This document shows, one piece after another, positions 1-64,000 of a DNA stretch of 64,000 bases. Origin of the DNA: Verrucomicrobiota bacterium (GTDB lineage Bacteria; Verrucomicrobiota; Verrucomicrobiia; Limisphaerales; CANJXF01); NCBI GenBank assembly GCA_038214755.1, contig JBBQRQ010000002.1, positions 73,398 to 137,397 of the forward strand, in the 5' to 3' direction. How positions within the stretch are numbered: position 1 is the first letter of the stretch; each line of letters starts with the position of its first letter. Under the pieces are notes generated by a model, which searched no databases, had not been told where the DNA came from, and worked only from the letters and a program-made list of their open reading frames with translations. Position numbers and translations under genes: made by a program.

Positions 1-234
1 AATCCGTCGCCCAAGGAATCGCAATTGATTTACGCCGCCGCGCCTCCCGCATTACAGGCGTGGCAGCTTCCGGCCAGCGCTAAATCGTCTCCCGCAGTGC
101 AGACAAAAACCATGGGCGCGGCCAGTTTTGCCAGCATCCGGCAACAGCGCCTCTGGTGGTGGCTTCTGCTCATCGCGCTTGCGGGATTGTTTTGTGAAAC
201 GACTTGGACAAATATTAAACGGAGGATCGCATGA
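1..234 (+). CDS. 3' end of a membrane protein (probably BatA/N-terminal double-TM type), cut by window edge
   Basis: Frame open from base 1; C-terminal TM LWWWLLLIALAGLFCE; overlaps next start (ATGA). Confidence 0.6.
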   Translation, partial: NPSPKESQLIYAAAPPALQAWQLPASAKSSPAVQTKTMGAASFASIRQQRLWWWLLLIALAGLFCETTWTNIKRRIA

Positions 235-2798
235 GCGCGCCAAAATCCAAAATCATCGAGGCGAATCTGGGCAGGGCGGGCGCAAAATGGAAATGGCTGC
301 GCTTTTTCCAACAGCTCGGAACGTTGGGTAGCGTGCTCACTTTGCTCGTGTTCCTGCTCGGCCTCGCGATGCAACGAGGCTGGATCGCTTCGCGTGCTTC
401 GGCCATCGGGGTCGTCGTCTTGATTGTTCTCGGGGGCGGGACCGCTTTTCTGTTCATCATCGCGTTGGTCGCGAGCAAATTTCTGGCGCGCCCGTGGCTG
501 GCGGAAAAAATTGAGCAAGGCGAACCCACCTTGCTTGATCGTCTGAACACGCTCGTTTTTTTGGAAAAACTTCCTGATAATTTCGATTCGCCATTGCAGT
601 GGTTTCAGAAACGCATCTCCAATCAAGCGGCAGCCGTGCTTTCCGAAAAAACGCCGCGAATTCCTTTTCCCGCTCGCGCTGCGCTCATTCATAACGCCGT
701 TTTTGTCGCCGTGCTCGTCGGCACAATTTATTTTTTCCATCGCTTTGCACCTTGGGAACAATTGCGCTCCAATGTCGAAACGAGGAACGCGTCGAGCGAA
801 CGCGATCCCGGCAATCTCGCATTGCCCGATGCCAATGCCGTCGAAGCAAAAAAAGAGTGGGGCGAAGTGCGCATCACTGATCCCGCGCAAGATTTGAAAG
901 TGACGAAAGTGGATGCCGTGCAATTGCAAATCGAAGCAGCGGCCAGCCGGCAATTGACCAGCAATTTTTGGTTCAGCACGGTGAATGGTCTCGCCGAAGT
1001 GTCGCACGTTTTGCCCGCATCCCCCGACCCGAAATACGCCGTGTATCAGCCGGTGATTTATGTGGATGAATTTCATTTGAGCGACTGGGACGTGATGACT
1101 TATTACGCGCAAGCCCGCACTGGCAGCGATCAAACTTATGGCTCGGAAGTTTACTTTCTCGAAGTACGCCCATTTCGCGAAGACATTTTGAAAATGCCCG
1201 GTGGCGAAAGCGGTTCGGCGTATCAATGTTTGAACCAACTCACGCAACTCATCAATCGCCAGCAACATGTCGTGCGGCAGACGCACCACTTTTTGCAAAC
1301 GCCTCCCGACGCGGAAAAAATGCAGGAACAGGACCGCGAAAAACTGGCCGAGGCGGAAAAAGATTTAAGTGAAGCGACGCAGCACCTTTACGCCGAGATG
1401 ACTGTAAAAATGGAAAACAAACCGATTGGCGAAGTGCTGGATCAATTGGCCCTCGCGGAAAAAACTTTGATCAAAGCCTCTGGGTCGTTGCGGCAAAATC
1501 AAATGCCCGTGGCGAAAAATGAGGAGCGCGAGGCCTTGAAGCAATTGATCGAGACGCGGAAAATTTTTCAGAAAACGGTTTCGGATCATCCCGACGCGTT
1601 CGACGATAAAAAAGAAAATTCTGATGATGACGCCAGCCCGATTGCCGATGATGCAAAAGACAAGTTGAAAGAAATGGCGGAGTTCCGCAACGAAGAGAAA
1701 GCGACGAAGGAATTCGTCAAACAAACTTTGGAAAAACAACAAGCGCTGGCGGCGAAAGCCCGCAAGGCGCGTGCGACGAATTACACTGCGCTTGCCCAAC
1801 AGCAACGCGATTTGAAAACGGAACTCGAACAATTCCAAGCGCAGCATCCGCAGGTTTTCAAGCAGGTAACGAATGAATCAGCGCAAGCCACCAGCGCCAT
1901 GGAAAAAGCCGCAGCTGATTTGGAAAAGAAAGTGCCTTCCGCGAAAAAGCAACCGCAAGTTGCTTCAGAAAAACTGGAGGAATTGAGCAAGGCTCTTGAT
2001 GAGGAAATGTCCAATCAGCAATTAAGCAGCGCTTACAAGTTGAAAAAACTTTTAGACCAGCAGATTGGAAAACTGGAAAAGGCGGCGGAGCAACCGGACT
2101 TGCGGGAATTGAAAAAAACTGCGCAACAAGCGAAGGAGACAACGGATCAATTGAAGCAAACCGCCGAACAAAAACCGACGAGCGATTTGTTTGGCCCTGA
2201 ATTGGCGAAGTCTTTGAACAAGGAAAATAAAAACACGCTCGATAAAAAATTGGATGATCTCGCGCACGCCAGTTCGCCGGAAAATCAGCAGGCTCTGGCG
2301 GTCAAGGCCAAGGAAAGTTTGCAGCAAGTCAGCAAAGCTTTTGAACAAAGCCAGCCGCAGGCGATGCAGCAGGCCAAGAAAAATGATGCGCTCAAAGAAG
2401 GCGATCAAAACACTTTTGAAAAAGGGATGGCGCAATTGCAAGGACTTTTGAATCGCCTGCAAAATAACAAGCCGCTTTCGCCGGAGGATTTAAAAAAATT
2501 GCAGCAGGAAACGAGTTTTAATTTGCAAGACGGGTTGAATTCTCTTTATGGCTCGAAGGAAAATTCCAAAAAAATGTTGCTGATGATCGAGCAGGAATTG
2601 AAGGAGAAAGGACATCCCCTCGATATCGAAGGCGTAAAAAAATTGATGGCCGAGCTGGAACATTTTTCCGCCGAAGTCAAAGACCCTTCCAAAAAATCCG
2701 ACGATCCAGTGGTGACGAATATTGACCCGACCCGTTTACCGCCAGCTTATCGCGGTCGCGTGGAAAAATATTTTCGCAAATTGTCCGAAGCCAAATAG
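231..2798 (+). CDS. DUF4175-like membrane-anchored coiled-coil protein
   Basis: 855 aa, N-terminal TMs, long Q/K/E-rich coiled coil, C-terminal PPAYRGRVEKYFRKL. Confidence 0.65.
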   Translation: MSAPKSKIIEANLGRAGAKWKWLRFFQQLGTLGSVLTLLVFLLGLAMQRGWIASRASAIGVVVLIVLGGGTAFLFIIALVASKFLARPWLAEKIEQGEPTLLDRLNTLVFLEKLPDNFDSPLQWFQKRISNQAAAVLSEKTPRIPFPARAALIHNAVFVAVLVGTIYFFHRFAPWEQLRSNVETRNASSERDPGNLALPDANAVEAKKEWGEVRITDPAQDLKVTKVDAVQLQIEAAASRQLTSNFWFSTVNGLAEVSHVLPASPDPKYAVYQPVIYVDEFHLSDWDVMTYYAQARTGSDQTYGSEVYFLEVRPFREDILKMPGGESGSAYQCLNQLTQLINRQQHVVRQTHHFLQTPPDAEKMQEQDREKLAEAEKDLSEATQHLYAEMTVKMENKPIGEVLDQLALAEKTLIKASGSLRQNQMPVAKNEEREALKQLIETRKIFQKTVSDHPDAFDDKKENSDDDASPIADDAKDKLKEMAEFRNEEKATKEFVKQTLEKQQALAAKARKARATNYTALAQQQRDLKTELEQFQAQHPQVFKQVTNESAQATSAMEKAAADLEKKVPSAKKQPQVASEKLEELSKALDEEMSNQQLSSAYKLKKLLDQQIGKLEKAAEQPDLRELKKTAQQAKETTDQLKQTAEQKPTSDLFGPELAKSLNKENKNTLDKKLDDLAHASSPENQQALAVKAKESLQQVSKAFEQSQPQAMQQAKKNDALKEGDQNTFEKGMAQLQGLLNRLQNNKPLSPEDLKKLQQETSFNLQDGLNSLYGSKENSKKMLLMIEQELKEKGHPLDIEGVKKLMAELEHFSAEVKDPSKKSDDPVVTNIDPTRLPPAYRGRVEKYFRKLSEAK

Positions 2799-5027
2799 GT
2801 GATGCGCTCGATCATTTTTGATTTTCCCTTGGCGCTGCCGATTGGTTTGGCTTTGACGCTCGGCTTGCTGGGATGGTCGATTCGGAGTTTTCGGAAACAC
2901 GGGTTGTCGAAATCACGCATCGCATTGTTAACGACGTTGCGTGGCGCGACTTTGCTTCTCCTGGTTTTTCTCGGGGCGCGTCCGGTGTGGGTCGAGAAAC
3001 AGCGCGAGCAAAAGGAGAGAAGAAATATTCTGTTGCTCATGGACAAAAGCGAAAGCATGTCGCTTCAGGAAAATGAGCAAACGCGTTACGCACGCGCCAT
3101 CGCCTTTACTCGCGAACATCTTTTGCCGGGCTTCGAAGAAGCAAAATTGAAAGTGCAGCCGTTTCTTTTTGCTGAAGATGCCGAGCCGGTCGATGGGCCG
3201 AAACTGGTCGCGGCAAAAGCTGACGGCAAACGATCCAATCTCGGACGTGCCATCGCTCGCGCGTTGGAAAGTTCGCCCAACGCGCTGGCGGTGATCGCGT
3301 TGACCGATGGCGCGGCGAACGAAAAATCCGACAACATGCGCGCGCTTTCCGCCTTGCTCGATTCCCATGTGCCGTTCATCGGCATTGGCTTCGGCAGTGA
3401 CACAGGAGTAAAAATGTTGTCGTTGCAACAAGTTGAAGCGCCGCCGATTGCCGCGCCGAACACGCGCTTTGAAATAACCGCGCACCTGGAAACAATGAAC
3501 GTGAATGATCTGCCCGCGTTCGATCTGGTTTTGTTGCGCGACGGACATTTTCTGCAAAAGAAAACGGTGGTGGCCAGCAGCGGTTCGCGATTCTGGCTGG
3601 AAAGTTTTCGGGTCGAAGAAAAATCTGAAGGCGCGCACAACTACGAAATTCAACTTGCGCCGCCCAATCTTCCGGGACTCGCCAGAGCAGGGACGACGGG
3701 CAGCGTGGCGGTGCGCATCGCGTCCGAGCGCGAGTTGCGGGTGTTGTATGTGCAAGGCGCGTTGACGTGGGATTACAAGTTTATCGCCATGGCGTTGCAC
3801 GGTGACCCGACGATCAAACTCACTGGCCTGACGCGCACTTCGAGCAAATCAGTTTTTCGCCAGAACGTGGAGAACGCAGGCGAATTGCTGGAGGGTTTTC
3901 CAAAAACGATTGAAGGCATCGCGCCTTTTCGCGTGATTGTGCTTTCCAATTTGCGGCCAGTGGATCTTTCGACTGAGCAACAGGAGTTGCTGGCAAAATT
4001 TTCCGGCGAACTGGGCGGTGGCGTGCTGATGATCGGCGGCCCGGAAACTTTTGATTCATCGTGGCGCGACAGCCGGTTGGAAAAATTGTTGCCGGTTATT
4101 TTTTCTGAAAACGGCGGCGTGCAAGGTCTGGATCGCCCTTTTCAACTCGAACTGACAGACGAAGCTTTGCAACATCCGGTTTTTCAAATCAGCGACGGCG
4201 GCGCGTTGCGGCGCACGTGGAACGCTTTGCCGAAATTCCACCAATACGGCCGCGTTGATTCTGCGAAGCCGGGCGCGCAAGTCTGGGCGTTGCATCAAAC
4301 GGATGAAGGCCCGAAAGGCCGGCGCATTTTGATGGCGTCGCAACATTATGGTTCTGGATTGAGCGCGATTTTGACGGTGCAAAATTTTTGGTTGTGGCGT
4401 CTGGCGAAGGATTCCGAGCCGCAGGAGTTCGACCGTTTTTGGCGGCAACTGTTTCGTTTTCTCGCGGAATCGAGCCGGCAGGATGTCGCGATTCATATCG
4501 CCGATCAGGAACTTCGGCCTGATGTGGATATTCGATTGGTTCTAGAAAAAGAGCCGAGTCCAAAAGATGTCACCACTTCGAAGGCAAAATTTACGGCGCG
4601 GGTGGAAGATGCGCAGAAAAAAATTCTCGCTGAACAAACTTTGGAATTGCCCACGGGGCGTCCGGTTGATTTTTCATTTCATCCAAAGAACGCAGGACTT
4701 TACACCGTCTCGATTTTGAATGAGTTGAAACAGCCGGTTGCGACGCGTTCGATTGAAATTCGCGAGTTGAATGTGGAGTTGCAAAATTCGGCGCGGAACA
4801 TGGAGAACCTGCAACAATGGGCTTCACTCAGCGATGGACTGGCTTTGCGCGCGGAAGATTGTCGCGACGGCGCAGAACTTCTGGCGCAATTGAAACCGAA
4901 GCTGGAACAGGCACGGCAGTCGCCCAAAGTGCGCGCGCCGATTGGCGTCAACGGCTGGACGTTTGCCTTTTTGCTGGGCTGCTTGAGTTTGGAATGGGGT
5001 TTGCGCAAACGATTTGGCATGGCCTGA
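2799..5027 (+). CDS. Membrane protein with VWA-like and glutamine amidotransferase-like domains
   Basis: MIDAS-like DKSESM and LTDG; GGGVLMIGG; terminal TMs ending EWGLRKRFGMA. Confidence 0.7.
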   Translation: MMRSIIFDFPLALPIGLALTLGLLGWSIRSFRKHGLSKSRIALLTTLRGATLLLLVFLGARPVWVEKQREQKERRNILLLMDKSESMSLQENEQTRYARAIAFTREHLLPGFEEAKLKVQPFLFAEDAEPVDGPKLVAAKADGKRSNLGRAIARALESSPNALAVIALTDGAANEKSDNMRALSALLDSHVPFIGIGFGSDTGVKMLSLQQVEAPPIAAPNTRFEITAHLETMNVNDLPAFDLVLLRDGHFLQKKTVVASSGSRFWLESFRVEEKSEGAHNYEIQLAPPNLPGLARAGTTGSVAVRIASERELRVLYVQGALTWDYKFIAMALHGDPTIKLTGLTRTSSKSVFRQNVENAGELLEGFPKTIEGIAPFRVIVLSNLRPVDLSTEQQELLAKFSGELGGGVLMIGGPETFDSSWRDSRLEKLLPVIFSENGGVQGLDRPFQLELTDEALQHPVFQISDGGALRRTWNALPKFHQYGRVDSAKPGAQVWALHQTDEGPKGRRILMASQHYGSGLSAILTVQNFWLWRLAKDSEPQEFDRFWRQLFRFLAESSRQDVAIHIADQELRPDVDIRLVLEKEPSPKDVTTSKAKFTARVEDAQKKILAEQTLELPTGRPVDFSFHPKNAGLYTVSILNELKQPVATRSIEIRELNVELQNSARNMENLQQWASLSDGLALRAEDCRDGAELLAQLKPKLEQARQSPKVRAPIGVNGWTFAFLLGCLSLEWGLRKRFGMA

Positions 5028-5051
5028 AAATTTTTAATGAAGAATTCGCTT

Positions 5052-5726
5052 ATGAAAAAATTAAAAATCCTGCTCGCGATTATGTGCTGCGGCTTCCTGG
5101 CGCGCGCGGAAAATCCGCCCAAGCGTGAGGACAGGCTCGCCACATTTTTTATGGGCCGCGTCAAATATGCGAGCAACGACGGGCGCGATTGTGGCGGGGT
5201 GGGAGAAGATTTAATGAAGCTCGTTTCACGCGCCTCGACGATTAAGATTCAGGAAGAACGGCAGGTAAAATTGGCCGAGGCGCTTCTTTTTGAAACGCCG
5301 TTTGTGTTTATGAATGGCCACGACGATTTCGTTTTGACTGAAGCCGAGTTGCAAAATCTGCGTAAATATTTGAGCCACGGCGGATTTATTTTTGGCTCCG
5401 GTTGTTGCACGAATCCTAATTTCCCAAAAGCGTGGCGGCGCGAATTCAGTCGTGTTTTTGCAGGGGAGTCGGTCAAAGCGTTGAGCTATGACCATTTGAT
5501 TTACCGTTCGTTCTACAAAGTTGATCGCGTGAAATGCCTCGATAAACCGCGCAACATCCAGCTTGAAGGTTTATTTTACCAGGGAAATCTCGTCGCGGTG
5601 ATGTGCGAAGATGGCCTCTGCTGTTCCTTCAGCGCGAACAACACTTGCAACGACGGTAAAGGAATAAGCCCGAACGATGGACAGAAACTCGCGTTGAACA
5701 TCGCGGTGTTCGCGCTGACGCATTAA
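5052..5726 (+). CDS. DUF4159 domain protein
   Basis: Signal peptide; PFVFMNGH, LRKYLSHGGFIF, HLIYRSFY, LALNIAVFALTH; alternative start 5037. Confidence 0.75.
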   Translation: MKKLKILLAIMCCGFLARAENPPKREDRLATFFMGRVKYASNDGRDCGGVGEDLMKLVSRASTIKIQEERQVKLAEALLFETPFVFMNGHDDFVLTEAELQNLRKYLSHGGFIFGSGCCTNPNFPKAWRREFSRVFAGESVKALSYDHLIYRSFYKVDRVKCLDKPRNIQLEGLFYQGNLVAVMCEDGLCCSFSANNTCNDGKGISPNDGQKLALNIAVFALTH

Positions 5727-5749
5727 TCAGGTTGGCGAATGGTTCAAAT

Positions 5750-7144
5750 TCAGTCTTCAGCGCGCTCGCCATGCGGCGCCATCTTCACGAGCTTCGGATC
5801 GAATTGGCCGATCGTTTCCACCAAGTCGGATTGCGCAGCCATGACCGTATGAATGTCTTTGTAAACCATCGGCGCTTCGTCAAGGCCAGCGGAAATGAGC
5901 GTCACTCCGCGTTCGCGCAGAAATTGATTCACTGCTTTCCAATTGAAAGTTTGCGACGCGCGAGTGCGGCTCATGACACGTCCCGCTCCATGCGAAGCAG
6001 AATGCAAAGATTCAGCATTCCCTTTTCCACGAACAACAAATCCGGGGGTCGCCATTGAGCCAGGGATTATTCCCAACACACCCGTGCCCGCTGGCGTGGC
6101 ACCTTTGCGATGCACCACGACCTCACGCTCTACGCCCTCGATAACGTGCTTTTCTTTCCAGGCAAAGTTGTGGTGGTTTTCCAGATCGAGCAAGACCTGC
6201 GCGCCGAGATTTTCCGCGATGTGTTTATGAATGCAGGCGTGATTCGCGGCGGCGTATTGTCCCATCAATTCCATCGCGTTCCAATACTCCTGCCCTTCCT
6301 GCGAATCGAGCGACAACCACGCGAGCCGCTTCAATTCGCTCGGCAAATCGGGAAACTGGCTGAACGCGATCTTGCTGTAGTAATCGCAGACCGACGCGCC
6401 TGTGCCGCGACTCCCGCTGTGTGACAGCAACGCCACATAAGTGCCCGGTTCCAATTCGTTGATTTTCGAGTGCGCCGTGAATAGACCAAACTCGACAAAA
6501 TGATTGCCGCTGCCGCTCGTGCCGAGTTGCGACCACGCGCGGTCTTTGTTTTGTTTCGTAATTGGACTGACCGACCAGTCCGCGTCGAGCACGCCGTGGT
6601 GGCGACGCTCCTTGAAATTCGCGCCGATGCCGAAGCGCGTCTCCGCTTCGATGGCGCGCGTGAGCCGGTCCTGCTTGCGTTCCAGATCGCGCAACGGCAG
6701 ATCGAGCACCGTCATCTTCATGCGGCACGCGATGTCCACACCAACGGCGTAAGGAATCACCGCGTTCTCGGTGGCCAGCACGCCGCCGATGGGCAGGCCG
6801 TAGCCCACATGCGCGTCCGGCATGAGCGCGCCCGCCACCGAGATCGGCAACAGACACGCCTTTTCCATCTGCATCACCGCCTCATGTTCCAAACCTTCGC
6901 CCCATTGCCGATACTTCACCGGCTCGGCGCGCGGCGGCGGTGGCGCATGGAGCAACGCCTTCGCAAGCTCGCCGCGCAATGCGTCATCCACGAACGCCGC
7001 CGGATTGGCGACAATGGCCGCGACATCTTCGTGCAACCGCGACTTGTCGCCGCCGCCGAGGATAAACTTGCAAACAAAATCCGTCGCGCGCCGGGTGGCC
7101 TCGCCGAGCGGAACTCCCGTTCGTAAAAAATCTTTCGCATTCAT
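5750..7144 (-). CDS. rtcB: RtcB RNA 2',3'-cyclic phosphate/5'-OH ligase with N-terminal extension
   Basis: Intact motifs MPDAHVGYGLPIG, VGVDIAC, GSGNHF, HSGSRG, HHN, HRKGAT, SHGAGR. Confidence 0.95.
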   Translation of the reverse strand: MNAKDFLRTGVPLGEATRRATDFVCKFILGGGDKSRLHEDVAAIVANPAAFVDDALRGELAKALLHAPPPPRAEPVKYRQWGEGLEHEAVMQMEKACLLPISVAGALMPDAHVGYGLPIGGVLATENAVIPYAVGVDIACRMKMTVLDLPLRDLERKQDRLTRAIEAETRFGIGANFKERRHHGVLDADWSVSPITKQNKDRAWSQLGTSGSGNHFVEFGLFTAHSKINELEPGTYVALLSHSGSRGTGASVCDYYSKIAFSQFPDLPSELKRLAWLSLDSQEGQEYWNAMELMGQYAAANHACIHKHIAENLGAQVLLDLENHHNFAWKEKHVIEGVEREVVVHRKGATPAGTGVLGIIPGSMATPGFVVRGKGNAESLHSASHGAGRVMSRTRASQTFNWKAVNQFLRERGVTLISAGLDEAPMVYKDIHTVMAAQSDLVETIGQFDPKLVKMAPHGERAED

Positions 7145-7178
7145 AACAAAATTGCTTCTCCCGGTTTGAGGCGGAAAC

Positions 7179-8471
7179 TCACTTTTGCGCCTTGCTCAAC
7201 TCCGATTCGATCTCCTCGACCGTCGGCAGGCTGCCCTTCAGATTCTTCGGCAGGGATTCGACGAGCTTGGTCTGCCATTGCGCGACGCCGATGGGCTTCT
7301 TCAAATCGCGCAACGCATATTCCACCGTCAAGTTGTCGCGCTCCTTGCACAGCAACAGTCCGATAGACGGCTTGTCATCTGCGTGACGCAACTGATCGTC
7401 CACGGCGGAGAGATAGAAATTCATTTTACCGGCGAACTCCGGCTCAAAGGCTTTCATCTTCAAATCGATCACCACGTAGCTGCGCAACCGCAGATGATAG
7501 AACAACAGGTCGAGATAATAATCCTGCCCGCCAATTTCCAGGTGAAACTGCCGTCCCACGAACGCAAACCCGACGCCGAGCTGAAGCAGGAACTTCTGGA
7601 TGTGATCCAGCAAACCCAATTCAAGGTCGCGCTCATGCGCGTCGGCGCGGAGCGTGAGGAAATCGAAGGTGTAAGGGTCTTTGAGCGTCTGCTCGGCCAG
7701 ATCGGATTGCACCGGCGGCAACGTGCGCTGGAAGTTCGTAACCGCCTTGCCTTCGCGTTTGTGCAATTGCGCTTCGATGTGGTGCGTCAGCACCGCGCGT
7801 GACCAGCCATGCTCGACGGCTTTGCGCGCATACCAAAGGCGGTCAGCGGCGGATTCGAGTTTTTGCAGCAACACAATGTTGTGACCCCACGGCAGCGAAG
7901 CCATTGGTTCGGGCGGAGCGGCAAATTCTGTTGCAGGCTGTGACAGTTTTTGCGCCGGGAATTCTCTTACAGCTTGTGAGAGAATCTGCGGTTCGGATTC
8001 TCCAAGTCGCTGAGGAAGAATCGCCTCCTCCGGCAATTGTCGCACAAGCTGTGCGACAATTGCCGAACCCGACTGAGCAGCCGCCTTTTTCCCGCCGCCC
8101 GGTAATTGTCGCACAGGTTGTGCGACAATTGCGTTCGCCGGTGCATAACCCAGGAAGAACGCCCTCATGCGATAAAGATTCTTGCGAGAAAATCCTGCCA
8201 TCTCGGGGAACTCCTCGGTCAAGTCATGCGAGAGGCGATCAAGCACGCGGTCGCCCCATTTGTGCGTTTTCTGTTGTTCAACGATGGCTCTGCCAATGTC
8301 CCAATACAACGCGATCAGCTCGCGATTGACGGAAACCGCCGCGCGAAGTTGCGACGCGCGGACGCGCATCTTGAGGTCGGCGAGAATGGTGGCGTAATCG
8401 GCAGGCAATGCGCTGGACGCTTTGCCGCCGATGGCTTTTGCCAAGCTGATGGTTGATTTCTTTTTCGCCAT
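7179..8471 (-). CDS. YhcG/DUF1016 PD-(D/E)xK nuclease-like protein with expanded repetitive linker
   Basis: VNRELIALYWDIG, GFSRKNLYRMRAF, LPWGHN, KDPYTFDFL, DLLFYHLRLRSYVVIDLK. Confidence 0.9.
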   Translation of the reverse strand: MAKKKSTISLAKAIGGKASSALPADYATILADLKMRVRASQLRAAVSVNRELIALYWDIGRAIVEQQKTHKWGDRVLDRLSHDLTEEFPEMAGFSRKNLYRMRAFFLGYAPANAIVAQPVRQLPGGGKKAAAQSGSAIVAQLVRQLPEEAILPQRLGESEPQILSQAVREFPAQKLSQPATEFAAPPEPMASLPWGHNIVLLQKLESAADRLWYARKAVEHGWSRAVLTHHIEAQLHKREGKAVTNFQRTLPPVQSDLAEQTLKDPYTFDFLTLRADAHERDLELGLLDHIQKFLLQLGVGFAFVGRQFHLEIGGQDYYLDLLFYHLRLRSYVVIDLKMKAFEPEFAGKMNFYLSAVDDQLRHADDKPSIGLLLCKERDNLTVEYALRDLKKPIGVAQWQTKLVESLPKNLKGSLPTVEEIESELSKAQK

Positions 8472-8506
8472 ACCCAGAGTTAGCCGGTGATTCCTGGTTG
8501 ATGATG

Positions 8507-8593
8507 TTAAAGGTGGATTGGGTTGAAAAGCCTTTCCAAACGGGCAGCTTCACCCAGCGGCACACCGAGAGGAATAAAATCTTTAGTGTTCAT
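8507..8593 (-). pseudogene. Diverged copy of the rtcB 5' end
   Basis: Reads MNTKDFIPLGVPLGEAAR... versus RtcB MNAKDFLRTGVPLGEATR; 28 codons then stop. Confidence 0.85.
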
Positions 8594-8635
8594 GAAAAAT
8601 GCGTTTCAACAGGAACAGTGCCACCACCACCAAGC

Positions 8636-9769
8636 TCACGCTATCGCTTGGCGCAATTCGCCCGGCGAAACAATTGAAAGTTTCAGCCTATCCTGAACCC
8701 GCTCATACGCCGGGCCGTTCAATGGGCTGACCACATAGTTTTTCCCTTTTGGATACTGTTCGCGAAACGCCGCCAGCCCGCGCGTTTCAAACGCATCCGC
8801 TTTCCATTTGCATTCGATGGCGTCAACGGCATCGCGGCCGCGCGGCACGACGAAGTCCACTTCGCGCTGCTGTTTGTCGCGCCAGAAATGAATCTTCGGC
8901 AGATTGGCGGCGATAAGGGTGTCCAGCACGAGATGCTCCCACAACACGCCGCAATCCTCCGTTCGCAAATGATCCCAGCCGCGCGCGTGGCAGACCAACC
9001 CCGTGTCAAAACCGAACACCTTCGGCTGCGCCACGATCTCCCGCCGCCCGCCTGCTGAAAACGGACGCACCAAATGCGCCACATGCGTGATCTGATAAAC
9101 CTCCAGCCAGTTCGTGACGGCAGGCCGGCTGATCTGGCTTTCGGCGGCCAGCTTCGTCACGTCCAGCATCCCGCCGCTTTGGCGCATCAACAATTCCAGC
9201 ACGCGCAGAAAACCGGCGCGTTTCTCCAGCCGGAAAAGCTCCTGGACGTCGCGCGCGAAATAGGAATCCTGCCACTCGGCGTAGAATTCTGGATTGTGTT
9301 TCTCCGCGAGCAGCGCGGGCGGCAATCCCCCGCGCAACAAACGTTCCCGCAAATCCGTCACGCCGAACGCCGCCAATTCCTCGTGCAACACCGGCACCAG
9401 CTGCACCACCCGCTTGCGCCCCGTCAGGCTGTCGCGGAACTTTTGCGTGGCCGCGAGCGTGGACGAACCCGTCGCCAGGATTTTCAATTTGGGAAAATCA
9501 TCCGCGCCAATCTTCAACAGCCGGCTTGGATCGGGAAGCTGATGCACCTCGTCGAACACCACCAGCCGCTTTTTCACGGAACGGAAAAAACTCTCCGGAT
9601 CGCGCAGCCGTTCCGCCACGCTGGGCAGGTCGCAGTTGAGAAACTCCGCGTCGGGAAAGCTCTGCGCCAGCACCGTCTTGCCCGCGCGCCGCGGCCCGCT
9701 CAGCCAGACAATGGACGCCTGTTTCCACGCGGCGACGAGCCGTTCAGTCCAAAAAGGTCGGTCAATCAT
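8636..9769 (-). CDS. AAA_14 + DUF4143 ATP-binding protein
   Basis: Walker A GPRRAGKT, Walker B VFDEVH, TGSS, C-terminal EVDFV...IECK. Confidence 0.9.
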   Translation of the reverse strand: MIDRPFWTERLVAAWKQASIVWLSGPRRAGKTVLAQSFPDAEFLNCDLPSVAERLRDPESFFRSVKKRLVVFDEVHQLPDPSRLLKIGADDFPKLKILATGSSTLAATQKFRDSLTGRKRVVQLVPVLHEELAAFGVTDLRERLLRGGLPPALLAEKHNPEFYAEWQDSYFARDVQELFRLEKRAGFLRVLELLMRQSGGMLDVTKLAAESQISRPAVTNWLEVYQITHVAHLVRPFSAGGRREIVAQPKVFGFDTGLVCHARGWDHLRTEDCGVLWEHLVLDTLIAANLPKIHFWRDKQQREVDFVVPRGRDAVDAIECKWKADAFETRGLAAFREQYPKGKNYVVSPLNGPAYERVQDRLKLSIVSPGELRQAIA

Positions 9770-9775
9770 GGCAGG

Positions 9776-9811
9776 CAGACTTTACGTTTAGACGGCTAAA
9801 AGTAAAGTCTG
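9776..9811. promoter_or_regulatory. 36-nt palindrome just upstream of AAA-DUF4143 gene (candidate operator)
   Basis: CAGACTTTAC-G-TTTAG acgg CTAAA-A-GTAAAGTCTG; 15 of 16 pairs. Confidence 0.5.
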
Positions 9812-9907
9812 GATTCGGCGCGCGGCGTTTACGCCGCTTCAACTCCCGGCTGTTGAGCGCCGCAGAGATGCCTCACGATGTCGTGCGGTGAAGCGGACTG
9901 AACTTTG

Positions 9908-10140
9908 AATCCCAACGGGATTCCAGCGTTCAGCCAAAGGTTGCGACGAAGGAGCTATCTTGGGTTCGCATCCCAAAATATCCACAACCCCAACGCGGGT
10001 TGCATCGTTTTCATTTATCCGTTTCTGATTCACGGGCGGACGCAACTCCTTCAGAGTTGAAATTCTTTTTTCACGTTTTCCCAGGGTAGCTCGTTCCTCG
10101 CAACCTTGGGCTGACTGACGAAATCCCGTTGGGATTTTCA
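9908..10140. repeat. REPIN/MITE-like palindromic element (AATCCCAACGGGATT family)
   Basis: Inverted ends AATCCCAACGGGATT...AATCCCGTTGGGATT; related copy at 18931-19198. Confidence 0.75.
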
Positions 10141-10150
10141 AAAGCATGAG

Positions 10151-10246
10151 CCGTCGCGCGCCGCGTGGCTTCACCCGGCGGCACGTCTTGGCGCGCCGAA
10201 GTTGGACGCAAGGGGGGACGAGACGGAGAAAATCTTTGGCGTTCAT
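10151..10246 (-). pseudogene. Second diverged copy of the rtcB 5' end, interrupted by a short insert
   Basis: MNAKDFLRL, about 30-nt insert, then VPPGEATRRAT; DNA resembles 7081-7144. Confidence 0.85.
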
Positions 10247-10316
10247 GTCAAACAAGGGTCGTCCTCCCATTCGAGAACTTGCGCGTTCGTCGCCCCCGTC
10301 ATGTCAGCCCACGTTT

Positions 10317-11057
10317 TCACAACCAAATGTCCGTTCCTGCGGCGAGCCAGTTCGGAACCATCTTCTGATGCTGCCAGTGTTCGCTTTGCTGCACCTTCTC
10401 CACAAACTCCGGACGGACCAGTTTGGCGCGGCCTGTCACATAGCCGTCGGCCTCACTGCGAACGTAAAGTCCTTCCATCAAATTGTCGGTCTTGCCCGTG
10501 ATTGGATTTTCAAAAGCGCTGTCAAACGCCGATGGCACGATGAGCGATTCCAGTTCGTCTGCCTTGGCGCGACCGCGATGAACGATAGGCACAGTATGAA
10601 GGCCGGTTCCGTCCAACATTCGCTGACGAGCGGCGAGGTCGAGAAACTGCCCGGCGTCCTTGTCGTAAATGTCGAACTCGAAAAAGTAATGCGGTAGCTT
10701 GCAATAGTGGACGGAGTGCTTCGCGTAGAGCCATTCGCCGTAGAGGATAAACTGATTACCGAGCATTCCTTCGAGGACTGGGCGCTTCACCGAAGTCCAC
10801 TGCTTGAAGAGATCATATTGCGGATGCATGCCCTCGGTAATTTCGTGACCACGGCATTGCAGCACCATGCGTCCACGGGACGTGAAATGAATTCCAACGT
10901 TCGTGCCATCAATCTTCTCCGCCACAATCAACGAAGGGTCCGCGATCAACCTCTCAGATTCTTTTTGGCCAAGATGTTTGTCGCCAGCAGTTCCCTTCGA
11001 CCCGAACAGATGCGGTGTGCGTGGGTATTTGATAAAATCATCGCGGGTCGCTCCCAT
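10317..11057 (-). CDS. ATP-dependent RNA ligase family protein
   Basis: KYPRTPHL, motif I EKIDG, YGEW, EFDIYD, MEGLY, RAKLV. Confidence 0.85.
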
Positions 11058-11123
11058 AGCAGTAATCGAGTTTGGTTGAATTAAGTTGGGAGAGCGAGCT
11101 TTGACGCCCGCTCTCCCGTTGTT

Positions 11124-11195
11124 TCATTCGTTCAAGAACAGTTTCCACTCCGTGATGCCGTGGGCGTTGCGGAGGAGCGCCGTGACCGGCAGTTT
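11124..11195 (-). pseudogene. Duplicated 3' end of the HNH gene
   Basis: LPVTALLRNAHGITEWKLFLNE* versus LPVTALIRNAHGIAEWKLFLNA* ending at 12549. Confidence 0.85.
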
Positions 11196-11222
11196 CCCGC
11201 CTTGCGCGACCGTGGTACGTTT

Positions 11223-12470
11223 TCACAGACAAGACCACGGGAGCGCCGTCACCTTGTCGTGTATTTGCAGCGGCTGACGGCAGCGGCAAATGATGTAGGC
11301 GTGCTTCGCGTGTTTCGGATGTTCACCCAAGAACGTCAGGAGATGACGCGCGTCGGAGAGCGTCGGGTTCTCCGTCCATTTCACTTCAATCGGCGTCAGG
11401 CCGCCTTCGCGCTGGATGATGAAGTCCACTTCCGCGCCGTCATGGGTGCGGAGGTAATGCAACGTGCCCGTGCCAAGGTATTGCAGGCGTTTCCAAAGTT
11501 CGACTCCCACCCATTGCTCGAAGAGCGGGCCGGGATTCGCCAGCACCACATCGGTGTTGGGCCGCAACCCGGCGGCGGCGTGGCGGATGCCGAGGTCGAA
11601 GAACAGGAAGCGGTCGGTGGAGAGCAGATTTTTTCGCGGGCTGCCGGAATATGCTGGCAGACGGAAGCCGAGAAACATGTCTTCCAAAAGCTGGTAGTGG
11701 CTCTTGATGGTCGGCACGGACAGGCCTACGTCCTTGGAAATTTTGTGGTAGTTCACCATCTGCCCGGACTCGACGGCGGCGAAGCGCAGGAAGCGCACGA
11801 ACGCGGGCCAGTCCTTCACCATCGCTTCGCGCCGCATTTCCTCCTCCAGATGAAGTTGCGTGTAGGCGTGCAACATCTCGGCGCGATGCGCTTCGTCAGC
11901 GGTGACGACGCCCGGGAGTTCGCCGAAGGCGAGTCGTGTGAGCAGGTCGGCGCGCGGAAATGGTTTCGTCGGGCGCTTCCCGTCCGGCCAGTCGAGCGGC
12001 AACGGCGGCGGGGCGTCAAACTCAGCGGGCGATTCGGCAGGCGGGCGTTCAGTCAGCGTGAGCGGAAAAAGGCGGTGCAAAAAGCTGCGGCCCGGCAGAA
12101 GGTTCGCGCCGGTCTGCCGCAACTTGCGCGCGGAACTGCCGCAGAGGATGAACCGCCAGCGTTTCTTGTCTCCGTCGTAAAGATGCTGCACGGCGTCGAA
12201 CAGCGCGGGCACGTTTTGCGCCTCGTCCACGAACACCCACGCGCCGCCTTCGCGCTGTCGCAGGCCACGGCAAAGTGCGATGAGGTCGTCCGGGTGGTTG
12301 AGATATTGCGCCCGCACCTTCGGAATGGAGAGGTCAATGCGCGCGGCGTGCGGCGGCAGGAGATTCTGAATGAGGGTGGATTTGCCCGTCTGCCGCGCGC
12401 CGAACACGATATGCACATACGGGGCGGCGAACTTCTTTCGCCAAAGGGATTCGGGCCAGCGGGTGAACAC
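11223..12470 (-). CDS. AAA_14 + DUF4143 ATP-binding protein
   Basis: GARQTGKS, FVDEAQ, CGSSARKL, EVDFII...IEVK. Confidence 0.9.
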   Translation of the reverse strand: MFTRWPESLWRKKFAAPYVHIVFGARQTGKSTLIQNLLPPHAARIDLSIPKVRAQYLNHPDDLIALCRGLRQREGGAWVFVDEAQNVPALFDAVQHLYDGDKKRWRFILCGSSARKLRQTGANLLPGRSFLHRLFPLTLTERPPAESPAEFDAPPPLPLDWPDGKRPTKPFPRADLLTRLAFGELPGVVTADEAHRAEMLHAYTQLHLEEEMRREAMVKDWPAFVRFLRFAAVESGQMVNYHKISKDVGLSVPTIKSHYQLLEDMFLGFRLPAYSGSPRKNLLSTDRFLFFDLGIRHAAAGLRPNTDVVLANPGPLFEQWVGVELWKRLQYLGTGTLHYLRTHDGAEVDFIIQREGGLTPIEVKWTENPTLSDARHLLTFLGEHPKHAKHAYIICRCRQPLQIHDKVTALPWSCL

Positions 12471-12484
12471 GGCTTGGTTTTAAT

Positions 12485-12520
12485 CGCCTGTTATTGAAAG
12501 TCAACTTTCAATAACAGGCG
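12485..12520. promoter_or_regulatory. Perfect 36-nt palindrome upstream of AAA-DUF4143 gene (candidate operator)
   Basis: CGCCTGTTATTGAAAG tcaa CTTTCAATAACAGGCG. Confidence 0.5.
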
Positions 12521-12548
12521 TTTAATGAAAACGCGATTCGCGCGCACC

Positions 12549-12806
12549 TCAGGCATTGAGGAACAGTTTCCACTCCGCGATGCCGTGCGCGTTTCGGATG
12601 AGCGCCGTCACCGGCAGTTCCTTCGGCGCGCGCGGAACGTTGAGCAATTTCAATACGGCTTCGTGCGGCAGGCGGTTGCCCTTTTTCGAGTTCACCGCTT
12701 TGTTCGCCCAGACGCAATTCTCCCACGCATCTTTTCCGCCGCGCGAACGTGGCAGGATATGATCGATACTGCCTTCCTCCGGCTTCAGAATTTTGCCGGT
12801 GTATTG
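12549..12806 (-). pseudogene. HNH endonuclease, 5'-truncated
   Basis: QYTGK...SIDHILPRSRGGKDAWENCVWANKAVNSKKGN; upstream sequence is tRNA-like and gives no credible start. Confidence 0.75.
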
Positions 12807-12827
12807 GACCAGCCTCCCGGAATTGAA

Positions 12828-12905
12828 TGGTGCGGCAACCGGGAGTTGCACCCGGACGAACGGAAGACTTGCAGGTCGCCGCCTGGGCTACTCGGCTAAT
12901 AGGAC
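12828..12905 (-). tRNA. Chimeric tRNA-like pseudogene (Cys-GCA-like 5' half fused to an unrelated 3' half)
   Basis: GTCCTAT-TA-GCCG-AGTAGCCCA-GGC-G-GCGAC-CTGCAA-GTC ... CCGGG-TGCAACT-CCCGG-TTGCCGC-A-CCA; acceptor halves do not pair. Confidence 0.6.
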
Positions 12906-12913
12906 ATCAATCG

Positions 12914-13160
12914 TTACTCTCGGAAGTAATGATCGCGCCGACTTCCGTCATAGCAGCCAGACTGCAATCAACAATTTTTGAAAGCTGCGTCCTGAGCCGC
13001 ACGAACAAAGATCGTTGCGTCCGAGCTTTTCATGAAGCTCCTTAGTTCCATAAACGATGCGGGAACCTTTTTTCAAGCGAGTTTCCGATGGATACCCTTT
13101 GCGACGTTTGCTGGTGATCTCGAAAAAACGGGCTGTCTTGATGAACCGATTGATTTCCCT
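12914..13160 (-). pseudogene. SEC-C (GRNDxCxCGSG) small protein split by +1 frameshift, degenerate
   Basis: Frame 0 ...[17 protein letters not shown]; +1 frame [25 protein letters not shown] followed by AGG where ATG is expected. Confidence 0.7.
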
Positions 13161-13280
13161 TACGGCCTCCGGCTTAGGGGTTGTGGTTGTGAATAACTAA
13201 TGCTTGAAATTTTTTCCTTCTAACGCGACAACAGAACTGCGCGACGAACAGCTTTGATCCAAATACCGGCTTTGAGATCT

Positions 13281-13360
13281 TTGTGCCGGGGCGTGGATTG
13301 CTCCTCGGAGCAGTATTCCGCTTGCGGAAGCGCCTATCTCCTTTGAGCGTTCGCCGCGCA
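13281..13360 (-). ncRNA. Candidate structured RNA downstream of the His-like tRNA
   Basis: GGCG...CGCC closing two hairpins (TTCCGC-AA-GCGGAA and TGCTCC-GA-GGAGCA); T-arm-like GGAGCAATCC. Confidence 0.35.
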
Positions 13361-13374
13361 TTTACTTTTTGAAT

Positions 13375-13451
13375 TGGTCAGGAAGCCGGCATTTGCACGC
13401 GGACCGTCTCCTTCACAGGGAGAGATGCTGCTAATTACACCACGATCCTGA
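13375..13451 (-). tRNA. Non-canonical tRNA-like gene, anticodon GTG (His)
   Basis: Anticodon arm TCTCC-CTGTGAA-GGAGA, D-arm GTGT-AATTAGCA-GCAT, T-loop TGCAAAT, encoded CCA; T and acceptor stems imperfect. Confidence 0.7.
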
Positions 13452-13456
13452 TTTGA

Positions 13457-13542
13457 GCGCGGAACGCAGAACGCGGAACGCGGAAAGAAAAACTCGCGCG
13501 CGATTGATCTGATTTCCACGTTCCGCATTCCGAGTTCCGCGT
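13457..13542. repeat. Heptamer-repeat hairpin spacer (GCGGAAC)n...(GTTCCGC)n
   Basis: Tandem degenerate 7-mers in inverted orientation between two tRNA-like genes. Confidence 0.7.
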
Positions 13543-13548
13543 TTGAAA

Positions 13549-13622
13549 TGCTCCCACGTGGACTTGCACCACGAACCTTCTCCTTCGCAGGGAGACATGC
13601 AGTTCTATTACACCTTGAGAGC
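13549..13622 (-). tRNA. Non-canonical tRNA-like gene, anticodon GCG (Arg)
   Basis: Acceptor GCTCTCA/TGGGAGC, anticodon arm TCTCC-CTGCGAA-GGAGA, T-arm CGTGG-TGCAAGT-CCACG. Confidence 0.75.
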
Positions 13623-13630
13623 GGAAAGAA

Positions 13631-13715
13631 ATTTACGATTTACGAATGACGATTTACGCGGGCAAATCCAAATCGTCAGCCGACTCGTAAATCGTAAATC
13701 CAAAATCGTAAATCG
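13631..13715. repeat. Heptamer-repeat hairpin spacer (ATTTACG)n...(CGTAAAT)n
   Basis: Tandem 7-mers in inverted orientation. Confidence 0.7.
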
Positions 13716-13718
13716 AAA

Positions 13719-13746
13719 TGGTATCCGTGGCCGGACTTGCACCGGC
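13719..13746 (-). tRNA. 3' fragment of a tRNA-like gene
   Basis: GCCGG-TGCAAGT-CCGGC-CACGGAT-A-CCA; 5' part missing. Confidence 0.6.
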
Positions 13747-13863
13747 TAGGTGGTGGAGATGAAGCGGTCGCGGAAACGTTTTAAAACGTCGCAAATAAAA
13801 GGAGCGGCATGACGGTGAATGAGTTGTTGATATTTTTCATAGCGGGAAAGTGGCCGGAACCCT

Positions 13864-13982
13864 CCACCGTTTCGAGTCTTTTCGTCGGCCTGCGCTACGC
13901 TCCGGCCTCCTCCAAGACTCGAAACGGTGGGAAGAATAAATCACTGAAGGTTTGATCGCACACACTGAAGGTTTGATCGCAC
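13864..13982. mobile_element. Probable IS-end relic: 17-bp hairpin plus tandem 20-nt duplication
   Basis: CCACCGTTTCGAGTCTT...AAGACTCGAAACGGTGG; CACTGAAGGTTTGATCGCAC twice. Confidence 0.35.
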
Positions 13983-14025
13983 CGCGACAGCTACAAATCT
14001 GAGTCGTGGCGACGGCGCGCTGCTC

Positions 14026-14096
14026 GTAGCCGCCGACGTGAGGAGGCGGATTCCGATCGGAAAACCACGAAACCGCCTCCTCACGTCAGCGGCTAC
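14026..14096. repeat. GTAG-type REP doublet
   Basis: GTAGCCGCCGACGTGAGGAGGCGG...CCGCCTCCTCACGTCAGCGGCTAC. Confidence 0.8.
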
Positions 14097-14143
14097 AACT
14101 TATGAAATTTTGATGGAGCGCGAACCAGATTTTTCCCGGAGAT

Positions 14144-14542
14144 TTATTCCTTTTTCTTTTTGAAAAATCTTGGGCCAGCCTCGCCTTGTCGTTGTTGAAC
14201 TTTGAGTTGGCCAAGAATGGAGACCCAACCGATAAAAATTTTATGCCATTGATTTTCCATGCTGCGGATGACGCCATCGGCCATTTCGCTGAGGTAGCGA
14301 ATGGAGGGCGCGCTCGAGATCAGGGCGAGGACGTCTTCCTTGGTCGGGGAGGGGCATTCCACGGAAGCGAGGATCAACTCCATTTCCTGAACGATGACGC
14401 TTTTGACTTCGAGGAATTGGATCTCGTCTTCGCTGCTGAATTTTTTTGAGCGGGCGAGGTTGACGAAATAATTAAATTGCTTGAGGCATTCCAAATAATT
14501 TTCCAACTGCAGGATGAGTTGTTCGTGGTCTTGGTGGCGCAT
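14144..14542 (-). CDS. Hypothetical helical protein
   Basis: 132 aa ORF tightly linked to upstream operon. Confidence 0.7.
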   Translation of the reverse strand: MRHQDHEQLILQLENYLECLKQFNYFVNLARSKKFSSEDEIQFLEVKSVIVQEMELILASVECPSPTKEDVLALISSAPSIRYLSEMADGVIRSMENQWHKIFIGWVSILGQLKVQQRQGEAGPRFFKKKKE

Positions 14543-14547
14543 AAAAT

Positions 14548-14850
14548 TTAATCGTTGTAGGGCTGAAGTCCTTTTGGTTTGAGAAAAATAATGGCTCCGC
14601 CGCGAAGCTCGCGCGCGGTGATTTTAAAGCCGCCATAACGCACGATAATTTCGGACAGAGGCAAAGCGGCCTTGCGCGCATCCTGGAATACGCCCAAAAC
14701 GGTGCCGCTGATCTCGCCCATGTATTTTTGGGAGAAGGAATGCGGCAAGGTCGAGGCGAGCAAACGGCCCAGCGCATCGACGGTGAAACTGCCCGAAGGC
14801 AACCGCGCCAGTTTCGGAATCGGTTTGGAAAAAATATTTAAGAAGCCCAT
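14548..14850 (-). CDS. Small hypothetical protein, possibly roadblock/profilin-like fold
   Basis: MGFLNIFSKP...SGSFTVDALGRLLASTLP...ITARELRGGAIIFL; ATG at 14850. Confidence 0.6.
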   Translation of the reverse strand: MGFLNIFSKPIPKLARLPSGSFTVDALGRLLASTLPHSFSQKYMGEISGTVLGVFQDARKAALPLSEIIVRYGGFKITARELRGGAIIFLKPKGLQPYND

Positions 14851-15914
14851 TTGATTGAGATGTTTTTTAAGGTTTCGTAAAGTTGGTCCGCGCTCAACGT
14901 GCGCTTGAATCCAACGCAAAGTTCCGTGTCGCCGCGCGAGGCGATTCCTATGTGCCGCTGCAATCCCAGCCCTTCAACCTGCTTTAAATCGCCCGCCTGC
15001 AATTTTTCTCCGAGGTCGCGCAAGCGTTTTTGGGTTTGTCGGGTCCACGCCGCGACCGGGCTGGAATTTTCCAGTCCCCAGGAATCCGGCGCGGCTTTTT
15101 GATCGGCGGGAACGGTCATGACAAATTCCACGCCATCGATGCGCGAGAGAGCGGCCAGCGGGGAGCGCGTCAAAAATTTCGTGTCGCACGCGGCGGTTTG
15201 CGCGGAGGATTCCGAACCTTTATTCTCGTCAAAGGCCTGGGCGAAATCCAGAAGCAATCCTTGATAGGGAGTTAAGATCACCCGCACATGGTCCGGTTCA
15301 CCAGGCAAAATCTCGAAGCTGCCATTTTTCCACGACAAAATTTCTTTGAAAGCTGCTTCGCCACTCATGGTCAAGGTCGCCGCATCCATCACTTCGCCAT
15401 CCGTCACCCAAATATTTCCCTGCCGGCCTTCCTTCGTGATTTTCAAAACAGAGGAACTGTGCGAGAGACATTCCAATTGGATCAGATCAACCAGGCTCTT
15501 GCTTTGGATTCCGCGAAACCCGTTATCGACCTGCTGGCCGAGCAAGGATTCGATGCACTCGCGGAACAGATTTATTTCCTCTGACGTGCTGGGCTTTTCC
15601 CAAAATAAATCGATGCCCATGGCGTAAGCGCGAGTCCGATATTGTTCATCGACCACCGCCGTCATCACGACGATTCGCAGTTGAGGAAATTTCCGGCGCA
15701 CGATGGAGAGCACTTGCAGTCCATCCATCTTGGGCATCCGCAAATCAGAAATGAGCATCGTAAACGGCTCGGATTCCAGTATGGCAATGGCGCGCGCGCC
15801 GGAAGTGGAGGTGTGGATTTCCGGCTGGCTGGGCAATTGCCGGAGGACCTCCTGAAACAAATCGAGCAAGTCCTGCTCATCATCCAGCAGTAAAATTTTA
15901 TGGGGTTGGGACAT
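14838..15914 (-). CDS. Response regulator: REC + DUF4388/PATAN + degenerate C-terminal domain
   Basis: ILLLDDE, SDLRMPKMDG, KP; GFRGIQSKSLVDLIQLECLS...GEAAFKEILSWKNGSF. Confidence 0.85.
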   Translation of the reverse strand: MSQPHKILLLDDEQDLLDLFQEVLRQLPSQPEIHTSTSGARAIAILESEPFTMLISDLRMPKMDGLQVLSIVRRKFPQLRIVVMTAVVDEQYRTRAYAMGIDLFWEKPSTSEEINLFRECIESLLGQQVDNGFRGIQSKSLVDLIQLECLSHSSSVLKITKEGRQGNIWVTDGEVMDAATLTMSGEAAFKEILSWKNGSFEILPGEPDHVRVILTPYQGLLLDFAQAFDENKGSESSAQTAACDTKFLTRSPLAALSRIDGVEFVMTVPADQKAAPDSWGLENSSPVAAWTRQTQKRLRDLGEKLQAGDLKQVEGLGLQRHIGIASRGDTELCVGFKRTLSADQLYETLKNISIKWAS

Positions 15915-16032
15915 TGGTCTTGAAAATCAGGACATTTTAATTTGGCGCAAAAAATGCGAACCGCACAGAACGAATGAAAATGCAATCAGTGAAAATAACC
16001 GCGACAGCCACACTTTATTAAAGGTTAAAAAC

Positions 16033-17631
16033 ATGTTTGGATCACTCAAAAAATTATTCCGTAAGGACATGGACGCTGGCCTAGCTACTTCTATTCCAGA
16101 GACATTTCATTCCACCGCAAGCCCCTCGTGGGCGTCGCGTCCGGATGCGCCCGCCACCATGACGTTTTCTCCCGAAATTCTCGCCCCTACTCCTTCTCTT
16201 ACGGGAGTGGCAAGTTCGGTCGAGATTGTGGCATTGCCGGTGAGAAGCATCCTGGCTTCGTTGCCCAGTACGCTAACTTCTCTTGTCCAATCTCAGGGCA
16301 ACGGCTTTGTCAACCTGTCCGCAAAGCGGATTTTGCAAGAGCTACCTAAGGGTTCGGTAAAACTTCCTTTTGCCGAAATTCGGCACGCCGCTCCCAATGG
16401 AACTTTTTTCGACAACGCGCGTTTCGATCAGATGCTGATCGAACTGCCGCTGGCCGAAATTTTGTCGCGGCTCCATCCTTCTCTCTTGTCGCGCCGCGCC
16501 AATCAAAAACAAACTTTTGTCTCGCTGGAAGTCACCAATATTTTCGGTCCGCGCGGTCAGGGTATTTCGATTAGCCAGCCTGAGAGATCGTTCAAGCCCG
16601 CGCCAGCAGTCGGTGAGACGACGAATGCCCACGATGCGACGCCCACCGCCATGCCGACGTTGGCCATGCCAATTGCAGTTCCAATCGTGTCTCACGTTCC
16701 GCAACTCCGAGTGCTGCCCCCCGAACCTGCGCTCGCCGGAAATGCGGATCGGCTGGAAATCCCGATCGCCGCTCTTTTCGAAAAATGGCCGCAAGCCATT
16801 CGGAGGGAGATAGCGGAATCTGATTTGATTCAGGCAACGATTTCTTTTCCGATGGACAAGATTGAGCCGTTACTGAAAGCCGGAAAAATTATTTTTACCT
16901 GGCAACAAATCTGCCAATGGATGCAACCGCGCGTCAAAAATGTTTCCGCCGAAGAGGATCTGCCCCTTGAGTTGCCGCTCGAAATCGTCGCGCCCCTTTT
17001 TATGGCGCAACACCGCCCGGCCAAAGCACAGAAGAAAATTTCCATGGGCGAAATCCCGGACCTGTTCACCAACCTCAAAACGGAGCGAGTCGCCGTTTTG
17101 AAACACGAAATCACCGCGCCGGTCCTGCACCTGGAATCCATCGCGGCGCCTCCGAAAATAAAACCATTCGTGATGCCCGTGGCAGTAGAATCTGTTCCTG
17201 CGCCGGTTGAAATAGAACCGGCGGTCGCGCCGATCCAGCCAGAGAATCCGGTCGGAGAAATTTTTGGGCGCGCGGAAAAACAGGATTGGTCACCCGGCGA
17301 GATCGTGAAAAATTTGGCGGCAATGCCCGACTTGGATGGAGCATTCATCGCCATGCAGGACGGGCTGCTGGTCGCAGCAGAATTACCGGGGAAATTCAAA
17401 GCGGAAACGGTCGCCGCTTTTCTCCCGCAAATTTTCGGACGCATGAATCAATACGCCAAAGAGCTTCAACTAGGCGGTCTCTCCAGCCTGGCTTTCGAAG
17501 CGGAAAACATTTCCTGGCAAATCGTGAAGGCAGAAGGCGTCTATCTCGTGGTGCTGGGCAAACCGGGCCGGGATTTACCGAAGGCAACACTCAACACAAT
17601 CGCGAACGCAGTCAGCAAACAGATTCAATAA
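16033..17631 (+). CDS. Roadblock/LC7 (MglB-like) C-terminal domain protein with Pro-rich linkers
   Basis: C-terminal GAFIAMQDGLLVAAELP...AETVAAFLPQIF. Confidence 0.75.
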   Translation: MFGSLKKLFRKDMDAGLATSIPETFHSTASPSWASRPDAPATMTFSPEILAPTPSLTGVASSVEIVALPVRSILASLPSTLTSLVQSQGNGFVNLSAKRILQELPKGSVKLPFAEIRHAAPNGTFFDNARFDQMLIELPLAEILSRLHPSLLSRRANQKQTFVSLEVTNIFGPRGQGISISQPERSFKPAPAVGETTNAHDATPTAMPTLAMPIAVPIVSHVPQLRVLPPEPALAGNADRLEIPIAALFEKWPQAIRREIAESDLIQATISFPMDKIEPLLKAGKIIFTWQQICQWMQPRVKNVSAEEDLPLELPLEIVAPLFMAQHRPAKAQKKISMGEIPDLFTNLKTERVAVLKHEITAPVLHLESIAAPPKIKPFVMPVAVESVPAPVEIEPAVAPIQPENPVGEIFGRAEKQDWSPGEIVKNLAAMPDLDGAFIAMQDGLLVAAELPGKFKAETVAAFLPQIFGRMNQYAKELQLGGLSSLAFEAENISWQIVKAEGVYLVVLGKPGRDLPKATLNTIANAVSKQIQ

Positions 17632-17643
17632 AGGAAACAACGT

Positions 17644-18255
17644 ATGGCAATTATCAATCAGGCAACCAAAGAGCTTCAGGTAAAAATCGTTTACTACGGC
17701 CCCGGTCGCGGTGGAAAAACGACCAACCTCGAACAACTGCACAGCAATGTGCAAAACGTGCAGGAAAAAGGAAAACTCGTCTCGCTGGCGACCAGCTCCG
17801 ACCGCACGTTGTTTTTCGATTTCCTCCCCATCGAAGCGATGTCGATCAAAGGTTTCAAAACCAAATTTCAACTCTACACCGTGCCGGGACAGGTCATTTA
17901 TAACACGACGCGCCAACTCGTTTTGCGCGGCGTGGATGGCATCGTCTTTGTGGCCGATTCGCAATACGACAAGATGGCCGAGAACGTGGAAAGTTTCGCC
18001 AACCTCGAAGAGAACATGAAGGCATTGAAGTTGAACCTGGGCGACATCCCGTACGTTCTGCAATACAACAAGCGCGATTTGCCCAACGTGGCGCCAGTGG
18101 AATACATGGATTTTCTTTTGAACAATCGCGACGTTCAAGTCCCGTCGTTCCCCGCCTGTGCGACCCGATGCGAGGGCGTCTTCGACACGCTCAACATGAT
18201 CACCCGGCTGTTGCTCCATAAATTTATCAACGAAGGAACGCGCAAAGTGGCTTGA
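17644..18255 (+). CDS. mglA: MglA-family small GTPase
   Basis: KIVYYGPGRGGKTTNL, DRTLFFDF, LYTVPGQ, QYNKRDL. Confidence 0.92.
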   Translation: MAIINQATKELQVKIVYYGPGRGGKTTNLEQLHSNVQNVQEKGKLVSLATSSDRTLFFDFLPIEAMSIKGFKTKFQLYTVPGQVIYNTTRQLVLRGVDGIVFVADSQYDKMAENVESFANLEENMKALKLNLGDIPYVLQYNKRDLPNVAPVEYMDFLLNNRDVQVPSFPACATRCEGVFDTLNMITRLLLHKFINEGTRKVA

Positions 18256-18256
18256 T

Positions 18257-18733
18257 ATGTTCAGCCTCCCCCCATTGCTCGAGGAGGACATCCAGTGCAT
18301 GGAATCCGCTCTGGACGAACTGCTCCAAAAAAGCGAAGCGACCACCGCGCTGATCATCGACAAAGGCGGTCCTTTGATCACCCAGCGCGGAACGCTCAAC
18401 GCTTTCGACACCACGACCATGGCCGCGCTGACGGCAGGCTCGTTTGCCGCGAGCGAAGCCATTGCAGGGTTGGTGGGCGAATCTTATTTCAGCAGTGTTT
18501 ACCAACAAGGCGAGCGCCAGAGTTTATGGATCGGAAATGTTGGCTCTAATTTATTGGTGATCGTGATTTTCAAAGCCTCCCTCGGCGTCGGCGTCGTGAA
18601 ATATTTCGCGGTGCAGACGACTCAACGCATCGCCGCCCAGATCAAAAAAGCCCGGTCGCGCACCGATGAAAATTTGGATTTGGTCTCGCTCAATCTCCTG
18701 GATTCTTCGGAGCTTTTTAAAAAGAAAGCTTGA
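18257..18733 (+). CDS. mglB: MglB-family roadblock/LC7 protein
   Basis: ALIIDKGG...MAALTAGSFAASEAIAGLVGESYFSSVYQQGE; adjacent to mglA. Confidence 0.85.
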   Translation: MFSLPPLLEEDIQCMESALDELLQKSEATTALIIDKGGPLITQRGTLNAFDTTTMAALTAGSFAASEAIAGLVGESYFSSVYQQGERQSLWIGNVGSNLLVIVIFKASLGVGVVKYFAVQTTQRIAAQIKKARSRTDENLDLVSLNLLDSSELFKKKA

Positions 18734-18826
18734 GCCGTCCGTTTCGTCAGCCTTCAGAAATTGATTTCCACCTGCTTTGTTGGGAGGTCTTGACGCAGCC
18801 CAATTTACACTTCTCAGGAGCGATGC

Positions 18827-19275
18827 GGGGTGTGATTTAAACTGGCGGTCACTTGTAGCGCAGGATTGCATTCTGCCGTAGCGCAGGTTTTCAACCCTTG
18901 TCATTACCCACAATTCCTCGGCGCCTTTTCAATCCCAACGGGATTGAAATCAATCAGCCCCGCGTTGCGAGGAACGAGCTACGCTGAGTCATCGTGCAAA
19001 CAAATCCTCAACCCGGAACGGGTTGCATAAAATCCCCTCTTACATCGCTACGAAATCGAATTTGATGAACGGAAGATTGGGATTAATTTCGCGATTTGAT
19101 TCAACTCTTTCAGAGTTGATGCACTTTTATTGACATCCCCCAGCGTAGCTCGTTCCTCGCAACGCTGGGCTAAGTGATCCCAATCCTTTCAGGATTGAAG
19201 AAACACGGGCTGCGATGTGGGTAATGACAAGGATGCAATCCTGCGCTACGTGACCGCCACTTGAACTCACACCCC
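18827..19275. mobile_element. Four-layer nested MITE/REP element with a Y1 transposase C-terminal remnant
   Basis: Nested inverted ends GGGGTGTGA..TGGCGGTCAC, GTAGCGCAGGATTGCAT, CCTTGTCATTACCCACA, AATCCCAACGGGATT; core reads LLHRYEIEFDER. Confidence 0.7.
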
Positions 19276-19319
19276 GGCGATGCGTCGGGGGGCCTTATTT
19301 TTTCAACGGCTCACTCAAA

Positions 19320-19351
19320 TAAAAAGCCGGACTTCATCACGAAGTCCGGCT
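19320..19351 (-). terminator. Rho-independent terminator after tsf
   Basis: AGCCGGACTTC/GAAGTCCGGCT stem followed by a T-run on the minus strand. Confidence 0.75.
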
Positions 19352-19368
19352 GGATCTGGCAAAGATTT

Positions 19369-20211
19369 TTATTCTGCCGGCGTTTCGCCAACTTGGAAAC
19401 GCACAAAACTGCGAATGACGATGTCGTCGCCGAGTTGCTTGGTCACGGCGCCGATATGTTCCTTGACCGAAATTTCAGAATTCTTTTTCACGAAACCCTG
19501 ATCGAGCAGGCAATTGGTCTGATAAAACTTTTCCAACTTGCCTTCGATAATTTTAGCGACGGCTTGCGGCGGTTTGCCTTTGACTTGTTCCCCGGCGATT
19601 TCTTTTTCCTTCGCGATTACGACCGGATTCACGTCAGCGCGCGTGACCACGGAGGGATGAGCCGCCGCGATTTGCAACGTGATGTCGCGCACGAGTTGTT
19701 TGAATTCTTCGCTCGCCACCGTTTGCTCCTTCCCCGCGCCGACTTCCACCAGCACTCCCACTTTTGCGCCGGTGTGAATATAAGCGGCGACCAATCCGCT
19801 GCCAGTCACTTCAATGCGATGGAACCTGGAAATTTTTATGTTCTCGCCAATCTTCGCAATTTGCGCGGCGCGGTCGGCTTCCAAATCCACCTGAGGATTG
19901 GCCGCGGTTTTTTTTGCCGCTTCATCGCAGAAGGCGCGGAAACTTTCGTTGCGCGCGACGAAATCCGTCTCGCAATTAATTTCAACGAGCACGCCAACTT
20001 TTGCGCCGGGCTGGATGTGTTGAGCGATGACGCCTTCATGGGCGGCGCGGGTCGCTTTTTTCGCAGCGGAGGCCGCCCCGCGTTTCCGCAAGAGATCGAC
20101 TGCGGTGTCCAGATCTCCTCGCGCTTCGGTCAGAGCTTTTTTGCAATCCATCAAACCGGCGTTGGTCATTTCGCGCAGCTTGCCCACTGATGCAGCAGTA
20201 ATTTCAGTCAT
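19369..20211 (-). CDS. tsf: Elongation factor Ts
   Basis: LREMTNAGLMDCKKAL, EINCETDFVA; downstream of rpsB. Confidence 0.97.
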   Translation of the reverse strand: MTEITAASVGKLREMTNAGLMDCKKALTEARGDLDTAVDLLRKRGAASAAKKATRAAHEGVIAQHIQPGAKVGVLVEINCETDFVARNESFRAFCDEAAKKTAANPQVDLEADRAAQIAKIGENIKISRFHRIEVTGSGLVAAYIHTGAKVGVLVEVGAGKEQTVASEEFKQLVRDITLQIAAAHPSVVTRADVNPVVIAKEKEIAGEQVKGKPPQAVAKIIEGKLEKFYQTNCLLDQGFVKKNSEISVKEHIGAVTKQLGDDIVIRSFVRFQVGETPAE

Positions 20212-20284
20212 AAAAATTTTGATCGGACGAAAATTGAAAAGCGGAATGCGCCGGAAAACTTTTCGGCATTCGCTGAAACTTTGG

Positions 20285-21088
20285 CTAAGCGGTCACGGGA
20301 GTTTCCACCGGAGCTTCCACTGTGGCGGGAGCCGGAGTCGCCGGCGTAGAGGCCGCGTCCTGAGCCGCGGCCGTTTCGGTTTTGCGACGAGCATGTTTGG
20401 AATCAAATTCCGCTTTCGCCTGAACAATCGTTTGCACGACCGTCGCCAAAATTACGCGCACGGAGCGAATCGCGTCGTCGTTGGCCGCAATGGGGTGATC
20501 AATTAAATCAGGATCACAATTGGTATCGACAATGGCGACGATGGGAATTTTCAAACGGCGCGCTTCGGCAATCGCGTTGTGTTCGCGCTTGATGTCCACG
20601 ACAAACATCGCGGAAGGAAATTTGTCCATCACGCGAATGCCGTCCAAATTTTTGAAAAGGCGAACGGCTTCACGGCGGTAAACGGCCTGTTCCTGTTTGC
20701 CGTATTGATTGATGCTGCCGTCGGCTTCCATTTTCTCGATCTGTTTCATGCGAGCGATGGAGCGCTTGACCGTTTGAAAATTCGTCAGCGTGCCGCCCAG
20801 CCAGCGTTCGGTGATGTAAAGTTGTCCACAGCCTTTGGCGGATTCTTTGATCGCTTCCTGCGCCTGCTTTTTTGTGCCGACGAACAAAATATTTCCGCCC
20901 TTGCTGATGGTCTGCTGCAAAAAATTGCAAGCCGCTTCGAGCTGCGAAAGAGTTTTACTGAGGTCGATGATGTGAATGCCGTTGCGGGCATCGAAAATGA
21001 AAGGCTTCATCTTCGGGTTCCAACGCTTTGTCTGGTGTCCGAAATGAACGCCCGCATCCAATAATTCTTTTACGCCAATACTGATCAC
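20285..21088 (-). CDS. rpsB: 30S ribosomal protein S2
   Basis: LLDAGVHFGHQTKRWNPKM, RWLGGTLTNF, DTNCDP. Confidence 0.98.
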   Translation of the reverse strand: MISIGVKELLDAGVHFGHQTKRWNPKMKPFIFDARNGIHIIDLSKTLSQLEAACNFLQQTISKGGNILFVGTKKQAQEAIKESAKGCGQLYITERWLGGTLTNFQTVKRSIARMKQIEKMEADGSINQYGKQEQAVYRREAVRLFKNLDGIRVMDKFPSAMFVVDIKREHNAIAEARRLKIPIVAIVDTNCDPDLIDHPIAANDDAIRSVRVILATVVQTIVQAKAEFDSKHARRKTETAAAQDAASTPATPAPATVEAPVETPVTA

Positions 21089-21578
21089 AATTTTCCTTTG
21101 GTTAGAGACTCGGGAATTTTTCCCAAGCCATCCCGCGGAAGACGGGATTATTTTTGATGTTGTTGTGGCCGCCCGACTTCACACGAAGACAGATTTGAAG
21201 GCCGTTTTCCTTTCCTCAACGTGGCAAACCGCGCTCTGAAAAGGGTGTGAAACTTACCAAGAAAAGAGACCGTAGCAACTTCTATTTTCGACCGGTCGCA
21301 CGCCATTTATATATCAGGCAAAAAAAATCAGGATGACCCTGAAAATTTCGGCTCAAGAGCGGCTGGACTTTCTTTTGGGGGGCAATTTGGTCACGCAAAA
21401 AATCGCGAATGTCATTCCCGTTTTGGCGTAGCATTCACCCCATCCGGAAAATCTGAAACCGGTGCTGCTTGGTTCCAAAATCCGGCAAATCTTTTTTCGT
21501 ATAGATTGAATCTTTGGGAATAAGCCATCCGGAAATGACAATTTGCTATTTAGGGAATGCGGGTGTCATGTAAGTCTT

Positions 21579-21953
21579 ATGTCAGAAAAAAACAAAAAAC
21601 GGTTCGGAGTTTGGATGGATACGCACCACGCGACCATCGTAGGCTGCAACCCCACCGCCACTGAGTTCAACGTCCTCGGTCATGCCAAGAATCCAGGTGC
21701 CGGAGCCAATTCGAACGAGAATGCCTCGAACAATCTCGAAATAACTTTGGTTCGAAAGTATTTCAAAGAGATCGGCCGCCATCTGGTGAACGCGGAGGAG
21801 GTTCACCTCACCGGCACTGGCACAATCCAAGAGCAATTCAAGCACTACCTTGCGGAAACCCCCCAGTTCAAAAGGACGGTCGTTTCCGAAAGCACCTCCA
21901 ACCAAATGAGCGATGAAAAGCTGGTTGAGTTCGTAAATAGCCATTTCAACTAG
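21579..21953 (+). CDS. Small protein, possibly eRF1/host-attachment-like RNase H-fold
   Basis: FGVWMDTHHATIV...KYFKEIGRHL...VHLTGTG; family assignment from recall only. Confidence 0.55.
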   Translation: MSEKNKKRFGVWMDTHHATIVGCNPTATEFNVLGHAKNPGAGANSNENASNNLEITLVRKYFKEIGRHLVNAEEVHLTGTGTIQEQFKHYLAETPQFKRTVVSESTSNQMSDEKLVEFVNSHFN

Positions 21954-22252
21954 GAAGACGTCATCCAGTTTATGGCCTCAAAACACACCGCGCGACTCGC
22001 GTCATCGCGGTAAAATACGAGGCAGTTGCGAAATCCGTTCACGGGCAACATTCTCAGCTTTGGCAATGCCGAGTTGCGCGTGCGAAAAATCATTCCGCAT
22101 TCGGGATACCGGGAAATCTGGTGAAAGGTTTCATCAATTGCGCCAAGAACCTGTTCGGCAGCGGCGGGATCATCTTTTGCAATAAAAACGTAAATTTCCG
22201 GAAGATCATCCTCGATGACGGAGGCATGCCGTTCGATTCGTTTGTCAGCCAC
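21950..22252 (-). CDS. RelE/ParE family toxin, C-terminus looks degenerate
   Basis: DDLPEIYVFIAKDDPAAAEQVL...YPECG...LRMLPVNGFRNCLVFYR; GTG start. Confidence 0.75.
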   Translation of the reverse strand: MADKRIERHASVIEDDLPEIYVFIAKDDPAAAEQVLGAIDETFHQISRYPECGMIFRTRNSALPKLRMLPVNGFRNCLVFYRDDASRAVCFEAINWMTSS

Positions 22253-22475
22253 GTTCTTGAGAGGCCTTCCGGACGCGCTCTTTCCAATCGGGCTCGAGCG
22301 GGGAAAAGGGGCCTTTGCAACGTTCTTCCAAAACCATTTCGAGTTCGGTTTGTTCGCAATCCGCGCGCGCCAACGCGAGCAAGTATTCTTCTTTCGAGCG
22401 AAAACCGCCCGCTTTGAAGCGGTTCTCGATTTGCGCATCCAGAGTGTCTGGCAATGAAACGGTGACGTTGCTCAT
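22245..22475 (-). CDS. ParD-like RHH antitoxin
   Basis: VTVSLPDTLDAQIE...GGFRSKEEYLLALAR; overlaps toxin start. Confidence 0.75.
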   Translation of the reverse strand: MSNVTVSLPDTLDAQIENRFKAGGFRSKEEYLLALARADCEQTELEMVLEERCKGPFSPLEPDWKERVRKASQERG

Positions 22476-22791
22476 ATTGAAAAAGTCTGTTTGAATTCTT
22501 CGATGACGTGCAGTGCGCTCACGGATTTAATTATGCACAAAGAATTCTTTCGGGCAAGCAACCGCATGGGGGTTGTAATTCAACAATTCTGACGTTTGCG
22601 CGAAATCGCGGAAGACCCGTAAAGGGTTTGGAACTTACCAAAGAAAAAGTCCAGGGCAACTTCTATTTTCGCCCAAACGCACGTCGCAATTCGTGGCAAA
22701 AAAGGTTCAGTCTTTGCCAATAGGGGTGTAGTTGCGTTTTTTCTTCAGGCCTAGATTTAGATCAGCAAAACAATCTAAAAATTGTAAAACC

Positions 22792-23370
22792 ATGAAAACT
22801 TCCTTCAATGAATTGGAAACGTGTCTTGATGAAAAATCTCCACGGACACGGCCGTTGTTTAGAGTTTTAATTCTTTTTGAAGACGAAGGCGTGAGTGACC
22901 GGGCGAAGCGGTTGCATGGCCATTTATTTCAAAATGTAAAAGACCATTGCCGCCTTGAGACATACCGTTGGGGAACGAAACAGCGTGGCGGAGTGGAGGA
23001 ATTGGTCGAGACGATCACGATGGCGGACCTCATTATTGTCGCGGGGCGTGAGACATCGGAATTGCCAGAGGAGATTCAAACCGCGCTGAGAATTGGACTG
23101 GCGGAACGACGGCTGGAGAGCGGCGCACTCGTCGCGTTGCTGGGGAGAACAAATATCCGGGAACAAAATCCATCGGCGCTCCATTTGTTTCTGCAAAAAG
23201 TTGCGCGAAAATCCGGGCTAAATTTCTTTCCCGGCGCGTTTGAGTTGCCACAGGACGATCACGCTTACGACATCGATTCCATTCACGACCGAGCCGAGCG
23301 AATGACGCCGACGATGCACCGCATTCTGCACCGCAACATCACGCCTATTGGTTACGGAATTAACAAATAG
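22792..23370 (+). CDS. Hypothetical protein
   Basis: 192 aa, alpha/beta pattern. Confidence 0.6.
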   Translation: MKTSFNELETCLDEKSPRTRPLFRVLILFEDEGVSDRAKRLHGHLFQNVKDHCRLETYRWGTKQRGGVEELVETITMADLIIVAGRETSELPEEIQTALRIGLAERRLESGALVALLGRTNIREQNPSALHLFLQKVARKSGLNFFPGAFELPQDDHAYDIDSIHDRAERMTPTMHRILHRNITPIGYGINK

Positions 23371-23392
23371 AAACTCGCAACAAAACAAATCT

Positions 23393-23692
23393 ATGAAAAC
23401 TAAAAATATCTTTCTCACTCTTTCACTGGTGGCGTTTGTCGTCGGATTCAGCGACCCGGGCGAATCGGCCTTGTGGTCTGTGGGGCTTCCGGTCGGCGCG
23501 ATCCTCTTTTGTCTCTTTATGATTTTCAATTTGTTAGAAAAAGAAACCGCGCTTTTGGACGATCAAAACCGCGAGGCTGCGGCCAAACGAAATCCTGCCA
23601 ACGGAAAAGTTTTTTCTCCTGCTCTGGAGAAAAGCACGAAACCGGTTTATGGTTCCAGCGCCAGTGCCATTGGAAAACAAATTGCGATATGA
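23393..23692 (+). CDS. Small two-TM membrane protein
   Basis: Two hydrophobic segments. Confidence 0.6.
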   Translation: MKTKNIFLTLSLVAFVVGFSDPGESALWSVGLPVGAILFCLFMIFNLLEKETALLDDQNREAAAKRNPANGKVFSPALEKSTKPVYGSSASAIGKQIAI

Positions 23693-23725
23693 AGCAATAA
23701 AGGCTGATTCAGGCGAACATCTATT

Positions 23726-25015
23726 TTGAAACAATCAAAGCTTCAGCATTCCGCTACTTTTTATTTTTTGGTTGTATTGGTCTTTCTGTCTTTTAACGCA
23801 CGGGCGGACGGCGATTTTCAGGGCGCGACGCATCTGGTGTCCTTCGACGAAGGCACTTTGAATTACAACAAACTGGTGCCTGACGACCCGGTCACCCGTT
23901 TGCAACAAGCCATCGAAAAAGGCGAATCGAAACTCAACTACAATTCCGAACACGGTTTTTTGGATTCCGTCCTGAAAAAATTGGACATTCCAAAATCGTC
24001 GCAAGTCCTTGTCTTCTCCAAAACTTCCTTCCAGCGCGACCGCATTTCGCCGCGAACGCCGCGCGCGCTCTATTTCAATGACGACGTTTATATCGGTTTC
24101 ATTCCCGGCGCACCGCTGATGGAAGTTTCCACGGCAGACCCGAAAATTGGCGGTGTTTTTTATACGCTCGATCAAAGCGGCGACAACAAACCGAAATTCG
24201 CTCGCACCGATCAATGTCTTGAATGTCACGCGTCGGCCCGGAGCATGGGCGTGCCGGGCCATCTTTTACGCTCTTCGATGACCGATGAATCGGGCGCGCC
24301 GGATTTGAGCAGCAGCATTTCTGACGTGAACCATCGCACGCCCATCGAGGATCGTTGGGGCGGCTGGTATGTGACTGGCAAAAGCGGCGAGCAAGCGCAT
24401 CACGGCAATCTGATTGGTCAGGCCGATTTCAAGCGCGCGGAAAAAAATCCAAATTTCCTTGGCAACATTTCTGATTTGAGCCGCTTCTTTGATGTCACGC
24501 GTTATCCGGGAACGAACAGCGACATCGTCGCGCTGATGGTCTTGCAGCATCAGATTCACATGCACAATTTCATTACGCGTTTGAATTACGAATCGACGGT
24601 GCAACTGGAGCGCTACGGGCACATCAATTACGTGACGAACATTGCGAATGCGTTTCTGAAATATCTGCTCTTTGTCGAAGAAGCGCCGATGAAAAGTTCG
24701 ATGCGCGGCGACTCAACATTCACCGACGATTTCCAAAATCGCGGGCCGAAAGACAAACAAGGCCGTTCCCTTCGTGATTTTGATTTGCAAACGCGCCTGT
24801 TCAAATATCCGTGCAGCTATTTGATTTATTCCAAGTCCTTCGACGCGCTTCCCGCGAAAATGAAAGATTATGTTTACCTGCGCCTCTGGGAAATTCTCAC
24901 AGACAAAGATGATTCGCCCGACTTCGAGAAAATCGCACCGGGAACCCGACAGGCGATTTTGGAAATCATTTCCAGCACCAAACCCGGTCTGCCGGGTTAT
25001 TGGAAAATGAAATAG
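23726..25015 (+). CDS. Secreted PVC-type protein with a single CxxCH heme motif
   Basis: Signal peptide, CLECH, SQVLVFSKTSFQ, RWGGWYVTG. Confidence 0.75.
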   Translation: MKQSKLQHSATFYFLVVLVFLSFNARADGDFQGATHLVSFDEGTLNYNKLVPDDPVTRLQQAIEKGESKLNYNSEHGFLDSVLKKLDIPKSSQVLVFSKTSFQRDRISPRTPRALYFNDDVYIGFIPGAPLMEVSTADPKIGGVFYTLDQSGDNKPKFARTDQCLECHASARSMGVPGHLLRSSMTDESGAPDLSSSISDVNHRTPIEDRWGGWYVTGKSGEQAHHGNLIGQADFKRAEKNPNFLGNISDLSRFFDVTRYPGTNSDIVALMVLQHQIHMHNFITRLNYESTVQLERYGHINYVTNIANAFLKYLLFVEEAPMKSSMRGDSTFTDDFQNRGPKDKQGRSLRDFDLQTRLFKYPCSYLIYSKSFDALPAKMKDYVYLRLWEILTDKDDSPDFEKIAPGTRQAILEIISSTKPGLPGYWKMK

Positions 25016-25021
25016 ATGGAT

Positions 25022-25417
25022 TTACGAAAACTCTAATCCTGCGGGGCGCAAGAGTCCCATCCTCAATTGAAATGTATCCGCAATGCTCCGAGCAAAGTTC
25101 TTGGCCTCATCCGCTTTCGTTCCTGAGAAATTTTCATCCACGGTTTGGACAAACAGCGAAACCCACCGCGTAAAATGCTCTTTTTGCAGCGGCAACACGG
25201 CGTGTTTGGGAAAAGGCTGGCCCTTATAATTTTTCGTTTGGAAAAGAAGCGCGCTCCAAAAACTATAAAGCAAAGGCAGATGTTCATTCCAATCCACTTT
25301 GGCGACCTCGTTGAAAATGGGGGAAAGCGTCTCGTCCGCCTTCACTTTGTCGTAAAACAAATCTACGAGTTGCTTGATATCCTTTTCAGTTTGAATGTCC
25401 CTTTGCAAATCCATCAT
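25022..25417 (-). CDS. Group III truncated hemoglobin
   Basis: LVDLFYDKVKAD..LSPIF, DWNEHLP, FWS, YKGQPFPKH, HFTRWVSLF. Confidence 0.9.
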   Translation of the reverse strand: MMDLQRDIQTEKDIKQLVDLFYDKVKADETLSPIFNEVAKVDWNEHLPLLYSFWSALLFQTKNYKGQPFPKHAVLPLQKEHFTRWVSLFVQTVDENFSGTKADEAKNFARSIADTFQLRMGLLRPAGLEFS

Positions 25418-25593
25418 TAAGGATACATCACCCGAGACCAGAACGAATAACAAACATCCTGCTGTTTTATAAGAAAACAACCCGTTCGGCTGCCGACAAA
25501 AAATGATGTGTATCGGACAAAATGTGTGAAGTTAGAGAAGCTCAAAGGGATGATCTATTATACGTCGGTACAAAACCAATTTACTGAAGCGAT

Positions 25594-26103
25594 ATGAACA
25601 CTGATTTAAAAAGACCGGATGAGGTCAGCCAGCTTGCCAGTAGTATTGCAGCGCATCCTTTTTTAAAAGGATTGAGCAGCCAACATTTGCAAGTGCTTTC
25701 GGACGCGGCGATGCTGAAGGACTTTGCGCCGGGCGAAATCATTTTTCGGGAAGGCGATCCAGCCAATCGTTTTTACCTCATCGAATCCGGCAAAGTCATT
25801 CTGGAAACCTCTGGAAAAGACCGGGAACCGAGATTGATTCAAACCATCAGCGCCGGCGATGTTCTCGGTTGGTCGTGGCTTTATCCGCCTTACTATTGGC
25901 ATTTCAATGCGCGGACCACTGAACCCACGAAAGCGATTTTCTTTTACGGCACTCGTTTGCGTGAGAAATGCGAAGAGAATCACGACCTCGGCTATGATCT
26001 CATGAAACGAATGGCGGGCATTGTGATCAATCGTTTGCAGGCGACCCGCCAAAAAATGTTGGAGACGCCAGAGAAAAAGGAAAATCGTGAAAACAGACAT
26101 TGA
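25594..26103 (+). CDS. cNMP-binding (Crp-like) domain protein without evident HTH
   Basis: GEIIFREGDPANRFYLIESG, GDVLGWSWL; 169 aa. Confidence 0.85.
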   Translation: MNTDLKRPDEVSQLASSIAAHPFLKGLSSQHLQVLSDAAMLKDFAPGEIIFREGDPANRFYLIESGKVILETSGKDREPRLIQTISAGDVLGWSWLYPPYYWHFNARTTEPTKAIFFYGTRLREKCEENHDLGYDLMKRMAGIVINRLQATRQKMLETPEKKENRENRH

Positions 26104-26156
26104 AAGCGGAGGCCTAGCGAAGTTGCTGTTTGCCGAATCAAGTAATCTCGTCGCTT

Positions 26157-27587
26157 TCAGAAATTAAGAGTCATCTGGAGATAAACCCAATCGGCATCAG
26201 TCGCGCCACTGGTCGGCGATAAAGAATTTTTCACGTAATCGCCAACGAAGAAATGTCCATAACCCGCCTGTACGTTTGCTGCTTTGCATACGTTGTAAGT
26301 CGCAATCAAATCAACTTCTGAACCAACGTAACTGCCCGCGTTCGCCTTGATTCCGTAACCGCCCGTGCTGCGCGGCGCACCGCTGGCCTGATAAAATGAG
26401 TCGCTGGTGTTTGCCAGCCAGAACGCGTGGTAATCCGCAGTGAGCGTAAGATTTTTCAACGGTTTCAACGAACCGGTCACGCGCACGTTGTGGATGTTTT
26501 GCCATGAAACGAAATCCATGTTGCCGTAAAATTTATGATTAGTCGGAAGTAAATTGTCGAAGGTTCCATGTTTGCCGTCGGTGGAATCGCTGTCGCCAGA
26601 AGCATAATTATATTCGAGTCCAGTGCGCGGTTTGCCGAAAGCATTGGTCCAGGTGTAACCGCCCGCCACATGCGCCGCGAACGCTTCGTGATCCAGTCGC
26701 TGACCCGTTCCCGATTTGAAATCACCCAACTGGCCTGCCAGTTCGGCGTCGTAATCCCACGAGCCAAATTCGCCGGGCAACGATTTGACGCGTAGTCCAA
26801 GCGTGTAAATGTCGCGGGCTGAAGCGCCGGTCATAAACGCGGGCAATCCGGCACCGATAGCCGTGGGCGAATCAGGACTGACATTTCGCGCGAGAAAATA
26901 AGTTTGCACTTCATTTTTCGGAACAATCGTTCTGCTCGATGCGTAAATTCCGGAAAAGAAATCGTAATCATTGGCTTCGTTAAACTCGTCTGGATTCGTG
27001 AGAACGACGCGGCTGACAAAAGCATCAATCCAGAAATCCGAATTATCGTAGCGCAATTTCGCCGCATCGAACACGCGTCCGATGTTGCTCCAATCGAACG
27101 CGCCGATCAGTCGTTCGTCGCCATAACTCAATTCCTGCCGTCCGACTTTCAACGTGAGTGGAAATTCCTTCGCGTTGCCGAGCAGCAAATACCCCTGATG
27201 CAAATCGAGCGGATCCGTTTCGGGATGCGGTTTACGCTCGTCGCTCGCGGTTCGACTGTCACGAGCTTCCCCATAAACCGTCAGCCAATCCATTTTGTAA
27301 CCGGCATGAAATTTTTCGCGGAACAAAAAATACGTGTTATCCGAATTACCGCCGCGACCCTGAAAATCAACCGTGCCTCTTCCGGGTGTGGCAAAATTTT
27401 CTTTGTGTTCCATGCGGACACGAAATTGGGCGCCTAAATCCCAGGGATCATACGCCGTCGATTGTTCACCGAGCCATTGGTTGAGCGGTGCATTGGTGTT
27501 TTTCGTTTGCGCCAATAATCCGGATTGGGCGAGAAACACCGAGAGGACGATGAAACAAATCACTTTCATGGTGTAATTGAACTGCAT
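26157..27587 (-). CDS. Alginate-export family outer-membrane beta-barrel
   Basis: KVGRQELSYGDERLIG, YASGD, PTNHKFYG, terminal Phe. Confidence 0.85.
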   Translation of the reverse strand: MQFNYTMKVICFIVLSVFLAQSGLLAQTKNTNAPLNQWLGEQSTAYDPWDLGAQFRVRMEHKENFATPGRGTVDFQGRGGNSDNTYFLFREKFHAGYKMDWLTVYGEARDSRTASDERKPHPETDPLDLHQGYLLLGNAKEFPLTLKVGRQELSYGDERLIGAFDWSNIGRVFDAAKLRYDNSDFWIDAFVSRVVLTNPDEFNEANDYDFFSGIYASSRTIVPKNEVQTYFLARNVSPDSPTAIGAGLPAFMTGASARDIYTLGLRVKSLPGEFGSWDYDAELAGQLGDFKSGTGQRLDHEAFAAHVAGGYTWTNAFGKPRTGLEYNYASGDSDSTDGKHGTFDNLLPTNHKFYGNMDFVSWQNIHNVRVTGSLKPLKNLTLTADYHAFWLANTSDSFYQASGAPRSTGGYGIKANAGSYVGSEVDLIATYNVCKAANVQAGYGHFFVGDYVKNSLSPTSGATDADWVYLQMTLNF

Positions 27588-27672
27588 TCAAAGAAGACAT
27601 CCAACCGTGTATTGTCGATCACTTCACATTTCTTGCTGTCGCGCGGTGCCGATTGGGAACTTCCCGCTTCGC

Positions 27673-28284
27673 TCAACGCTGTGGTTTAACCGAACCGGAC
27701 GACTTACGTCCGGCGAAATTTTTCCAGTCAGGATTGAAATCACGTCCGCGACGTGAGGCCATTTCTCGTCCCACATCGGCAATTTGTTCTTCGTTCAAGA
27801 CTTTTGCAGCAAGTGGGAAGATTTCCGTGTCCTCGATTTCGATGTGCCGCACGTAGGTTTGTTGCAGTTTGTTCAAGGTCTCGGTGAGCGCTGCGAGTTC
27901 ATCCGGCGAAAGCGAATTCTCTTTCAGCCATTTCTGACCGAGTTGCTCCACAAATTCATGGCCGCGATTAGCAATTTCGTGGTCGGCTTCGAGCGCTTTG
28001 ATTTTTTCCAACGCTCCTGAAAGTGAAGCGGGATCAAGCTCGCGCATTCGCGGAAAAAGCGATTCCTCCTCGTCGGCGGTGTGTTTCGGCGCGGCTTCGC
28101 GAAAATAACGGAGCGCCGTTTCCAAGCCTTCGCGTTGCTGTGAATTTAACGCGTCGCCTTGCGCTTGTTCGGCCACGAGAATCAAATCGCGCAAAAAACT
28201 CTCGATGCGACGATGGCAATCCGACAGCAATTCCAGCGGTTGCTGAAAAGTGGGCGAAGGTTTCTGTCCAATTTGAATGGCCAT
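27673..28284 (-). CDS. Hemerythrin-like domain protein
   Basis: CHRRIE, HTADEEESLFP, EADH, RHIEIEDTEIFP. Confidence 0.88.
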   Translation of the reverse strand: MAIQIGQKPSPTFQQPLELLSDCHRRIESFLRDLILVAEQAQGDALNSQQREGLETALRYFREAAPKHTADEEESLFPRMRELDPASLSGALEKIKALEADHEIANRGHEFVEQLGQKWLKENSLSPDELAALTETLNKLQQTYVRHIEIEDTEIFPLAAKVLNEEQIADVGREMASRRGRDFNPDWKNFAGRKSSGSVKPQR

Positions 28285-28297
28285 ATTTTAGTTTCGA

Positions 28298-29506
28298 TTA
28301 ATCTTCCTTTTCCACAGTCAGAACTTTGGGAAGCACATAAACTGACCAGAGCAAAACGCCAGCGATCCAGAGAATTGCGCCGTAAATATAATGCGACTCC
28401 GTGAGCTTCGGCCAGAAGTCGCCGCTCATGCGTGTCGCCATGCCAAAGAGCATCATCCCGATCGCCACGAGCAGCCAGCGATTGCGGCCTTTCAGCAATT
28501 CGATGTTTCCGCTGTGGCCGAAGACGACGCGCGTCGCCACCACAAATGTAATGATCGCAAATCCGCCGACCAACGTGAGGTGAAGCAGGCTGACGCGATA
28601 TGCCGGAAAAAATATAATCGCAAGAAATCCGGCGAGGACGCCGATGAACGCGATGCGAATGCAAATTCCCAAAGCGCTGCCGACATTGGGCGCGCGATGA
28701 AATGGCATTTCTAAAATTAAATAAATGAGGGTCGCGGCAAAACGAATTGCGCAGGCCGAACGGAGCCAGCCATTGGCTTCCATGCAAAAGGAAACGATGA
28801 TGACCACAGCCGTCGTCAGCGCGAGCAGCGCCTTTTTCCGCCAATCTTTTGTCGGAACGAGCATCTCTGGAAAATCGTGTTGATTCGGCATTCCGAAAAG
28901 ACGCGGCAAAATAAACGGGCCGATGCCAAGAATTGGGAAGAGAACAAAACCTTGATACGAAAGCAGTCGTTGCAATGAAATCCAGAACAGGTCGATCTCT
29001 CGAAAATTTTGGATGAGCGAGAGAATTGTTCCCGACAAGACACAAAGAAACGCAACTCCCACCAGCACGAATCCGGGCGGCGGTGTGTCTTCGCGTTTCG
29101 TGGCTCGAACGGCCACACAGATGAAAAAGCCGATAAGCAACGTGAGAAACAAGACATCGCCCCAAAATATTTTTCCGGCAGCCAGCGAGAAAACCATTGC
29201 GAGATGCAGAGCGAGCAGCGGAAGGATTTCGATGAGGCGAAAGGGATTTGCGGAAAGCATTCGCGGCATGGCCGTACCGAGAAATCCAAAAATGAAGCCA
29301 CCGAACAAACCGCCTATCATGATTCGAGCATGAGTCTGGCCGGGATAAAATTGGGTAACGCCCCAGAAATAAAGCGGCCAGAGCGAAACGCCGATAATTC
29401 CGGCGAGAACTGCGGCAGGAAAGAAAATGCGAAATGGTTCTTTGCCGAAATCCTTCAGTGTAATTCGTTGTGAAGTTCTTAAGGGTTGAAAACTCAGCGG
29501 ATTCAA
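28298..29506 (-). CDS. nnrS: NnrS family membrane protein
   Basis: EPFRIFF, HARIM..GFLGTAMPR, ATRVVFGHSG; TTG start overlapping upstream stop. Confidence 0.8.
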   Translation of the reverse strand: MNPLSFQPLRTSQRITLKDFGKEPFRIFFPAAVLAGIIGVSLWPLYFWGVTQFYPGQTHARIMIGGLFGGFIFGFLGTAMPRMLSANPFRLIEILPLLALHLAMVFSLAAGKIFWGDVLFLTLLIGFFICVAVRATKREDTPPPGFVLVGVAFLCVLSGTILSLIQNFREIDLFWISLQRLLSYQGFVLFPILGIGPFILPRLFGMPNQHDFPEMLVPTKDWRKKALLALTTAVVIIVSFCMEANGWLRSACAIRFAATLIYLILEMPFHRAPNVGSALGICIRIAFIGVLAGFLAIIFFPAYRVSLLHLTLVGGFAIITFVVATRVVFGHSGNIELLKGRNRWLLVAIGMMLFGMATRMSGDFWPKLTESHYIYGAILWIAGVLLWSVYVLPKVLTVEKED

Positions 29507-30297
29507 TTCGCGACCTTGCTTAAGTTTTTCGCGCAACGAAAACCAAGGTTGTGGACAGTGTAATCCATTTGGAGACTGCTGCGAAAACCGAATCGCATGA
29601 ACGCCGGATAATCGCCGCGATCTTTCGCATCTTTTGCGCCGCCGCCGCAGACTGCTTCGGCCATTCCCAGCGCAGTGTAAAAATCTCCCGTCCATTCCCA
29701 CACAAGACCGTGCAAATCCTGTACTCCGAAAATATTTGCGCGATTGCTGCCAACGTTCGGCAACGTGTCGGGTGACGGACTGGAATACCACGCCAGAATT
29801 TGTTTTTGGAAAGCTGCGTCGTTTTTGCCGTCGGCGCGCGTGGGGCTGGCGGCACCAACGTATTCCCATTCGGCGACGGTCGGCAATCGTTTGTTGCGCC
29901 ATTGCGCGTAAGCTTTGGCGGCGTAATACGAGACAAATGTCACCGGCGCATTTTTGATTTTCTCATCGAACTGCAAATCCCCTGACCATTGCTTGAGATA
30001 AAGTTCATCGGCGGCGGCGTGGTTGACTTGCGAACGACGCCACTTCGGATTCGCCCGAACAAATTCCAAAAATCCCTCGTTGGTCACCGGGCAAATATCC
30101 AAATAAAATTCTTCGACGGGAATTTGATTGGTTGCGCTCACTTTGCGGAATGGCGGCGTGTAGATTCCTTGTGGGATAAGTGCCATTCCAATCGGCGACA
30201 ACGGCGCGACGGTTTGAGCCATCGGGCAAATCACGCCGCCCAACAAAACGAGCGCAAGAACCAGCCACCCGGTAATTTTCGTTTGCTCACTTTTCAC
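29503..30297 (-). CDS. Formylglycine-generating-enzyme family (NirV-like) protein
   Basis: PVTN, RLPTVAEWEY, DLHGLVWEW, LGFRCA; directly after nirK. Confidence 0.85.
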   Translation of the reverse strand: MKSEQTKITGWLVLALVLLGGVICPMAQTVAPLSPIGMALIPQGIYTPPFRKVSATNQIPVEEFYLDICPVTNEGFLEFVRANPKWRRSQVNHAAADELYLKQWSGDLQFDEKIKNAPVTFVSYYAAKAYAQWRNKRLPTVAEWEYVGAASPTRADGKNDAAFQKQILAWYSSPSPDTLPNVGSNRANIFGVQDLHGLVWEWTGDFYTALGMAEAVCGGGAKDAKDRGDYPAFMRFGFRSSLQMDYTVHNLGFRCAKNLSKVAN

Positions 30298-30305
30298 GAT
30301 TGATT

Positions 30306-31844
30306 TTACTCGAATTGGCTCGAGGCCGATGGCGGAGCGGGCGCTTCGGCGCGAATGACGCGGACTTCATTCGCGTTCACGGCATCGCCGGAATTGCCGA
30401 AACTGTTGCGCACATAAGTCAGGACATTCGCAATATCGTCATCCGACAGATAATTTAACGGCGTCATAATTCCGTTATATTTTTTCCCATTCACCACGAT
30501 TTCGCCGGAGCGTCCTTGCAACACACCGCGAATCGATCCAACTTTGTCCGCCATCAAAGCATCCGATTTCGCCAGCGGTGGAATCTGGTTTGGAATTCCT
30601 TCTCCGTTCAGTTGGTGACAAACAAAACAAGTCTGCATGAAAACGCCTTTGCCTTTTTCCATTTGAATTTCTTTCGTCAGGCTGGCGATTTTCGGATTGC
30701 TTTGAATCTCTTCCTTGCGGGCGGCACGAAGTTCTTCCACTTTTTTCTCAGAACTGGAACCGGTTCCAGCCTGGCGTCCCAGATAAACTGCATCCACTTC
30801 TTTGCCGGAATACGCGAGAAGATTCGGTTCGCCTTCCACTTTTAACATACCGAGCGCGCCTTTGTTGAATGCGCGAAAGATCGAGTGATCCACCAGCACA
30901 TAAGTCCCCGGCACTTCGACTTTGAACTCAACGATCGCCGCGCCCCCGGAAGGAATGAGGGTGGTTTGCACATTATGTTGCGACGGAATCATGCCGCCTT
31001 CCTGGTAAACAGTGTCGAAAATTTCGCCGATGACATGGAAGGACGAAACCAGATTTGGCCCGCCGTTGCCCACGAACAACCGGACACGTTCACCGACTTT
31101 GGCCGTGAGAGCGCGCTCGCCCACGAGTGAATTGACCGCGCCGTTGAATACGACATACGAAGGGCGTTCATCAACGGCCTTATTCATATCGAAAATTTGC
31201 AACCCTTCTTCGCCAAACTTTCCTGCCGTGTAGAACTCGCCTTGCATCACATAATATTCCTTGTCCACCGGCGGAAGCCCTTCTTTCGGTTCGACGAGAA
31301 TCAACCCATACATCCCATTGCCGATGTGCATCCCGACCGGCGCGGTGGCGCAATGATAAACGTAAAGCCCCGCATTGAGCGCTTTGAAAGAGAATTGCGA
31401 ACTATGTCCCGGCGCAGTGAAAGATGACGCCGCGCCGCCGCCCGGCCCCGTCACTGCATGAAGATCAATGTTGTGCGGCATTTTATTGTTCTGATGATTA
31501 TTCAAATGGAACTCGACCTGATCGCCTTCGCGAATTCGGATAAAACTTCCCGGCACGTCACCGCCGAACGTCCAGAAAACGTAATCCACCCCGTCGGACA
31601 ATCGCTTCATCACCTCAATCACTTCCAGGGTGACGCGAACTTTGGTCGAATGAGAACGCTTGAGCGGTGGCGGAACATGCGGCGCTTGCGTCACCACAGC
31701 GACTTCCTCACCAGTGACGGAGGGATCAACCGGTTTTGCACTGGCGGAATTTGGCGATTGAGCCGCGACGTCCGCAGCGATGAGTTGAGCGGTCATTGAC
31801 ATCAGCGTCAGTACGCACGTGAGTCCCAGTTTTTGTTTGTTCAT
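30306..31844 (-). CDS. nirK: Copper nitrite reductase fused to C-terminal cytochrome c
   Basis: [37 protein letters not shown]...IM. Confidence 0.95.
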
Positions 31845-32158
31845 AGATGTGTGTAGTTCTTCTTCCAGTAATTGTTGGGAATATCGTCACTCTTTGGGGA
31901 ACGCCCCAGTGTGACAGCTGTTGCAAATGGCTGGGTTATATCTAAAGCAAAAATCTTATTTCCCACATACGGTGTTATACCCATCACAAATCGCTTAAGC
32001 CCAAACCGCTCTTGGGATAAATTTGGTTTTACCTTCATTAGCATAGAATTTCTTCCAGAACGATGAGCGAAATTTGAAGTAGTCACTAACCGTCCCTTGT
32101 TGATTCGTGAACATTTCTTGTTAGTTGCCCGAATAAAGCCGACAATCGAGGTCGAATC

Positions 32159-33046
32159 GTGCCGCAAATTCCCAACAAAAAACTCATTGAGCATTTGAGC
32201 CGCTCGAAAATCTATCAGGATTACGAACGCGCTTTCACTGAAGCTACGGGCCTTCCGCTGACCTTGCGTCCCACTGAATTGTGGCAACTCGCGCAGCACC
32301 AAAACAAAAATCAAAACGAATTTTGCTCATTAATGGCACAGCACAGTCGAACGTGTGCTGCTTGCCTGGATGTCCAACAGCAATTAAGCGAAAACACTGC
32401 TGAAGATTCCAAAACAGTCACCTGTTTCGCCGGATTGTCTGACACCGGTGTTCCGGTTCGCGTCGGCGATCAACTCATTGGTTTCCTCCAGACCGGCCAG
32501 ATTCTCCTGAAGAAACCGACGCGTGCCCAATTTGCGCGCACCACAAAACAGCTCCTTGAATGGGGATTGAAAATTGATTTGAACAAACTGGAAGAGGCCT
32601 ATTTTCACACCCGGCTTTTAACCCGCAAACAATATGAATCGATGGTGCGTTTGCTGACGATTTTCGGGCAGCACCTCTCGCTGGTGGCCAACCAGATTAC
32701 CCTTCAACAGGAAAATTCTGAGACGCCCGCCATTTCTCGCGCAAAAAAATTTATCAACGAACATCAATCAGAAGATCTTTCGCTGGGACAAGTCGCGCAG
32801 GCCGTGAACACGAGCACGTTTTATTTCTGTAAAATATTCAAGAAAGCGACCGGGCTGAATTTTACCGATTACCTCTCACGTCTTCGCATCGAGAAAGCAA
32901 AAAATCTTCTACTCAATCCGAATTCACGCGTGAGCGAAATCGCGTACGAAGTCGGTTTCCAATCCCTCACCCATTTCAATCGCGTGTTCAAAAAAATCAC
33001 CGGCCAATCGCCCACGAAATTTCGCGCGAAGTTATCTTCCAATTGA
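32159..33046 (+). CDS. PocR-sensor + AraC HTH regulator
   Basis: FC...C...CFAG sensor; IAYEVGFQSLTHFNRVFKK. Confidence 0.88.
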   Translation: MPQIPNKKLIEHLSRSKIYQDYERAFTEATGLPLTLRPTELWQLAQHQNKNQNEFCSLMAQHSRTCAACLDVQQQLSENTAEDSKTVTCFAGLSDTGVPVRVGDQLIGFLQTGQILLKKPTRAQFARTTKQLLEWGLKIDLNKLEEAYFHTRLLTRKQYESMVRLLTIFGQHLSLVANQITLQQENSETPAISRAKKFINEHQSEDLSLGQVAQAVNTSTFYFCKIFKKATGLNFTDYLSRLRIEKAKNLLLNPNSRVSEIAYEVGFQSLTHFNRVFKKITGQSPTKFRAKLSSN

Positions 33047-33627
33047 AGGCTCTGGTGGAAATTTGCATTCTGGCCGGCGGACTCAGTTCGCGCATGGGCC
33101 GGAATAAATCCCAACTGCGTCTGGGTGGGAAAACTTTACTCGGACACATCCGCAGAACGGCGAAAGCCTTGGATCTTCCGGTGCGCGTGATTCGACGAGA
33201 TCTCGTTCCGCGTTGCGGGCCGCTCGGCGGAATTTACACCGCTTTAAAAACGACTCGCGCAGATGTTGTTCTCTTTCTGGCGTGCGATATGCCGCTGGTC
33301 AGCGAACCGCTTTTAAAAAAATTCCTGAAGCGAACGGCGCGAACAAACGCCATTTTCATCTGGAGCAACGGCGCGGCGGGATTTCCATTTCTGCTGAATA
33401 AAAACACGCTTCCGCTGGTCCAGAAGCTCATGCAAGAAAAACATTTCTCTCTTCAGACATTGGCGAGAGAAACTGGCGCGAAACATTTCCGGGTCAGTCG
33501 TGCCTTCGCCGACGATTTGCTCAACCTGAACACGCCCGCCGATTGGAGCAAACTCCAGAAAACTTTTCGCGAAAAAGAACTGAACTTTGGGAAGGGCAGC
33601 TTGTCAATTGATGACGCGACAGTATGA
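33043..33627 (+). CDS. mobA: Molybdenum cofactor guanylyltransferase
   Basis: ILAGGLSSRMGRNK, GPLGGI, ACDMP, NLNTPAD. Confidence 0.85.
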   Translation: MKALVEICILAGGLSSRMGRNKSQLRLGGKTLLGHIRRTAKALDLPVRVIRRDLVPRCGPLGGIYTALKTTRADVVLFLACDMPLVSEPLLKKFLKRTARTNAIFIWSNGAAGFPFLLNKNTLPLVQKLMQEKHFSLQTLARETGAKHFRVSRAFADDLLNLNTPADWSKLQKTFREKELNFGKGSLSIDDATV

Positions 33628-33634
33628 TTCTCCT

Positions 33635-34597
33635 ATGCGATTCCTGAGTTTATTTTGTCTGATGTTGACCGGATTGCCATTCGCGAACGCAGCGACGGTT
33701 CAGTTAAAAGACAAAGCTTCCGTCACTGGAAAAATTCTCACTGAAAAACGTGATCAGGTGGTCGTTGATATTGGCTACACCGCTCTTGTCATTCCGCGCA
33801 ATCAGATCGTAAAAATTTTACAAAACGATGCCGCGCTGGTTGCGACGAAAAGCGACGTGCCTGCGATTCAAGTTCCCCTCGTCCAGATCAAGCAAGGCAT
33901 GTTCACCACCTCCACCAAGCCGTTGCCGGAACGCAGTGTGCGGGAGTTAGTGAACCAGCTCGGCGAATCCGTGGTGCAAGTGCGAACTCCCGGCGGACTT
34001 GGCTCGGGATTCATCATCAATGACGAAGGTTTTTTGATTACAAATTTCCACGTGATTGAAGGTGAGACGCAAATTTCCGTTGAGGTTTACCAACAGAAAA
34101 ATGGCGAACTGGATCGGAGCAGTTACAAACAAGTGAGAATTATCGCGATCAACAAATTTCAAGATATTGCGCTCTTGAAAATTGAAGACAAAGACGCGCC
34201 TAAGTTTTCCCGTGTTTCGCTGGGCGATTCGGAAGCGCTCTCGGTGGGTGAACGTGTTTTCGCCATCGGCAGCCCACTTGGACTTGAACGCACGGTTACG
34301 GAAGGAATCGTCAGCACCAAGACTCGCCAACTCCAGGGCGATCTCTATTTGCAAACCACGGCGCAGATCAATCCTGGCAACAGCGGCGGACCGCTTTTCA
34401 ACATGCGCGGCGAAGTGATCGGGATCACGAACATGAAAATTACTTTCGGCGAAGGTCTAGGTTTTGCGATTCCAATTGAAGCCGTTAAATTTTTCCTCAA
34501 CCATCGCGACGCCTACGCTTACGACAACGACAATCCGAGCAACCCATTTCGTTATCTCGAACCGCCCAGCCGTTCCAAACAAGGCGTTGAAAAATAA
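33635..34597 (+). CDS. S1C trypsin-like serine protease (no PDZ)
   Basis: TNFHV, DIALL, INPGNSGGP. Confidence 0.9.
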   Translation: MRFLSLFCLMLTGLPFANAATVQLKDKASVTGKILTEKRDQVVVDIGYTALVIPRNQIVKILQNDAALVATKSDVPAIQVPLVQIKQGMFTTSTKPLPERSVRELVNQLGESVVQVRTPGGLGSGFIINDEGFLITNFHVIEGETQISVEVYQQKNGELDRSSYKQVRIIAINKFQDIALLKIEDKDAPKFSRVSLGDSEALSVGERVFAIGSPLGLERTVTEGIVSTKTRQLQGDLYLQTTAQINPGNSGGPLFNMRGEVIGITNMKITFGEGLGFAIPIEAVKFFLNHRDAYAYDNDNPSNPFRYLEPPSRSKQGVEK

Positions 34598-34635
34598 TTC
34601 CAGCGGCGCAATCTCCGATTAACTTTTCCAAAAAC

Positions 34636-36513
34636 ATGAAACATCGCTTTTTATTCACGACGCTCCTTTTTTCTTTTCTCGCCCGCGCAATCGCTGAACT
34701 CCCGCCTGCTGAAAAATTGCTGCCGAACGACACGTTGGTTTTGCTCACGACGCCCGAAGTGACGAAGTTTTGTGACGCTTTCAAAACTTTGCCGCAAAGC
34801 CGGCTTTGGAATGACGTGGCGATGAAACCGTTTCGAGAAAAATTCACGAGCAAATTTAAAGCAGACCTGGTGGTGCCGCTGGAGAAAGAACTCGGCATTA
34901 AATTTTCCGACTACCAAAATTTGGCTCAGGGGCAATTTACTTTTGCGCTGACGCAAAACGGCTGGCAGGGAAAAACCAATGAATCTCCGGGATGGATATT
35001 TCTCCTCGATACGAAAGACAAAAGCAGCATTTTGAAAACAAACCTGACCAGGCTGAAAGAAAAATGGGTCGAGTCCGGCAAACAAATCAAGGCGGAGAAG
35101 ATTCGCGATCTGGAGTTCACCACGTTGATTACTTCGACCGATGTTCTCGCTGATCTGCTGGGAAAAATTTTGCCGAGCGGCACCGGGGAAAGCGATGAGC
35201 CAAAACCTCCTGGTCGGAAATTGGAAATCACCATTGGCCAAAGCGGTTCGCTGCTCCTCGTCGGCAACGCGCTCAACGTGATCGAAAAAGTTTTGGCTCA
35301 TCAGAGCGGCGGTCTCGCGCCCTCGTTGGCGGAGGAAGCGGCCTACGCGGCGAATCACAATTCCATGTTGCGCGATGCCCCTTTTTATTTCTGGGTAAAC
35401 GTGAAGCCGCTCGTGGAAATTTTTACCCGGCAGGCGGCCAACAAACCTTCCGATAATCCGCTGGCGCCCAAGCCGGAGAAACTGGTGGCCTCGACCGGCA
35501 TTGGCAACTTGAAAACGATTGCGTTCAGTTATCGCATCGCGGACGCCGGAACAGCCATGCAACTTTCTCTCGGCGTTCCTGAAGCCAATCGCCAGGGCCT
35601 TTTTAAAATGCTGGTCGCGGAATCGAAGGAGGCCAGTCCGCCCACTTTTGTTCCGGCGGACGCGACGAAGTTTATTCGCTGGCGGCTCAACCTGCCAAAG
35701 GCGTGGACGGGCCTGGAGGAAATGCTGACGGATATTTCTCCCGCCGTCGGGGGCGCGTTCAAGTTGATTTTTGAATCCGCCGGAAAAGACAAGGACCCGA
35801 ATTACGATTTAAAGAAAGAGTTGCTCGCCAATCTCGGTGATGACCTGATCAATTATGAAAGGAAATCGGCTGCGGGAGCGCTGACGGATTTAGCTTCGCC
35901 GCCCTCGATTTACCTTCTGGGTTCGGCAACTCCCGACAAACTCGCCAGCGCTTTCAAAGTGGGAATGACGCTGCTTTCTCCGACGCCATTGGAGGAACGG
36001 GAATTTCTCGGCCGAAAAATTTATAAGATGCCGCCCTCGCCGCTTTTGTCGAATGATCCAAAAAAGCCCGGTCGCAATTTGAATTTTTCTGCGAGTGGCG
36101 GCTATCTGGCTTTCTCCAGCGACGTGGCCATGCTCGAAGAATTTTTGCGCAGCAGCGATACGAAAGCAAAGGCACTCTCCGAAATTACCGGCTTCAAAGA
36201 GGCGGCTGAAAAAGTGGGCGGAACGGGGGCAGGTTTGTTCGGTTATCACAATCGAACGGAAGAAATGCGCGCGACCTTCACGGCCTTAAAAAATCAATCG
36301 GTCACGTTGGCTGATTTGCTAAAAAATCCCGCCATCGCCGCCAAGACTCCCGCCGAGGTGAAAAAGATTAACGAATGGGCCGATTTTTCGCTGCTGCCCT
36401 CTTACGACAACGTTTCAAAATATTTCTATTATTCCGTTTACGGCGGCGCTTTTAACGCCAATGGATTTACGATGAAGTTTTTCTATCCCACGCCACCGCA
36501 ATTGAAGAAGTAA
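34636..36513 (+). CDS. Secreted hypothetical protein (DUF3352-like)
   Basis: Signal peptide, EKLLPNDTL, 625 aa. Confidence 0.6.
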   Translation: MKHRFLFTTLLFSFLARAIAELPPAEKLLPNDTLVLLTTPEVTKFCDAFKTLPQSRLWNDVAMKPFREKFTSKFKADLVVPLEKELGIKFSDYQNLAQGQFTFALTQNGWQGKTNESPGWIFLLDTKDKSSILKTNLTRLKEKWVESGKQIKAEKIRDLEFTTLITSTDVLADLLGKILPSGTGESDEPKPPGRKLEITIGQSGSLLLVGNALNVIEKVLAHQSGGLAPSLAEEAAYAANHNSMLRDAPFYFWVNVKPLVEIFTRQAANKPSDNPLAPKPEKLVASTGIGNLKTIAFSYRIADAGTAMQLSLGVPEANRQGLFKMLVAESKEASPPTFVPADATKFIRWRLNLPKAWTGLEEMLTDISPAVGGAFKLIFESAGKDKDPNYDLKKELLANLGDDLINYERKSAAGALTDLASPPSIYLLGSATPDKLASAFKVGMTLLSPTPLEEREFLGRKIYKMPPSPLLSNDPKKPGRNLNFSASGGYLAFSSDVAMLEEFLRSSDTKAKALSEITGFKEAAEKVGGTGAGLFGYHNRTEEMRATFTALKNQSVTLADLLKNPAIAAKTPAEVKKINEWADFSLLPSYDNVSKYFYYSVYGGAFNANGFTMKFFYPTPPQLKK

Positions 36514-36524
36514 TTTTCCGCGCA

Positions 36525-36681
36525 GGGTAGCATCTGCCTCCGGCGGGTGCGACCTGAATTCGAGGTTCGATGTTGGATGTTCGATGTTGGATGTTCGATG
36601 TTAATTGTTTTCTAAACATCGAACACTGAACATCCAACATCGAATTGGTAAATCCGCACCTGCCGGAGGCAGATGCTATCC
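36525..36681. repeat. GGGTAGCATCTGCCTCCGGCGGGTGCG REP doublet enclosing a heptamer hairpin
   Basis: Inverted ends; inner (GATGTTC/G)n...(C/GAACATC)n; same ends at 46711 and 62266. Confidence 0.8.
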
Positions 36682-36687
36682 TTCGTT

Positions 36688-39015
36688 TCATTCCTGGGGA
36701 TAAAGTAAAATCCGATCATGCACCAAAAGAATGAGGTCGTTCTTTCCGTCGCCGGTCACGTCGGCCACGACCGCTTCCCGCGGCTCAGCCAGATCATTGC
36801 GACGGGAACGGAATGTTCGCTCTTCAAACACGGGCCACCGATTCGCCGGAACAAGCTGATGGGGCGCTTCGAACAAAACCATGTCCACGTAATTTCTGGC
36901 TGTCTCCAGAAAGACCAGGTCTTTGCGTCCGTCATTATTTAGATCTCCAGAAATCACATCATTCAATCGGCCGTCCTTGATCGGGGTTTCGTAGCCATCC
37001 AGTTCGGAAAATTCCCACGTTTGACCGGAAAGTTTCATCCACGCGACTGAATTATTTCCGAGAAAAGCGACGCTATTGGCGTTGGTCGATTTCAAACCGA
37101 TACTTTGCAACTCGGCGAAATCCGTCACGGGCAGAAAAATATTTCGCAACACCTGCCACACGCCGGCCTTGTCCCGCTCCGAAAGCGTCAACGCCTTGCG
37201 TTCCGCATCGAGCAAAAACAGAGATGGAATTTTATTAGTCCCATTGAGCAAAGGAGTCGCCCCGACGATTCGCGAATTACTCGACGCGCCGTTGATCTGT
37301 TCCTTGACTACAAACGACCACGATGGACGGGCCGCCGTGCCTTTATTTTGCGTATCGGATTTCAACACGACGGCGCGCAAGAAATTTTTCTGGGCGAGAA
37401 GCAATTCCGGTTTGCCATCTCCATCCACGTCCGCCGCGCTCAACCACGGCTGTTCGACCGCGCCGCCCGGCGGGACAATGTCCTGCTCGTCAAAACTTTT
37501 TCCGGACACTTGCAATAAAATCTTAATTTTTTCATACGGAATTAAAATCACCACATCAGGAAGTCCATCCTGATTGACATCGTGAATGGCCATCGCGCTC
37601 GGATTGGATTTGAAAGTTTCGCTCAGACGCTGCGTGCGAATTTTTTCATCCGCTGTCCGCGTCACCAACACGCGGCGGCTGTCCTGTTCCAGAACGACGG
37701 CCAAAACCGGTTTTCCTTGCTGATCGATTTTCCCAACCGCCATGGCCAGCGGTTTTCCCTCAAACGGAAGAATGGTGGGAAAGGCAATTCGACCGCTCTT
37801 GTCCAAATGCGTCACTCCAATTTGCCGCTCGTCCGCGCTCAAAAGAAAAATCTCCATCACCCCATCTCCATCCCAATCGGCGACGGCCAATGCGCTGACG
37901 CCCGTCAAGGTGGGAAATTTTTTCGCAGCGCCCAGCGTCCCATCGGGCTTTTGAAAATAAACGGTGAGTTGTCCGCTGTCCGGTTCGCTCACAAGCAAAT
38001 CGGCCAGCTTGTCGCCGTTGATGTCCGCCCAAAGAATTCCGCGATGGGCGCGACTGGTTTTATTCAGGGGAAGAACCTGAAATTGCCCTTTGCGAAAACT
38101 TTCATTCAATGGCTCGGCTGGTTTCAAAACGAAATTGGAAACCTGCGCGCGCCCGGAATTTTGCGCGATGGTGATGATTTCCGTTTTGTGGTCTCCATCC
38201 AAATCGTCCGCCCAATACGAACGAATCGCCGGCAACGCAAAATGGATTTCTGGACCGAGTTGCCCATCCGCATTTTGCAAACGAAAACGAAATGGGTTTG
38301 GGCTGTCCCAGTTGACCAGTAACAAATCTTCGCGACCATCCCCATCGACGTCCAAAACTTGAATCGCTTTGACCACGTCAGTGAATGGAATTTTCTCCGG
38401 TTCACCCAAAGTTTTATCCTCGTTCTGATAAAATGCGTAAATGTGACTGTCGCCGAGCAAGAGCAGATCCGTTCGGCCATCACCGTTCAAATCGCCGGTG
38501 ATCAACGCATTCTGTCCGAGTTGCCCATCCTCAATCGGCCAGCGCTTCGACGCGCTCCAGCCATTGGTGCCTTGGTTATATTGCACGACCAACTCTTTTG
38601 GATCGCCGTAGTAAGCGAGATCCGGCCGCTTGTCTGCGTTCAAGTCAGCGACGACCAGCGCCGAAATTCTTTTTTCCGATGCGATGGAATCGATGCGAAA
38701 ACGCGAGCCAGGCGGCAGCTCATTCAATTCTCGTTTAAAGCTGACGCGGTGAGGAATAGCGGAAGTGCTTTGTCCGGTTTGATTGTAAAGCAAATTTATC
38801 TTGGAGCGTGAATTGTTGACCAAAATTAAATCAATCTTGCCATCTCCGTCCAAATCCGCCTCGTGCAACATTCCAATTTGATTATCAATTGGGAAAATTT
38901 CCGGGCCGCTAAATCCGAATCGGTTGAGGTTTGTCTCGGCGTGAAGAGAAAAAGTTTTTGCGCAACAGAGCGCCGCGAGAAAAATAATTTGGGATTGAAA
39001 TTTGACTTTTAACAT
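36688..39015 (-). CDS. FG-GAP/VCBS repeat protein
   Basis: Many D-x-D/N-G-D-G-x-x-D-L repeats; signal peptide. Confidence 0.88.
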   Translation of the reverse strand: MLKVKFQSQIIFLAALCCAKTFSLHAETNLNRFGFSGPEIFPIDNQIGMLHEADLDGDGKIDLILVNNSRSKINLLYNQTGQSTSAIPHRVSFKRELNELPPGSRFRIDSIASEKRISALVVADLNADKRPDLAYYGDPKELVVQYNQGTNGWSASKRWPIEDGQLGQNALITGDLNGDGRTDLLLLGDSHIYAFYQNEDKTLGEPEKIPFTDVVKAIQVLDVDGDGREDLLLVNWDSPNPFRFRLQNADGQLGPEIHFALPAIRSYWADDLDGDHKTEIITIAQNSGRAQVSNFVLKPAEPLNESFRKGQFQVLPLNKTSRAHRGILWADINGDKLADLLVSEPDSGQLTVYFQKPDGTLGAAKKFPTLTGVSALAVADWDGDGVMEIFLLSADERQIGVTHLDKSGRIAFPTILPFEGKPLAMAVGKIDQQGKPVLAVVLEQDSRRVLVTRTADEKIRTQRLSETFKSNPSAMAIHDVNQDGLPDVVILIPYEKIKILLQVSGKSFDEQDIVPPGGAVEQPWLSAADVDGDGKPELLLAQKNFLRAVVLKSDTQNKGTAARPSWSFVVKEQINGASSNSRIVGATPLLNGTNKIPSLFLLDAERKALTLSERDKAGVWQVLRNIFLPVTDFAELQSIGLKSTNANSVAFLGNNSVAWMKLSGQTWEFSELDGYETPIKDGRLNDVISGDLNNDGRKDLVFLETARNYVDMVLFEAPHQLVPANRWPVFEERTFRSRRNDLAEPREAVVADVTGDGKNDLILLVHDRILLYPQE

Positions 39016-39230
39016 CGTTGTCGTCACGCGCAAAAATTGCCATCGCTCCCCCCGCTTCGCCAGCCATTTTGTAGCAGCGCGTCTTGGAAAGGGGTGAAGG
39101 CGGTCCGTTGCCTCAGGCGAAAATGACATTGTCAAACTGGAGGATGAAAAGGAAAGAGAGCCTCTACCACGCAATTCTCTCGACATCGAACGGACAAACT
39201 TTAAAAGGAAAACAAACAAGGAGAAATTCT

Positions 39231-39494
39231 ATGAAAAAACGAAATGCGGGTTTGTTGTTTATTTGCGGCGCGCTGTTTGGACTTTCGATTGCGCTTTGCC
39301 TGGGCGCAGTGGAAAAAGCCAAAGACGCGCCGAGGAAAGATTGGTCGCAATTGAAGTTCGTGGCGTATCCGAATGGAGGCACCGGTGTCTTCGATCCAGA
39401 GACGGCGACGATCTACGTTTACGATTCCGATTTGCGCGGATGCTATTTGATTCGGCAACTGGGCACTTTGGGTCAGCCAATGAGACGGCCTTAA
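39231..39494 (+). CDS. Small exported hypothetical protein
   Basis: AGGAG RBS, N-terminal TM. Confidence 0.65.
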   Translation: MKKRNAGLLFICGALFGLSIALCLGAVEKAKDAPRKDWSQLKFVAYPNGGTGVFDPETATIYVYDSDLRGCYLIRQLGTLGQPMRRP

Positions 39495-39495
39495 T

Positions 39496-39688
39496 CGTAA
39501 CTATTCAGTAGAGAAAGGTTGCTCGCCTCACCCTAACGCTCTCCCCCGAGGAGAGGGAACTTGGAATCATCATCACGCTCGATCAGTCACTCAATGGTGA
39601 ACATTTTCCAGCACTCAATATATTCTCCCTCTCCTCGGAGGAGAGGGCTGGGGTGAGGTCGAGCGTTTCTTTCCAACGAATAGTTACG
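39496..39688. mobile_element. MITE-like element with TIR CGTAACTATTC enclosing CCTCACCC/GGGTGAGG REP
   Basis: CGTAACTATTC...GAATAGTTACG. Confidence 0.65.
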
Positions 39689-39863
39689 GCCTTAGCCATA
39701 TCTATTCAGTCGGAATTCAACGGAAAGACAGAAGGTGGACACCGCCTCACCGGAGCCGACAACTGGCGCTGACCAAACAGTGACGGCCGAGATTGCCAGC
39801 AAAATTTTTCGAACCTTTGCGCCTTCGCACTTTCTGCGTCTGTGCGTTAAAAGTCTTCGGGCG

Positions 39864-40088
39864 TTAATGTCCGTTCTTTTGCACCTTGCTCCTTCTGCCC
39901 GGGCGAACTGACACGACATGCAATGGATCAATGATGTCAAGAAATCCGTTCTGGTGCTCCACAACGATGTTGTGCCTACCTATGAGCACGAATTCAGAAT
40001 GAGGAACGGAATATTCGTTACCGTCAGAAGTACGAATTAGGAACGGCCCTCGACCCGACAAGTTTTGGCGAATGAGTTCGCGATTCAT
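39864..40088 (-). CDS. Small hypothetical protein
   Basis: PFLIRTSDGNEYSVPHSEF, typical of small PVC proteins. Confidence 0.6.
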   Translation of the reverse strand: MNRELIRQNLSGRGPFLIRTSDGNEYSVPHSEFVLIGRHNIVVEHQNGFLDIIDPLHVVSVRPGRRSKVQKNGH

Positions 40089-40141
40089 AAGATTTTATTC
40101 GCAGTGGAATGAGACAGGGTCAAGCCTTCTGTTTCCTGGAG

Positions 40142-41288
40142 TTATTCCTCTTCATCCTTCACACCCTGAATTCGTTTCGTCGGGCAACCGGCGCGCAACC
40201 ACGCGTTGACGTATTGATCCAGATCGCCGTCCATCACGCCTTGCACATCACTCGTTTCCACTCCGGTGCGCAAATCTTTTACCATTCGGTAGGGTTGAAA
40301 AACATAACTGCGAATTTGATTTCCCCACGAGACGCTGCCTTTTTCGCCGTAAAATTTTTCCATGTCCGCCTTCTGCGCATCGACGCGTTGCGCATAAATT
40401 CGCGAGAGCAAAAGCGTCATGGCCGTGGCGCGATTCTGATGTTGCGAACGCTGGGCTTGGGAGGCGACCACCAGACCGGTGGGAAGGTGCGTGATGCGAA
40501 CAGCGGTTTCGACTTTGTTGACGTTTTGTCCGCCTTTGCCGCCCGACCGAAATGTATCAACTTGAAATTCGTTCGGCGGGATTTGCAGGTCGGATGACGT
40601 TGCTTCAATTTCGGCAATGGCATCGACGCTGGCAAAACTGGTGTGGCGTCGCTTGTTGGAATCGAATGGAGAAATGCGCACCAGCCGATGCACGCCGCGT
40701 TCGGCTTTGCAAAACCCGTAGGCGTTTTCACCCTGGACGAGCATCGTCACGCTTTTGATTCCGGCAGTTTCTCCGGCGAGCGCGTCGGTGATTTCCAGTT
40801 CCCAGCCACGCGATTCGCACCAGCGCTGATACATTCGCAAAAGCATGTTCGCCCAATCGCAGGATTCAGTGCCGCCCGCGCCGGCGTTGATGCTGAGGAT
40901 GCAATTATTTTTGTCGTGTGGCCCGTTGAGAAAAACTTTCAACTCAGCGGCTTCGAGTTCGCGAAAAAATTTCGCCAAATCAATTTCAAGTTCTTTTTCG
41001 ATTTTGGCTTGGGACGCTTCGGATTCACCCTCGCCCAATTCGACCATCACTTGAAAATCTTCGAGTTGTTTTTCCGCTTTGAGGAGCGGCTCGATCTTTT
41101 TTCGCAGGATGCTCGCTTCGTCGAGGGTTTTTTGCGCTTGCTCGCGATTGTTCCAGAAATTGTCCTGGGCCATCACGTCGTCCAACTCCATCAAACGTTT
41201 CTGCGTATTGGCGACGTCAAAGAAACCTCCGCAGGTGGGCGAGTTTTTCCGAGGCGTTGGTCAACTGGGCTGAGATCGTTTCGAACAT
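40142..41288 (-). CDS. prfB: Peptide chain release factor 2 with programmed +1 frameshift
   Basis: MFETISAQ...RRFL then GGAGG-TTT-CTT-TGA-C at 41216-41230; SPF and GGQ motifs. Confidence 0.95.
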
Positions 41289-41338
41289 GCGGGAAATTTA
41301 CAGGAGTCCGGGACGGGAGACCAGCGCGAAGACCCCGG

Positions 41339-41487
41339 GAAATCCGAATTCCGAAATCCGAGAGCCGAAAGAAATCCGAAGCCCGAAGACTAAAAGTGCT
41401 GCGGAACGGTCGGGTCGCAAAGCGCTTTTGCGGTCGTTGGCGCGGACCGGAAGTCGTTTTCGGTGTTCGGATTTCGGCGTTCGGATT
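41339..41487. repeat. Heptamer-repeat hairpin (AATCCGA)n...(TCGGATT)n
   Basis: Degenerate 7-mers inverted. Confidence 0.65.
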
Positions 41488-41513
41488 AAACCATCCGCCG
41501 TCGTGATAAGATC

Positions 41514-41620
41514 GGAGCGCGCGGCTTCAGCCCGCTTCACTGTTCGAAGTTGTGCGGCTTTATAAAAAATCTGGGGCGATGGATGGTCGCGAGTTGAAGC
41601 GGCGTTGAACGCCGCGCTCC
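41514..41620. repeat. GGAGC-type REP doublet
   Basis: GGAGCGCGCGGCTTCAGCCCGCTTCA...TGAAGCGGCGTTGAACGCCGCGCTCC. Confidence 0.7.
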
Positions 41621-41693
41621 ATTGCCAGCGATCCGCGTCAATTCAGCAGACAATTAGATTGAAACTTCACGCCGCTTGCCGCAAAAAATTCTC

Positions 41694-42107
41694 ATGGCAA
41701 ATCCACTTCCAGAATGGCGCTTCGTTTCCTTCGATGAAGCGGAGGTCGAACTTCTGCCCGGTAAAACGCATTATTGGTTTTGCAAACCCGGCATGGTGCG
41801 CGACACCAATTTGATGTTCGTTCGCGCGCAACTCCCTCCCGGCGAAGCGCACAAATTTCATTTTCATCCGAAGATGGAGGAAATTCTTTACATCCTTTCC
41901 GGCACCGCCGAGCAATGGGTGGAGCGCGGAAAAAAAACCATGCGCGCGGGCGATTCACTTTATCTCCCCGCCGGAATTGTGCATGGCACTTACAACGCGG
42001 GCGCCGACACGCTTGATTTTTTAGCGATCCTTTCTCCCGCAAAAAGCGAAGGGCCCGTGACCATTGAGGTCGGCGGGGAAAAACCGTGGAGCACGTTGCG
42101 AAAATAA
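41694..42107 (+). CDS. Cupin domain protein
   Basis: HKFHFHPKMEEILYILSG...GDSLYLPAGIVH. Confidence 0.88.
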   Translation: MANPLPEWRFVSFDEAEVELLPGKTHYWFCKPGMVRDTNLMFVRAQLPPGEAHKFHFHPKMEEILYILSGTAEQWVERGKKTMRAGDSLYLPAGIVHGTYNAGADTLDFLAILSPAKSEGPVTIEVGGEKPWSTLRK

Positions 42108-42269
42108 TTTGATCCGTTTTACGGATGGTCGTCCTTGAAAGGGTCGCGAATGCGTTTGCCGTGATCGTCGGACACAATCACTTCTGCCGATCACGGGCGA
42201 GAACTGCGAGCATAACGGTGCCCGGAATCGAACCCTGTGGTCCTCCGCAGACGTCTCAAACTTAAAACG

Positions 42270-43358
42270 TCATCCCAAAATTCGTTTGCCTTCGCTGAGG
42301 AAAATTCCCTGGAAATTCATTTCCAGCGCTTGTGCGTTCGTGGCTTTGGCCAGCGCTTCTTCGCGTGAAACTTTTCCTTGTTGCACGAGCAGCAATAACG
42401 ATTGATTGAAATTCAACATTCCATCGTCGGTGCCCGTCTCGATGGCGGCGGGCAGTTTATCGAGGCGATTTTCTTCAATCAATTTTCGCACGGTGCCAGT
42501 GTTCAAAAGAATTTCCTGCGCGGGTGTCATGCCACCGGCGAGAGTGGGAACCATGCGTTGGCAAACCACGGCCTGCAAAGTTCCGGCGAGTTGGCGGCGG
42601 ACCTGTTCGCGTTCCTCCGCTTTGAAGAAATCCAGGATGCGGTTGACCGACTGCGCGGCGTTGGTCGTGTGCAACGTCGAGAGCACGAGATGCCCGGTGT
42701 CCGCCGCGCTCATCGCCGCGGAAAAACTCGTCGCGTCGCGCATCTCCCCGACCATGATGATGTCCGGGTCCTGACGCAAAACATGTTTGAGCGCGTGCTC
42801 GAACGACAAGGTGTCCAACCCAACTTCGCGCTGTTCGATGATCGATTGATTGTCTTCGAAAACATATTCAATCGGGTCTTCCATCGTGATGATATGTTTG
42901 CGGCTGTTGGCGTTGATGTATTCGATCATGGCGGCAAGCGTCGTGGATTTGCCGCAGCCTGTGGAGCCAGCGAGCAGGACGATGCCGCGCGGCGATTGCG
43001 CAATTTTTTTCAAAACTTCCAACAAGCCGAGTTCTTCAAAAGTGGGCACTTGCGTTTTGACGAAGCGCATGGCGAGACAATATTGACCGCGCTGTTGAAA
43101 AAGGTTTGTGCGGAATCGTCCGACGCCGGGGAGGAAATAGGAGAAATCAATTTCGTGATCTTCCTCGAGACGTTTTGTCAAATGTTTGGGAACGATATTG
43201 TCCACGACCGTTTGCATCCACGGCGCGGTGGGAGCGGGCGCTTCGATGGCGACTAAGTTGCGGTTGATGCGAAAGACAATCGGGTTGTCGATTTTGATGT
43301 GAACATCGGAAGCGCCGCCTTCGACAGCGGTGGTTAAAATGCGTCGAAAAATTTCCAT
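42270..43358 (-). CDS. pilT: PilT/PilU type IV pilus retraction ATPase
   Basis: ASDVHI, GSTGCGKST, EDPIE, LRQDPDIIMVGEMRD, TGHLVLSTLH. Confidence 0.88.
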   Translation of the reverse strand: MEIFRRILTTAVEGGASDVHIKIDNPIVFRINRNLVAIEAPAPTAPWMQTVVDNIVPKHLTKRLEEDHEIDFSYFLPGVGRFRTNLFQQRGQYCLAMRFVKTQVPTFEELGLLEVLKKIAQSPRGIVLLAGSTGCGKSTTLAAMIEYINANSRKHIITMEDPIEYVFEDNQSIIEQREVGLDTLSFEHALKHVLRQDPDIIMVGEMRDATSFSAAMSAADTGHLVLSTLHTTNAAQSVNRILDFFKAEEREQVRRQLAGTLQAVVCQRMVPTLAGGMTPAQEILLNTGTVRKLIEENRLDKLPAAIETGTDDGMLNFNQSLLLLVQQGKVSREEALAKATNAQALEMNFQGIFLSEGKRILG

Positions 43359-43418
43359 GCGAAAACTTTAGCAGACCCACGCGAGCGTGGGCAAATAGAA
43401 CTCGTCGGCCATCCGTGA

Positions 43419-43682
43419 CGGAGCGCCGGTTTGCAACCGGCTTTGCGTCAATGCGCCGAGACCAAGCCGGAACGATTCAGTTCGCTACGTGCCAGAGCGG
43501 CGACGGGCTGATGGTGCGAAGGAGCGCGGAATTTATTCCGCTTCCGGGTGACACGCTGTTTGGTGCGCGGTGATCGTAAGTCGTGTTCGAGTTGAAGCGG
43601 AATAAATTCCGCGCTCCGGTCTTTGGACGTTGCTGTCTCAGTTGAATCGGTTCGGTTAAGCCGGTTGCAAACCGGCGCTCCG
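43419..43682. repeat. Nested GGAGC-type REP doublets
   Basis: Outer GGAGCGCCGGTTTGCAACCGGCTT; inner GGAGCGCGGAATTTATTCCGCTT (43521-43617). Confidence 0.8.
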
Positions 43683-43819
43683 AGAGGTTTGCGACTTTGC
43701 CGCTCTGTGCGTTGGCGCTGCGAAAGATGACAATACTGTAATCGCGGTGTCATTGACGGTTCATCCTGAATCTGCAAATTTTGCGTTCGCCATTCGTGAT
43801 CGGGAAGATTTCAGATGTT

Positions 43820-45079
43820 ATGAAAAAAATAATTTTTATTCTTTGTGCGGGCGCTGTTGGATTTGTTTTCGCGTGGACAATGGTTTCGCAACGTTCTGCG
43901 CAAACACTCCTGCGCGAACGGGCACTTTGGGAGAATGAGAAGTCCGCTTTGCAGACGGGGTTGGACAGCGCGCGCAGCCGTAAAAGAGCGGCTCCATCGG
44001 TGATTGAGAAAACGAAATTCGTTGGCGTGAAAGAAGAAATTAGTCCGCGCGAAATCATTGACCGCCTTCAGAAAATTAAAATTTCCTCCGGCGTCGGCCA
44101 GAACAAAAACACCCGCCTCGCCATTCACCAGTTTGAAATTCTCATCGCGCTCGGCCCATCCGCGCTGCCGGCCATTCGGGAATTTCTGCTGCGCAACGAA
44201 GAGATCGATTACGAATCAGGGTTCAATAAAAAAGAGTCCAAAGATGGAAAGATGGCGACGGATTTTGTGCTGCCGCCGTCGTTGCGCTTTGGTTTGTTCG
44301 ACGCGGTGAAACAGATTGGCGGAAGCGACGCGGAAAAATTATTGGCGGAAATTTTGGGCGGGACCGGGCGCGGCGCAGAAGTCGCCTACCTCGCTCGCGC
44401 CTTGCAGGAAATGGCCCCGAACAAATATCGCGACATCAGCCTCCATGCCGCGCGCGAATTGCTCTCCGCTCCTCTCGCCGCCAACGCGTCCGGCCTCGAC
44501 AAATACGACCGCGAATATCTTTACGGCGTGTTGGCCCTCTACGGCGATGCCAGTTTGACCGCGCTGGCGCAGACTCAATTGATTCGTTCCGATGGCGGGA
44601 TTGATCGCGGCGCGTTGCAATATTTGCAGCAGACGATGGGCGTGCAAGCCTTGCCGGCGATTGCCCAAGCTTATCAGGACGCGACTCTTGATCCGTCGAA
44701 AAAAGAGCCGCTCGTGCGTTACGCGTTGAGTTTTGCCGGCGCGGATGAGCAGGCCACTGCGTTCTGGCACAAAGCGATTACCGATCCCGCCTTGCCCTTC
44801 GGCCAACGCCGCGAGTTGATTGAAGACTTGAATCAGGACGGTTTTCAAAATGAAAAAAATCCGACGGCGCGAGATGCGCAACTCATCGCCCAGCGGCTGG
44901 CGCTCGTTGATCAACTTCATAATGAGATTGATAATCCCGTTCTTAAGGACGCCTGGAGAGAAGCGGGTAAAGATTTGCAGAACATGGGTCTGAAATATCT
45001 TTCCCAACCTGAAGCGCCCTACGCATTGGGAAAAGATTTAAAAGATTTGCGCCTCAGATTGTCCCAAACAACTCCGTAG
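43820..45079 (+). CDS. Membrane-anchored helical hypothetical protein
   Basis: N-terminal TM, HEAT-like helices. Confidence 0.65.
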   Translation: MKKIIFILCAGAVGFVFAWTMVSQRSAQTLLRERALWENEKSALQTGLDSARSRKRAAPSVIEKTKFVGVKEEISPREIIDRLQKIKISSGVGQNKNTRLAIHQFEILIALGPSALPAIREFLLRNEEIDYESGFNKKESKDGKMATDFVLPPSLRFGLFDAVKQIGGSDAEKLLAEILGGTGRGAEVAYLARALQEMAPNKYRDISLHAARELLSAPLAANASGLDKYDREYLYGVLALYGDASLTALAQTQLIRSDGGIDRGALQYLQQTMGVQALPAIAQAYQDATLDPSKKEPLVRYALSFAGADEQATAFWHKAITDPALPFGQRRELIEDLNQDGFQNEKNPTARDAQLIAQRLALVDQLHNEIDNPVLKDAWREAGKDLQNMGLKYLSQPEAPYALGKDLKDLRLRLSQTTP

Positions 45080-45100
45080 AACTGTTTTAATAAAACCATT

Positions 45101-45805
45101 ATGAATCACAAAACTATTGCTTCGCTTCTGTTGGTTGCCGCTGCTCTCGCTCCGACCACAAATTTCGCCAAAGAAAAAAAAGAGAGTTGGAAAGATAATC
45201 TCACTCCGCCCGATGAAAAATTTTCCAGCACCGGCCGCAATACTTATTTCATTCTGGAGCCGGGCTATCAACTCGTGCTCGAAGGCGAGGAGGATGGAAA
45301 GAAAACCGTGTTGACCATCACCGTTCTCAACGAGACGAAAAAAATTGACGGTGTTGAAACGCGCGTCGTCGAAGAAAATGAAAAGATGGACGGCAAAGTC
45401 GTTGAAATCTCCCGGAATTATTTCGCCATCGGTGTCGATACAAAAAACGCCTATTACTTCGGCGAAGACGTGGACATTTACAAAGATGGCAAGGTTGTTC
45501 ACGAGGGTTCCTGGCACGCGGGCGAGAATGGGGCAAAACATGGGATCATGATTCCCGGCGAACTCAAAGTCGGCGACCGCTATTATCAGGAGCGCGCTCC
45601 GAAAATCGCGATGGATCGCGGAGAGAATATTTCCATCACTGAAGCGGTGAAAACTCCCGCGGGCGATTTCAAAAATTGTTTAAAAGTAAAAGAAACCACA
45701 CCCATCGAACCTGGCACCGAGTATAAACTTTATGCGCCAGAAGTCGGTTTAGTGGTGGAGGGCGAATTGAAGCTCGTTAAACACGGCTTCGTGAAAAAGC
45801 CTTAA
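45101..45805 (+). CDS. Secreted hypothetical protein
   Basis: Signal peptide; YYFGEDV, TPAGDFKNCL, YAPEVGLV. Confidence 0.75.
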   Translation: MNHKTIASLLLVAAALAPTTNFAKEKKESWKDNLTPPDEKFSSTGRNTYFILEPGYQLVLEGEEDGKKTVLTITVLNETKKIDGVETRVVEENEKMDGKVVEISRNYFAIGVDTKNAYYFGEDVDIYKDGKVVHEGSWHAGENGAKHGIMIPGELKVGDRYYQERAPKIAMDRGENISITEAVKTPAGDFKNCLKVKETTPIEPGTEYKLYAPEVGLVVEGELKLVKHGFVKKP

Positions 45806-45823
45806 AATTTTTTGCTTGGTTCC

Positions 45824-45973
45824 GTAGCCGCCGCCGCTGGAACGCCGATCTACTGATCGGCTCGTGGCCAGCGAAACGTTTCTTCCGAGCCGATCAGGAG
45901 ATCGCCGTTCCTACCGGGCCTTGGCTGCGATGGCCGGTGGGCGACCAAGACCTCCACTCACGTCATCGGCTGC
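45824..45973. repeat. Nested REP elements
   Basis: Degenerate GTAGCCGCCG outer ends; inner GGAACGCCGATC...GATCGCCGTTCC (45839-45911). Confidence 0.6.
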
Positions 45974-45976
45974 CTG

Positions 45977-46648
45977 CTACGCTTCCGGCGTGAATCCCAT
46001 CACGATATCGAAACGCGCGGCGAGTTCGTTGGCGCGCGAATTTTTCATTGGGACAAATGGGATGATGACAGATTTTTTTGCTTTCGCGTCTTTGATGGCG
46101 TTAAGCACAAAATCCTTTTCGTTCTGAGCTTCTCCCGCGACGTAGCATTGCGTCGTGAATTTTTCCCGCCCTTTAAGTTTCACCGCGTAATGAATGTGCG
46201 GAGTTCGACCAGGATATCGAACAGGTTTGATCGTGCGAAAAAGATATTCGCCCGTCGAGCCGGTGAAAAATCGTCCGAACCCCTGAAAGTTTGTGTCGCG
46301 CGTTTCATGCTGGTTACTGCCGCTGTGTAAATAAACGCCGTTCTTGTCCGTCTGCCAAATTTCGACGAGCGCATTGCGAATGGGGTCGCCGCGAGAATCG
46401 AGTATTCGCCCACTCAAATAGGTGACCTCACCCACCGCCGGAGTCACCGAGTCGTTGACGATGACGAGATCGTTGTCGGTGTCGAGAGGAAGATGGTCGG
46501 GATAGAAAGGGCCTTCGGTTTGGCGCGGTGTGCGAACCAGCTCCTCCGCGAACGCGCCCGGAACCGTGAGGAACAGCGTGGCCCAAGAAAGTTGCCCGAT
46601 GAACTTTCGTCGATCCTGGTTGGGAAGATTTTGCGTGGTGGTATTCAT
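45977..46648 (-). CDS. Intradiol ring-cleavage dioxygenase-like protein, Tat-like signal
   Basis: RRKF, EGPFY, EIWQ..GVY, RTPHIH. Confidence 0.85.
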   Translation of the reverse strand: MNTTTQNLPNQDRRKFIGQLSWATLFLTVPGAFAEELVRTPRQTEGPFYPDHLPLDTDNDLVIVNDSVTPAVGEVTYLSGRILDSRGDPIRNALVEIWQTDKNGVYLHSGSNQHETRDTNFQGFGRFFTGSTGEYLFRTIKPVRYPGRTPHIHYAVKLKGREKFTTQCYVAGEAQNEKDFVLNAIKDAKAKKSVIIPFVPMKNSRANELAARFDIVMGFTPEA

Positions 46649-46710
46649 AATTCCACCATAGCGAAAAATGAAATCACTGCGAGAAAATTTATGACTGCAA
46701 AAACGCGGGG

Positions 46711-46958
46711 GGGGTAGCATCTGCCTCCGGCGGGTGCGAAAATTCTTCATTCAATAATTCTGGCCCGCCAATTCGTAGCGCAGCTTTGCAAGCTGCCGTA
46801 TCGCAGGTTTCAAACCTGCGTGAATTTAAACGTTCAAACGCGCCGGGTTTTTGGAACGTCTTGCCGGTTACAAACCGGCGATACGGCAGGATGCAATCCT
46901 GCGCTACGCTCTGAACATCGAAAGTGAATTCGCACCCGCTGGAGGCAGATGCTACCCC
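46711..46958. repeat. GGGTAGCATCTGCC REP doublet with nested GTAGCGCAG REP doublet
   Basis: Inner element 46774-46908. Confidence 0.8.
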
Positions 46959-47010
46959 GATAAAAATCTTCTCTTGCCTTATCCGCTCCTGGTCAATTCT
47001 CATGCTGCCG

Positions 47011-47691
47011 ATGAAGAAATATTGTTCCGAATTTCTCGGCACTTTCGCGTTGGTCTTCGCCGGAACAGGCGCAATCGTCATCGATCAAGTCAGCCACGGG
47101 AGCGTCTCGCACGTCGGGATTTCGCTCACCTTTGGGCTGATTATTCTGTCGATGATTTACACCTTCGGCGATGTCTCAGGCGCTCATTTCAATCCGGCGG
47201 TCACGATTGGTTTTTGGGTGGCGCGCCGTTTGGAAGGGCGATTCGTTTTGCCGTATATCGTCAGCCAGTGCCTCGGCGCAATAACGGCCAGCATCGTGTT
47301 GCGATTACTGTTTCCAAAAAATATTTTACTCGGCGCCACGATGCCCGCAGGCACGGACTGGCAATCGTTTGTTCTGGAATTTATTCTCACATTTTTTTTG
47401 ATGCTCGTCATCCTCAACGTCTCCACCGGCGCGAAAGAAAAGGGCGTGACGGCCGGCATCGCCATCGGTTCAGTGATCGGGTTGGAAGCGATGTTCGCCG
47501 GACCGATTTCCGGCGCGTCAATGAATCCCGCCCGCTCGCTCGCGCCCGCGATTGTCTCCCGCCACCTGGAACATCTCTGGATTTATTTGGCCGCGCCGAT
47601 TCTGGGAGCGATTGCGGCGAAGTTCGCTTGCCAATGCGTCCGCGAACAAAATTGCTGCACGGCCTCATCGAAAATTCCATCGGATGAATAA
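47011..47691 (+). CDS. MIP aquaporin/aquaglyceroporin
   Basis: [10 protein letters not shown] and SMNPARS; Cys-rich tail. Confidence 0.92.
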
Positions 47692-48139
47692 GATTTTAAA
47701 ACCAACCGTTCTCATTCTTTGCACGGGAAATTCCTGTCGCAGCCATTTGGCCGAAGGAATTTTGCGAGCGAAAGCGGGCGACCTTCTCGACGTGCAAAGC
47801 GCGGGCAGCAAACCCGGCGGTTGCGTCCATCCTCTCGCGATCAAAGTGATGGCGGAAATCGGGATTGATATTTCGCAACACCGCTCCAAGCACCTCGATC
47901 AATTTCTGGATAAAAAAATTGAGACGGTCATCACCGTTTGTGGAAACACGGATCAAGCGTGTCCAAATTTTCCGGGACAGGTGAATCGTCACCATTGGAG
48001 TTTTTTCGATCCGGCAACAGCGGAAGGAACGGAGGCAGAGAGATTAAGAATCTTCCGGCAGGTCCGCGACGAAATCCAACGGGTCTTCGAAGCCTACGCG
48101 GCTGGTCGCCGTGATCAGATCGAAGCGCAGGCGAGATAA
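47684..48139 (+). CDS. arsC: Arsenate reductase, LMW-PTP fold
   Basis: [11 protein letters not shown]...ACP, DP. Confidence 0.88.
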
Positions 48140-48160
48140 TTTTTCGAGCGAAAGAAAAGA

Positions 48161-49561
48161 ATGAACACGGGACAAAATAATTTGGCGGGCACAGGACGTC
48201 GCTGCATCAATCCACCGCCGAACATCGCGCATGGAGGCTGGGGCGCGCAGAAGCACGAACAGGCGGAGGGCATCGACATGGATTTGTGGGTGACGGCGTT
48301 GGCGTTGTCGGACCACACGACGACGGCAATCGTGCTCGATGTTGACATTCAAATTCTGACCAACCAACGCGCTGATCAAATTCGCAAAGCCGTGAGCAAC
48401 GCGATAAAAATTCCGATTCAAAATATTCGCGCCTCGGCCACGCACACTCATTCCGGGCCGGTGCCGTATAAAAGTTGGATCGAAAAAGGTTTCGAGATGG
48501 TCGAGCCGTGGTTTGAAAATCTGGCGCGCTGGGCGGCCGAAGCGGCCATGGAAGCGATGGCGAATTTGCAGCCGATTGAAGCGCGCGCTGGACGCGGCCA
48601 ATGTCACATCAACACCAATCGTCGCGCGGTCACGGCGAGCGGTGAACGATTTCTCGGAATCAATCCCGACGGCACTTGCGATCACGAAGTTCTCCTCGTG
48701 AAACTGGATTTGCTCGACGGAAAAACTTTGGCGACACTGGTGAACTTCGCCTGCCACGCGACGATCATGGGCCCCCCTTGCCGAGTGATTACGCCCGATT
48801 ATCCCGGCGCGATGAAACGTGTGGTCGAGGCGGCGCTCGGCGGAAAATGTTTTTTTCTGCAAGGCGCAGCGGGCGATCAAGGGCCGCTGCAAAGTTTTAT
48901 TGCGGACACTTCCGTTTACAAAAAACTTGGCGCAATCCTTGGACATGAAGTGGCAAAAATCGCGTTGAGTTTGAAGAGTATTCCGGCCACGCCGAAATTT
49001 CGTGAAGTGATTCCCTCCGGCGCGCCCCTCGGCATGTACGATTGCGAATTTCCTCCGCTCAAAACGACTCCCTTGCGCGTGATGGAGAAAGAAATTTCCG
49101 TTCCATTGCGCGAAGGCCTCCCGGAAAAAACAACCGCTGCTGAAAAACTGGAATTTTGGAAACAAAAACTGACAGTCGCACGCGAGAAGAACGATACAGT
49201 TGCGATCACCGAAGCGACTTATATGGCGCGCCGCGCGGACATTCAATTGCGCATGGCCGATGATTTTGGCGGCAAAAGCAACGCCGGAGTGCGCACGCAT
49301 TTTGTCACGTTCGGCGATGTGGCCATGGTCGGTTGTAACATTGAGCCATTTGCAGAAACAGGTCTGGCGATAAAAAAAGCGTCGCCCTTTCCAATGACGT
49401 TTATGTCCGGTTACACCAACGGGCGCATGGCCTACATGGCGACGGCGGAGGAGTGGCCGAAGGGCGGATACGAAGTGGAGAATTCGCCATTTGGTCAGGA
49501 CGCGGCGGAAGTTTTTCAGAGCGAAATTTTAAAAATCCTGAGTGCGCTGCGACAAAATTAG
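48161..49561 (+). CDS. Neutral/alkaline ceramidase N-terminal-like amidohydrolase
   Basis: ATHTHSGP, NFACH, DYPG, QGAAGDQ, GGYE. Confidence 0.75.
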   Translation: MNTGQNNLAGTGRRCINPPPNIAHGGWGAQKHEQAEGIDMDLWVTALALSDHTTTAIVLDVDIQILTNQRADQIRKAVSNAIKIPIQNIRASATHTHSGPVPYKSWIEKGFEMVEPWFENLARWAAEAAMEAMANLQPIEARAGRGQCHINTNRRAVTASGERFLGINPDGTCDHEVLLVKLDLLDGKTLATLVNFACHATIMGPPCRVITPDYPGAMKRVVEAALGGKCFFLQGAAGDQGPLQSFIADTSVYKKLGAILGHEVAKIALSLKSIPATPKFREVIPSGAPLGMYDCEFPPLKTTPLRVMEKEISVPLREGLPEKTTAAEKLEFWKQKLTVAREKNDTVAITEATYMARRADIQLRMADDFGGKSNAGVRTHFVTFGDVAMVGCNIEPFAETGLAIKKASPFPMTFMSGYTNGRMAYMATAEEWPKGGYEVENSPFGQDAAEVFQSEILKILSALRQN

Positions 49562-49753
49562 CATTTTGGAAATCGTGATTTAACATCTTCGTTCTCTCGC
49601 AACAACCCGCATCCCGCATTTCATGCACGCGATCTTTTTTTGTCGGGTCTCGCTGGTGTCATCGCATGATTACAATTTTGCGTTGGCGATTCATCCGGCC
49701 CTTGGGCGACTTGAGCGCTTGCTCGTATTGGAGCAGGCAAGTAGGATAAGCGC

Positions 49754-49987
49754 ATGAAAACCGTTACCCTTACCGCACATTTTGACGGAAAGAACATTCA
49801 ACTGGACGAGCCTTTTCAGTTGCCTTCTGCGGCACGGCTTCTGGTTACGATTCTTCCCGATCCATCTGCCAATACAGAACGACAGGACTGGTCCGCGCTC
49901 TCCAAAGCCGGTTTGGCCCGTGCATACTCAGACGATGAGCCGGATTACCCCGCCAGCCTCGTCCGCATTCACAGCAATCCCCGATGA
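49754..49987 (+). CDS. Putative antitoxin
   Basis: AHFDGKNIQLDEP...LARAYSDDEPDY; overlaps mazF-like start. Confidence 0.7.
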   Translation: MKTVTLTAHFDGKNIQLDEPFQLPSAARLLVTILPDPSANTERQDWSALSKAGLARAYSDDEPDYPASLVRIHSNPR

Positions 49988-50334
49988 AAGAAGGCGACGT
50001 AGTGCTGACGCCCTTTCCGCAGGCGGACGGCAAAAACAAAAACCGCCCGGCGATCGTTTTGCGCGTCATGCCGCCGTTCGGCGATCTGCTGGTGTGCGGT
50101 ATCAGCCGGCAGTTGCGTCACCGAGTTGCTGATTTTGATGAGGTCATTGCCATAACGGACGCGGACTTCGATTCGAGCCGCTTGATGGACACTTCGCTCA
50201 TCCGGCTCGGGTTTCTCGCGCTCCTCCCCGCGTCAGAGTTCCTTGGAGATATTGGTTCGATCTCGACGGAGCGTCATCATCGTTTGCTGCGCCGTCTTGC
50301 AAGCTATCTGCAAGAGCCTGCTCTTGAACCGTAA
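49984..50334 (+). CDS. PemK/MazF family toxin
   Basis: GDVVLTPFPQADGKNKNRPAIVL. Confidence 0.8.
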   Translation: MKEGDVVLTPFPQADGKNKNRPAIVLRVMPPFGDLLVCGISRQLRHRVADFDEVIAITDADFDSSRLMDTSLIRLGFLALLPASEFLGDIGSISTERHHRLLRRLASYLQEPALEP

Positions 50335-50521
50335 GTCGCCGCCCGTTGGTCGGCCTGCGCAAATAACCTGTTCTGGGTTTTTAAAACGGAGAAAAAGACT
50401 TTCAACTGATTTTTTTCAACTTGTTTCAGTCGCTCCGCGAACCATCCAGAAAGCCCCGCTGCCTGAGCGGGCACGTCACTTTTTCAGTAGGCAATTAATT
50501 TCTCGCTGATAAATTCGCCCC

Positions 50522-51004
50522 ATGCGCACGGTCATTTACCCCGGCAGTTTCGATCCTCTCACCAATGGCCATCTCGATGTCATCCAGCGCGCCACCAAAC
50601 TTTTTGACAAGGTCATCGTGGCCGTCGCCAAAAACGAAAGCAAAAATCCGCTGTTCAATCTGCGCGAACGGCTTGCTCTGGTGAAAAAAGCCATCGCGGA
50701 ATTGCCACAGGTCGAAGCCGATTCATTCGACGGGTTGCTTGTGGATTATGTCGAAAGCCGTTCAGGTCAGGCGGTGGTTCGCGGGCTGCGCGCCGTGTCC
50801 GACTTTGAATTTGAATTTCAACTCGCGTTGATGAACCGTAAATTAAACGAGCGAGTGGAAACGATTTTCATGATGCCCAAAGACACCTACACTTTTCTCA
50901 GTTCGCGCATCGTGAAGGAAATTGCGCGATTGGGCGGTGATGTCAGTTCTTTCGTTCCCGCGCACGTGCAGGCCGCACTGAAAACAAAGTTGAGCAAGTC
51001 CTGA
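50522..51004 (+). CDS. coaD: Phosphopantetheine adenylyltransferase
   Basis: YPGSFDPLTNGH, RGLRAVSDFEFE. Confidence 0.97.
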   Translation: MRTVIYPGSFDPLTNGHLDVIQRATKLFDKVIVAVAKNESKNPLFNLRERLALVKKAIAELPQVEADSFDGLLVDYVESRSGQAVVRGLRAVSDFEFEFQLALMNRKLNERVETIFMMPKDTYTFLSSRIVKEIARLGGDVSSFVPAHVQAALKTKLSKS

Positions 51005-51044
51005 ACTGGCTTGTCAGAACTTCGGAATGCAAAAGGAGACCGTT

Positions 51045-51533
51045 ATGTCGCTACTCGTCAACCTTCGTCACCTCGAACATAAAGATGCCATTTTGAAAGG
51101 CGATTTGCCGGTGGAAGAATTAGAATTGAATGAAGTCGATGAATTAATCCATGCGAATTACCCGCTGCAATATGACCTGGAGATTCAGCGGCTCGACGGA
51201 AATTTATTAGCGCACGGCAAATTGCATTTGACGTTGGAATGCGAATGCGCCCGTTGCTTGAAACCTTTTCGCCGCGAATTGGACTTCAAAAATTGGGCCA
51301 TTCATCTGCCGCTGGAAGGCGAAGAAAAAGTGGAAGTGGTGGGAGATTGCGTGGACTTGACGCCTCATATTCGCGAAGATATTCTCCTGGCCTTTCCGCA
51401 ACATCCGTTGTGCGAAAATGAGTGCGGCGGACTGAAAAATCATCCTGTCACCTCCGGAAAAGAACCGAACGGGCTGGGTCAGAGTGAGGAACTCGCGTCA
51501 GCCTGGGCGGAATTAAATAAACTGAAATTATAA
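51045..51533 (+). CDS. yceD: YceD/DUF177 protein
   Basis: CARCL, LCENECGGL; upstream of rpmF. Confidence 0.88.
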   Translation: MSLLVNLRHLEHKDAILKGDLPVEELELNEVDELIHANYPLQYDLEIQRLDGNLLAHGKLHLTLECECARCLKPFRRELDFKNWAIHLPLEGEEKVEVVGDCVDLTPHIREDILLAFPQHPLCENECGGLKNHPVTSGKEPNGLGQSEELASAWAELNKLKL

Positions 51534-51537
51534 AATT

Positions 51538-51726
51538 ATGGGTGTTCCCAAACGTAAACCGTCTCGAAGCCGCCAGCGTATGCGCCGCGCCTACAACAGC
51601 GTCTTGAAATTGCCGCAACTGGGCGTCTGTCCACAATGCGCCGCGCCTACCCTCCCGCATCGGGTTTGTCCCGCCTGCGGATTTTACAAAGGCCGCCAGG
51701 TCAAGACCATCAAAGCAGCCGCTTAA
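51538..51726 (+). CDS. rpmF: 50S ribosomal protein L32
   Basis: MGVPKRKPSRSR...CPQC...HRVCPACGFYKG. Confidence 0.96.
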   Translation: MGVPKRKPSRSRQRMRRAYNSVLKLPQLGVCPQCAAPTLPHRVCPACGFYKGRQVKTIKAAA

Positions 51727-51776
51727 TTCGTTTTAGGGAGCGCGGACGGATTCGTTCCTTCTGCGCTCTTTTATTT

Positions 51777-52802
51777 ATGCGAATCGCAGTCGATGTCATG
51801 GGTGGCGATCACGGGTGCGGCGTCATCATCGATGGAGTCAAGCTTGCGTTGGCCTCCAATGCGAAAATCAGTGAATTGTTTCTCGTCGGCCAACAGGAGG
51901 AAATTCAAGCCGCGCTCGCCTCCAGCCAATTTCAGGATCACCGCCTGAAAATTGTGCATGCCACTCAGGTTCTCACGATGGAGGACAAACCGGTCGAAGG
52001 TCTCCGCCGCAAAAAAGATTGCTCCATTCTTCGCGGGGTCGAACTGGTCAAAGCAGGAAAAGCCGACGCCATTATTTCTCCAGGTAACACCGGCGGCTTA
52101 GTGGCTGCTTCCACCATTCGTTTGCGTCAGTTGCCGGGCGTGGATCGCCCCGCCATCGTCACGGTCATCCCCACCGCGAAAAATGAATTCGTTCTCCTGG
52201 ATTCAGGCGCAAGCATCGAGTGCCGGCCGCTGCATCTGTTGCATTTCGCCGTCATGGGCAGCGTTTATTCCCGCGAAATTCTTGGCCGTAAAAAACCGCG
52301 CGTCGGAATTTTGAGCAATGGCACCGAAGACAACAAAGGCAACGAACTCACGCTCGAAACTTTCAAGCTTTGCAAACAGATTGATTTAAATTTTATTGGG
52401 AACGTTGAGGGTCACGATCTTTTTCACGATCACGTTGATGTTGTCGTGTGTGACGGATTCATCGGCAACATTGTTTTGAAAACCATCGAGAGTTTTGCCA
52501 AAGGAATGAGCGCCTGGCTCAAAGACGAACTCACCAGAAATCCCAAACGAATGCTCGGCGCGGTGCTGGCGCAAAATGCACTGCGCACGATTAAAAAGCG
52601 CATGGACCCCGACGCGTATGGCGGCGCGCCTTTGCTCGGTCTCAATGGAATTGTTATGAAAGCCCACGGCTCCGCTCGCGAACGCGCCATCATGAATGCG
52701 ATTCGAATCACGAGCGAACAGATCCAGCACCAAATCAATCGTGTGATCGAAAATGAAATCGCCTTAGCCAACGCTCGGCTGGCTCCCGCGAAAGTAGCAT
52801 GA
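51777..52802 (+). CDS. plsX: Phosphate acyltransferase PlsX
   Basis: IAVDVMGGD, GNTGG, DGFIGN, KAHGS. Confidence 0.96.
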   Translation: MRIAVDVMGGDHGCGVIIDGVKLALASNAKISELFLVGQQEEIQAALASSQFQDHRLKIVHATQVLTMEDKPVEGLRRKKDCSILRGVELVKAGKADAIISPGNTGGLVAASTIRLRQLPGVDRPAIVTVIPTAKNEFVLLDSGASIECRPLHLLHFAVMGSVYSREILGRKKPRVGILSNGTEDNKGNELTLETFKLCKQIDLNFIGNVEGHDLFHDHVDVVVCDGFIGNIVLKTIESFAKGMSAWLKDELTRNPKRMLGAVLAQNALRTIKKRMDPDAYGGAPLLGLNGIVMKAHGSARERAIMNAIRITSEQIQHQINRVIENEIALANARLAPAKVA

Positions 52803-53830
52803 CTTCCGCAAAGAAATTTAAAAACCCGCGAGCCCTCCACAATTTTCAGGGGCGAACCTGTTCCATCACCGCGGTTGGGTCATATGTTCCGTCCCGCGTT
52901 TTGGCCAACGCCGAGTTGGAAAAAATGGTCGATACCACCGACGAATGGATCACCACCCGCACCGGAATAAAAGAGCGGCGCCTCGCCGCCGCCGACGAAT
53001 TTACTTCCGACCTCGCCGCCAAAGCCGCCCTTGCCGCGATGGAGCGCGCGAATGTTTCCGCCGAACAAATCGAATTGATCATCGTCGCGACGATCACCCC
53101 CGACATGCCGTTTCCTTCGGTGTCATGTCTCGTTCAGCAAAAAATTGGCGCGCGCCGGGCCGCCGCGTTTGACATCCAGGCCGCCTGTTCAGGATTTATT
53201 TTCGGCCTGGAAATCGGCCAGCAATTTATCATGTCCCGCACTTACGACACCGTTCTCGTCGTAGGCGCGGACAAACTTTCTTCTATCGTTGATTGGAAAG
53301 ATCGCAACACCTGCGTCCTTTTTGGAGACGGCGCAGGCGCCGCGATTTTGCAACATCGCCCCGACGCGCACGGGTTGCTCACCGTGTGCATGGGCTGCGA
53401 CGGCTCGAAGGCCGAACTTCTTTCCATGCCTGGCGGCGGCAGTCGTTGTCCCGCGACATTGGAATCGGTTGCGGCGGGGCGGCATTTCTTGCGGATGGAT
53501 GGCAAAGAAACTTTCAAGAGCGCGGTCAACGCCATGTACACCGCCGCGCAGGAAGCGTTGCGCCGCTGTGAAATTGATATTTCGCAAATTAAATGCGTCA
53601 TCCCGCATCAAGCCAATCGCCGCATCATCGATGCCGTGGGCGAGCGGCTGGGCGCAACACCGGAACAAGTTTTTGTGAACGTGGAAAAATATGGAAACAC
53701 CTCCGCCGCTTCGGTCGCAATCGCGTTGGATGAAGCGGTCGCGGCGGGGAAAATTCATCGGGGCGACCTTGTCCTGCTTGTAGTGTTTGGCGCTGGTCTC
53801 ACGTGGGGGGCAGCCGTAATCGAGTGGTAA
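52799..53830 (+). CDS. fabH: 3-oxoacyl-ACP synthase III
   Basis: AACSGF, PHQANRRI, GNTSAAS. Confidence 0.96.
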   Translation: MTSAKKFKNPRALHNFQGRTCSITAVGSYVPSRVLANAELEKMVDTTDEWITTRTGIKERRLAAADEFTSDLAAKAALAAMERANVSAEQIELIIVATITPDMPFPSVSCLVQQKIGARRAAAFDIQAACSGFIFGLEIGQQFIMSRTYDTVLVVGADKLSSIVDWKDRNTCVLFGDGAGAAILQHRPDAHGLLTVCMGCDGSKAELLSMPGGGSRCPATLESVAAGRHFLRMDGKETFKSAVNAMYTAAQEALRRCEIDISQIKCVIPHQANRRIIDAVGERLGATPEQVFVNVEKYGNTSAASVAIALDEAVAAGKIHRGDLVLLVVFGAGLTWGAAVIEW

Positions 53831-53874
53831 AAAAATTGGACGGCTCTTTAATCGGTGCTAAGGTTGGATTAAAT

Positions 53875-54177
53875 ATGAGCGCAAAAAAGATCAACACCTC
53901 TCACTCACACCAAACCCATCCCCACACCCGTCTTACTGTTTCCTCGGACGCGGTTCGAATTTTAAAAAGCGGCATTGAATTCCGCGTCGCGGATGCGGTT
54001 CCCATCTGGAGCGAAATGTCGATTGACTTGGAATACCCGGATTCCAAAAAAGTGCATTGCACAGGAGTCGTCGTTTCCTGCGACGGAAACCGCCACGCCG
54101 GATACGTCGTTTCTTTTTTGTTCACAAAACTTTCCCGCCAATCCGAAGCACTTCTCAGTGCGCTGGCCTACACCTAG
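53875..54177 (+). CDS. PilZ-like small protein
   Basis: GIEF...VHCTGVVVSC...YVVSFLF beta-barrel pattern. Confidence 0.55.
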   Translation: MSAKKINTSHSHQTHPHTRLTVSSDAVRILKSGIEFRVADAVPIWSEMSIDLEYPDSKKVHCTGVVVSCDGNRHAGYVVSFLFTKLSRQSEALLSALAYT

Positions 54178-54184
54178 TACATTG

Positions 54185-54400
54185 ACATTTAAAACGCCGA
54201 ACGATGCCGCCGGATTGAAACTGCTGTCGCCGCTGCCGTCGGCGTTGAGCCGGGCGATACCGGGGCGCGCGAGGCCTTTGACCGTGGTAAACGCTCCGGC
54301 AATGATCACCTTGCCATCCGGTTGCAGCACGACGGCGTTCACCGTGCCGCTGACGCCAGAGCCGGGATCAAAGGAGAGGCCCACCTCCCCAGACGCGCCG
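54185..54400 (-). pseudogene. Fragment of a delta-60 repeat (LQPDGK) beta-propeller gene
   Basis: SFDPGSGVSGTVNAVVLQPDGKVIIAGAFTTV...IARLNADGS; single repeat only. Confidence 0.7.
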
Positions 54401-54558
54401 CGCGAGTGAAAACAGAGTGCTGAGTTGCAGCAGGAGGCTGCCCGCGAGAATGAGTGTTCGGATCAGGTTTAGGTTTTTTCATAAAATCATGTTCAGCGTG
54501 TTCCACCCCGACATGAGCCAAAACCCGGCAAAAAGGCTCACCCAATTTTTCTTTTCGC

Positions 54559-54703
54559 GGGGAGCACACGCGCCCGCGTGTTCCGACCCGCGCCCTCGCG
54601 GGTCGGATTGAGGCGCTCGTAATTTAAGAGCGCTTGGAAATGTCACGCGCTCGTGTGTTCCGCGAGGGCGCGGAACACTGCCCGCGAGGCGCGTGCGCTC
54701 CCC
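54559..54703. repeat. GGGAGC-type REP doublet
   Basis: GGGGAGCACACGCGCC...GGCGCGTGCGCTCCCC. Confidence 0.7.
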
Positions 54704-54818
54704 TGAAAAATTTTCGCTGCGTCTCATTTTCTTTTCGTGTGGTGAGCCTATTTGCGCTCGAACGGCTCGGCCCGACTTTTGTCTTTGCCGCGCCGGGCAA
54801 AGCGGATAGATTCAACCC

Positions 54819-55049
54819 ATGCCAGTCACATTGGAAGATCGGGTCAGCACCTTGGAGGAGCGCCTCGAAGCATTGGCCAGCCTGCTGCGAAGCGCGCGCC
54901 CGGCGGCCCTCGACTGGCGCTCCACCTTCGGGTTGTCCAAAGACGACCCCGGCTTCGAGGAAACAAACCGTCTGGGGCGCGATTACCGCACCGGCACCGA
55001 CCAGAGCGCCCATGGTCGTTCTGGATACCGATCATTTGTCGGAACTTGA
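54819..55049 (+). CDS. Putative antitoxin
   Basis: TLEDRVSTLE...DWRSTFG..KDDPGFEE; overlaps PIN gene. Confidence 0.65.
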   Translation: MPVTLEDRVSTLEERLEALASLLRSARPAALDWRSTFGLSKDDPGFEETNRLGRDYRTGTDQSAHGRSGYRSFVGT

Positions 55050-55434
55050 TCGCGGCTCACCTGCCGGAGCCAGACTGCAAGCGCGTCTTCTGGAGCGGCG
55101 TCAAGAACCGGCCGCGACCATTATTTCCGCCGAAGAACAATTCCGCGGATGGCTGGCGCAGATTCATCAAGAGGCTGACCCGCATCGGCAGATAGCCGCC
55201 CACGCGCGCTTGCAGCGGCGGATTGAATTCTACGCGGCGTGGACAGTCCTGCCGTGGGACGCCGCTGCCGCTGACATTTTCGCCCGGTTGCGCGCGCAGC
55301 GTCTGCGCGTTGGCACCATGGATTTGAAAATTGGCAGCATCGCGCTCGCTCATGGCGGCACGGTGTTATCCGGCAACCGGCAAGACTTTCAAAGAATTCC
55401 AGACCTGCGGGTTGAGGATTGGTTGCGAGAATGA
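55012..55434 (+). CDS. VapC/PIN toxin
   Basis: VLDTDHLS, EEQFRGW, MDLKIGSIAL, NRQDF. Confidence 0.85.
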   Translation: MVVLDTDHLSELDRGSPAGARLQARLLERRQEPAATIISAEEQFRGWLAQIHQEADPHRQIAAHARLQRRIEFYAAWTVLPWDAAAADIFARLRAQRLRVGTMDLKIGSIALAHGGTVLSGNRQDFQRIPDLRVEDWLRE

Positions 55435-55772
55435 TCCGCCATCGTCCACGCGGCTGCCATCGTGCGTGATTTGAATTTCAAATATTTGCAAGAAGGCAAA
55501 GGCGCGCCCGTCACCGCGCGATTTGGCAAAGATGGAATTACCATCCTCGATCCGAATCGCGCCGGTGAAACGTCTGACAAGGTGTTTCAAAACATTTATG
55601 CAAGGCCAATTTGAGGGCGTTCGATCCGCAATTGGAATGGAAAGCGCAGGCAGGGCTGACACATTTAATTTCTGCGGGACTCAACGTTGTAGCGGGACAA
55701 TTGTTTGGAGGAGAGAACCGTGAAGACGCGGCGCGTGTCAGCAGACCGCCTCGATCGCGTTCACGCCATTGG

Positions 55773-56918
55773 TTATCTCACCCCGCCAGCACGCAACTCC
55801 TCGATCGAATAAAACGTGTCGCGCCAGCGGACGCCGCCCTGACGCAGTGTCACGAAAGTCGAGTTGAGCAAGGCATACAGGAACACGGGTATCATGAACG
55901 GCACGCCCAGAGCGCAATGCCAGGACCAGCCCAGCCGCCGCGCCAGGATTCCTGCCGGCAGAATCAGCGAAAGCGGCGACAGTACGGCCGCGAAACCCAC
56001 CGCAGTCCCCATCACCAGCCCAACGACCAGAGTACAGAGAACGAGAGTCATGGCCACGCTGCCCATGAGCACCAACCAAAGCCTGAAGTCCAGCACCGCA
56101 AAATAATTCTTCTCCATCACCCGGATCATGTCCCGCAGCGTCGTGCCCCAATGACACTCGATGTCGTTCGCGCCGAGAAAGCCACGCGTCCTTTTGCCGG
56201 CGCGACACAGGAGCAGGCCGAGCTTGATGTCATCCACCACCGTCAAGCGCAACGCTTCATAGCCGCCGCACTGGCGGTAGGCGGAGGCACGCACCAGATT
56301 GAAGGCGCCGATCCCGAGATACGCCTTGGGCCGGTTGCGATTCACGCCGGCGATCCAGCTTAGAAAGCTCGTCAGGAACAGGAGATACCACGCCCGGACG
56401 CCAAAGCTCTCCAGCACGATTCCCGGAGTAAGCGTTATGTGATCAACTCCATCACGTCGCGCCACCTGTAACGCGCGCGCGATCACATCGGGCTTCAACC
56501 AGCAATCGGCATCCGTGAAAAGAATCCAGTCGCCCGTGGCCGCGCTGGCGCCGACATGACAAGCGTGACACTTTCCCAGCCAACCCTCCGGCAGGGTCTC
56601 CACCCGAATGACTCGCACGCGCGGGTCTTCCGTCGCGAGACGAGTGAGGATGGCACCCGTTCGATCTGACGAGCGGTCATCCACCGCGATGATTTCCACT
56701 GACACGCCCGACTGGTTAAGCAAATGGCGAATCGTGTTCTCAACGCGGTCTTCCTCGTTGCGCGCCGCCAAGACCACTGAACACCGGACCCGCCCTTCAT
56801 CGGGAGAAGCGGGCAACTCCCCGAGCGCAGGCAATCGGCGCGCCCATCGCAAATGAATGAGCGCAGCGATGCTCATGGCGAGAAACAATGCGGTCACACC
56901 GCCAAACAGAAAATTCAT
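55773..56918 (-). CDS. GT2 glycosyltransferase (HpnB/CrtQ-like)
   Basis: ARNEE, DDRSSD, GWLGK, FTDAD, VDD. Confidence 0.85.
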   Translation of the reverse strand: MNFLFGGVTALFLAMSIAALIHLRWARRLPALGELPASPDEGRVRCSVVLAARNEEDRVENTIRHLLNQSGVSVEIIAVDDRSSDRTGAILTRLATEDPRVRVIRVETLPEGWLGKCHACHVGASAATGDWILFTDADCWLKPDVIARALQVARRDGVDHITLTPGIVLESFGVRAWYLLFLTSFLSWIAGVNRNRPKAYLGIGAFNLVRASAYRQCGGYEALRLTVVDDIKLGLLLCRAGKRTRGFLGANDIECHWGTTLRDMIRVMEKNYFAVLDFRLWLVLMGSVAMTLVLCTLVVGLVMGTAVGFAAVLSPLSLILPAGILARRLGWSWHCALGVPFMIPVFLYALLNSTFVTLRQGGVRWRDTFYSIEELRAGGVR

Positions 56919-57772
56919 GTACTGTCGCCGATGTCGGCGCCTACTCCGTCCTCTTGAGAAGCTAGACTTCGATAATCTTCACTTTCGTTAAGAGAGCCAA
57001 TCAGATACGTGAGGTAGCCGGGAGTTGATACAATCGGCACTCGACCTGAACGCCAGGAATACGTCCTGGCCCCGGTAGCCTCGGCCAAGCGTTGAAGCTC
57101 CGGCGCCGAATATGCGCGCAACTGCGACACGACTCCGTCCCACCAACAGGTCAGCGGGACCAGCGGAAACACGTATGTCCAGAGCAAACGCCGCCAGCAT
57201 AACGGCCGGATGAACGGCGTCGCTGCCGCAACCAGAATGGGCGTCAGCAAGAGTAACGGCAGCAGTGTGCGCAAGCTGCGATCTGGGATTTCAAAAATGC
57301 CAATTGCCTGCCGTGCGTCCACAGCATCACGCAGCACTGCGAGCGCGTCGCTCGGCGCAAAGTGATGGAACGAGTTAAACATGGTGCGAAATCCATGCAG
57401 TTCAGGGGGGACCGCTCGCGCATCCACTGGTTCGGAGTGAAAGGAAATCTGTCCATTCGATTCATCTCCCGCCCGTTGGAACGCCGGCATGTTCGGGAAT
57501 CGATCCGTGAGAGTGACATGCGGCTTCATTCCGTCCGCTGCGAGTGCATGGAGAAGCGCGGGTATCGGGCCGCCTCCGCCGGAGCATAGGTCAACGACGT
57601 GCGTGGTCCTGCTGAGTCGCAACGCTTCGGCTACCAGCGGCACCGCAGGCCGGTGCAGCGCAAACCGCGCCTCCAGGAAGTGCAGGTAATCCGTGGCCAG
57701 ATCGCGAATCGTCGCGGGGAACCACGACTGATCCTCCAATTCAAATAAATGCAGTCTCGGCAGCATCTTCAT
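56915..57772 (-). CDS. Class I SAM-dependent methyltransferase-like protein
   Basis: VVDLCSGGGGP, NSFHHF. Confidence 0.75.
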   Translation of the reverse strand: MKMLPRLHLFELEDQSWFPATIRDLATDYLHFLEARFALHRPAVPLVAEALRLSRTTHVVDLCSGGGGPIPALLHALAADGMKPHVTLTDRFPNMPAFQRAGDESNGQISFHSEPVDARAVPPELHGFRTMFNSFHHFAPSDALAVLRDAVDARQAIGIFEIPDRSLRTLLPLLLLTPILVAAATPFIRPLCWRRLLWTYVFPLVPLTCWWDGVVSQLRAYSAPELQRLAEATGARTYSWRSGRVPIVSTPGYLTYLIGSLNESEDYRSLASQEDGVGADIGDST

Positions 57773-58073
57773 GCGAACATAGGTCCCTTGATTTGCCATT
57801 CGTGGCATCTTCCCCGAACGATTGGATGCGGCCGATCACTTTCCCAGTTTGTCGAAGTCACCAAGCCGCCGTAATTCATCAGCGGCGTTGGCGTCGCCCT
57901 GTTCGATGCCCCAGAATTTGCGTGACGTCGCTCATGCTGGACTCATCCCAAGTTTATCTTTGGAAGCTTGAAAACCAACGGCAAAATGTGCGGTTAACTT
58001 TTTACGACGAGCCGATTTAACCGGCAAATGCACGAAGACATTCGCATTGGGTTAATGAGTTGGGTCTGCCAAT

Positions 58074-61000
58074 TTAATTTTTCTCCGCTCCAAGCCGGTT
58101 GATCGTGTTGAAAATTTCGCCGCGAATCGTTTTTCCATCAGCCGCGTTTACGTTGTATTGAATCTGCATCTGCATGACCGGTTGAAGATTTGGAATTTCC
58201 AAAAAAACGGTGCGACCGCCCGCCAGCAATTTCGCTGATTTCACATCCATCGCATCGTGGCCGACTTCTTCCGGCGAACTGACGGAATATTCCTTTGAGC
58301 CGTAATCTTTCGAGTAGCGATAATTCCATTGTTCAATGCCGTAGCTGCCGGGGTCTTCCGCCGTTTCTTTTTCCAGAGGATCGCTGAAGGTGAGTCGAAT
58401 TCCGTTCTGTTGAACTTTTAATTGCAGAGGAAGGTTTACATTTTTTCCGGTGTAGCGAACGCGTTGAAAACTGCCGTCGCGAATTGCGCTCGTTTGCCAG
58501 CCGGTCGAGCCGACCACATAAAGTTGTCCGTCCTGTTTGCGAAACGTTCCGCGCATCGCGCCGGAGAGAAAACGAGGTTTCATTTGCACAACGCCTCCTT
58601 GCGCGCACCCATCCACGACTTCGCGCAAGACGAGCATCATCGAGCAACGACCGAAGGAGAGGTTGAGCATTTGTCCTGCAAGCGGCCCCCATTTATCACT
58701 CGTGACCCAGAGTTGGCTGCCGGTGGAATTATCCATGATGTGAGGAATCCAGCAGAGCGGCGCGTCGTAACCCAGCGGTCGTGCCGAAGTGATTTGCGGC
58801 CCGCCGAAACCGTAAAAGCCGGACGGCTTCACTTCGAAAATCGCGGAGGTCGGCGTCCAGTTTCCCTCTTGCGGCGCGACGGTGATGACGCCTTCAGGAC
58901 TGACCGACATTCCATTTGGATTGCGCCAGCCGGTGGCAATTGTTTCCTGTTTCCGACCGTCTGGCGAAACGCGATGCACGCCCGCCGGATCAACGTAATA
59001 AAAATTTTTCTGCCTGTCTGTTTCGAGACAGGTCACGTAATCATGACCGCCTTCGGATGTTTGAATTCCATTATAAAAGTTTTCGTAGAATTCAGCTTCT
59101 CCGTCGTGATCACGGTCGTGCAAAACTGTAATTTGATCGCGACCCAGGACGTGGACCTCGCCATTTACAATTTTTAAACCGAGCGGTTGAAAGAGGCCGG
59201 TGGCAAAACGTTTCCATTTTATATTTTGCAATTTGTCGTCGATTCCGCTGACGACCCAGACGTCACCGTGAATGGAACAAACGGCGGCGTCTCCGTTGGG
59301 AAAAAAATCGACGCCCGAAAGAAACATCAAGGCTCGGTAAGGATTTTCGTAGGGGACGGTGATGGTATCGACCACGTAAGGTTCGGTCGCACTTGAAGAA
59401 ACTTCTCCTTTCGTGGTAATGATTTCTTTCCAACGCGGTTCACCGGGTTTTGTTAGCTTCTGTAAATTTTCCGGCGAGGAACTTTTCTTCAAGAGCCTGA
59501 CAAATTTCGGAAAGTCGGCGGGGGTGCCCGTCCAAATGAATAATTTGCACGAGCGCGTTTTTCTTGCCGATTGGAATTTAAGAACGAGACGACCGTTGTC
59601 CGCGAAATTTAGTTGTGCGCCCGCATTTCCGACGACCGCAGCAGCCAATAATTTTCCATCTTTTTTGAGAACACCGATTTCATAGCCATCAATATTTTTT
59701 TGCTCGGCGTGCGCGCCTTTTACTTCCAGAACATACAAACTGTTGGGGCCAAGGTAGGGCGCGTCACTCCGTGCGCGCCGAAGCTCGTTGGTTTGATCGG
59801 TTTCGGCGCGCACGGAGTGACGCGCCCTACCTTTAGTTTCAATTTGAAATGTCCGAGTGAACGCTGACGTTTCTTCCCCCGACTCGAACCACGGCGATTC
59901 GAGAATTGAAATTCCATTCAGTTCGTAGGAAAGCACGACGCGTTTGTCGTTGAGATACAATCCTCGATATTGCGGCTTCGCGTCCCAGCCGCTTTCGCCG
60001 GAGACCGCAAACTGAAATTCGCCCGCCATGGTCGGGCTTTTAATTAATCCATAACGGGCCGGATCGAATTGGAGAAACTTTCCCGTCCATGCCGCGCGAA
60101 GATTGGCGGATGCGGTGTCGTAACAAACTGCGCCTTCATCATGTTCACCGATTTTAATGGAAAGACCTTTTAGCACCGTGCCATTTGGCGTCGGTAAAAG
60201 TGAGCTGAAGAATTGCCCGCTATCAGTCTGGTTCCAGCGATTGTCTTTCCATGCTTCTTCTTTTGCGACTTTACCGCTGTCCTTTTCCAAATTGGGCGGC
60301 CGAATTTTTTTATTGGAATTGAGAGGAGGAATTTTCGCCGGAGAAACTGGCGTGGGATTGATGATAGCTTTAATTTTTTGTGAAGCCGGTGATTGAAAAT
60401 TTCCTAGAGACGAATCGATTCCGTTACGCGGCACATCTATTTTCGCCGTCCAGGCGATTGCATTCAGAACAAGTTTCCGACAATCTGGAATCCACCAGTT
60501 CGTGTAGAAATGTCCGCCGGTAAATCCAAACCCGCGTCCCCCGCCCTCGCGCTCAACCGCCCAGGCCACCACATTTTCTTTGGAATCGCCGACGGTGTCT
60601 TTCAGCAGAATCGGCGTGAGACGCGGATCCTTTTCGCGAAAGCGAATGTTGAAATAGAATTCCTCGGTTAAATCAAACGGCTTCAAACCGAAACCAACTT
60701 GATGGGTGGTGGCGACAGGTGTTGCCGTCCAAGTGTGATTCTCAATTTTTGAAAACCATTTTTTAGTCGGGCCGCCCGTTCCCGTTTCATAATCAAAATA
60801 GCCACCGACCCATTCCGTAATTTTATCGTGCGCCCGGCTCGGATGAAACGTGCTCCAATGATGCAGCACCAGGCCGCAGCCACGTTTCATTTGTTTTTCG
60901 AGTTGAGAAAAATGGTCGCCGACATACAGCGGGTGATCCGTTTCCTTGCGATCCGAACCGCCTGAGGTGATAAAAATTGTATCGGCATCATCGAGCGCCG

Positions 61001-61244
61001 CCGCGTTTTCCGGCCAGCCGTTGAAATAAATTTCCGCTTTTGCGCCGCCAAAATCTGGCGAACTTTGGATGCAATGTTTCAGCAGACGAACATTGTTTTC
61101 ATATTCGTGCGTGCCGAGTGGATGGTCATCCTGTGGCCCGGCGATCAACACAATTTTCTTTGGCGCAGCAAAAGCAATCGCGCAGCTCAGAAAGGAAATG
61201 AGAACCGCGTAATTTATAAGTTGTTTGGAAAAGCGGGTATTCAC
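58074..61244 (-). CDS. ThuA-like + DUF6797-like + beta-propeller secreted protein
   Basis: IAGPQDDHPLGTHEY, FTGGH, WKRFATGLFQPLG, GWRNPNG, PQEGNW. Confidence 0.7.
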   Translation of the reverse strand: MNTRFSKQLINYAVLISFLSCAIAFAAPKKIVLIAGPQDDHPLGTHEYENNVRLLKHCIQSSPDFGGAKAEIYFNGWPENAAALDDADTIFITSGGSDRKETDHPLYVGDHFSQLEKQMKRGCGLVLHHWSTFHPSRAHDKITEWVGGYFDYETGTGGPTKKWFSKIENHTWTATPVATTHQVGFGLKPFDLTEEFYFNIRFREKDPRLTPILLKDTVGDSKENVVAWAVEREGGGRGFGFTGGHFYTNWWIPDCRKLVLNAIAWTAKIDVPRNGIDSSLGNFQSPASQKIKAIINPTPVSPAKIPPLNSNKKIRPPNLEKDSGKVAKEEAWKDNRWNQTDSGQFFSSLLPTPNGTVLKGLSIKIGEHDEGAVCYDTASANLRAAWTGKFLQFDPARYGLIKSPTMAGEFQFAVSGESGWDAKPQYRGLYLNDKRVVLSYELNGISILESPWFESGEETSAFTRTFQIETKGRARHSVRAETDQTNELRRARSDAPYLGPNSLYVLEVKGAHAEQKNIDGYEIGVLKKDGKLLAAAVVGNAGAQLNFADNGRLVLKFQSARKTRSCKLFIWTGTPADFPKFVRLLKKSSSPENLQKLTKPGEPRWKEIITTKGEVSSSATEPYVVDTITVPYENPYRALMFLSGVDFFPNGDAAVCSIHGDVWVVSGIDDKLQNIKWKRFATGLFQPLGLKIVNGEVHVLGRDQITVLHDRDHDGEAEFYENFYNGIQTSEGGHDYVTCLETDRQKNFYYVDPAGVHRVSPDGRKQETIATGWRNPNGMSVSPEGVITVAPQEGNWTPTSAIFEVKPSGFYGFGGPQITSARPLGYDAPLCWIPHIMDNSTGSQLWVTSDKWGPLAGQMLNLSFGRCSMMLVLREVVDGCAQGGVVQMKPRFLSGAMRGTFRKQDGQLYVVGSTGWQTSAIRDGSFQRVRYTGKNVNLPLQLKVQQNGIRLTFSDPLEKETAEDPGSYGIEQWNYRYSKDYGSKEYSVSSPEEVGHDAMDVKSAKLLAGGRTVFLEIPNLQPVMQMQIQYNVNAADGKTIRGEIFNTINRLGAEKN
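59751..59833. repeat. GTAG-type REP doublet inside a CDS, in frame
   Basis: Perfect 32-bp arms AAGGTAGGGCGCGTCACTCCGTGCGCGCCGAA, 19-nt loop. Confidence 0.85.
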
Positions 61245-61259
61245 CTCTTCGCGCCCGGA

Positions 61260-62204
61260 TTATTTTTTCTCTGCCTCAATTCCCGCAAATAAATTCTCCA
61301 GACTATGGAGCGGAACATTTTTCTTCGAGGCAGGATTGAGAACTTGTTGCATGTAATCAATCGCATCCGGAATGGACTTCACCGAACGCGGCAACGTCGC
61401 GCCGCAAGCATTGGGGTGACCGCCGCCTTGCAGCTTTTGCGCGACGGGCAACGCCTCTCCGTTTTTGCTGCGGAAACTTACGACCATCGTCCCGTTGGCT
61501 TTGCGAAACAAAGTCATGAGCACCGGATACCGCGTCGCTTTTTGTTCCAACATTTGATGCACAATTAAATTCGTGTTGCCGACCACCGTGTCCACGTAGC
61601 CCAGTGATGGAGTGATTTCGCGAACGTTATTTTTGCTCCAGGCAAAGCCGAGCGGATCTTCGATGCGGCGTTTGACGGCCATGACTTCCAGCAGCGGATG
61701 ATCGAGCATTCTTTCCAACTCGCCCTCGATGAGCGCGTGAAGATTCCAAAACTGATACGTCTTGACCAGGTTCGCGTAATCGTTGGCGATGACGAAGTCC
61801 GGTTCATCTTCGAGAAATAAATCCGCGACATTGTTCAAATGAATCAGCCGATCCAATTCCGGCGAACCCATCCCATGTTCGCGGCATAACTCGTAGCAAA
61901 GAAGTGCCGCTGACTTGCCGGTGTCGTGAATGAGTCGCGCATTTTTCGGCGCAACTTCCGTCGTGTGATGATCGACGACCAACCAATTGGATTTGTCCGT
62001 GCGCGCTTCAAAAGTAAAATCACAAACCCACGCCGTCTTCTCCCGCAGATCGCGGACTTTCCAACTGTTGTAATGATGGGCTTCGAGTGGCGCGTCGATT
62101 CCAAATATTTTTTTTGCCAGCCGCTGCAAAAGGATTCCTGAAATAAATCCATCGAGATCGCTTTCGTGTGTGAAAATTATTTCCGGTTTCGCCAATGCAT
62201 CCAT
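61260..62204 (-). CDS. DHH/DHHA1 phosphoesterase
   Basis: HESDLDG, DHH, GGGHPNACG. Confidence 0.88.
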   Translation of the reverse strand: MDALAKPEIIFTHESDLDGFISGILLQRLAKKIFGIDAPLEAHHYNSWKVRDLREKTAWVCDFTFEARTDKSNWLVVDHHTTEVAPKNARLIHDTGKSAALLCYELCREHGMGSPELDRLIHLNNVADLFLEDEPDFVIANDYANLVKTYQFWNLHALIEGELERMLDHPLLEVMAVKRRIEDPLGFAWSKNNVREITPSLGYVDTVVGNTNLIVHQMLEQKATRYPVLMTLFRKANGTMVVSFRSKNGEALPVAQKLQGGGHPNACGATLPRSVKSIPDAIDYMQQVLNPASKKNVPLHSLENLFAGIEAEKK

Positions 62205-62265
62205 AAAGAAACGCTAGGGGAAGCTCGCGCGCGTATCCAGCAGGGAATTGGGAATGTGAAAATAC

Positions 62266-62433
62266 CGGGTAGCATCTGCCTCCGGCGGGTGCGAAAACAT
62301 TTCTTAATTCGAGGTCCGTTGTTTGATGTTCCGTGTTGGACGTTGGTTTTAATTTTCAAAATGTCGAACATCGAACATCCAACGCTGAACATCGAATGGG
62401 TTTTTCACACCCGCCGGAGGCAGATGCTACCCG
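62266..62433. repeat. GGGTAGCATCTGCC REP doublet enclosing a heptamer hairpin
   Basis: Same family as 36525-36681. Confidence 0.8.
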
Positions 62434-62498
62434 CCGCGCTCACCCGCACAGAACTTGCTTTTTTTCCGGGTTCCTGAGTTCCTGATAAAAATTTTCTC

Positions 62499-63305
62499 AT
62501 GAATTTATTTGATTTGAAAAATGAAATCGCAGTCGTGATTGGAGGAACCGGAGTTCTCGGCGGCGCGATGGCGGAAGGGCTGGCCAGCGCGGGGGCGAAG
62601 GTGGCGCTGCTCGGACGAAATGTCGAACGCGCGGCGGAACGCATTAAAAAAATCTGCGCGGCGGGGGGCGAGGCTGAATTTTTTCCCGCCGATGCGGTGT
62701 CGCGCGCAAGTTTGCAAAACGCTCGCGAGCAAATCGAAAAAACTTTTGGCGCAGTGACCATTCTCGTCAACGCCGCTGGAGGAAACGATCCGAAAGTCAC
62801 CGTCGTTGGCGAACAGAGTTTTGAGAGAATCACACTTGAAGATTGGCGCAACAATTTTGATTTGAATCTCGTTGGCGGAGTTTTGTTGCCGTGCCAGGAA
62901 TTTGGTCCGGGCATGGTGTCACGAGGAAAAGGAAGCATCATCAACATCGCCAGCGTCTCGGCGCACACGCCACTTTCGCGGATCGTGGCTTACTCCGCGT
63001 CGAAAGCCGCAGTGTTAAATTTGACGCAATTTTTGGCGCGTGAATGGGCGACGAAAAATGTGCGAGTGAATTCAATCACTCCGGGATTTTTTCCAGCGGA
63101 ACAAAATCGCAAATTGCTTTTTAACGACGATGGAACGCCTACCGCTCGCGCCGCTTCCATTCTTGGCCACACGCCGATGAACCGTTTTGGGAGCGCGGAA
63201 GAACTCATCGGCGCGGCTATTTTTTTAGCAAGTGCGAAGGCGAGCGGTTTCGTGACCGGAGCAGACATCCGTGTCGATGGCGGATTTTTAAGCCAGACGA
63301 TTTGA
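62499..63305 (+). CDS. SDR oxidoreductase (mannonate/gluconate dehydrogenase-like)
   Basis: GGTGVLG, NAAGG, YSASK, PGFFPAEQN. Confidence 0.9.
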   Translation: MNLFDLKNEIAVVIGGTGVLGGAMAEGLASAGAKVALLGRNVERAAERIKKICAAGGEAEFFPADAVSRASLQNAREQIEKTFGAVTILVNAAGGNDPKVTVVGEQSFERITLEDWRNNFDLNLVGGVLLPCQEFGPGMVSRGKGSIINIASVSAHTPLSRIVAYSASKAAVLNLTQFLAREWATKNVRVNSITPGFFPAEQNRKLLFNDDGTPTARAASILGHTPMNRFGSAEELIGAAIFLASAKASGFVTGADIRVDGGFLSQTI

Positions 63306-63328
63306 TGGTTGGATCGCAATTTATGCAG

Positions 63329-63586
63329 TCAGGCACCAGCGGGTTTCAGATCGACTACCTTCACCTCTTTGACCGCATGATCTGCCCAAAAGAAAACTGC
63401 CTGCCGACCGATAATAAGGACTTGAATTGGACGACCGATTTCGTCGCGCTCAACGTAATCGCCAGAGCGGTACGGGTCGTTTGCCAGTTCATCGAACAGT
63501 CGCGTCATGAGCAACTGCTCCTGGCGCCGGCAGGTTTTGAGAATCAAAATGACCTCCGCCGCGATGAAGACCCGGTAATAAGGCAT
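63329..63586 (-). CDS. RelE-like toxin
   Basis: YRVFI...LANDPY...FWADHAVKEVKVVDL. Confidence 0.6.
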   Translation of the reverse strand: MPYYRVFIAAEVILILKTCRRQEQLLMTRLFDELANDPYRSGDYVERDEIGRPIQVLIIGRQAVFFWADHAVKEVKVVDLKPAGA

Positions 63587-63792
63587 TAGTCTTTCCCATT
63601 TTCTCCAACTTCCTTTTTCCAATCATCGAGCGAAACCCAATTTGAGGGCGTACGATCGTCGATGCGCTGAGTCATTTCCGAACGCCAGGCGGTGTCATGT
63701 TGGAGCCGCAAATGGAGCAAATAAGCAGCGAGTTCCTTTTGCTGTTCGGTGGGCAAACCGGAAACCTCTCGCATCAATTCGGCCATGTTCAT
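63586..63792 (-). CDS. Putative antitoxin (addiction-module-like)
   Basis: LPTEQQKELAAYL...WVSLDDW; stop overlaps toxin start. Confidence 0.6.
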   Translation of the reverse strand: MNMAELMREVSGLPTEQQKELAAYLLHLRLQHDTAWRSEMTQRIDDRTPSNWVSLDDWKKEVGENGKD

Positions 63793-63843
63793 GGAAAAAA
63801 AATGACAGTTCCTGGTAGAATTGCAATCCACGGATTTGCGCGC

Positions 63844-64000
63844 GGTGTGATGTCAAGTGGCGGTCACGTAGCGCAGGATTGCATCCTGCTGTATCGCCGG
63901 TTTGAAACCGGCTGAACGTCGCAAATAGAGAGAGTCTTTAGGTTTCGAAGGTATCCCGTTCTGGCGGCATCTCGCAGGTTGAAAACCTGCGCTACGGCAG
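63844..64000. mobile_element. MITE/REP element of the 18827 family, cut by window edge
   Basis: GGTGTGATGTCAAGTGGCGGTCAC-GTAGCGCAGGATTGCATCCTGC. Confidence 0.7.

Follow-up and report, generated by a model that had tools for sequence, protein, structure and literature searches.

The window analysed here, a 64,000-nucleotide stretch of a contig from a verrucomicrobial sediment bacterium, contains an intact rtcB gene preceded by a stack of cargo genes in which two displaced copies of the rtcB start are embedded. We put the probability at roughly 65% that homologous recombination by the cell itself assembled this stack, from units that join cargo to the start of a donor rtcB. Such a unit would consist of a cargo gene and the first 50-100 bases of the donor's rtcB; on recombining into the resident start it would put the donor start at the head of the functional rtcB and strand the resident one upstream as a remnant. 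By repetition, each new cargo would enter beside rtcB and the older cargo would move away. The operon is read from the minus strand and comprises the following features (window positions).

5750..7144, minus strand: intact rtcB, 464 aa (Pfam RtcB, E 7e-87), a mosaic gene
7094..7144, minus strand: foreign-looking 5' 51 nt of the intact rtcB, 72% identical to genus relatives and 85-87% to L129/L167
7179..8471, minus strand: YhcG/DUF1016 PD-(D/E)XK gene (DUF1016_N+YhcG_C; PDC-S02, a candidate defence family)
8540..8593, minus strand: rtcB start remnant 2, 47-54 nt of homology, 38.7 bits
8636..9769, minus strand: AAA_14-DUF4143 gene b (PDC-S01, a candidate defence family)
9776..9811, no strand: palindrome 5' of AAA gene b, a self inverted match; putative operator/promoter
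9905..10136, no strand: REP/MITE-type inverted-repeat element with 57-nt arms, 82% complementary, adjoining remnant 1
10148..10246, minus strand: rtcB start remnant 1, 40.9 bits, homologous over about 67 nt and carrying a 32-nt insertion
10262..10320, minus strand: HD-AAA_33 stump of about 18 codons, left by a deletion and alignable with the 5' end of the complete gene of L127 and L131
10317..11057, minus strand: RNA ligase (PF09414), 78% identical at the DNA level to L127/L131 (800 nt)
11124..11194, minus strand: HNH 3'-end remnant copy, 71 nt at 86%, 24.9 bits with the HNH profile
11223..12470, minus strand: AAA_14-DUF4143 gene a (PDC-S01), cargo between two HNH ends
12480..12525, no strand: palindrome with 22-bp arms 5' of AAA gene a; putative operator
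12549..12807, minus strand: HNH endonuclease 3' half, the 5' half deleted
13375-13450, minus strand: tRNA His, a survivor of the tRNA array
13549-13622, minus strand: tRNA Arg-like, a survivor of the tRNA array

The gene identities given in the initial annotation hold (RNA_ligase PF09414, AAA_14+DUF4143, DUF1016_N+YhcG_C). It had overlooked the HNH 3'-end copy by the second AAA-DUF4143 gene, the REP/MITE element, the HD-AAA stump and the tRNA/HNH deletion. The REP/MITE element, which carries no genes, has dozens of copies in the genome. The palindrome of AAA gene b is found in the related genome G004 and 5' of an MFS gene (L261); AAA gene a has a close copy on contig C107, and its leader is present in L296, there behind an rtcB remnant. 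An Rfam scan of 5000-14600 returned one tRNA, the remaining microRNA matches being attributable to chance, and a scan for sigma-70 promoters and terminators gave sites no commoner than in shuffles.

The three rtcB starts lie where they had been annotated, at 10246, 8593 and 7144 (intact) on the minus strand. Scored with a DNA profile built from 30 intact rtcB starts, the remnants reach 40.9 and 38.7 bits against a best score of 12.7 in a reversed control of 2.39 Mb. Remnant 1 is readable in two frames because of its 32-nt insertion (10218-10187), for which no source was found in the genome or the collected loci; its homology stops near 10150. Remnant 2 had been drawn as far as 8507, a position that marks only a short ORF's stop codon; its homology covers about 47-54 nt and ends at about 8545. 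That the genome is a metagenome bin of 175 contigs speaks for related strains having been assembled into a chimera. Against this, the Logan contigs, assembled separately from the sequencing run that contains this DNA, cover 5000-13894 with zero differing letters at a depth of 22-27; single contigs cover the intact start, YhcG and remnant 2 (6771-8729) and the region from AAA gene b to AAA gene a (8700-11535), and the identical architecture occurs in other genomes. A chimera is extremely improbable, and the stacked remnants are real, not an assembly error.

Remnant 1 is identical to its own intact start at 49 of 67 positions (8 synonymous and 4 non-synonymous codon differences) and remnant 2 at 32 of 47 (6 synonymous and 4 non-synonymous). 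These differences mean that the copies are not a fresh target-site duplication, as had been argued from their synonymous changes. Since 50-100 nt hold too few sites for a tree, we compared remnants by nearest-neighbour and informative-site tests. Remnant 1 matches the related genome G003 at 60 of 63 positions, compared with 47 of 63 for its own intact start, and remnant 2 at 42 of 47, compared with 32 of 47. The first 54 nt of the intact gene are 72% identical to the genus and differ from G003 at 15 of 54 positions, compared with 63 of 756 in the gene body (p=6e-5). The differences from the genus are concentrated in nt 6-51, the remnant length being 47-54 nt, and 54-nt blocks across codons 37-270 keep 87-96% identity to G003. 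By these identities, the intact start in the window is foreign-like and both remnants are genus-like. The best match to the foreign start is 47/54, and the true donor is not among the sequences searched. Codons 325-450, in the 3' part, have also diverged from every relative, and the mosaicism therefore has other causes too. We infer that the foreign 51 nt would have arrived with YhcG.

Relatives allow the order of insertion to be reconstructed. AAA gene b, its spacer and the following 47 nt are 89.7% identical over 1274 nt to G004, where the start is intact. G004 lacks YhcG, and its AAA-linked intact start provides the empty site (at genus level, in a different species); remnant 2 is likely to be the former working rtcB start behind AAA gene b. 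The Fic gene with a 94-nt remnant in G004 corresponds to Fic with an intact start in G001 (92% over 1417 nt). G004 also carries a decayed rtcB relic after gene Y, which precedes the intact start in L128; the score of the relic was equalled by 1 of 2000 shuffles. YhcG precedes an rtcB remnant in L217 and adjoins rtcB in L136 too. Of 18 distinct remnants, 10 are preceded by 200 nt that elsewhere stand before an intact rtcB. Relatives thus show variable neighbours and further remnants in place of one rtcB start with fixed neighbours. The chain of intact and displaced starts, the foreign start and the genus-like remnants together make it likely that entry occurs beside rtcB and displaces older cargo. 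From these alignments, each newcomer is likely to bring an rtcB start of its own, and YhcG would be the newest arrival. The cross-genome chain and the foreign start bear out the earlier proposal of serial capture at a gene terminus by units that carry their own rtcB start, with no integrase in cis.

The polarity is mixed when all informative loci are considered. Measured against the nearest relative of the gene body, the remnant is closer than the intact start in 4 of 11 cases (both window remnants, L261 and L088, the last against G003 only), two tie (L089, L127) and five show the opposite outcome (L143, L195, L164, L168, L135); these figures are uncorrected for remnant decay, which biases toward the opposite outcome. 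Those five cases fit incoming DNA that is anchored upstream, in the tRNA array or HNH gene, so that the remnant is the donor's tail and the newest cargo lies farthest from rtcB; cargo with a short rtcB tail of its own would be joined illegitimately before the resident cargo. The Fic genes of G001 and G004 also fit a swap anchored at HNH and the remnant: they share the remnant-Fic junction, have different genes upstream, and the remnant is fresh in G001 and decayed in G004. Against this stand the resident-like remnants and foreign intact starts of the window and L261, and the lack of any HNH match in the upstream DNA retrieved for four remnant loci (L135, L143, L164, L168). We think it unlikely that this reversed order holds often; the route probably operates beside entry at rtcB, not instead of it.

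The donor tract appears short. In L261, 16 differences from L145 fall within nt 21-80 and nt 81-160 add 5, and the 96-nt remnant is 95/96 identical to L145; from this locus and the window, the tract is confined to the duplicated length. It could instead reflect later overwriting by conspecific alleles. Only about 51 nt are visible at rtcB, and rtcB itself could be the long anchor. It also counts against recombination that 50-100 nt of 70-90% identity makes a short arm for RecA.

Some integrative elements bring along a piece of the gene they enter and so repair it, and the present units share with them an incoming replacement terminus and a displaced fragment left behind. A trans-acting site-specific recombinase, an HUH transposase or the operon's HNH nuclease might insert units in that way. 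In keeping with this, 10 of 19 remnants end at nt 86-101, the donor tract stops near the remnant end, and the genome encodes five tyrosine recombinases (PF00589), one resolvase-domain protein and 17 Y1 transposase matches. However, the units show no integrase and no fixed crossover point: the ends are spread over nt 40-106, and their cluster sits on a GGC repeat (nt 88-97), a plausible microhomology hot spot. In homology-facilitated illegitimate recombination, joins prefer short GC-rich microhomology. No att-like DNA conservation was found at the rtcB start in 79 other intact genes, although part of these loci had been chosen by that very pattern, which biases toward conservation; synonymous conservation of codons 1-18 is 55%, compared with 42-63% elsewhere, and is not raised. 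The HNH gene is truncated here, and the same scar marks some 73 unrelated candidate gene ends. This contig encodes neither a tyrosine recombinase (0 of the 5 PF00589 matches) nor a resolvase, and its only IS200-like transposase is about 67 kb outside the window, in agreement with the initial annotation. We regard a dedicated enzyme as quite unlikely, and favour recombination because the ends vary and codons 1-18 are unlike an att site.

The genome-wide excess of scars, together with the cross-genome chain and the Phd-PIN junctions described below, is a further reason to favour recombination. About 73 candidate gene-end duplications (28-690 nt) are distributed across the genome; the copies have a median length of 92 nt and a median identity of 86%, and 2 of 87 are at least 99% identical. 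A non-ORF copy lies downstream for 49 of 3382 probes made from the last 60 nt of genes and upstream for 6, and internal probes gave 5 and 13. On these counts, the process that leaves remnants appears to be genome-wide, with no dedicated array at rtcB. The genome has recA, comEC and two dprA genes, which are weak evidence because most control genomes carry them too. Duplication of a whole rtcB with cargo and later loss of all but a small part of the upstream rtcB would agree with the deletions that this locus underwent (HNH/tRNA array, HD-AAA) and with the long ends at other genes, which reach 690 nt and include a 183-aa C-terminus of ilvD. We consider it very unlikely: in 267 loci, upstream rtcB pieces in the same orientation never exceed about 34 codons, and the gene should then be wholly of donor type, whereas its foreign part is 51 nt only. 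Across the loci, direct repeats of 47-106 nt surround 0.4-3 kb of cargo, one pair being 11.6 kb apart (L127). The protein profile detected no remnants at the 80 best GTDB rtcB loci (Verrucomicrobiota, Planctomycetota, Acidobacteriota and others), for which upstream DNA was often short.

The cargo comprises YhcG, AAA-DUF4143, Fic, PIN pairs, MFS and pilin-like genes, with no restriction-modification genes. A Phd-PIN cassette occurs in four loci (L195, L276, L277, L135) whose upstream DNA is non-homologous and whose cargo is only 72-83% alike, and in each the remnant ends at nt 94-101, in the same place before the promoter. In L276 and L277, third codon positions make up 6 of the 7 sites at which each remnant differs from its intact start, and these remnants were therefore coding until recently. 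Among the 30 best matches per query, an rtcB start adjoins 0 of 29 YhcG and 1 of 20 AAA homologue loci from other genomes, the YhcG genes of L136 and L217 having come from other routes than this survey. An rtcB-specific cassette library was rejected, the cargo families lying mostly elsewhere among those matches.

An integron has IntI, attI and attC, its newest gene enters at a fixed end of the array, and its promoterless cassettes are served by one upstream promoter. The rtcB stack has in common with it the newest gene at one end and cargo rich in TA and defence genes, but it has no IntI, attI or attC and no single array. The repeated spacers are remnants of rtcB and HNH coding sequence, not attC (judged with no dedicated attC model). 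The initial annotation's integron-like array dedicated to rtcB is contradicted by the many other gene ends and by cargo homologues that are rarely at rtcB. Nor does its placement of cargo under the operon's promoter hold as a rule, since Fic in G001 and G004 and the L199 cargo lie on the opposite strand and several cargos have their own palindromic or promoter-like leader.

At the other end of the stack, G004 holds about 1270 extra bases at the HNH/tRNA site, with around eight tRNA calls, and the comparison indicates that a deletion took most of the tRNA array and the 5' half of HNH. The RNA ligase, earlier counted as a single cargo gene, belongs to an older ligase and HD-AAA unit that was cut by deletion. 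The HNH remnant would stem from a mirror-image event at the HNH 3' end, and the hairpin spacer after it is the spacer that follows intact HNH in G004. The two HNH ends score 62 and 64 compared with 61 and 59 of 72, and the resident copy is not identifiable from them. In most loci with both HNH and rtcB, the genes between them differ from locus to locus.

We suggest that the first junction of a cassette is probably a one-time illegitimate join of microhomology type. Afterwards, the remnant would likely serve as a second homology arm, through a circle released between the repeats or a double crossover, and this arm would permit a cassette to be added without deletion of the upstream neighbour. 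In this scheme, the polarity would hold generally and the process would depend on RecA. Neither excised circles nor intermediates of insertion were seen, and the Logan contigs, which drop rare variants, show no excision joints between repeats. A bolder version, which we offer tentatively and believe less likely than not to be correct, is that cargo between two copies of a host terminus propagates itself as an enzyme-free cassette. The short remnant would be both maintained and renewed as a recombination arm, and a circle released between the repeats would re-enter the same gene end in another lineage, so that ordered defence and TA arrays could form at dozens of housekeeping genes without any mobile-element protein.

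Among known processes, homology-facilitated serial arrays and insertion with long target duplication come closest; the rtcB stack is a variant of such a known process, not a new integron. In Furuta et al. 2010 (PMC2853133), foreign genes lie between variable direct repeats of more than 30 bp without mobile-element genes, the repeats often cover a start or stop codon and leave the target gene intact, the species are mostly competent, and release via the repeats is proposed, without experimental evidence according to the authors. Repeats of this size, an insert below 20 kb with no integrase or transposase inside, and a one-copy empty site in a related genome (here G004, genus level) are common to both. 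The process was described there for restriction-modification genes and the repeat read as a target copy, whereas here the cargo is TA or candidate defence genes, one copy derives from a donor lineage and the other from the resident (in the window and L261; mixed elsewhere), and events recur serially at one gene start. The T6SS immunity arrays of V. cholerae, attributed to homology-facilitated illegitimate recombination by Kirchberger et al. 2017 (PMC5361080), share older genes pushed back, an integron-like order without integrase, remnants of displaced genes and, if rtcB is the long anchor, homology on one side. In V. cholerae, orphan immunity genes pile up and the effector that was displaced disappears; at rtcB, the anchor gene is made whole again, a terminus of just 50-100 nt stays behind, and such events occur genome-wide. 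Integrase-free hotspots and minimal mobile elements, as outlined in PMC3787668 and Oliveira et al. 2017 (PMC5635113), likewise have variable cargo between conserved flanks (here HNH and rtcB), recombination in the flanks and a mosaic flanking gene. Their cargo is swapped by double crossover with no duplicated terminus, whereas the remnant arm here allows addition. No description of serial gene-start remnants was found in the open-access literature, supplements aside; the reconstructed insertion order and a TA cassette with the same junction in four unrelated contexts are new here.

The literature describes many gene-transfer hotspots without integrases (PMC5635113) and calls the arrival of lone TA and defence genes on chromosomes without a mobile element poorly characterised (PMC13617665). 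The scars preserve the order of events and identify the donor-derived copy, and the release-and-reinsertion cycle outlined in PMC2853133 thereby becomes testable. Duplicated gene ends also provide a simple marker for candidate defence genes in an under-studied phylum.

The stack runs throughout on the minus strand; its features are listed in transcription order, from the tRNA array to intact rtcB.

Features of the rtcB stack in the window
5' of HNH, minus strand: remains of the tRNA array, first in order
12807-12549, minus strand: HNH gene, 3' half
12470-11223, minus strand: AAA-DUF4143 a
11194-11124, minus strand: copy of the HNH 3' end
11057-10317, minus strand: RNA ligase
between RNA ligase and remnant 1, minus strand: stump of an HD-AAA gene, 18 codons
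10246-10148, minus strand: rtcB start remnant 1, with a 32-nt insertion
10136-9905: REP/MITE, between remnant 1 and AAA-DUF4143 b
9769-8636, minus strand: AAA-DUF4143 b
8593 to about 8545, minus strand: rtcB start remnant 2
8471-7179, minus strand: YhcG, directly preceding intact rtcB
7144-5750, minus strand: intact rtcB

The stack of rtcB-start remnants is real. Remnants 1 and 2 score 40.9 and 38.7 bits, far above the control maximum of 12.7, agree with the window's intact start at 49/67 and 32/47 positions, and stand among the cargo in the order given by the initial annotation. The chimeric assembly considered there finds no support: Logan contigs (depth 22-27, from the one run holding window DNA) match 5000-13894 letter for letter and singly span the stack junctions, although this run may be the source sample and so checks the assembly rather than independent occurrence. 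The genome is a 5.1-Mb bin from sediment, and its closest named rtcB matches are mostly from Verrucomicrobiota, which points to this phylum. The operon is decaying: the tRNA array and HNH have lost about 1270 nt by deletion, and little more than a stump is left of the HD-AAA gene. YhcG carries three 34-nt palindromic repeats (7955-8132), in frame between its two domains, and several high-copy elements of REP-like and heptamer repeats lie around tRNA genes and tsf (13450-14110 and 18826-19276).

An rtcB N-terminus is present in 206/401 genomes of the order, and a tRNA array precedes HNH wherever HNH is upstream of rtcB, with about 9 co-oriented tRNA calls in the genus relative G004 and 13 in G265 (relaxed ARAGORN). 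Such arrays are seen in the window (12808-13622, mostly deleted) and at the rtcB loci L088 (1-910) and L127. The HNH-rtcB interval differs in gene content in most loci (Fic, AlbA, DUF4238, HEAT, ligase with HD-AAA, unknowns) and relatives thus do not share a single rtcB start with fixed neighbours. Among 92 distinct loci whose upstream DNA extends for 1.5 kb or more, window included, 10 show a remnant of at least 20 bits ahead of the intact start. The proportion is subject to selection, as 20 regions were picked for genomes with several matches; eight further loci have a remnant with no visible intact rtcB behind it. Within the genus, remnants occur in the window's genome (G000), G001 and G004; G006 has none in the 1.7 kb examined, and the G003 locus is cut by a contig end. 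The 80 best GTDB rtcB loci showed no remnant. In L164 (7101, G318:C149), an MFS transporter ORF apparently begins with a diverged rtcB start joined to it in frame, and this remnant may supply the start codon of its cargo; L200 (367-3851) holds two frameshifted rtcB copies, inverted and divergent, possibly an assembly artefact. The common translation-stress repressor described for rtcB, HNH genes and a tRNA operon in Anabaena (PMC10272220) fits the host operon but gives no information on the insertions.

The segment from AAA-DUF4143 b through its spacer to nt 47 of remnant 2 matches G004 at 89.7% over 1274 nt, and there the counterpart of remnant 2 opens intact rtcB. Fic, spacer and a 94-nt remnant of G004 match G001 in turn (92% over 1417 nt), where the remnant's counterpart is the intact start. 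G004 has an additional decayed relic after gene Y, which precedes an intact start in L128, and YhcG, proximal to intact rtcB in the window, stands before a remnant in L217. The upstream DNA of 10/18 distinct remnants precedes intact rtcB elsewhere. Since the same upstream DNA lies before a remnant here and an intact start there, a remnant is a former working start, still attached to the gene preceding it. This chain supports the proposed serial capture.

Over nt 1-54, identity of the intact start in the window is 72% to genus relatives and 85-87% to L129 and L167, whereas each block within codons 37-270 matches G003 at 87-96% (15/54 differences from G003 at the start versus 63/756 in the body, p=6e-5). 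Informative sites are of L129 type to nt 45 and then of genus type, with one exception at nt 78. Both window remnants resemble the genus, agreeing with G003 at 60/63 and 42/47 positions, and the same holds in L261 (remnant 95/96 to L145, own start 80/96). Foreign-like intact starts downstream of resident-like remnants agree with the suggestion that each unit brought its own rtcB start. Over 11 testable remnants, this polarity has four for, two ties and five against; decay may account for some of these five, but in them the donor start may instead have become the remnant. Codons 325-450 of the window rtcB (5750-6170) are only 76-89% identical to the best match among 79 relatives (G003 versus G004, 83-96%) and form a second foreign tract.

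As initially noted, no recombinase gene was found in or near the stack (Pfam on 9 + 21 ORFs, a subset of those in window 1-30000, and family searches of the genome). A fixed att site at the rtcB start is unlikely because remnant ends spread over nt 40-106 (10/19 at nt 86-101, where a GGC repeat lies) and synonymous conservation at the start is not raised. The locus is not an integron. The absence of long upstream rtcB pieces from 267 loci is evidence against duplication followed by deletion of the upstream copy. The most telling case is the Phd-PIN pair: in L195, L276, L277 and L135 the remnant stops at the same spot before the pair's promoter (L256 keeps a weak relic of it), the upstream DNA shows no relationship, cargo similarity is 72-83%, and in two of the linked remnants nearly all differences from intact starts fall on third positions. 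We infer that this junction arose a single time and moves along with the cassette, the remnant's sequence being renewed from each recipient. Such a pattern is expected of recombination through the remnant, in which a circle would re-enter the gene start or a double crossover would use rtcB as second arm. Short donor tracts slightly favour the circle; however, later overwriting by conspecific alleles could give the same. The stack is serial and most likely made by host recombination, and we give a probability of roughly 0.65 to host recombination at the rtcB start with the newest cargo proximal; a self-propagating, enzyme-free cassette cycle is a bolder and less likely reading. In L261 (3632-3818) an MFS gene lies behind the palindromic leader of AAA-DUF4143 b, which suggests that the MFS gene took over this leader after loss of the AAA gene by deletion. 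The genome has two dprA genes (C5:82580 and C8:21292).

The locus works similarly to the long-target-duplication class of Furuta et al. 2010 (PMC2853133), which comprises integrase-free inserts between long variable repeats, often spanning start or stop codons, with release proposed via the repeats; it differs in lacking RM cargo and in that both copies there come from the target. It also resembles the homology-facilitated serial displacement proposed by Kirchberger et al. 2017 to yield integron-like order without integrase (PMC5361080), and minimal mobile elements and integrase-free hotspots, described as swapping between conserved flanks (PMC3787668, PMC5635113). Searches of open-access literature found no description of gene-start remnants in series together with donor-derived starts.

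The window cargo matches PADLOC candidates PDC-S01 and PDC-S02 (annotation only). The proposal that cargo comes under the operon's promoter is not supported as a rule, because Fic and the gene in L199 lie in the opposite orientation and a palindromic leader of its own stands before each of AAA-DUF4143 a, AAA-DUF4143 b and Phd-PIN. Nor does an integron-like array at rtcB describe the data: cargo homologues lie mostly elsewhere (at rtcB in 0/29 YhcG and 1/20 AAA loci), and duplicated termini occur genome-wide. Among 3382 ORFs, a copy of the last 60 nt outside called ORFs is present downstream for 49 and upstream for 6 (internal probes, 5 and 13), and a 5' copy is present upstream for 31 and downstream for 14, with 5' ends being imprecise. 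Removal of mirrored pairs leaves 73 sites (47 3', 26 5'). Their 87 copies measure 28-690 nt, with medians of 92 nt and 86% identity; more than one copy is present at 12 sites, in part as tandem paralogues and not remnants. Multi-remnant stacks are seen at the ilvD 3' end (G000 C26, 15420-26175; four copies, of which one encodes 183 aa) and the peptidase M3 5' end (G000 C73, 5662-12120; up to four copies). Upstream of rpsB, two copies of a 63-nt non-coding segment (21240-21302 and 22621-22683, 79%) enclose a ParE-type module (21582-22438), where a promoter region rather than a gene end may have undergone the same process. Of 20 sites selected by eye, 14 have cargo with domains of TA-type or similar small modules (PIN, ParE, HEPN/NTase, DUF433/DUF5615, TumE and others). 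The terminus-duplication process is not specific to rtcB.

Follow-up and report, generated by a model that had tools for sequence, protein, structure and literature searches.

We asked whether four tRNA-like units with an altered elbow, found in a stretch of 64,000 nucleotides of DNA from a Verrucomicrobiota bacterium (the window), represent decaying tRNA genes, tRNA mimics or a class of decoding tRNAs built around another elbow contact. The contacts G18–Psi55 and G19–C56 are among the most conserved in biology, and tRNA finders, modification enzymes and structural models all rely on them.

A direct read of the sequence confirmed the location of all four units on the minus strand (Table 1), with T-loops reading TGCAAGT (twice), TGCAAAT and TGCAACT as the original prediction had it, and each unit was matched by R1, a covariance model built in the analysis. 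G55 was present in all four units and A18 G19 in each of the three having a D-loop, these D-loops carrying AG and no GG, so that the canonical U55/G18 combination was absent. It was also clear, as claimed beforehand, that the anticodon arms of the Arg-like and His-like units differ solely in the middle anticodon base, and in both units the anticodon loop has seven bases, including U33 and purine-37.

Table 1. Features of the window discussed in the text, listed in the direction of minus-strand reading.
Feature	Position	Strand	Description
Unit D	13719..13746	-	3' fragment: T-arm, loop TGCAAGT, 3' acceptor strand, A73, CCA
REP-like hairpin between units D and B	13631..13718		Inverted repeats I3-I5, I7
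Unit B	13546..13622	-	tRNA-Arg(GCG), structurally intact; A18 G19, U54 G55 C56
REP-like hairpin between units B and A	13470..13543		Inverted repeat I6
Unit A	13375..13450	-	His(GUG)-like tRNA; A18/G55; C at -1; A73
Small ORF	12948..13196	-	82 codons; SEC-C-like Cys motif at end; usual start codon absent
Unit C	12828..12905	-	Chimeric tRNA remnant, inside disrupted HNH reading frame
HNH endonuclease, C-terminal half	12549..12851	-	Pfam HNH_4, HNH_5, HNH
AAA_14/DUF4143 ATPases, two	11223-12470, 8636-9769	-	Pfam
RNA ligase family gene PF09414	10317..11057	-	Pfam E 1.3e-33; downstream, same strand
143-aa protein	9839-10270	-	No family; between HNH and RtcB
YhcG PDDEXK nuclease	7179-8471	-	Pfam
RtcB RNA ligase	5750..7144	-	Pfam RtcB E 6.6e-87; last identified gene of the same-strand run

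The four units differed in their state of preservation. Unit B scored 62.6 bits with R1 (E 8e-17) and 48.4 bits with the Rfam tRNA model (RF00005), with all four stems aligned, and its orthologues were 86–91% identical; its 3' end reads TTT at the place where the orthologues encode CCA. Unit A scored 60.3 bits with R1 (E 4.5e-16, over 13375-13449) and 19.2 bits with the Rfam model, under the 29-bit gathering cut-off, and was the sole unit of the four to be called by ARAGORN, as tRNA-His. It is 95% identical to L015:7000-7073, and comparison of the T-stems revealed two changes relative to its orthologues that leave three pairs. The predicted lack of G-1 and C73 in this unit was borne out, the housekeeping tRNA-His of the same genome having both elements. 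The C-1/A73 form recurred in 8 of 13 array His genes and, together with the shifted acceptor register of the His-like form, argues against normal charging of that member. Unit D (21.7 bits with R1, E 5e-4, over 13719-13775) was traced by BLAST against relatives to an array tRNA of the Glu(UUC) type, its last 32 nt being 97% identical to positions 47–78 of complete Glu(UUC) genes (L016:8715-8792 and L015:7394-7471), and a direct read found no upstream 5' acceptor strand matching its 3' strand. Unit C (24.8 bits with R1, E 5e-5) resembled Cys(GCA) in its 5' part and Gly(GCC) in its 3' T-arm, acceptor strand and ACCA when the halves were searched separately with BLAST. No pairing was seen in its anticodon stem or acceptor stem by direct read, and the alignment of the HNH protein runs across it in the same frame and meets a stop codon there. 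Units C and D gave no Rfam tRNA match, and a run of Rfam at gathering level on the whole window listed nothing, its fast filters having missed one gene. An origin of these two units as duplications at a tRNA integration target was considered and dropped, since the two match different array tRNAs and unit C derives from two parents. With two genes and two fragments, compared with the about 20 or more same-strand genes of a long array, the window is the remnant of a long tRNA array and not itself an array, and the main use of this decayed copy is as a pointer to intact arrays.

That TGCAA and AG could be a trait of the whole host was rejected, in agreement with what had been anticipated. The housekeeping tRNAs do not share these motifs: 43 of the 45 Rfam-confirmed tRNAs of this genome had TTCRA and GG, the exceptions being two copies of tRNA-Glu(CUC). 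The canonical tRNAs of this genome scored 51–64 bits with R1, which is hence not blind to ordinary tRNAs.

Intact arrays were found in relatives. Searching the window and 14 fetched loci (276,501 bases), R1, to which alignments A3–A9 were fitted, gave 234 matches, and the largest arrays, with 30, 32 and 36 matches in L014, L018 and L019, were long arrays by the count given above. These arrays interleave tRNA genes with Ro60, RtcB, HNH and Band-7 genes and contain a conserved block, Glu-Arg-Thr-His-small ORF-Cys; each unit of the window matched a specific array tRNA of the relatives, in the same order. The genes had the anatomy of decoding tRNAs, with cloverleaf pairing in 93.8% of cells (36–44% with the partner slid), encoded CCA in 211 of 234 genes, U33 in 178 and purine-37 in 205 of 216, and 18 amino acids represented among the anticodons; none for Ser or Tyr turned up among the matches of R1, which handles long-arm tRNAs poorly. 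Rfam tRNA scores of the relatives' genes were 31–59 bits, and ARAGORN recovered about half of the array genes. Within the order, 37 of 301 genomes, from 26 of 144 genera, had the Arg-type gene; in a phylum sample of 401 genomes, the other 400 lacked it. Other phyla also yielded arrays, as did predicted viral contigs, a patchy distribution that takes in putative viral DNA. A 1.65-kb array piece used as BLAST query against phage and plasmid records gave only short matches of 73–79% to ordinary tRNA genes, in 3 phage and 10 plasmid records.

The elbow of this class was consistently rewired. The T-loops of the homologous loci were not of the ordinary TTC type, having G55 in 216 of the 230 seven-base T-loops among the R1 matches, while A18 was found in 196 of 234 genes and occurred paired with G55 in 188 of them. 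Of the 230 T-loops, 166 had U and 21 had C at position 54, 228 had purine-57 and 184 had A58. The neighbouring contact was kept as standard pairs between positions 19 and 56 (211 of 220), and even among 29 genes without C56 as many as 24 still paired these positions, compared with 6.7 expected. There were 20 double changes at 19–56, and for each of three alignments none of 500 shuffles reached the observed pairing. Mixed arrays of other phyla had G55 with AG 204 times, U55 with GG 58 times and U55 with AG twice, whereby loci from the pattern scan, picked for two G55 T-arms, have G55 counts inflated by construction, and Fisher values are overstated because related sequences are not independent. 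The same pair of states was found in the core tRNA-Glu(CUC) of the order, where 27 of 40 fetched genes had G18/U55, 13 had A18/G55 and none was mixed; only bases 18 and 55 distinguish the tRNA-Glu(CUC) genes of L315 and L318 from the copy in this genome. With hundreds of genes, covariation and a paired toggle in an orthologous core tRNA, the view of the G18A/U55G pair as the mark of a selected, conserved class was upheld. We found no description of an A18/G55 tRNA design in the literature searched. This is a large natural class of tRNA genes in which one conserved elbow contact is replaced by A18–G55 and the other co-varies, found on the chromosomes of several phyla as well as in predicted phage DNA, with one core tRNA flipping cleanly between the two states.

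Such an elbow has a parallel elsewhere in RNA. In the available part of a survey of T-loops, those outside tRNA follow the consensus YGNRA (UGNRA in 88.7% and CGNRA in 10.9% of cases in FMN riboswitches), almost always have an adenosine inserted between positions 4 and 5, and are set apart from the tRNA T-loop by the U that tRNA has at position 2 (10.1101/2022.12.26.521914). The array T-loops, UGCRA or CGCRA together with A18, fit this YGNRA T-loop with adenosine by sequence, and thereby share loop consensus and adenosine with the generic T-loop/receptor of riboswitches, introns and rRNA as there described. A difference is that the generic contact has been described outside tRNA, whereas in the array tRNAs a docking of A18 in that manner is predicted from sequence. 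The contact of G18 with U/Psi55 would accordingly have been swapped for one of A18 with G55, with the 19–56 and 54–58 pairs kept or co-varying, as the T-loop changed from UUCRA to the generic YGNRA type that elsewhere docks an intercalating adenosine, and the L-shape should therefore persist. The change would also remove the sites of Psi55 and Gm18.

RNA ligase genes lie in the neighbourhood. The PF09414 ligase and RtcB are both encoded downstream on the same strand as the array, with five further genes in the interval between the array remnant and RtcB, the RtcB protein belonging to the NCBIfam RtcB family at a score under the equivalog cut-offs. The genes at 7179..12470 were missing at that position in relatives, and in L018 and L023 RtcB directly follows HNH. 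The HNH gene of the window has its N-terminal ~90 residues lost or disrupted; compared with the 194-aa HNH of L018, identity was 61%, only from residue 77 on and across an in-frame stop. Among 11 related loci, Ro60 was a neighbour in six, RtcB in seven and HNH in three.

The closest known system is the L-array of Anabaena (PCC 7120), which according to the consulted sections of its description is induced by translational stress, has 23 of 26 tRNAs charged, and has HNH and rtcB neighbours (Santamaria-Gomez et al. 2021, PMC8421152). As far as those sections tell, it resembles the relatives' arrays in being supernumerary, same-strand and of patchy distribution suggesting horizontal spread, and in that most genes encode CCA. 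The window likewise has its HNH fragment and RtcB as neighbours, and the array-linked HNH family shares homology with the HNH that neighbours the trn operon of Nostoc (E 9e-21). The systems differ in the elbow, because 16 of the 17 genes that R1 found in the Nostoc operon had TTCRA and GG and only one, Glu(CUC), was of the A18/G55 type, in contrast to the predominantly rewired relatives of the window; in those same sections of the L-array paper (PMC8421152) we found no mention of the T-loop, G18, U55 or the elbow. The arrays of the relatives are furthermore interleaved with Ro60 and Y-RNA-like genes, unlike the Nostoc L-array as there portrayed.

Taken together, we regard it as probable that the units of the window are the eroded remnant of an array whose class consists of genuine alternative decoding tRNAs with an A18–G55 elbow, serving as a pool for times of stress. 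The four units would be leftovers of a Glu-Arg-Thr-His-small ORF-Cys block in a supernumerary, horizontally spread array that has HNH and RtcB as linked genes and, in relatives, Ro60 as well. We infer from the sequences that the class is equivalent to ordinary tRNA in three dimensions and is expressed, charged and used during stress, and its most likely role would be that of an alternative decoding pool, made alongside RNA-repair enzymes upon tRNA damage or translation stress. Erosion in this genome would have left Arg(GCG) as the only structurally whole gene, one that would need CCA addition, with the His-like gene having a weakened T-arm and the remaining two units being fragments; the copies of the window, being damaged, may have no function in this genome. 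If expressed and charged, this class would mean that there is a second way to build a working tRNA elbow, that routine annotation undercounts such genes (as with the partial recovery by ARAGORN and the gene missed by the fast filters of Rfam), and that RNA-repair-linked spare tRNA sets may differ chemically from the housekeeping pool. Such chemical distinguishability would make the long-standing question of the purpose of tRNA arrays directly testable.

A further proposal, which we consider rather unlikely, is that A18/G55 is a self-mark of a second, orthogonal tRNA pool that is spared by a factor reading U54–U55 or G18. With the 19–56 platform kept, array and phage tRNAs would then remain acceptable to RNase P and the ribosome. 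The evaded factor could be a tRNA-directed toxin or defence nuclease, a quality-control step dependent on Psi55 or Gm18, or, with ordinary tRNA genes as its target, the HNH enzyme of the array itself, so that the array would sustain translation during an attack on the canonical pool. Traces of that conflict might be seen in the repeated flips of 18 and 55 in core tRNA-Glu(CUC).

We find it unlikely that these tRNAs are non-decoding mimics that divert tRNA-cutting toxins, as decoys or sponges, or partner Ro60 and RtcB in the manner of Y RNAs, with an elbow that bars translation. This idea, in part that of the original prediction, whose candidate roles also took in ligase substrates and modification-independent emergency tRNAs, draws on the adjacency of the relatives' arrays to Ro60 and RtcB, with the Arg-type gene and TROVE lying within about 5 kb on one contig in the 12 genomes that have both, and the Ro60 link could indicate a non-decoding role. 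It draws too on the His-like form, without HisRS identity elements, on the sponge role for array tRNAs that the Anabaena authors raise in the portion consulted (PMC8421152), and on the staphylococcal non-proteinogenic tRNA-Gly, likewise without G18 G19 and U55 C56, that serves cell-wall synthesis as reported in the accessible text (Apostolidi et al. 2015, PMC4574755). The class nevertheless looks like decoding tRNAs and the notion of mimicry was not supported: a decoy would not need full anticodon arms with U33 and purine-37, 18 specificities and encoded CCA, and the same elbow is found in one third or so of the fetched orthologues (13/40) of an order-wide single-copy tRNA-Glu(CUC). The parallel with Y RNAs was not supported either. 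Relatives do combine Ro60, RtcB and tRNA-like Y-RNA candidates in one locus, like the Ro60 (Rsr)–YrlA–RtcB RNA-repair locus rsr-yrlBA-rtcBA of Salmonella, as far as the excerpts consulted describe it (Chen et al. 2014, PMC4201824; Hughes et al. 2020, PMC7790460). However, the Y-RNA-like candidates of the related loci, with YrlA-like matches of 47 and 40 bits against an Rfam cut-off of 69, keep TTCGA and GG, the ordinary elbow. YrlA has a long closing stem formed by its 5' and 3' ends, the Ro60 site, and a tRNA-like domain without an anticodon arm, whereas the units of the window have anticodon arms and no closing stem. No Rfam match to YrlA or Y RNA was obtained at E up to 10 in 11500-15500 of the window, and TROVE (Ro60) had no match in this genome (97% complete), so that a Ro60 gene within a few kb was not found here.

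It is very unlikely, in our judgement, that the class serves as aminoacyl carriers for non-ribosomal reactions in the manner of staphylococcal cell-wall tRNA-Gly, with the elbow diverting them from translation. The T-loop of the staphylococcal non-proteinogenic tRNA-Gly reads GUGC, and Glu-tRNA is used in making tetrapyrroles and by some enzymes that modify peptides. In the Nostoc trn operon the first gene is tRNA-Glu(CUC), as is the core gene with an A18/G55 elbow, which would suit such a role, as would the precedent of elbow-altered tRNAs with a non-ribosomal function in the accessible text of the staphylococcal study (PMC4574755). The arrays, on the other hand, span nearly every specificity rather than one or two, no transferase gene was consistently linked among the 11 loci, and the staphylococcal tRNAs, as documented in that text (PMC4574755), have U18 or C18 with U19 and concern one amino acid, as opposed to A18 G19 with G55 C56 across most specificities. 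That the units are ordinary tRNA pseudogenes in which TGCAA and AG arose as accidents of decay at this locus is hardly credible, since both changes recur together in the relatives' genes (188/234) and likewise in other phyla and predicted viral contigs, in genes with intact cloverleaves and compensatory changes, and since 18 and 55 toggle together in a conserved core tRNA, even if the window has two fragments among its four units and damaging changes in the remaining pair. The original rejection of random decay thus held for the class and did not hold for the copies of the window, with their two fragments, damaged T-stem and lost CCA.

Within 12400-14300, a scan for sigma-70-type promoters found none, and terminator-like sites, five compared with 3.1 in shuffles, were not in excess. 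A 20-nt tandem repeat upstream was seen in no other fetched locus, its sole match among 293 loci being L002, this genome's own copy of the region. The small ORF, missing from the list of ORFs of at least 50 aa, was kept in the relatives' arrays between the His and Cys tRNA genes, and its DNA gave matches of 71–75% in G013, G046, G037, G052, G044 and G047. The REP-like hairpins were found by BLAST as dispersed copies, the one between units D and B (query positions 80–171) having many of these in this genome and related ones, and the one between units B and A being matched over query positions 253–350.

All four tRNA-like units claimed in the original prediction were present when the minus strand of 12600–14100 was read directly; they are designated here as A (His-like), B (Arg-like), C (a chimera) and D (a fragment). 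AG replaced GG in the D-loops of units A, B and C, the anticodon arms of units A and B matched except at the middle anticodon base, and unit A indeed lacked G-1/C73, carrying a C at -1 together with A73, with the housekeeping tRNA-His having G-1 and C73. ARAGORN called a single gene, a tRNA-His at the position of unit A, and a scan of the whole window against Rfam at gathering thresholds and with fast filters listed no match, unit B included, which was likewise absent from an Rfam scan of its own genome. Under permissive filters over 11500–15500, unit B passed the 29-bit cut-off of the Rfam tRNA model, scoring 48.4 bits, and unit A, at 19.2 bits, fell below it. Routine annotation likely undercounts tRNA genes having this rewired elbow, i.e. 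A18/G55 in place of the ordinary G18/U55. The trait was not genome-wide: ARAGORN made 51 calls in the 5.1 Mb assembly, 45 tRNAs were confirmed with Rfam and 43 of these carried TTCRA and GG, the other two being tRNA-Glu(CUC) copies on a different contig. A dispersed GC-rich repeat with two short hairpins, present on many contigs (among them C5, C37, C79, C93 and C99), was miscalled by ARAGORN as tRNA-Ala or tRNA-Cys.

Features of the tRNA-like units and their surroundings, with related loci
Feature	Position	Strand	Remark
Unit D	13719-13746	-	T-loop TGCAAGT
Unit B	13549-13622	-	T-loop TGCAAGT
Unit A	13375-13450	-	T-loop TGCAAAT
Unit C	12828-12905	-	T-loop TGCAACT
HNH domain ORF	12549-12851	-	downstream of units
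AAA_14/DUF4143 ATPase	11223-12470	-	downstream of units
RNA ligase, family PF09414	10317-11057	-	downstream of units
143-aa unknown	9839-10270	-	downstream of units
Second AAA_14/DUF4143 ATPase	8636-9769	-	downstream of units
YhcG PDDEXK nuclease	7179-8471	-	downstream of units
RtcB	5750-7144	-	downstream of units
Upstream segment	13781-13982	-	perfect 20-base tandem repeats, two copies (13942-13961, 13963-13982)
Imperfect hairpin	13864-13930		32-base arms, upstream of array
19-codon ORF	13781-13840		upstream of array
Hairpin repeats, REP or MITE type	13470-13543, 13631-13718		separate tRNA units
Hairpin repeat, REP or MITE type	14026-14096		spurious microRNA-family matches in Rfam
82-codon open frame	12948-13196	-	SEC-C-like Cys motif at end
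Element of about 130 bases	13237-13369	-	between unit A and SEC-C-like frame
tRNA-Glu(CUC) copies	L001:6458-6532, 7370-7444 (contig C5:70457-70531, 71369-71443)		A18/G55
tRNA-Glu(CUC) 3' fragment	about L001:8806-8835		
Y-RNA-like matches in L018	6992-7125, 7728-7859, 7867-7990		upstream of Ro60

A DNA search of 60 relatives with 12800–13800 as query gave matches in 33 of 61 genomes, the present one included, many of these matches falling in the REP-like hairpins that lie between the tRNA-like units. The order of units D, B and A and of 12915–13189 was conserved in several genomes from other families of the same order, and the matched loci were dense tRNA arrays. When 32 array genes were aligned, 93.8% of the cloverleaf cells were paired, compared to 36–44% with a slid partner, and none of 500 shuffles equalled the observed value. 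A covariance model built from the array genes of relatives (R1) was run on 276,501 bases, made up of the window, a second locus of the same genome and 13 related loci, and gave 234 matches; single stretches of 13–20 kb had 30, 32 and 36 matches, about half of which were recovered by ARAGORN. This model scored the ordinary tRNAs of the host at 51–64 bits and is thus not blind to canonical genes. The array genes had anticodons for 18 amino acids, with no Ser or Tyr anticodon among the matches of R1, a model that aligns long-arm tRNAs poorly; CCA was encoded in 211 of the 234 genes, and seven-base anticodon loops had U33 (178/216) and a purine at position 37 (205/216). The 13 array His(GUG) genes of loci L014–L025 came in two mutually exclusive forms, one per genome: five genes had G-1/C73, and eight, that of the window among them, had C-1/A73. 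In the latter form the acceptor helix is displaced by one base, a register supported by compensatory changes. Judged from its sequence, the C-1/A73 form would counsel caution over a decoding role.

Compared with these intact arrays, the copy in the window is eroded. Unit D matches, at 97%, the final 32 bases of a Glu(UUC) gene that is complete in relatives, with no 5' half found upstream. The orthologues of unit B are Arg(GCG) genes at 86–91% identity, all encoding CCA where unit B ends in TTT, and those of unit A are His(GUG) genes with up to 95% identity, two changes having reduced the T-stem of unit A to three pairs. Unit C is a fusion, its 5' part resembling Cys(GCA) and its 3' part Gly(GCC). 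In relatives the order is Glu-Arg-Thr-His, a small SEC-C-like ORF and Cys. The HNH ORF of the window covers only the C-terminal half of a protein of 194–219 aa, its alignment to relatives extending upstream in frame through unit C and across a stop codon, and insertions of REP-like hairpins separate the units.

The claim that the units head an RNA-repair operon agrees with the gene order, since the same-strand genes downstream include an RNA ligase and RtcB, the operon itself being putative. In relatives RtcB directly follows HNH; in the window five other genes separate the two.

Several further elements were seen around the units. The tandem repeats, hairpin and 19-codon ORF upstream of the array could together form a regulatory leader; the 20-base repeat was not found among the other fetched loci, except in L002, which is the same genome's own copy of the region. 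Dispersed copies of the two hairpins separating the tRNA units were abundant in this genome and its relatives. The 82-codon frame, having no usual start codon, shares the reading frame of the HNH remnant, and its DNA was 71–75% identical to stretches within the arrays of six relatives. The element between unit A and that frame had a counterpart in G046 at 87% identity, with matches also in G058, G036, G042 and G043. Three sequences could be folded with three internal hairpins and a long closing stem, in which two changes were compensatory. No match was found with Rfam under permissive filters over 11500–15500, and the element is a candidate small RNA.

The original prediction had regarded the paired G18A/U55G change as a selected design, which was borne out by the joint occurrence of the two bases and by covariation at 19-56. 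Among the 230 of 234 genes with seven-base T-loops, 216 had G55, 13 had U55 and one had A55, with C56 in 201; A18 accompanied G55 in 188 of the 234 genes as read by model columns, position 18 being assigned from sequence, by the model column and the tRNA-Glu(CUC) toggle described below. Standard pairing between positions 19 and 56 was seen in 211 of 220 genes. Of the 29 genes without C56, 24 were nonetheless paired (C-G 8, U-G 6, U-A 5, G-U 4, A-U 1), as compared to 6.7 expected with position 19 random and never more than 12 in 2000 draws. In three alignments, a dedicated pair counter found 19-56 paired at 93.3%, 98.6% and 96.6%, double changes numbering 5, 9 and 6, and in each alignment none of 500 shuffles equalled the observed pairing; alignments A2–A9 were fitted to R1 and hold related, non-independent sequences, but 19-56 lies outside the structure of R1, so that the fit does not bias this count. 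Positions 54 and 58 also co-varied (U-A 164, A-U 25, C-A 14, G-G 11, C-C 6). The T-loop variants in L014–L025 (alignments A3–A5) were AGCGT or AGCAT (25 times, 54-58 as A-U), GGCAG (11 times, G-G) and CGCGC or CGCAC (6 times, C-C), all retaining G55.

The two G55 genes outside the window, both tRNA-Glu(CUC) at locus L001, are together with a 3' fragment the only tRNA-Glu(CUC) of this genome; a putative toxin-antitoxin-like pair and a putative transposase-like ORF lie between them. Of the 61 genomes in the sample of relatives, 48 had this tRNA at 83–100% identity, most of them in one copy only. Forty orthologues were either G18/U55 (27, three of which were missed by the regular expression and read by eye) or A18/G55 (13, one of them, L294, from genome G009, marked unpublished), and none was mixed; five further matches were 100% identical to the rewired copy. 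The canonical orthologues L315 and L318 differed from that copy at bases 18 and 55 alone. The rewired form occurred on two acceptor-stem backgrounds, each existing in canonical form too, which suggests that the gene may have switched more than once, or recombined.

In a 301-genome sample of the order, 37 genomes from 26 of the 144 genera had the array tRNA-Arg(GCG) gene orthologous to unit B; it was found in none of the six other genomes of the same genus in that sample. Among 401 genomes sampled across the phylum, it was found in this genome alone. Units A and B had their nearest named orthologues in records titled Verrucomicrobiota, Verrucomicrobiia and Limisphaerales. A scan of representative genomes of 185,579 species for two G55-type T-arms 60–90 bases apart gave at least 132 stretches, with roughly 135 expected by chance, so that single matches carry little weight; R1 confirmed arrays in 49 of 80 such loci, labelled as Verrucomicrobiota (many), Planctomycetota, Myxococcota, Gemmatimonadaceae, Pyrinomonadaceae, Cyanobacteria, Methylomirabilota and candidate-phyla bacteria. 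Because these arrays were often mixed, the coupling could be tested well in them: G55 occurred with AG in 204 genes and with GG in 18, and U55 with GG in 58 and with AG in two (Fisher 2e-41, a value overstated by the selection of loci for two G55 arms and by the relatedness of the genes). In most of the 18 exceptions AG adjoins GG, so that A18 G19 can still be read. The pattern was also found in at least 133 stretches of IMG/VR contigs, which are predicted to be viral and some of which may be cellular. In 26 of these loci, some overlapping, R1 gave 351 matches, and the best 150 of these, which amounted to 106 different sequences, were G55 with AG (84), GG (15) or neither (1), or U55 with GG (6).

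Pfam analysis of 133 of 148 ORFs from 11 related loci, with 15 ORFs of L021 left out, gave Ro60 (TROVE and vWA_Ro60) in six loci, RtcB, intact or fragmented, in seven, and an HNH protein of about 200 aa and Band-7 in three each. TROVE was present in 31 of the 301 genomes, 12 of which also had the Arg-type gene, in all cases on the same contig within about 5 kb; the present genome (97% complete) gave no TROVE match. At one related locus (L018) the Y-RNA-like matches upstream of Ro60 scored 40.2 and 47.2 bits for YrlA (cut-off 69) and 53.4 bits for Deinococcus Y RNA (cut-off 80), all below cut-off, and their tRNA-like parts retained TTCGA and GG. The presumed Ro60 ligands of this locus have the ordinary elbow, and its tRNAs the rewired one.

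In an ordinary tRNA, C56 is the pairing partner of G19, and G18 is stacked within the T-loop and bonded to Psi55. T-loops outside tRNA are reported to follow a YGNRA consensus (UGNRA 88.7% and CGNRA 10.9% in FMN riboswitches) with an inserted base that is almost always adenosine, tRNA being the exception with U at T-loop position 2 (10.1101/2022.12.26.521914). The array tRNAs have UGCRA or CGCRA together with A18. We infer that they have shifted to the generic YGNRA-type contact with the L-shape kept, which would explain why 18 and 55 must change together. On the known specificities of TruB and TrmH, G55 cannot become Psi55, nor can A18 become Gm18. Factors reading U55 or G18 would handle such tRNAs differently. 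Since 19-56 pairing is kept or co-varies, the outer stacking surface that RNase P and the ribosome use should persist. The L-array of Anabaena offers an analogy on which the class would most likely form an alternative decoding pool deployed alongside RNA repair. That L-array is reported to be silent until translation is impaired, with 23 of 26 tRNAs charged, and to be co-regulated with rtcB and an adjoining homing endonuclease (PMC8421152).

The L-array is also the closest known system to these arrays. In the Nostoc trn operon the adjoining HNH was homologous to that of the relatives (42% over 79 residues, E 9e-21), but 16 of the 17 genes found with R1 were canonical, the first gene alone, Glu(CUC), being A18/G55. 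Full-text literature searches, in a collection short of most subscription journals, brought up no account of A18/G55 tRNAs as a natural class. Ro60-YrlA-RtcB loci, as described in PMC4201824, share proteins with the arrays of the relatives but differ in RNA type. The non-proteinogenic tRNA-Gly of staphylococci are likewise reported without G18 G19 and U55 C56, but, unlike the array tRNAs, their base 18 is U or C and their base 19 is U (PMC4574755).
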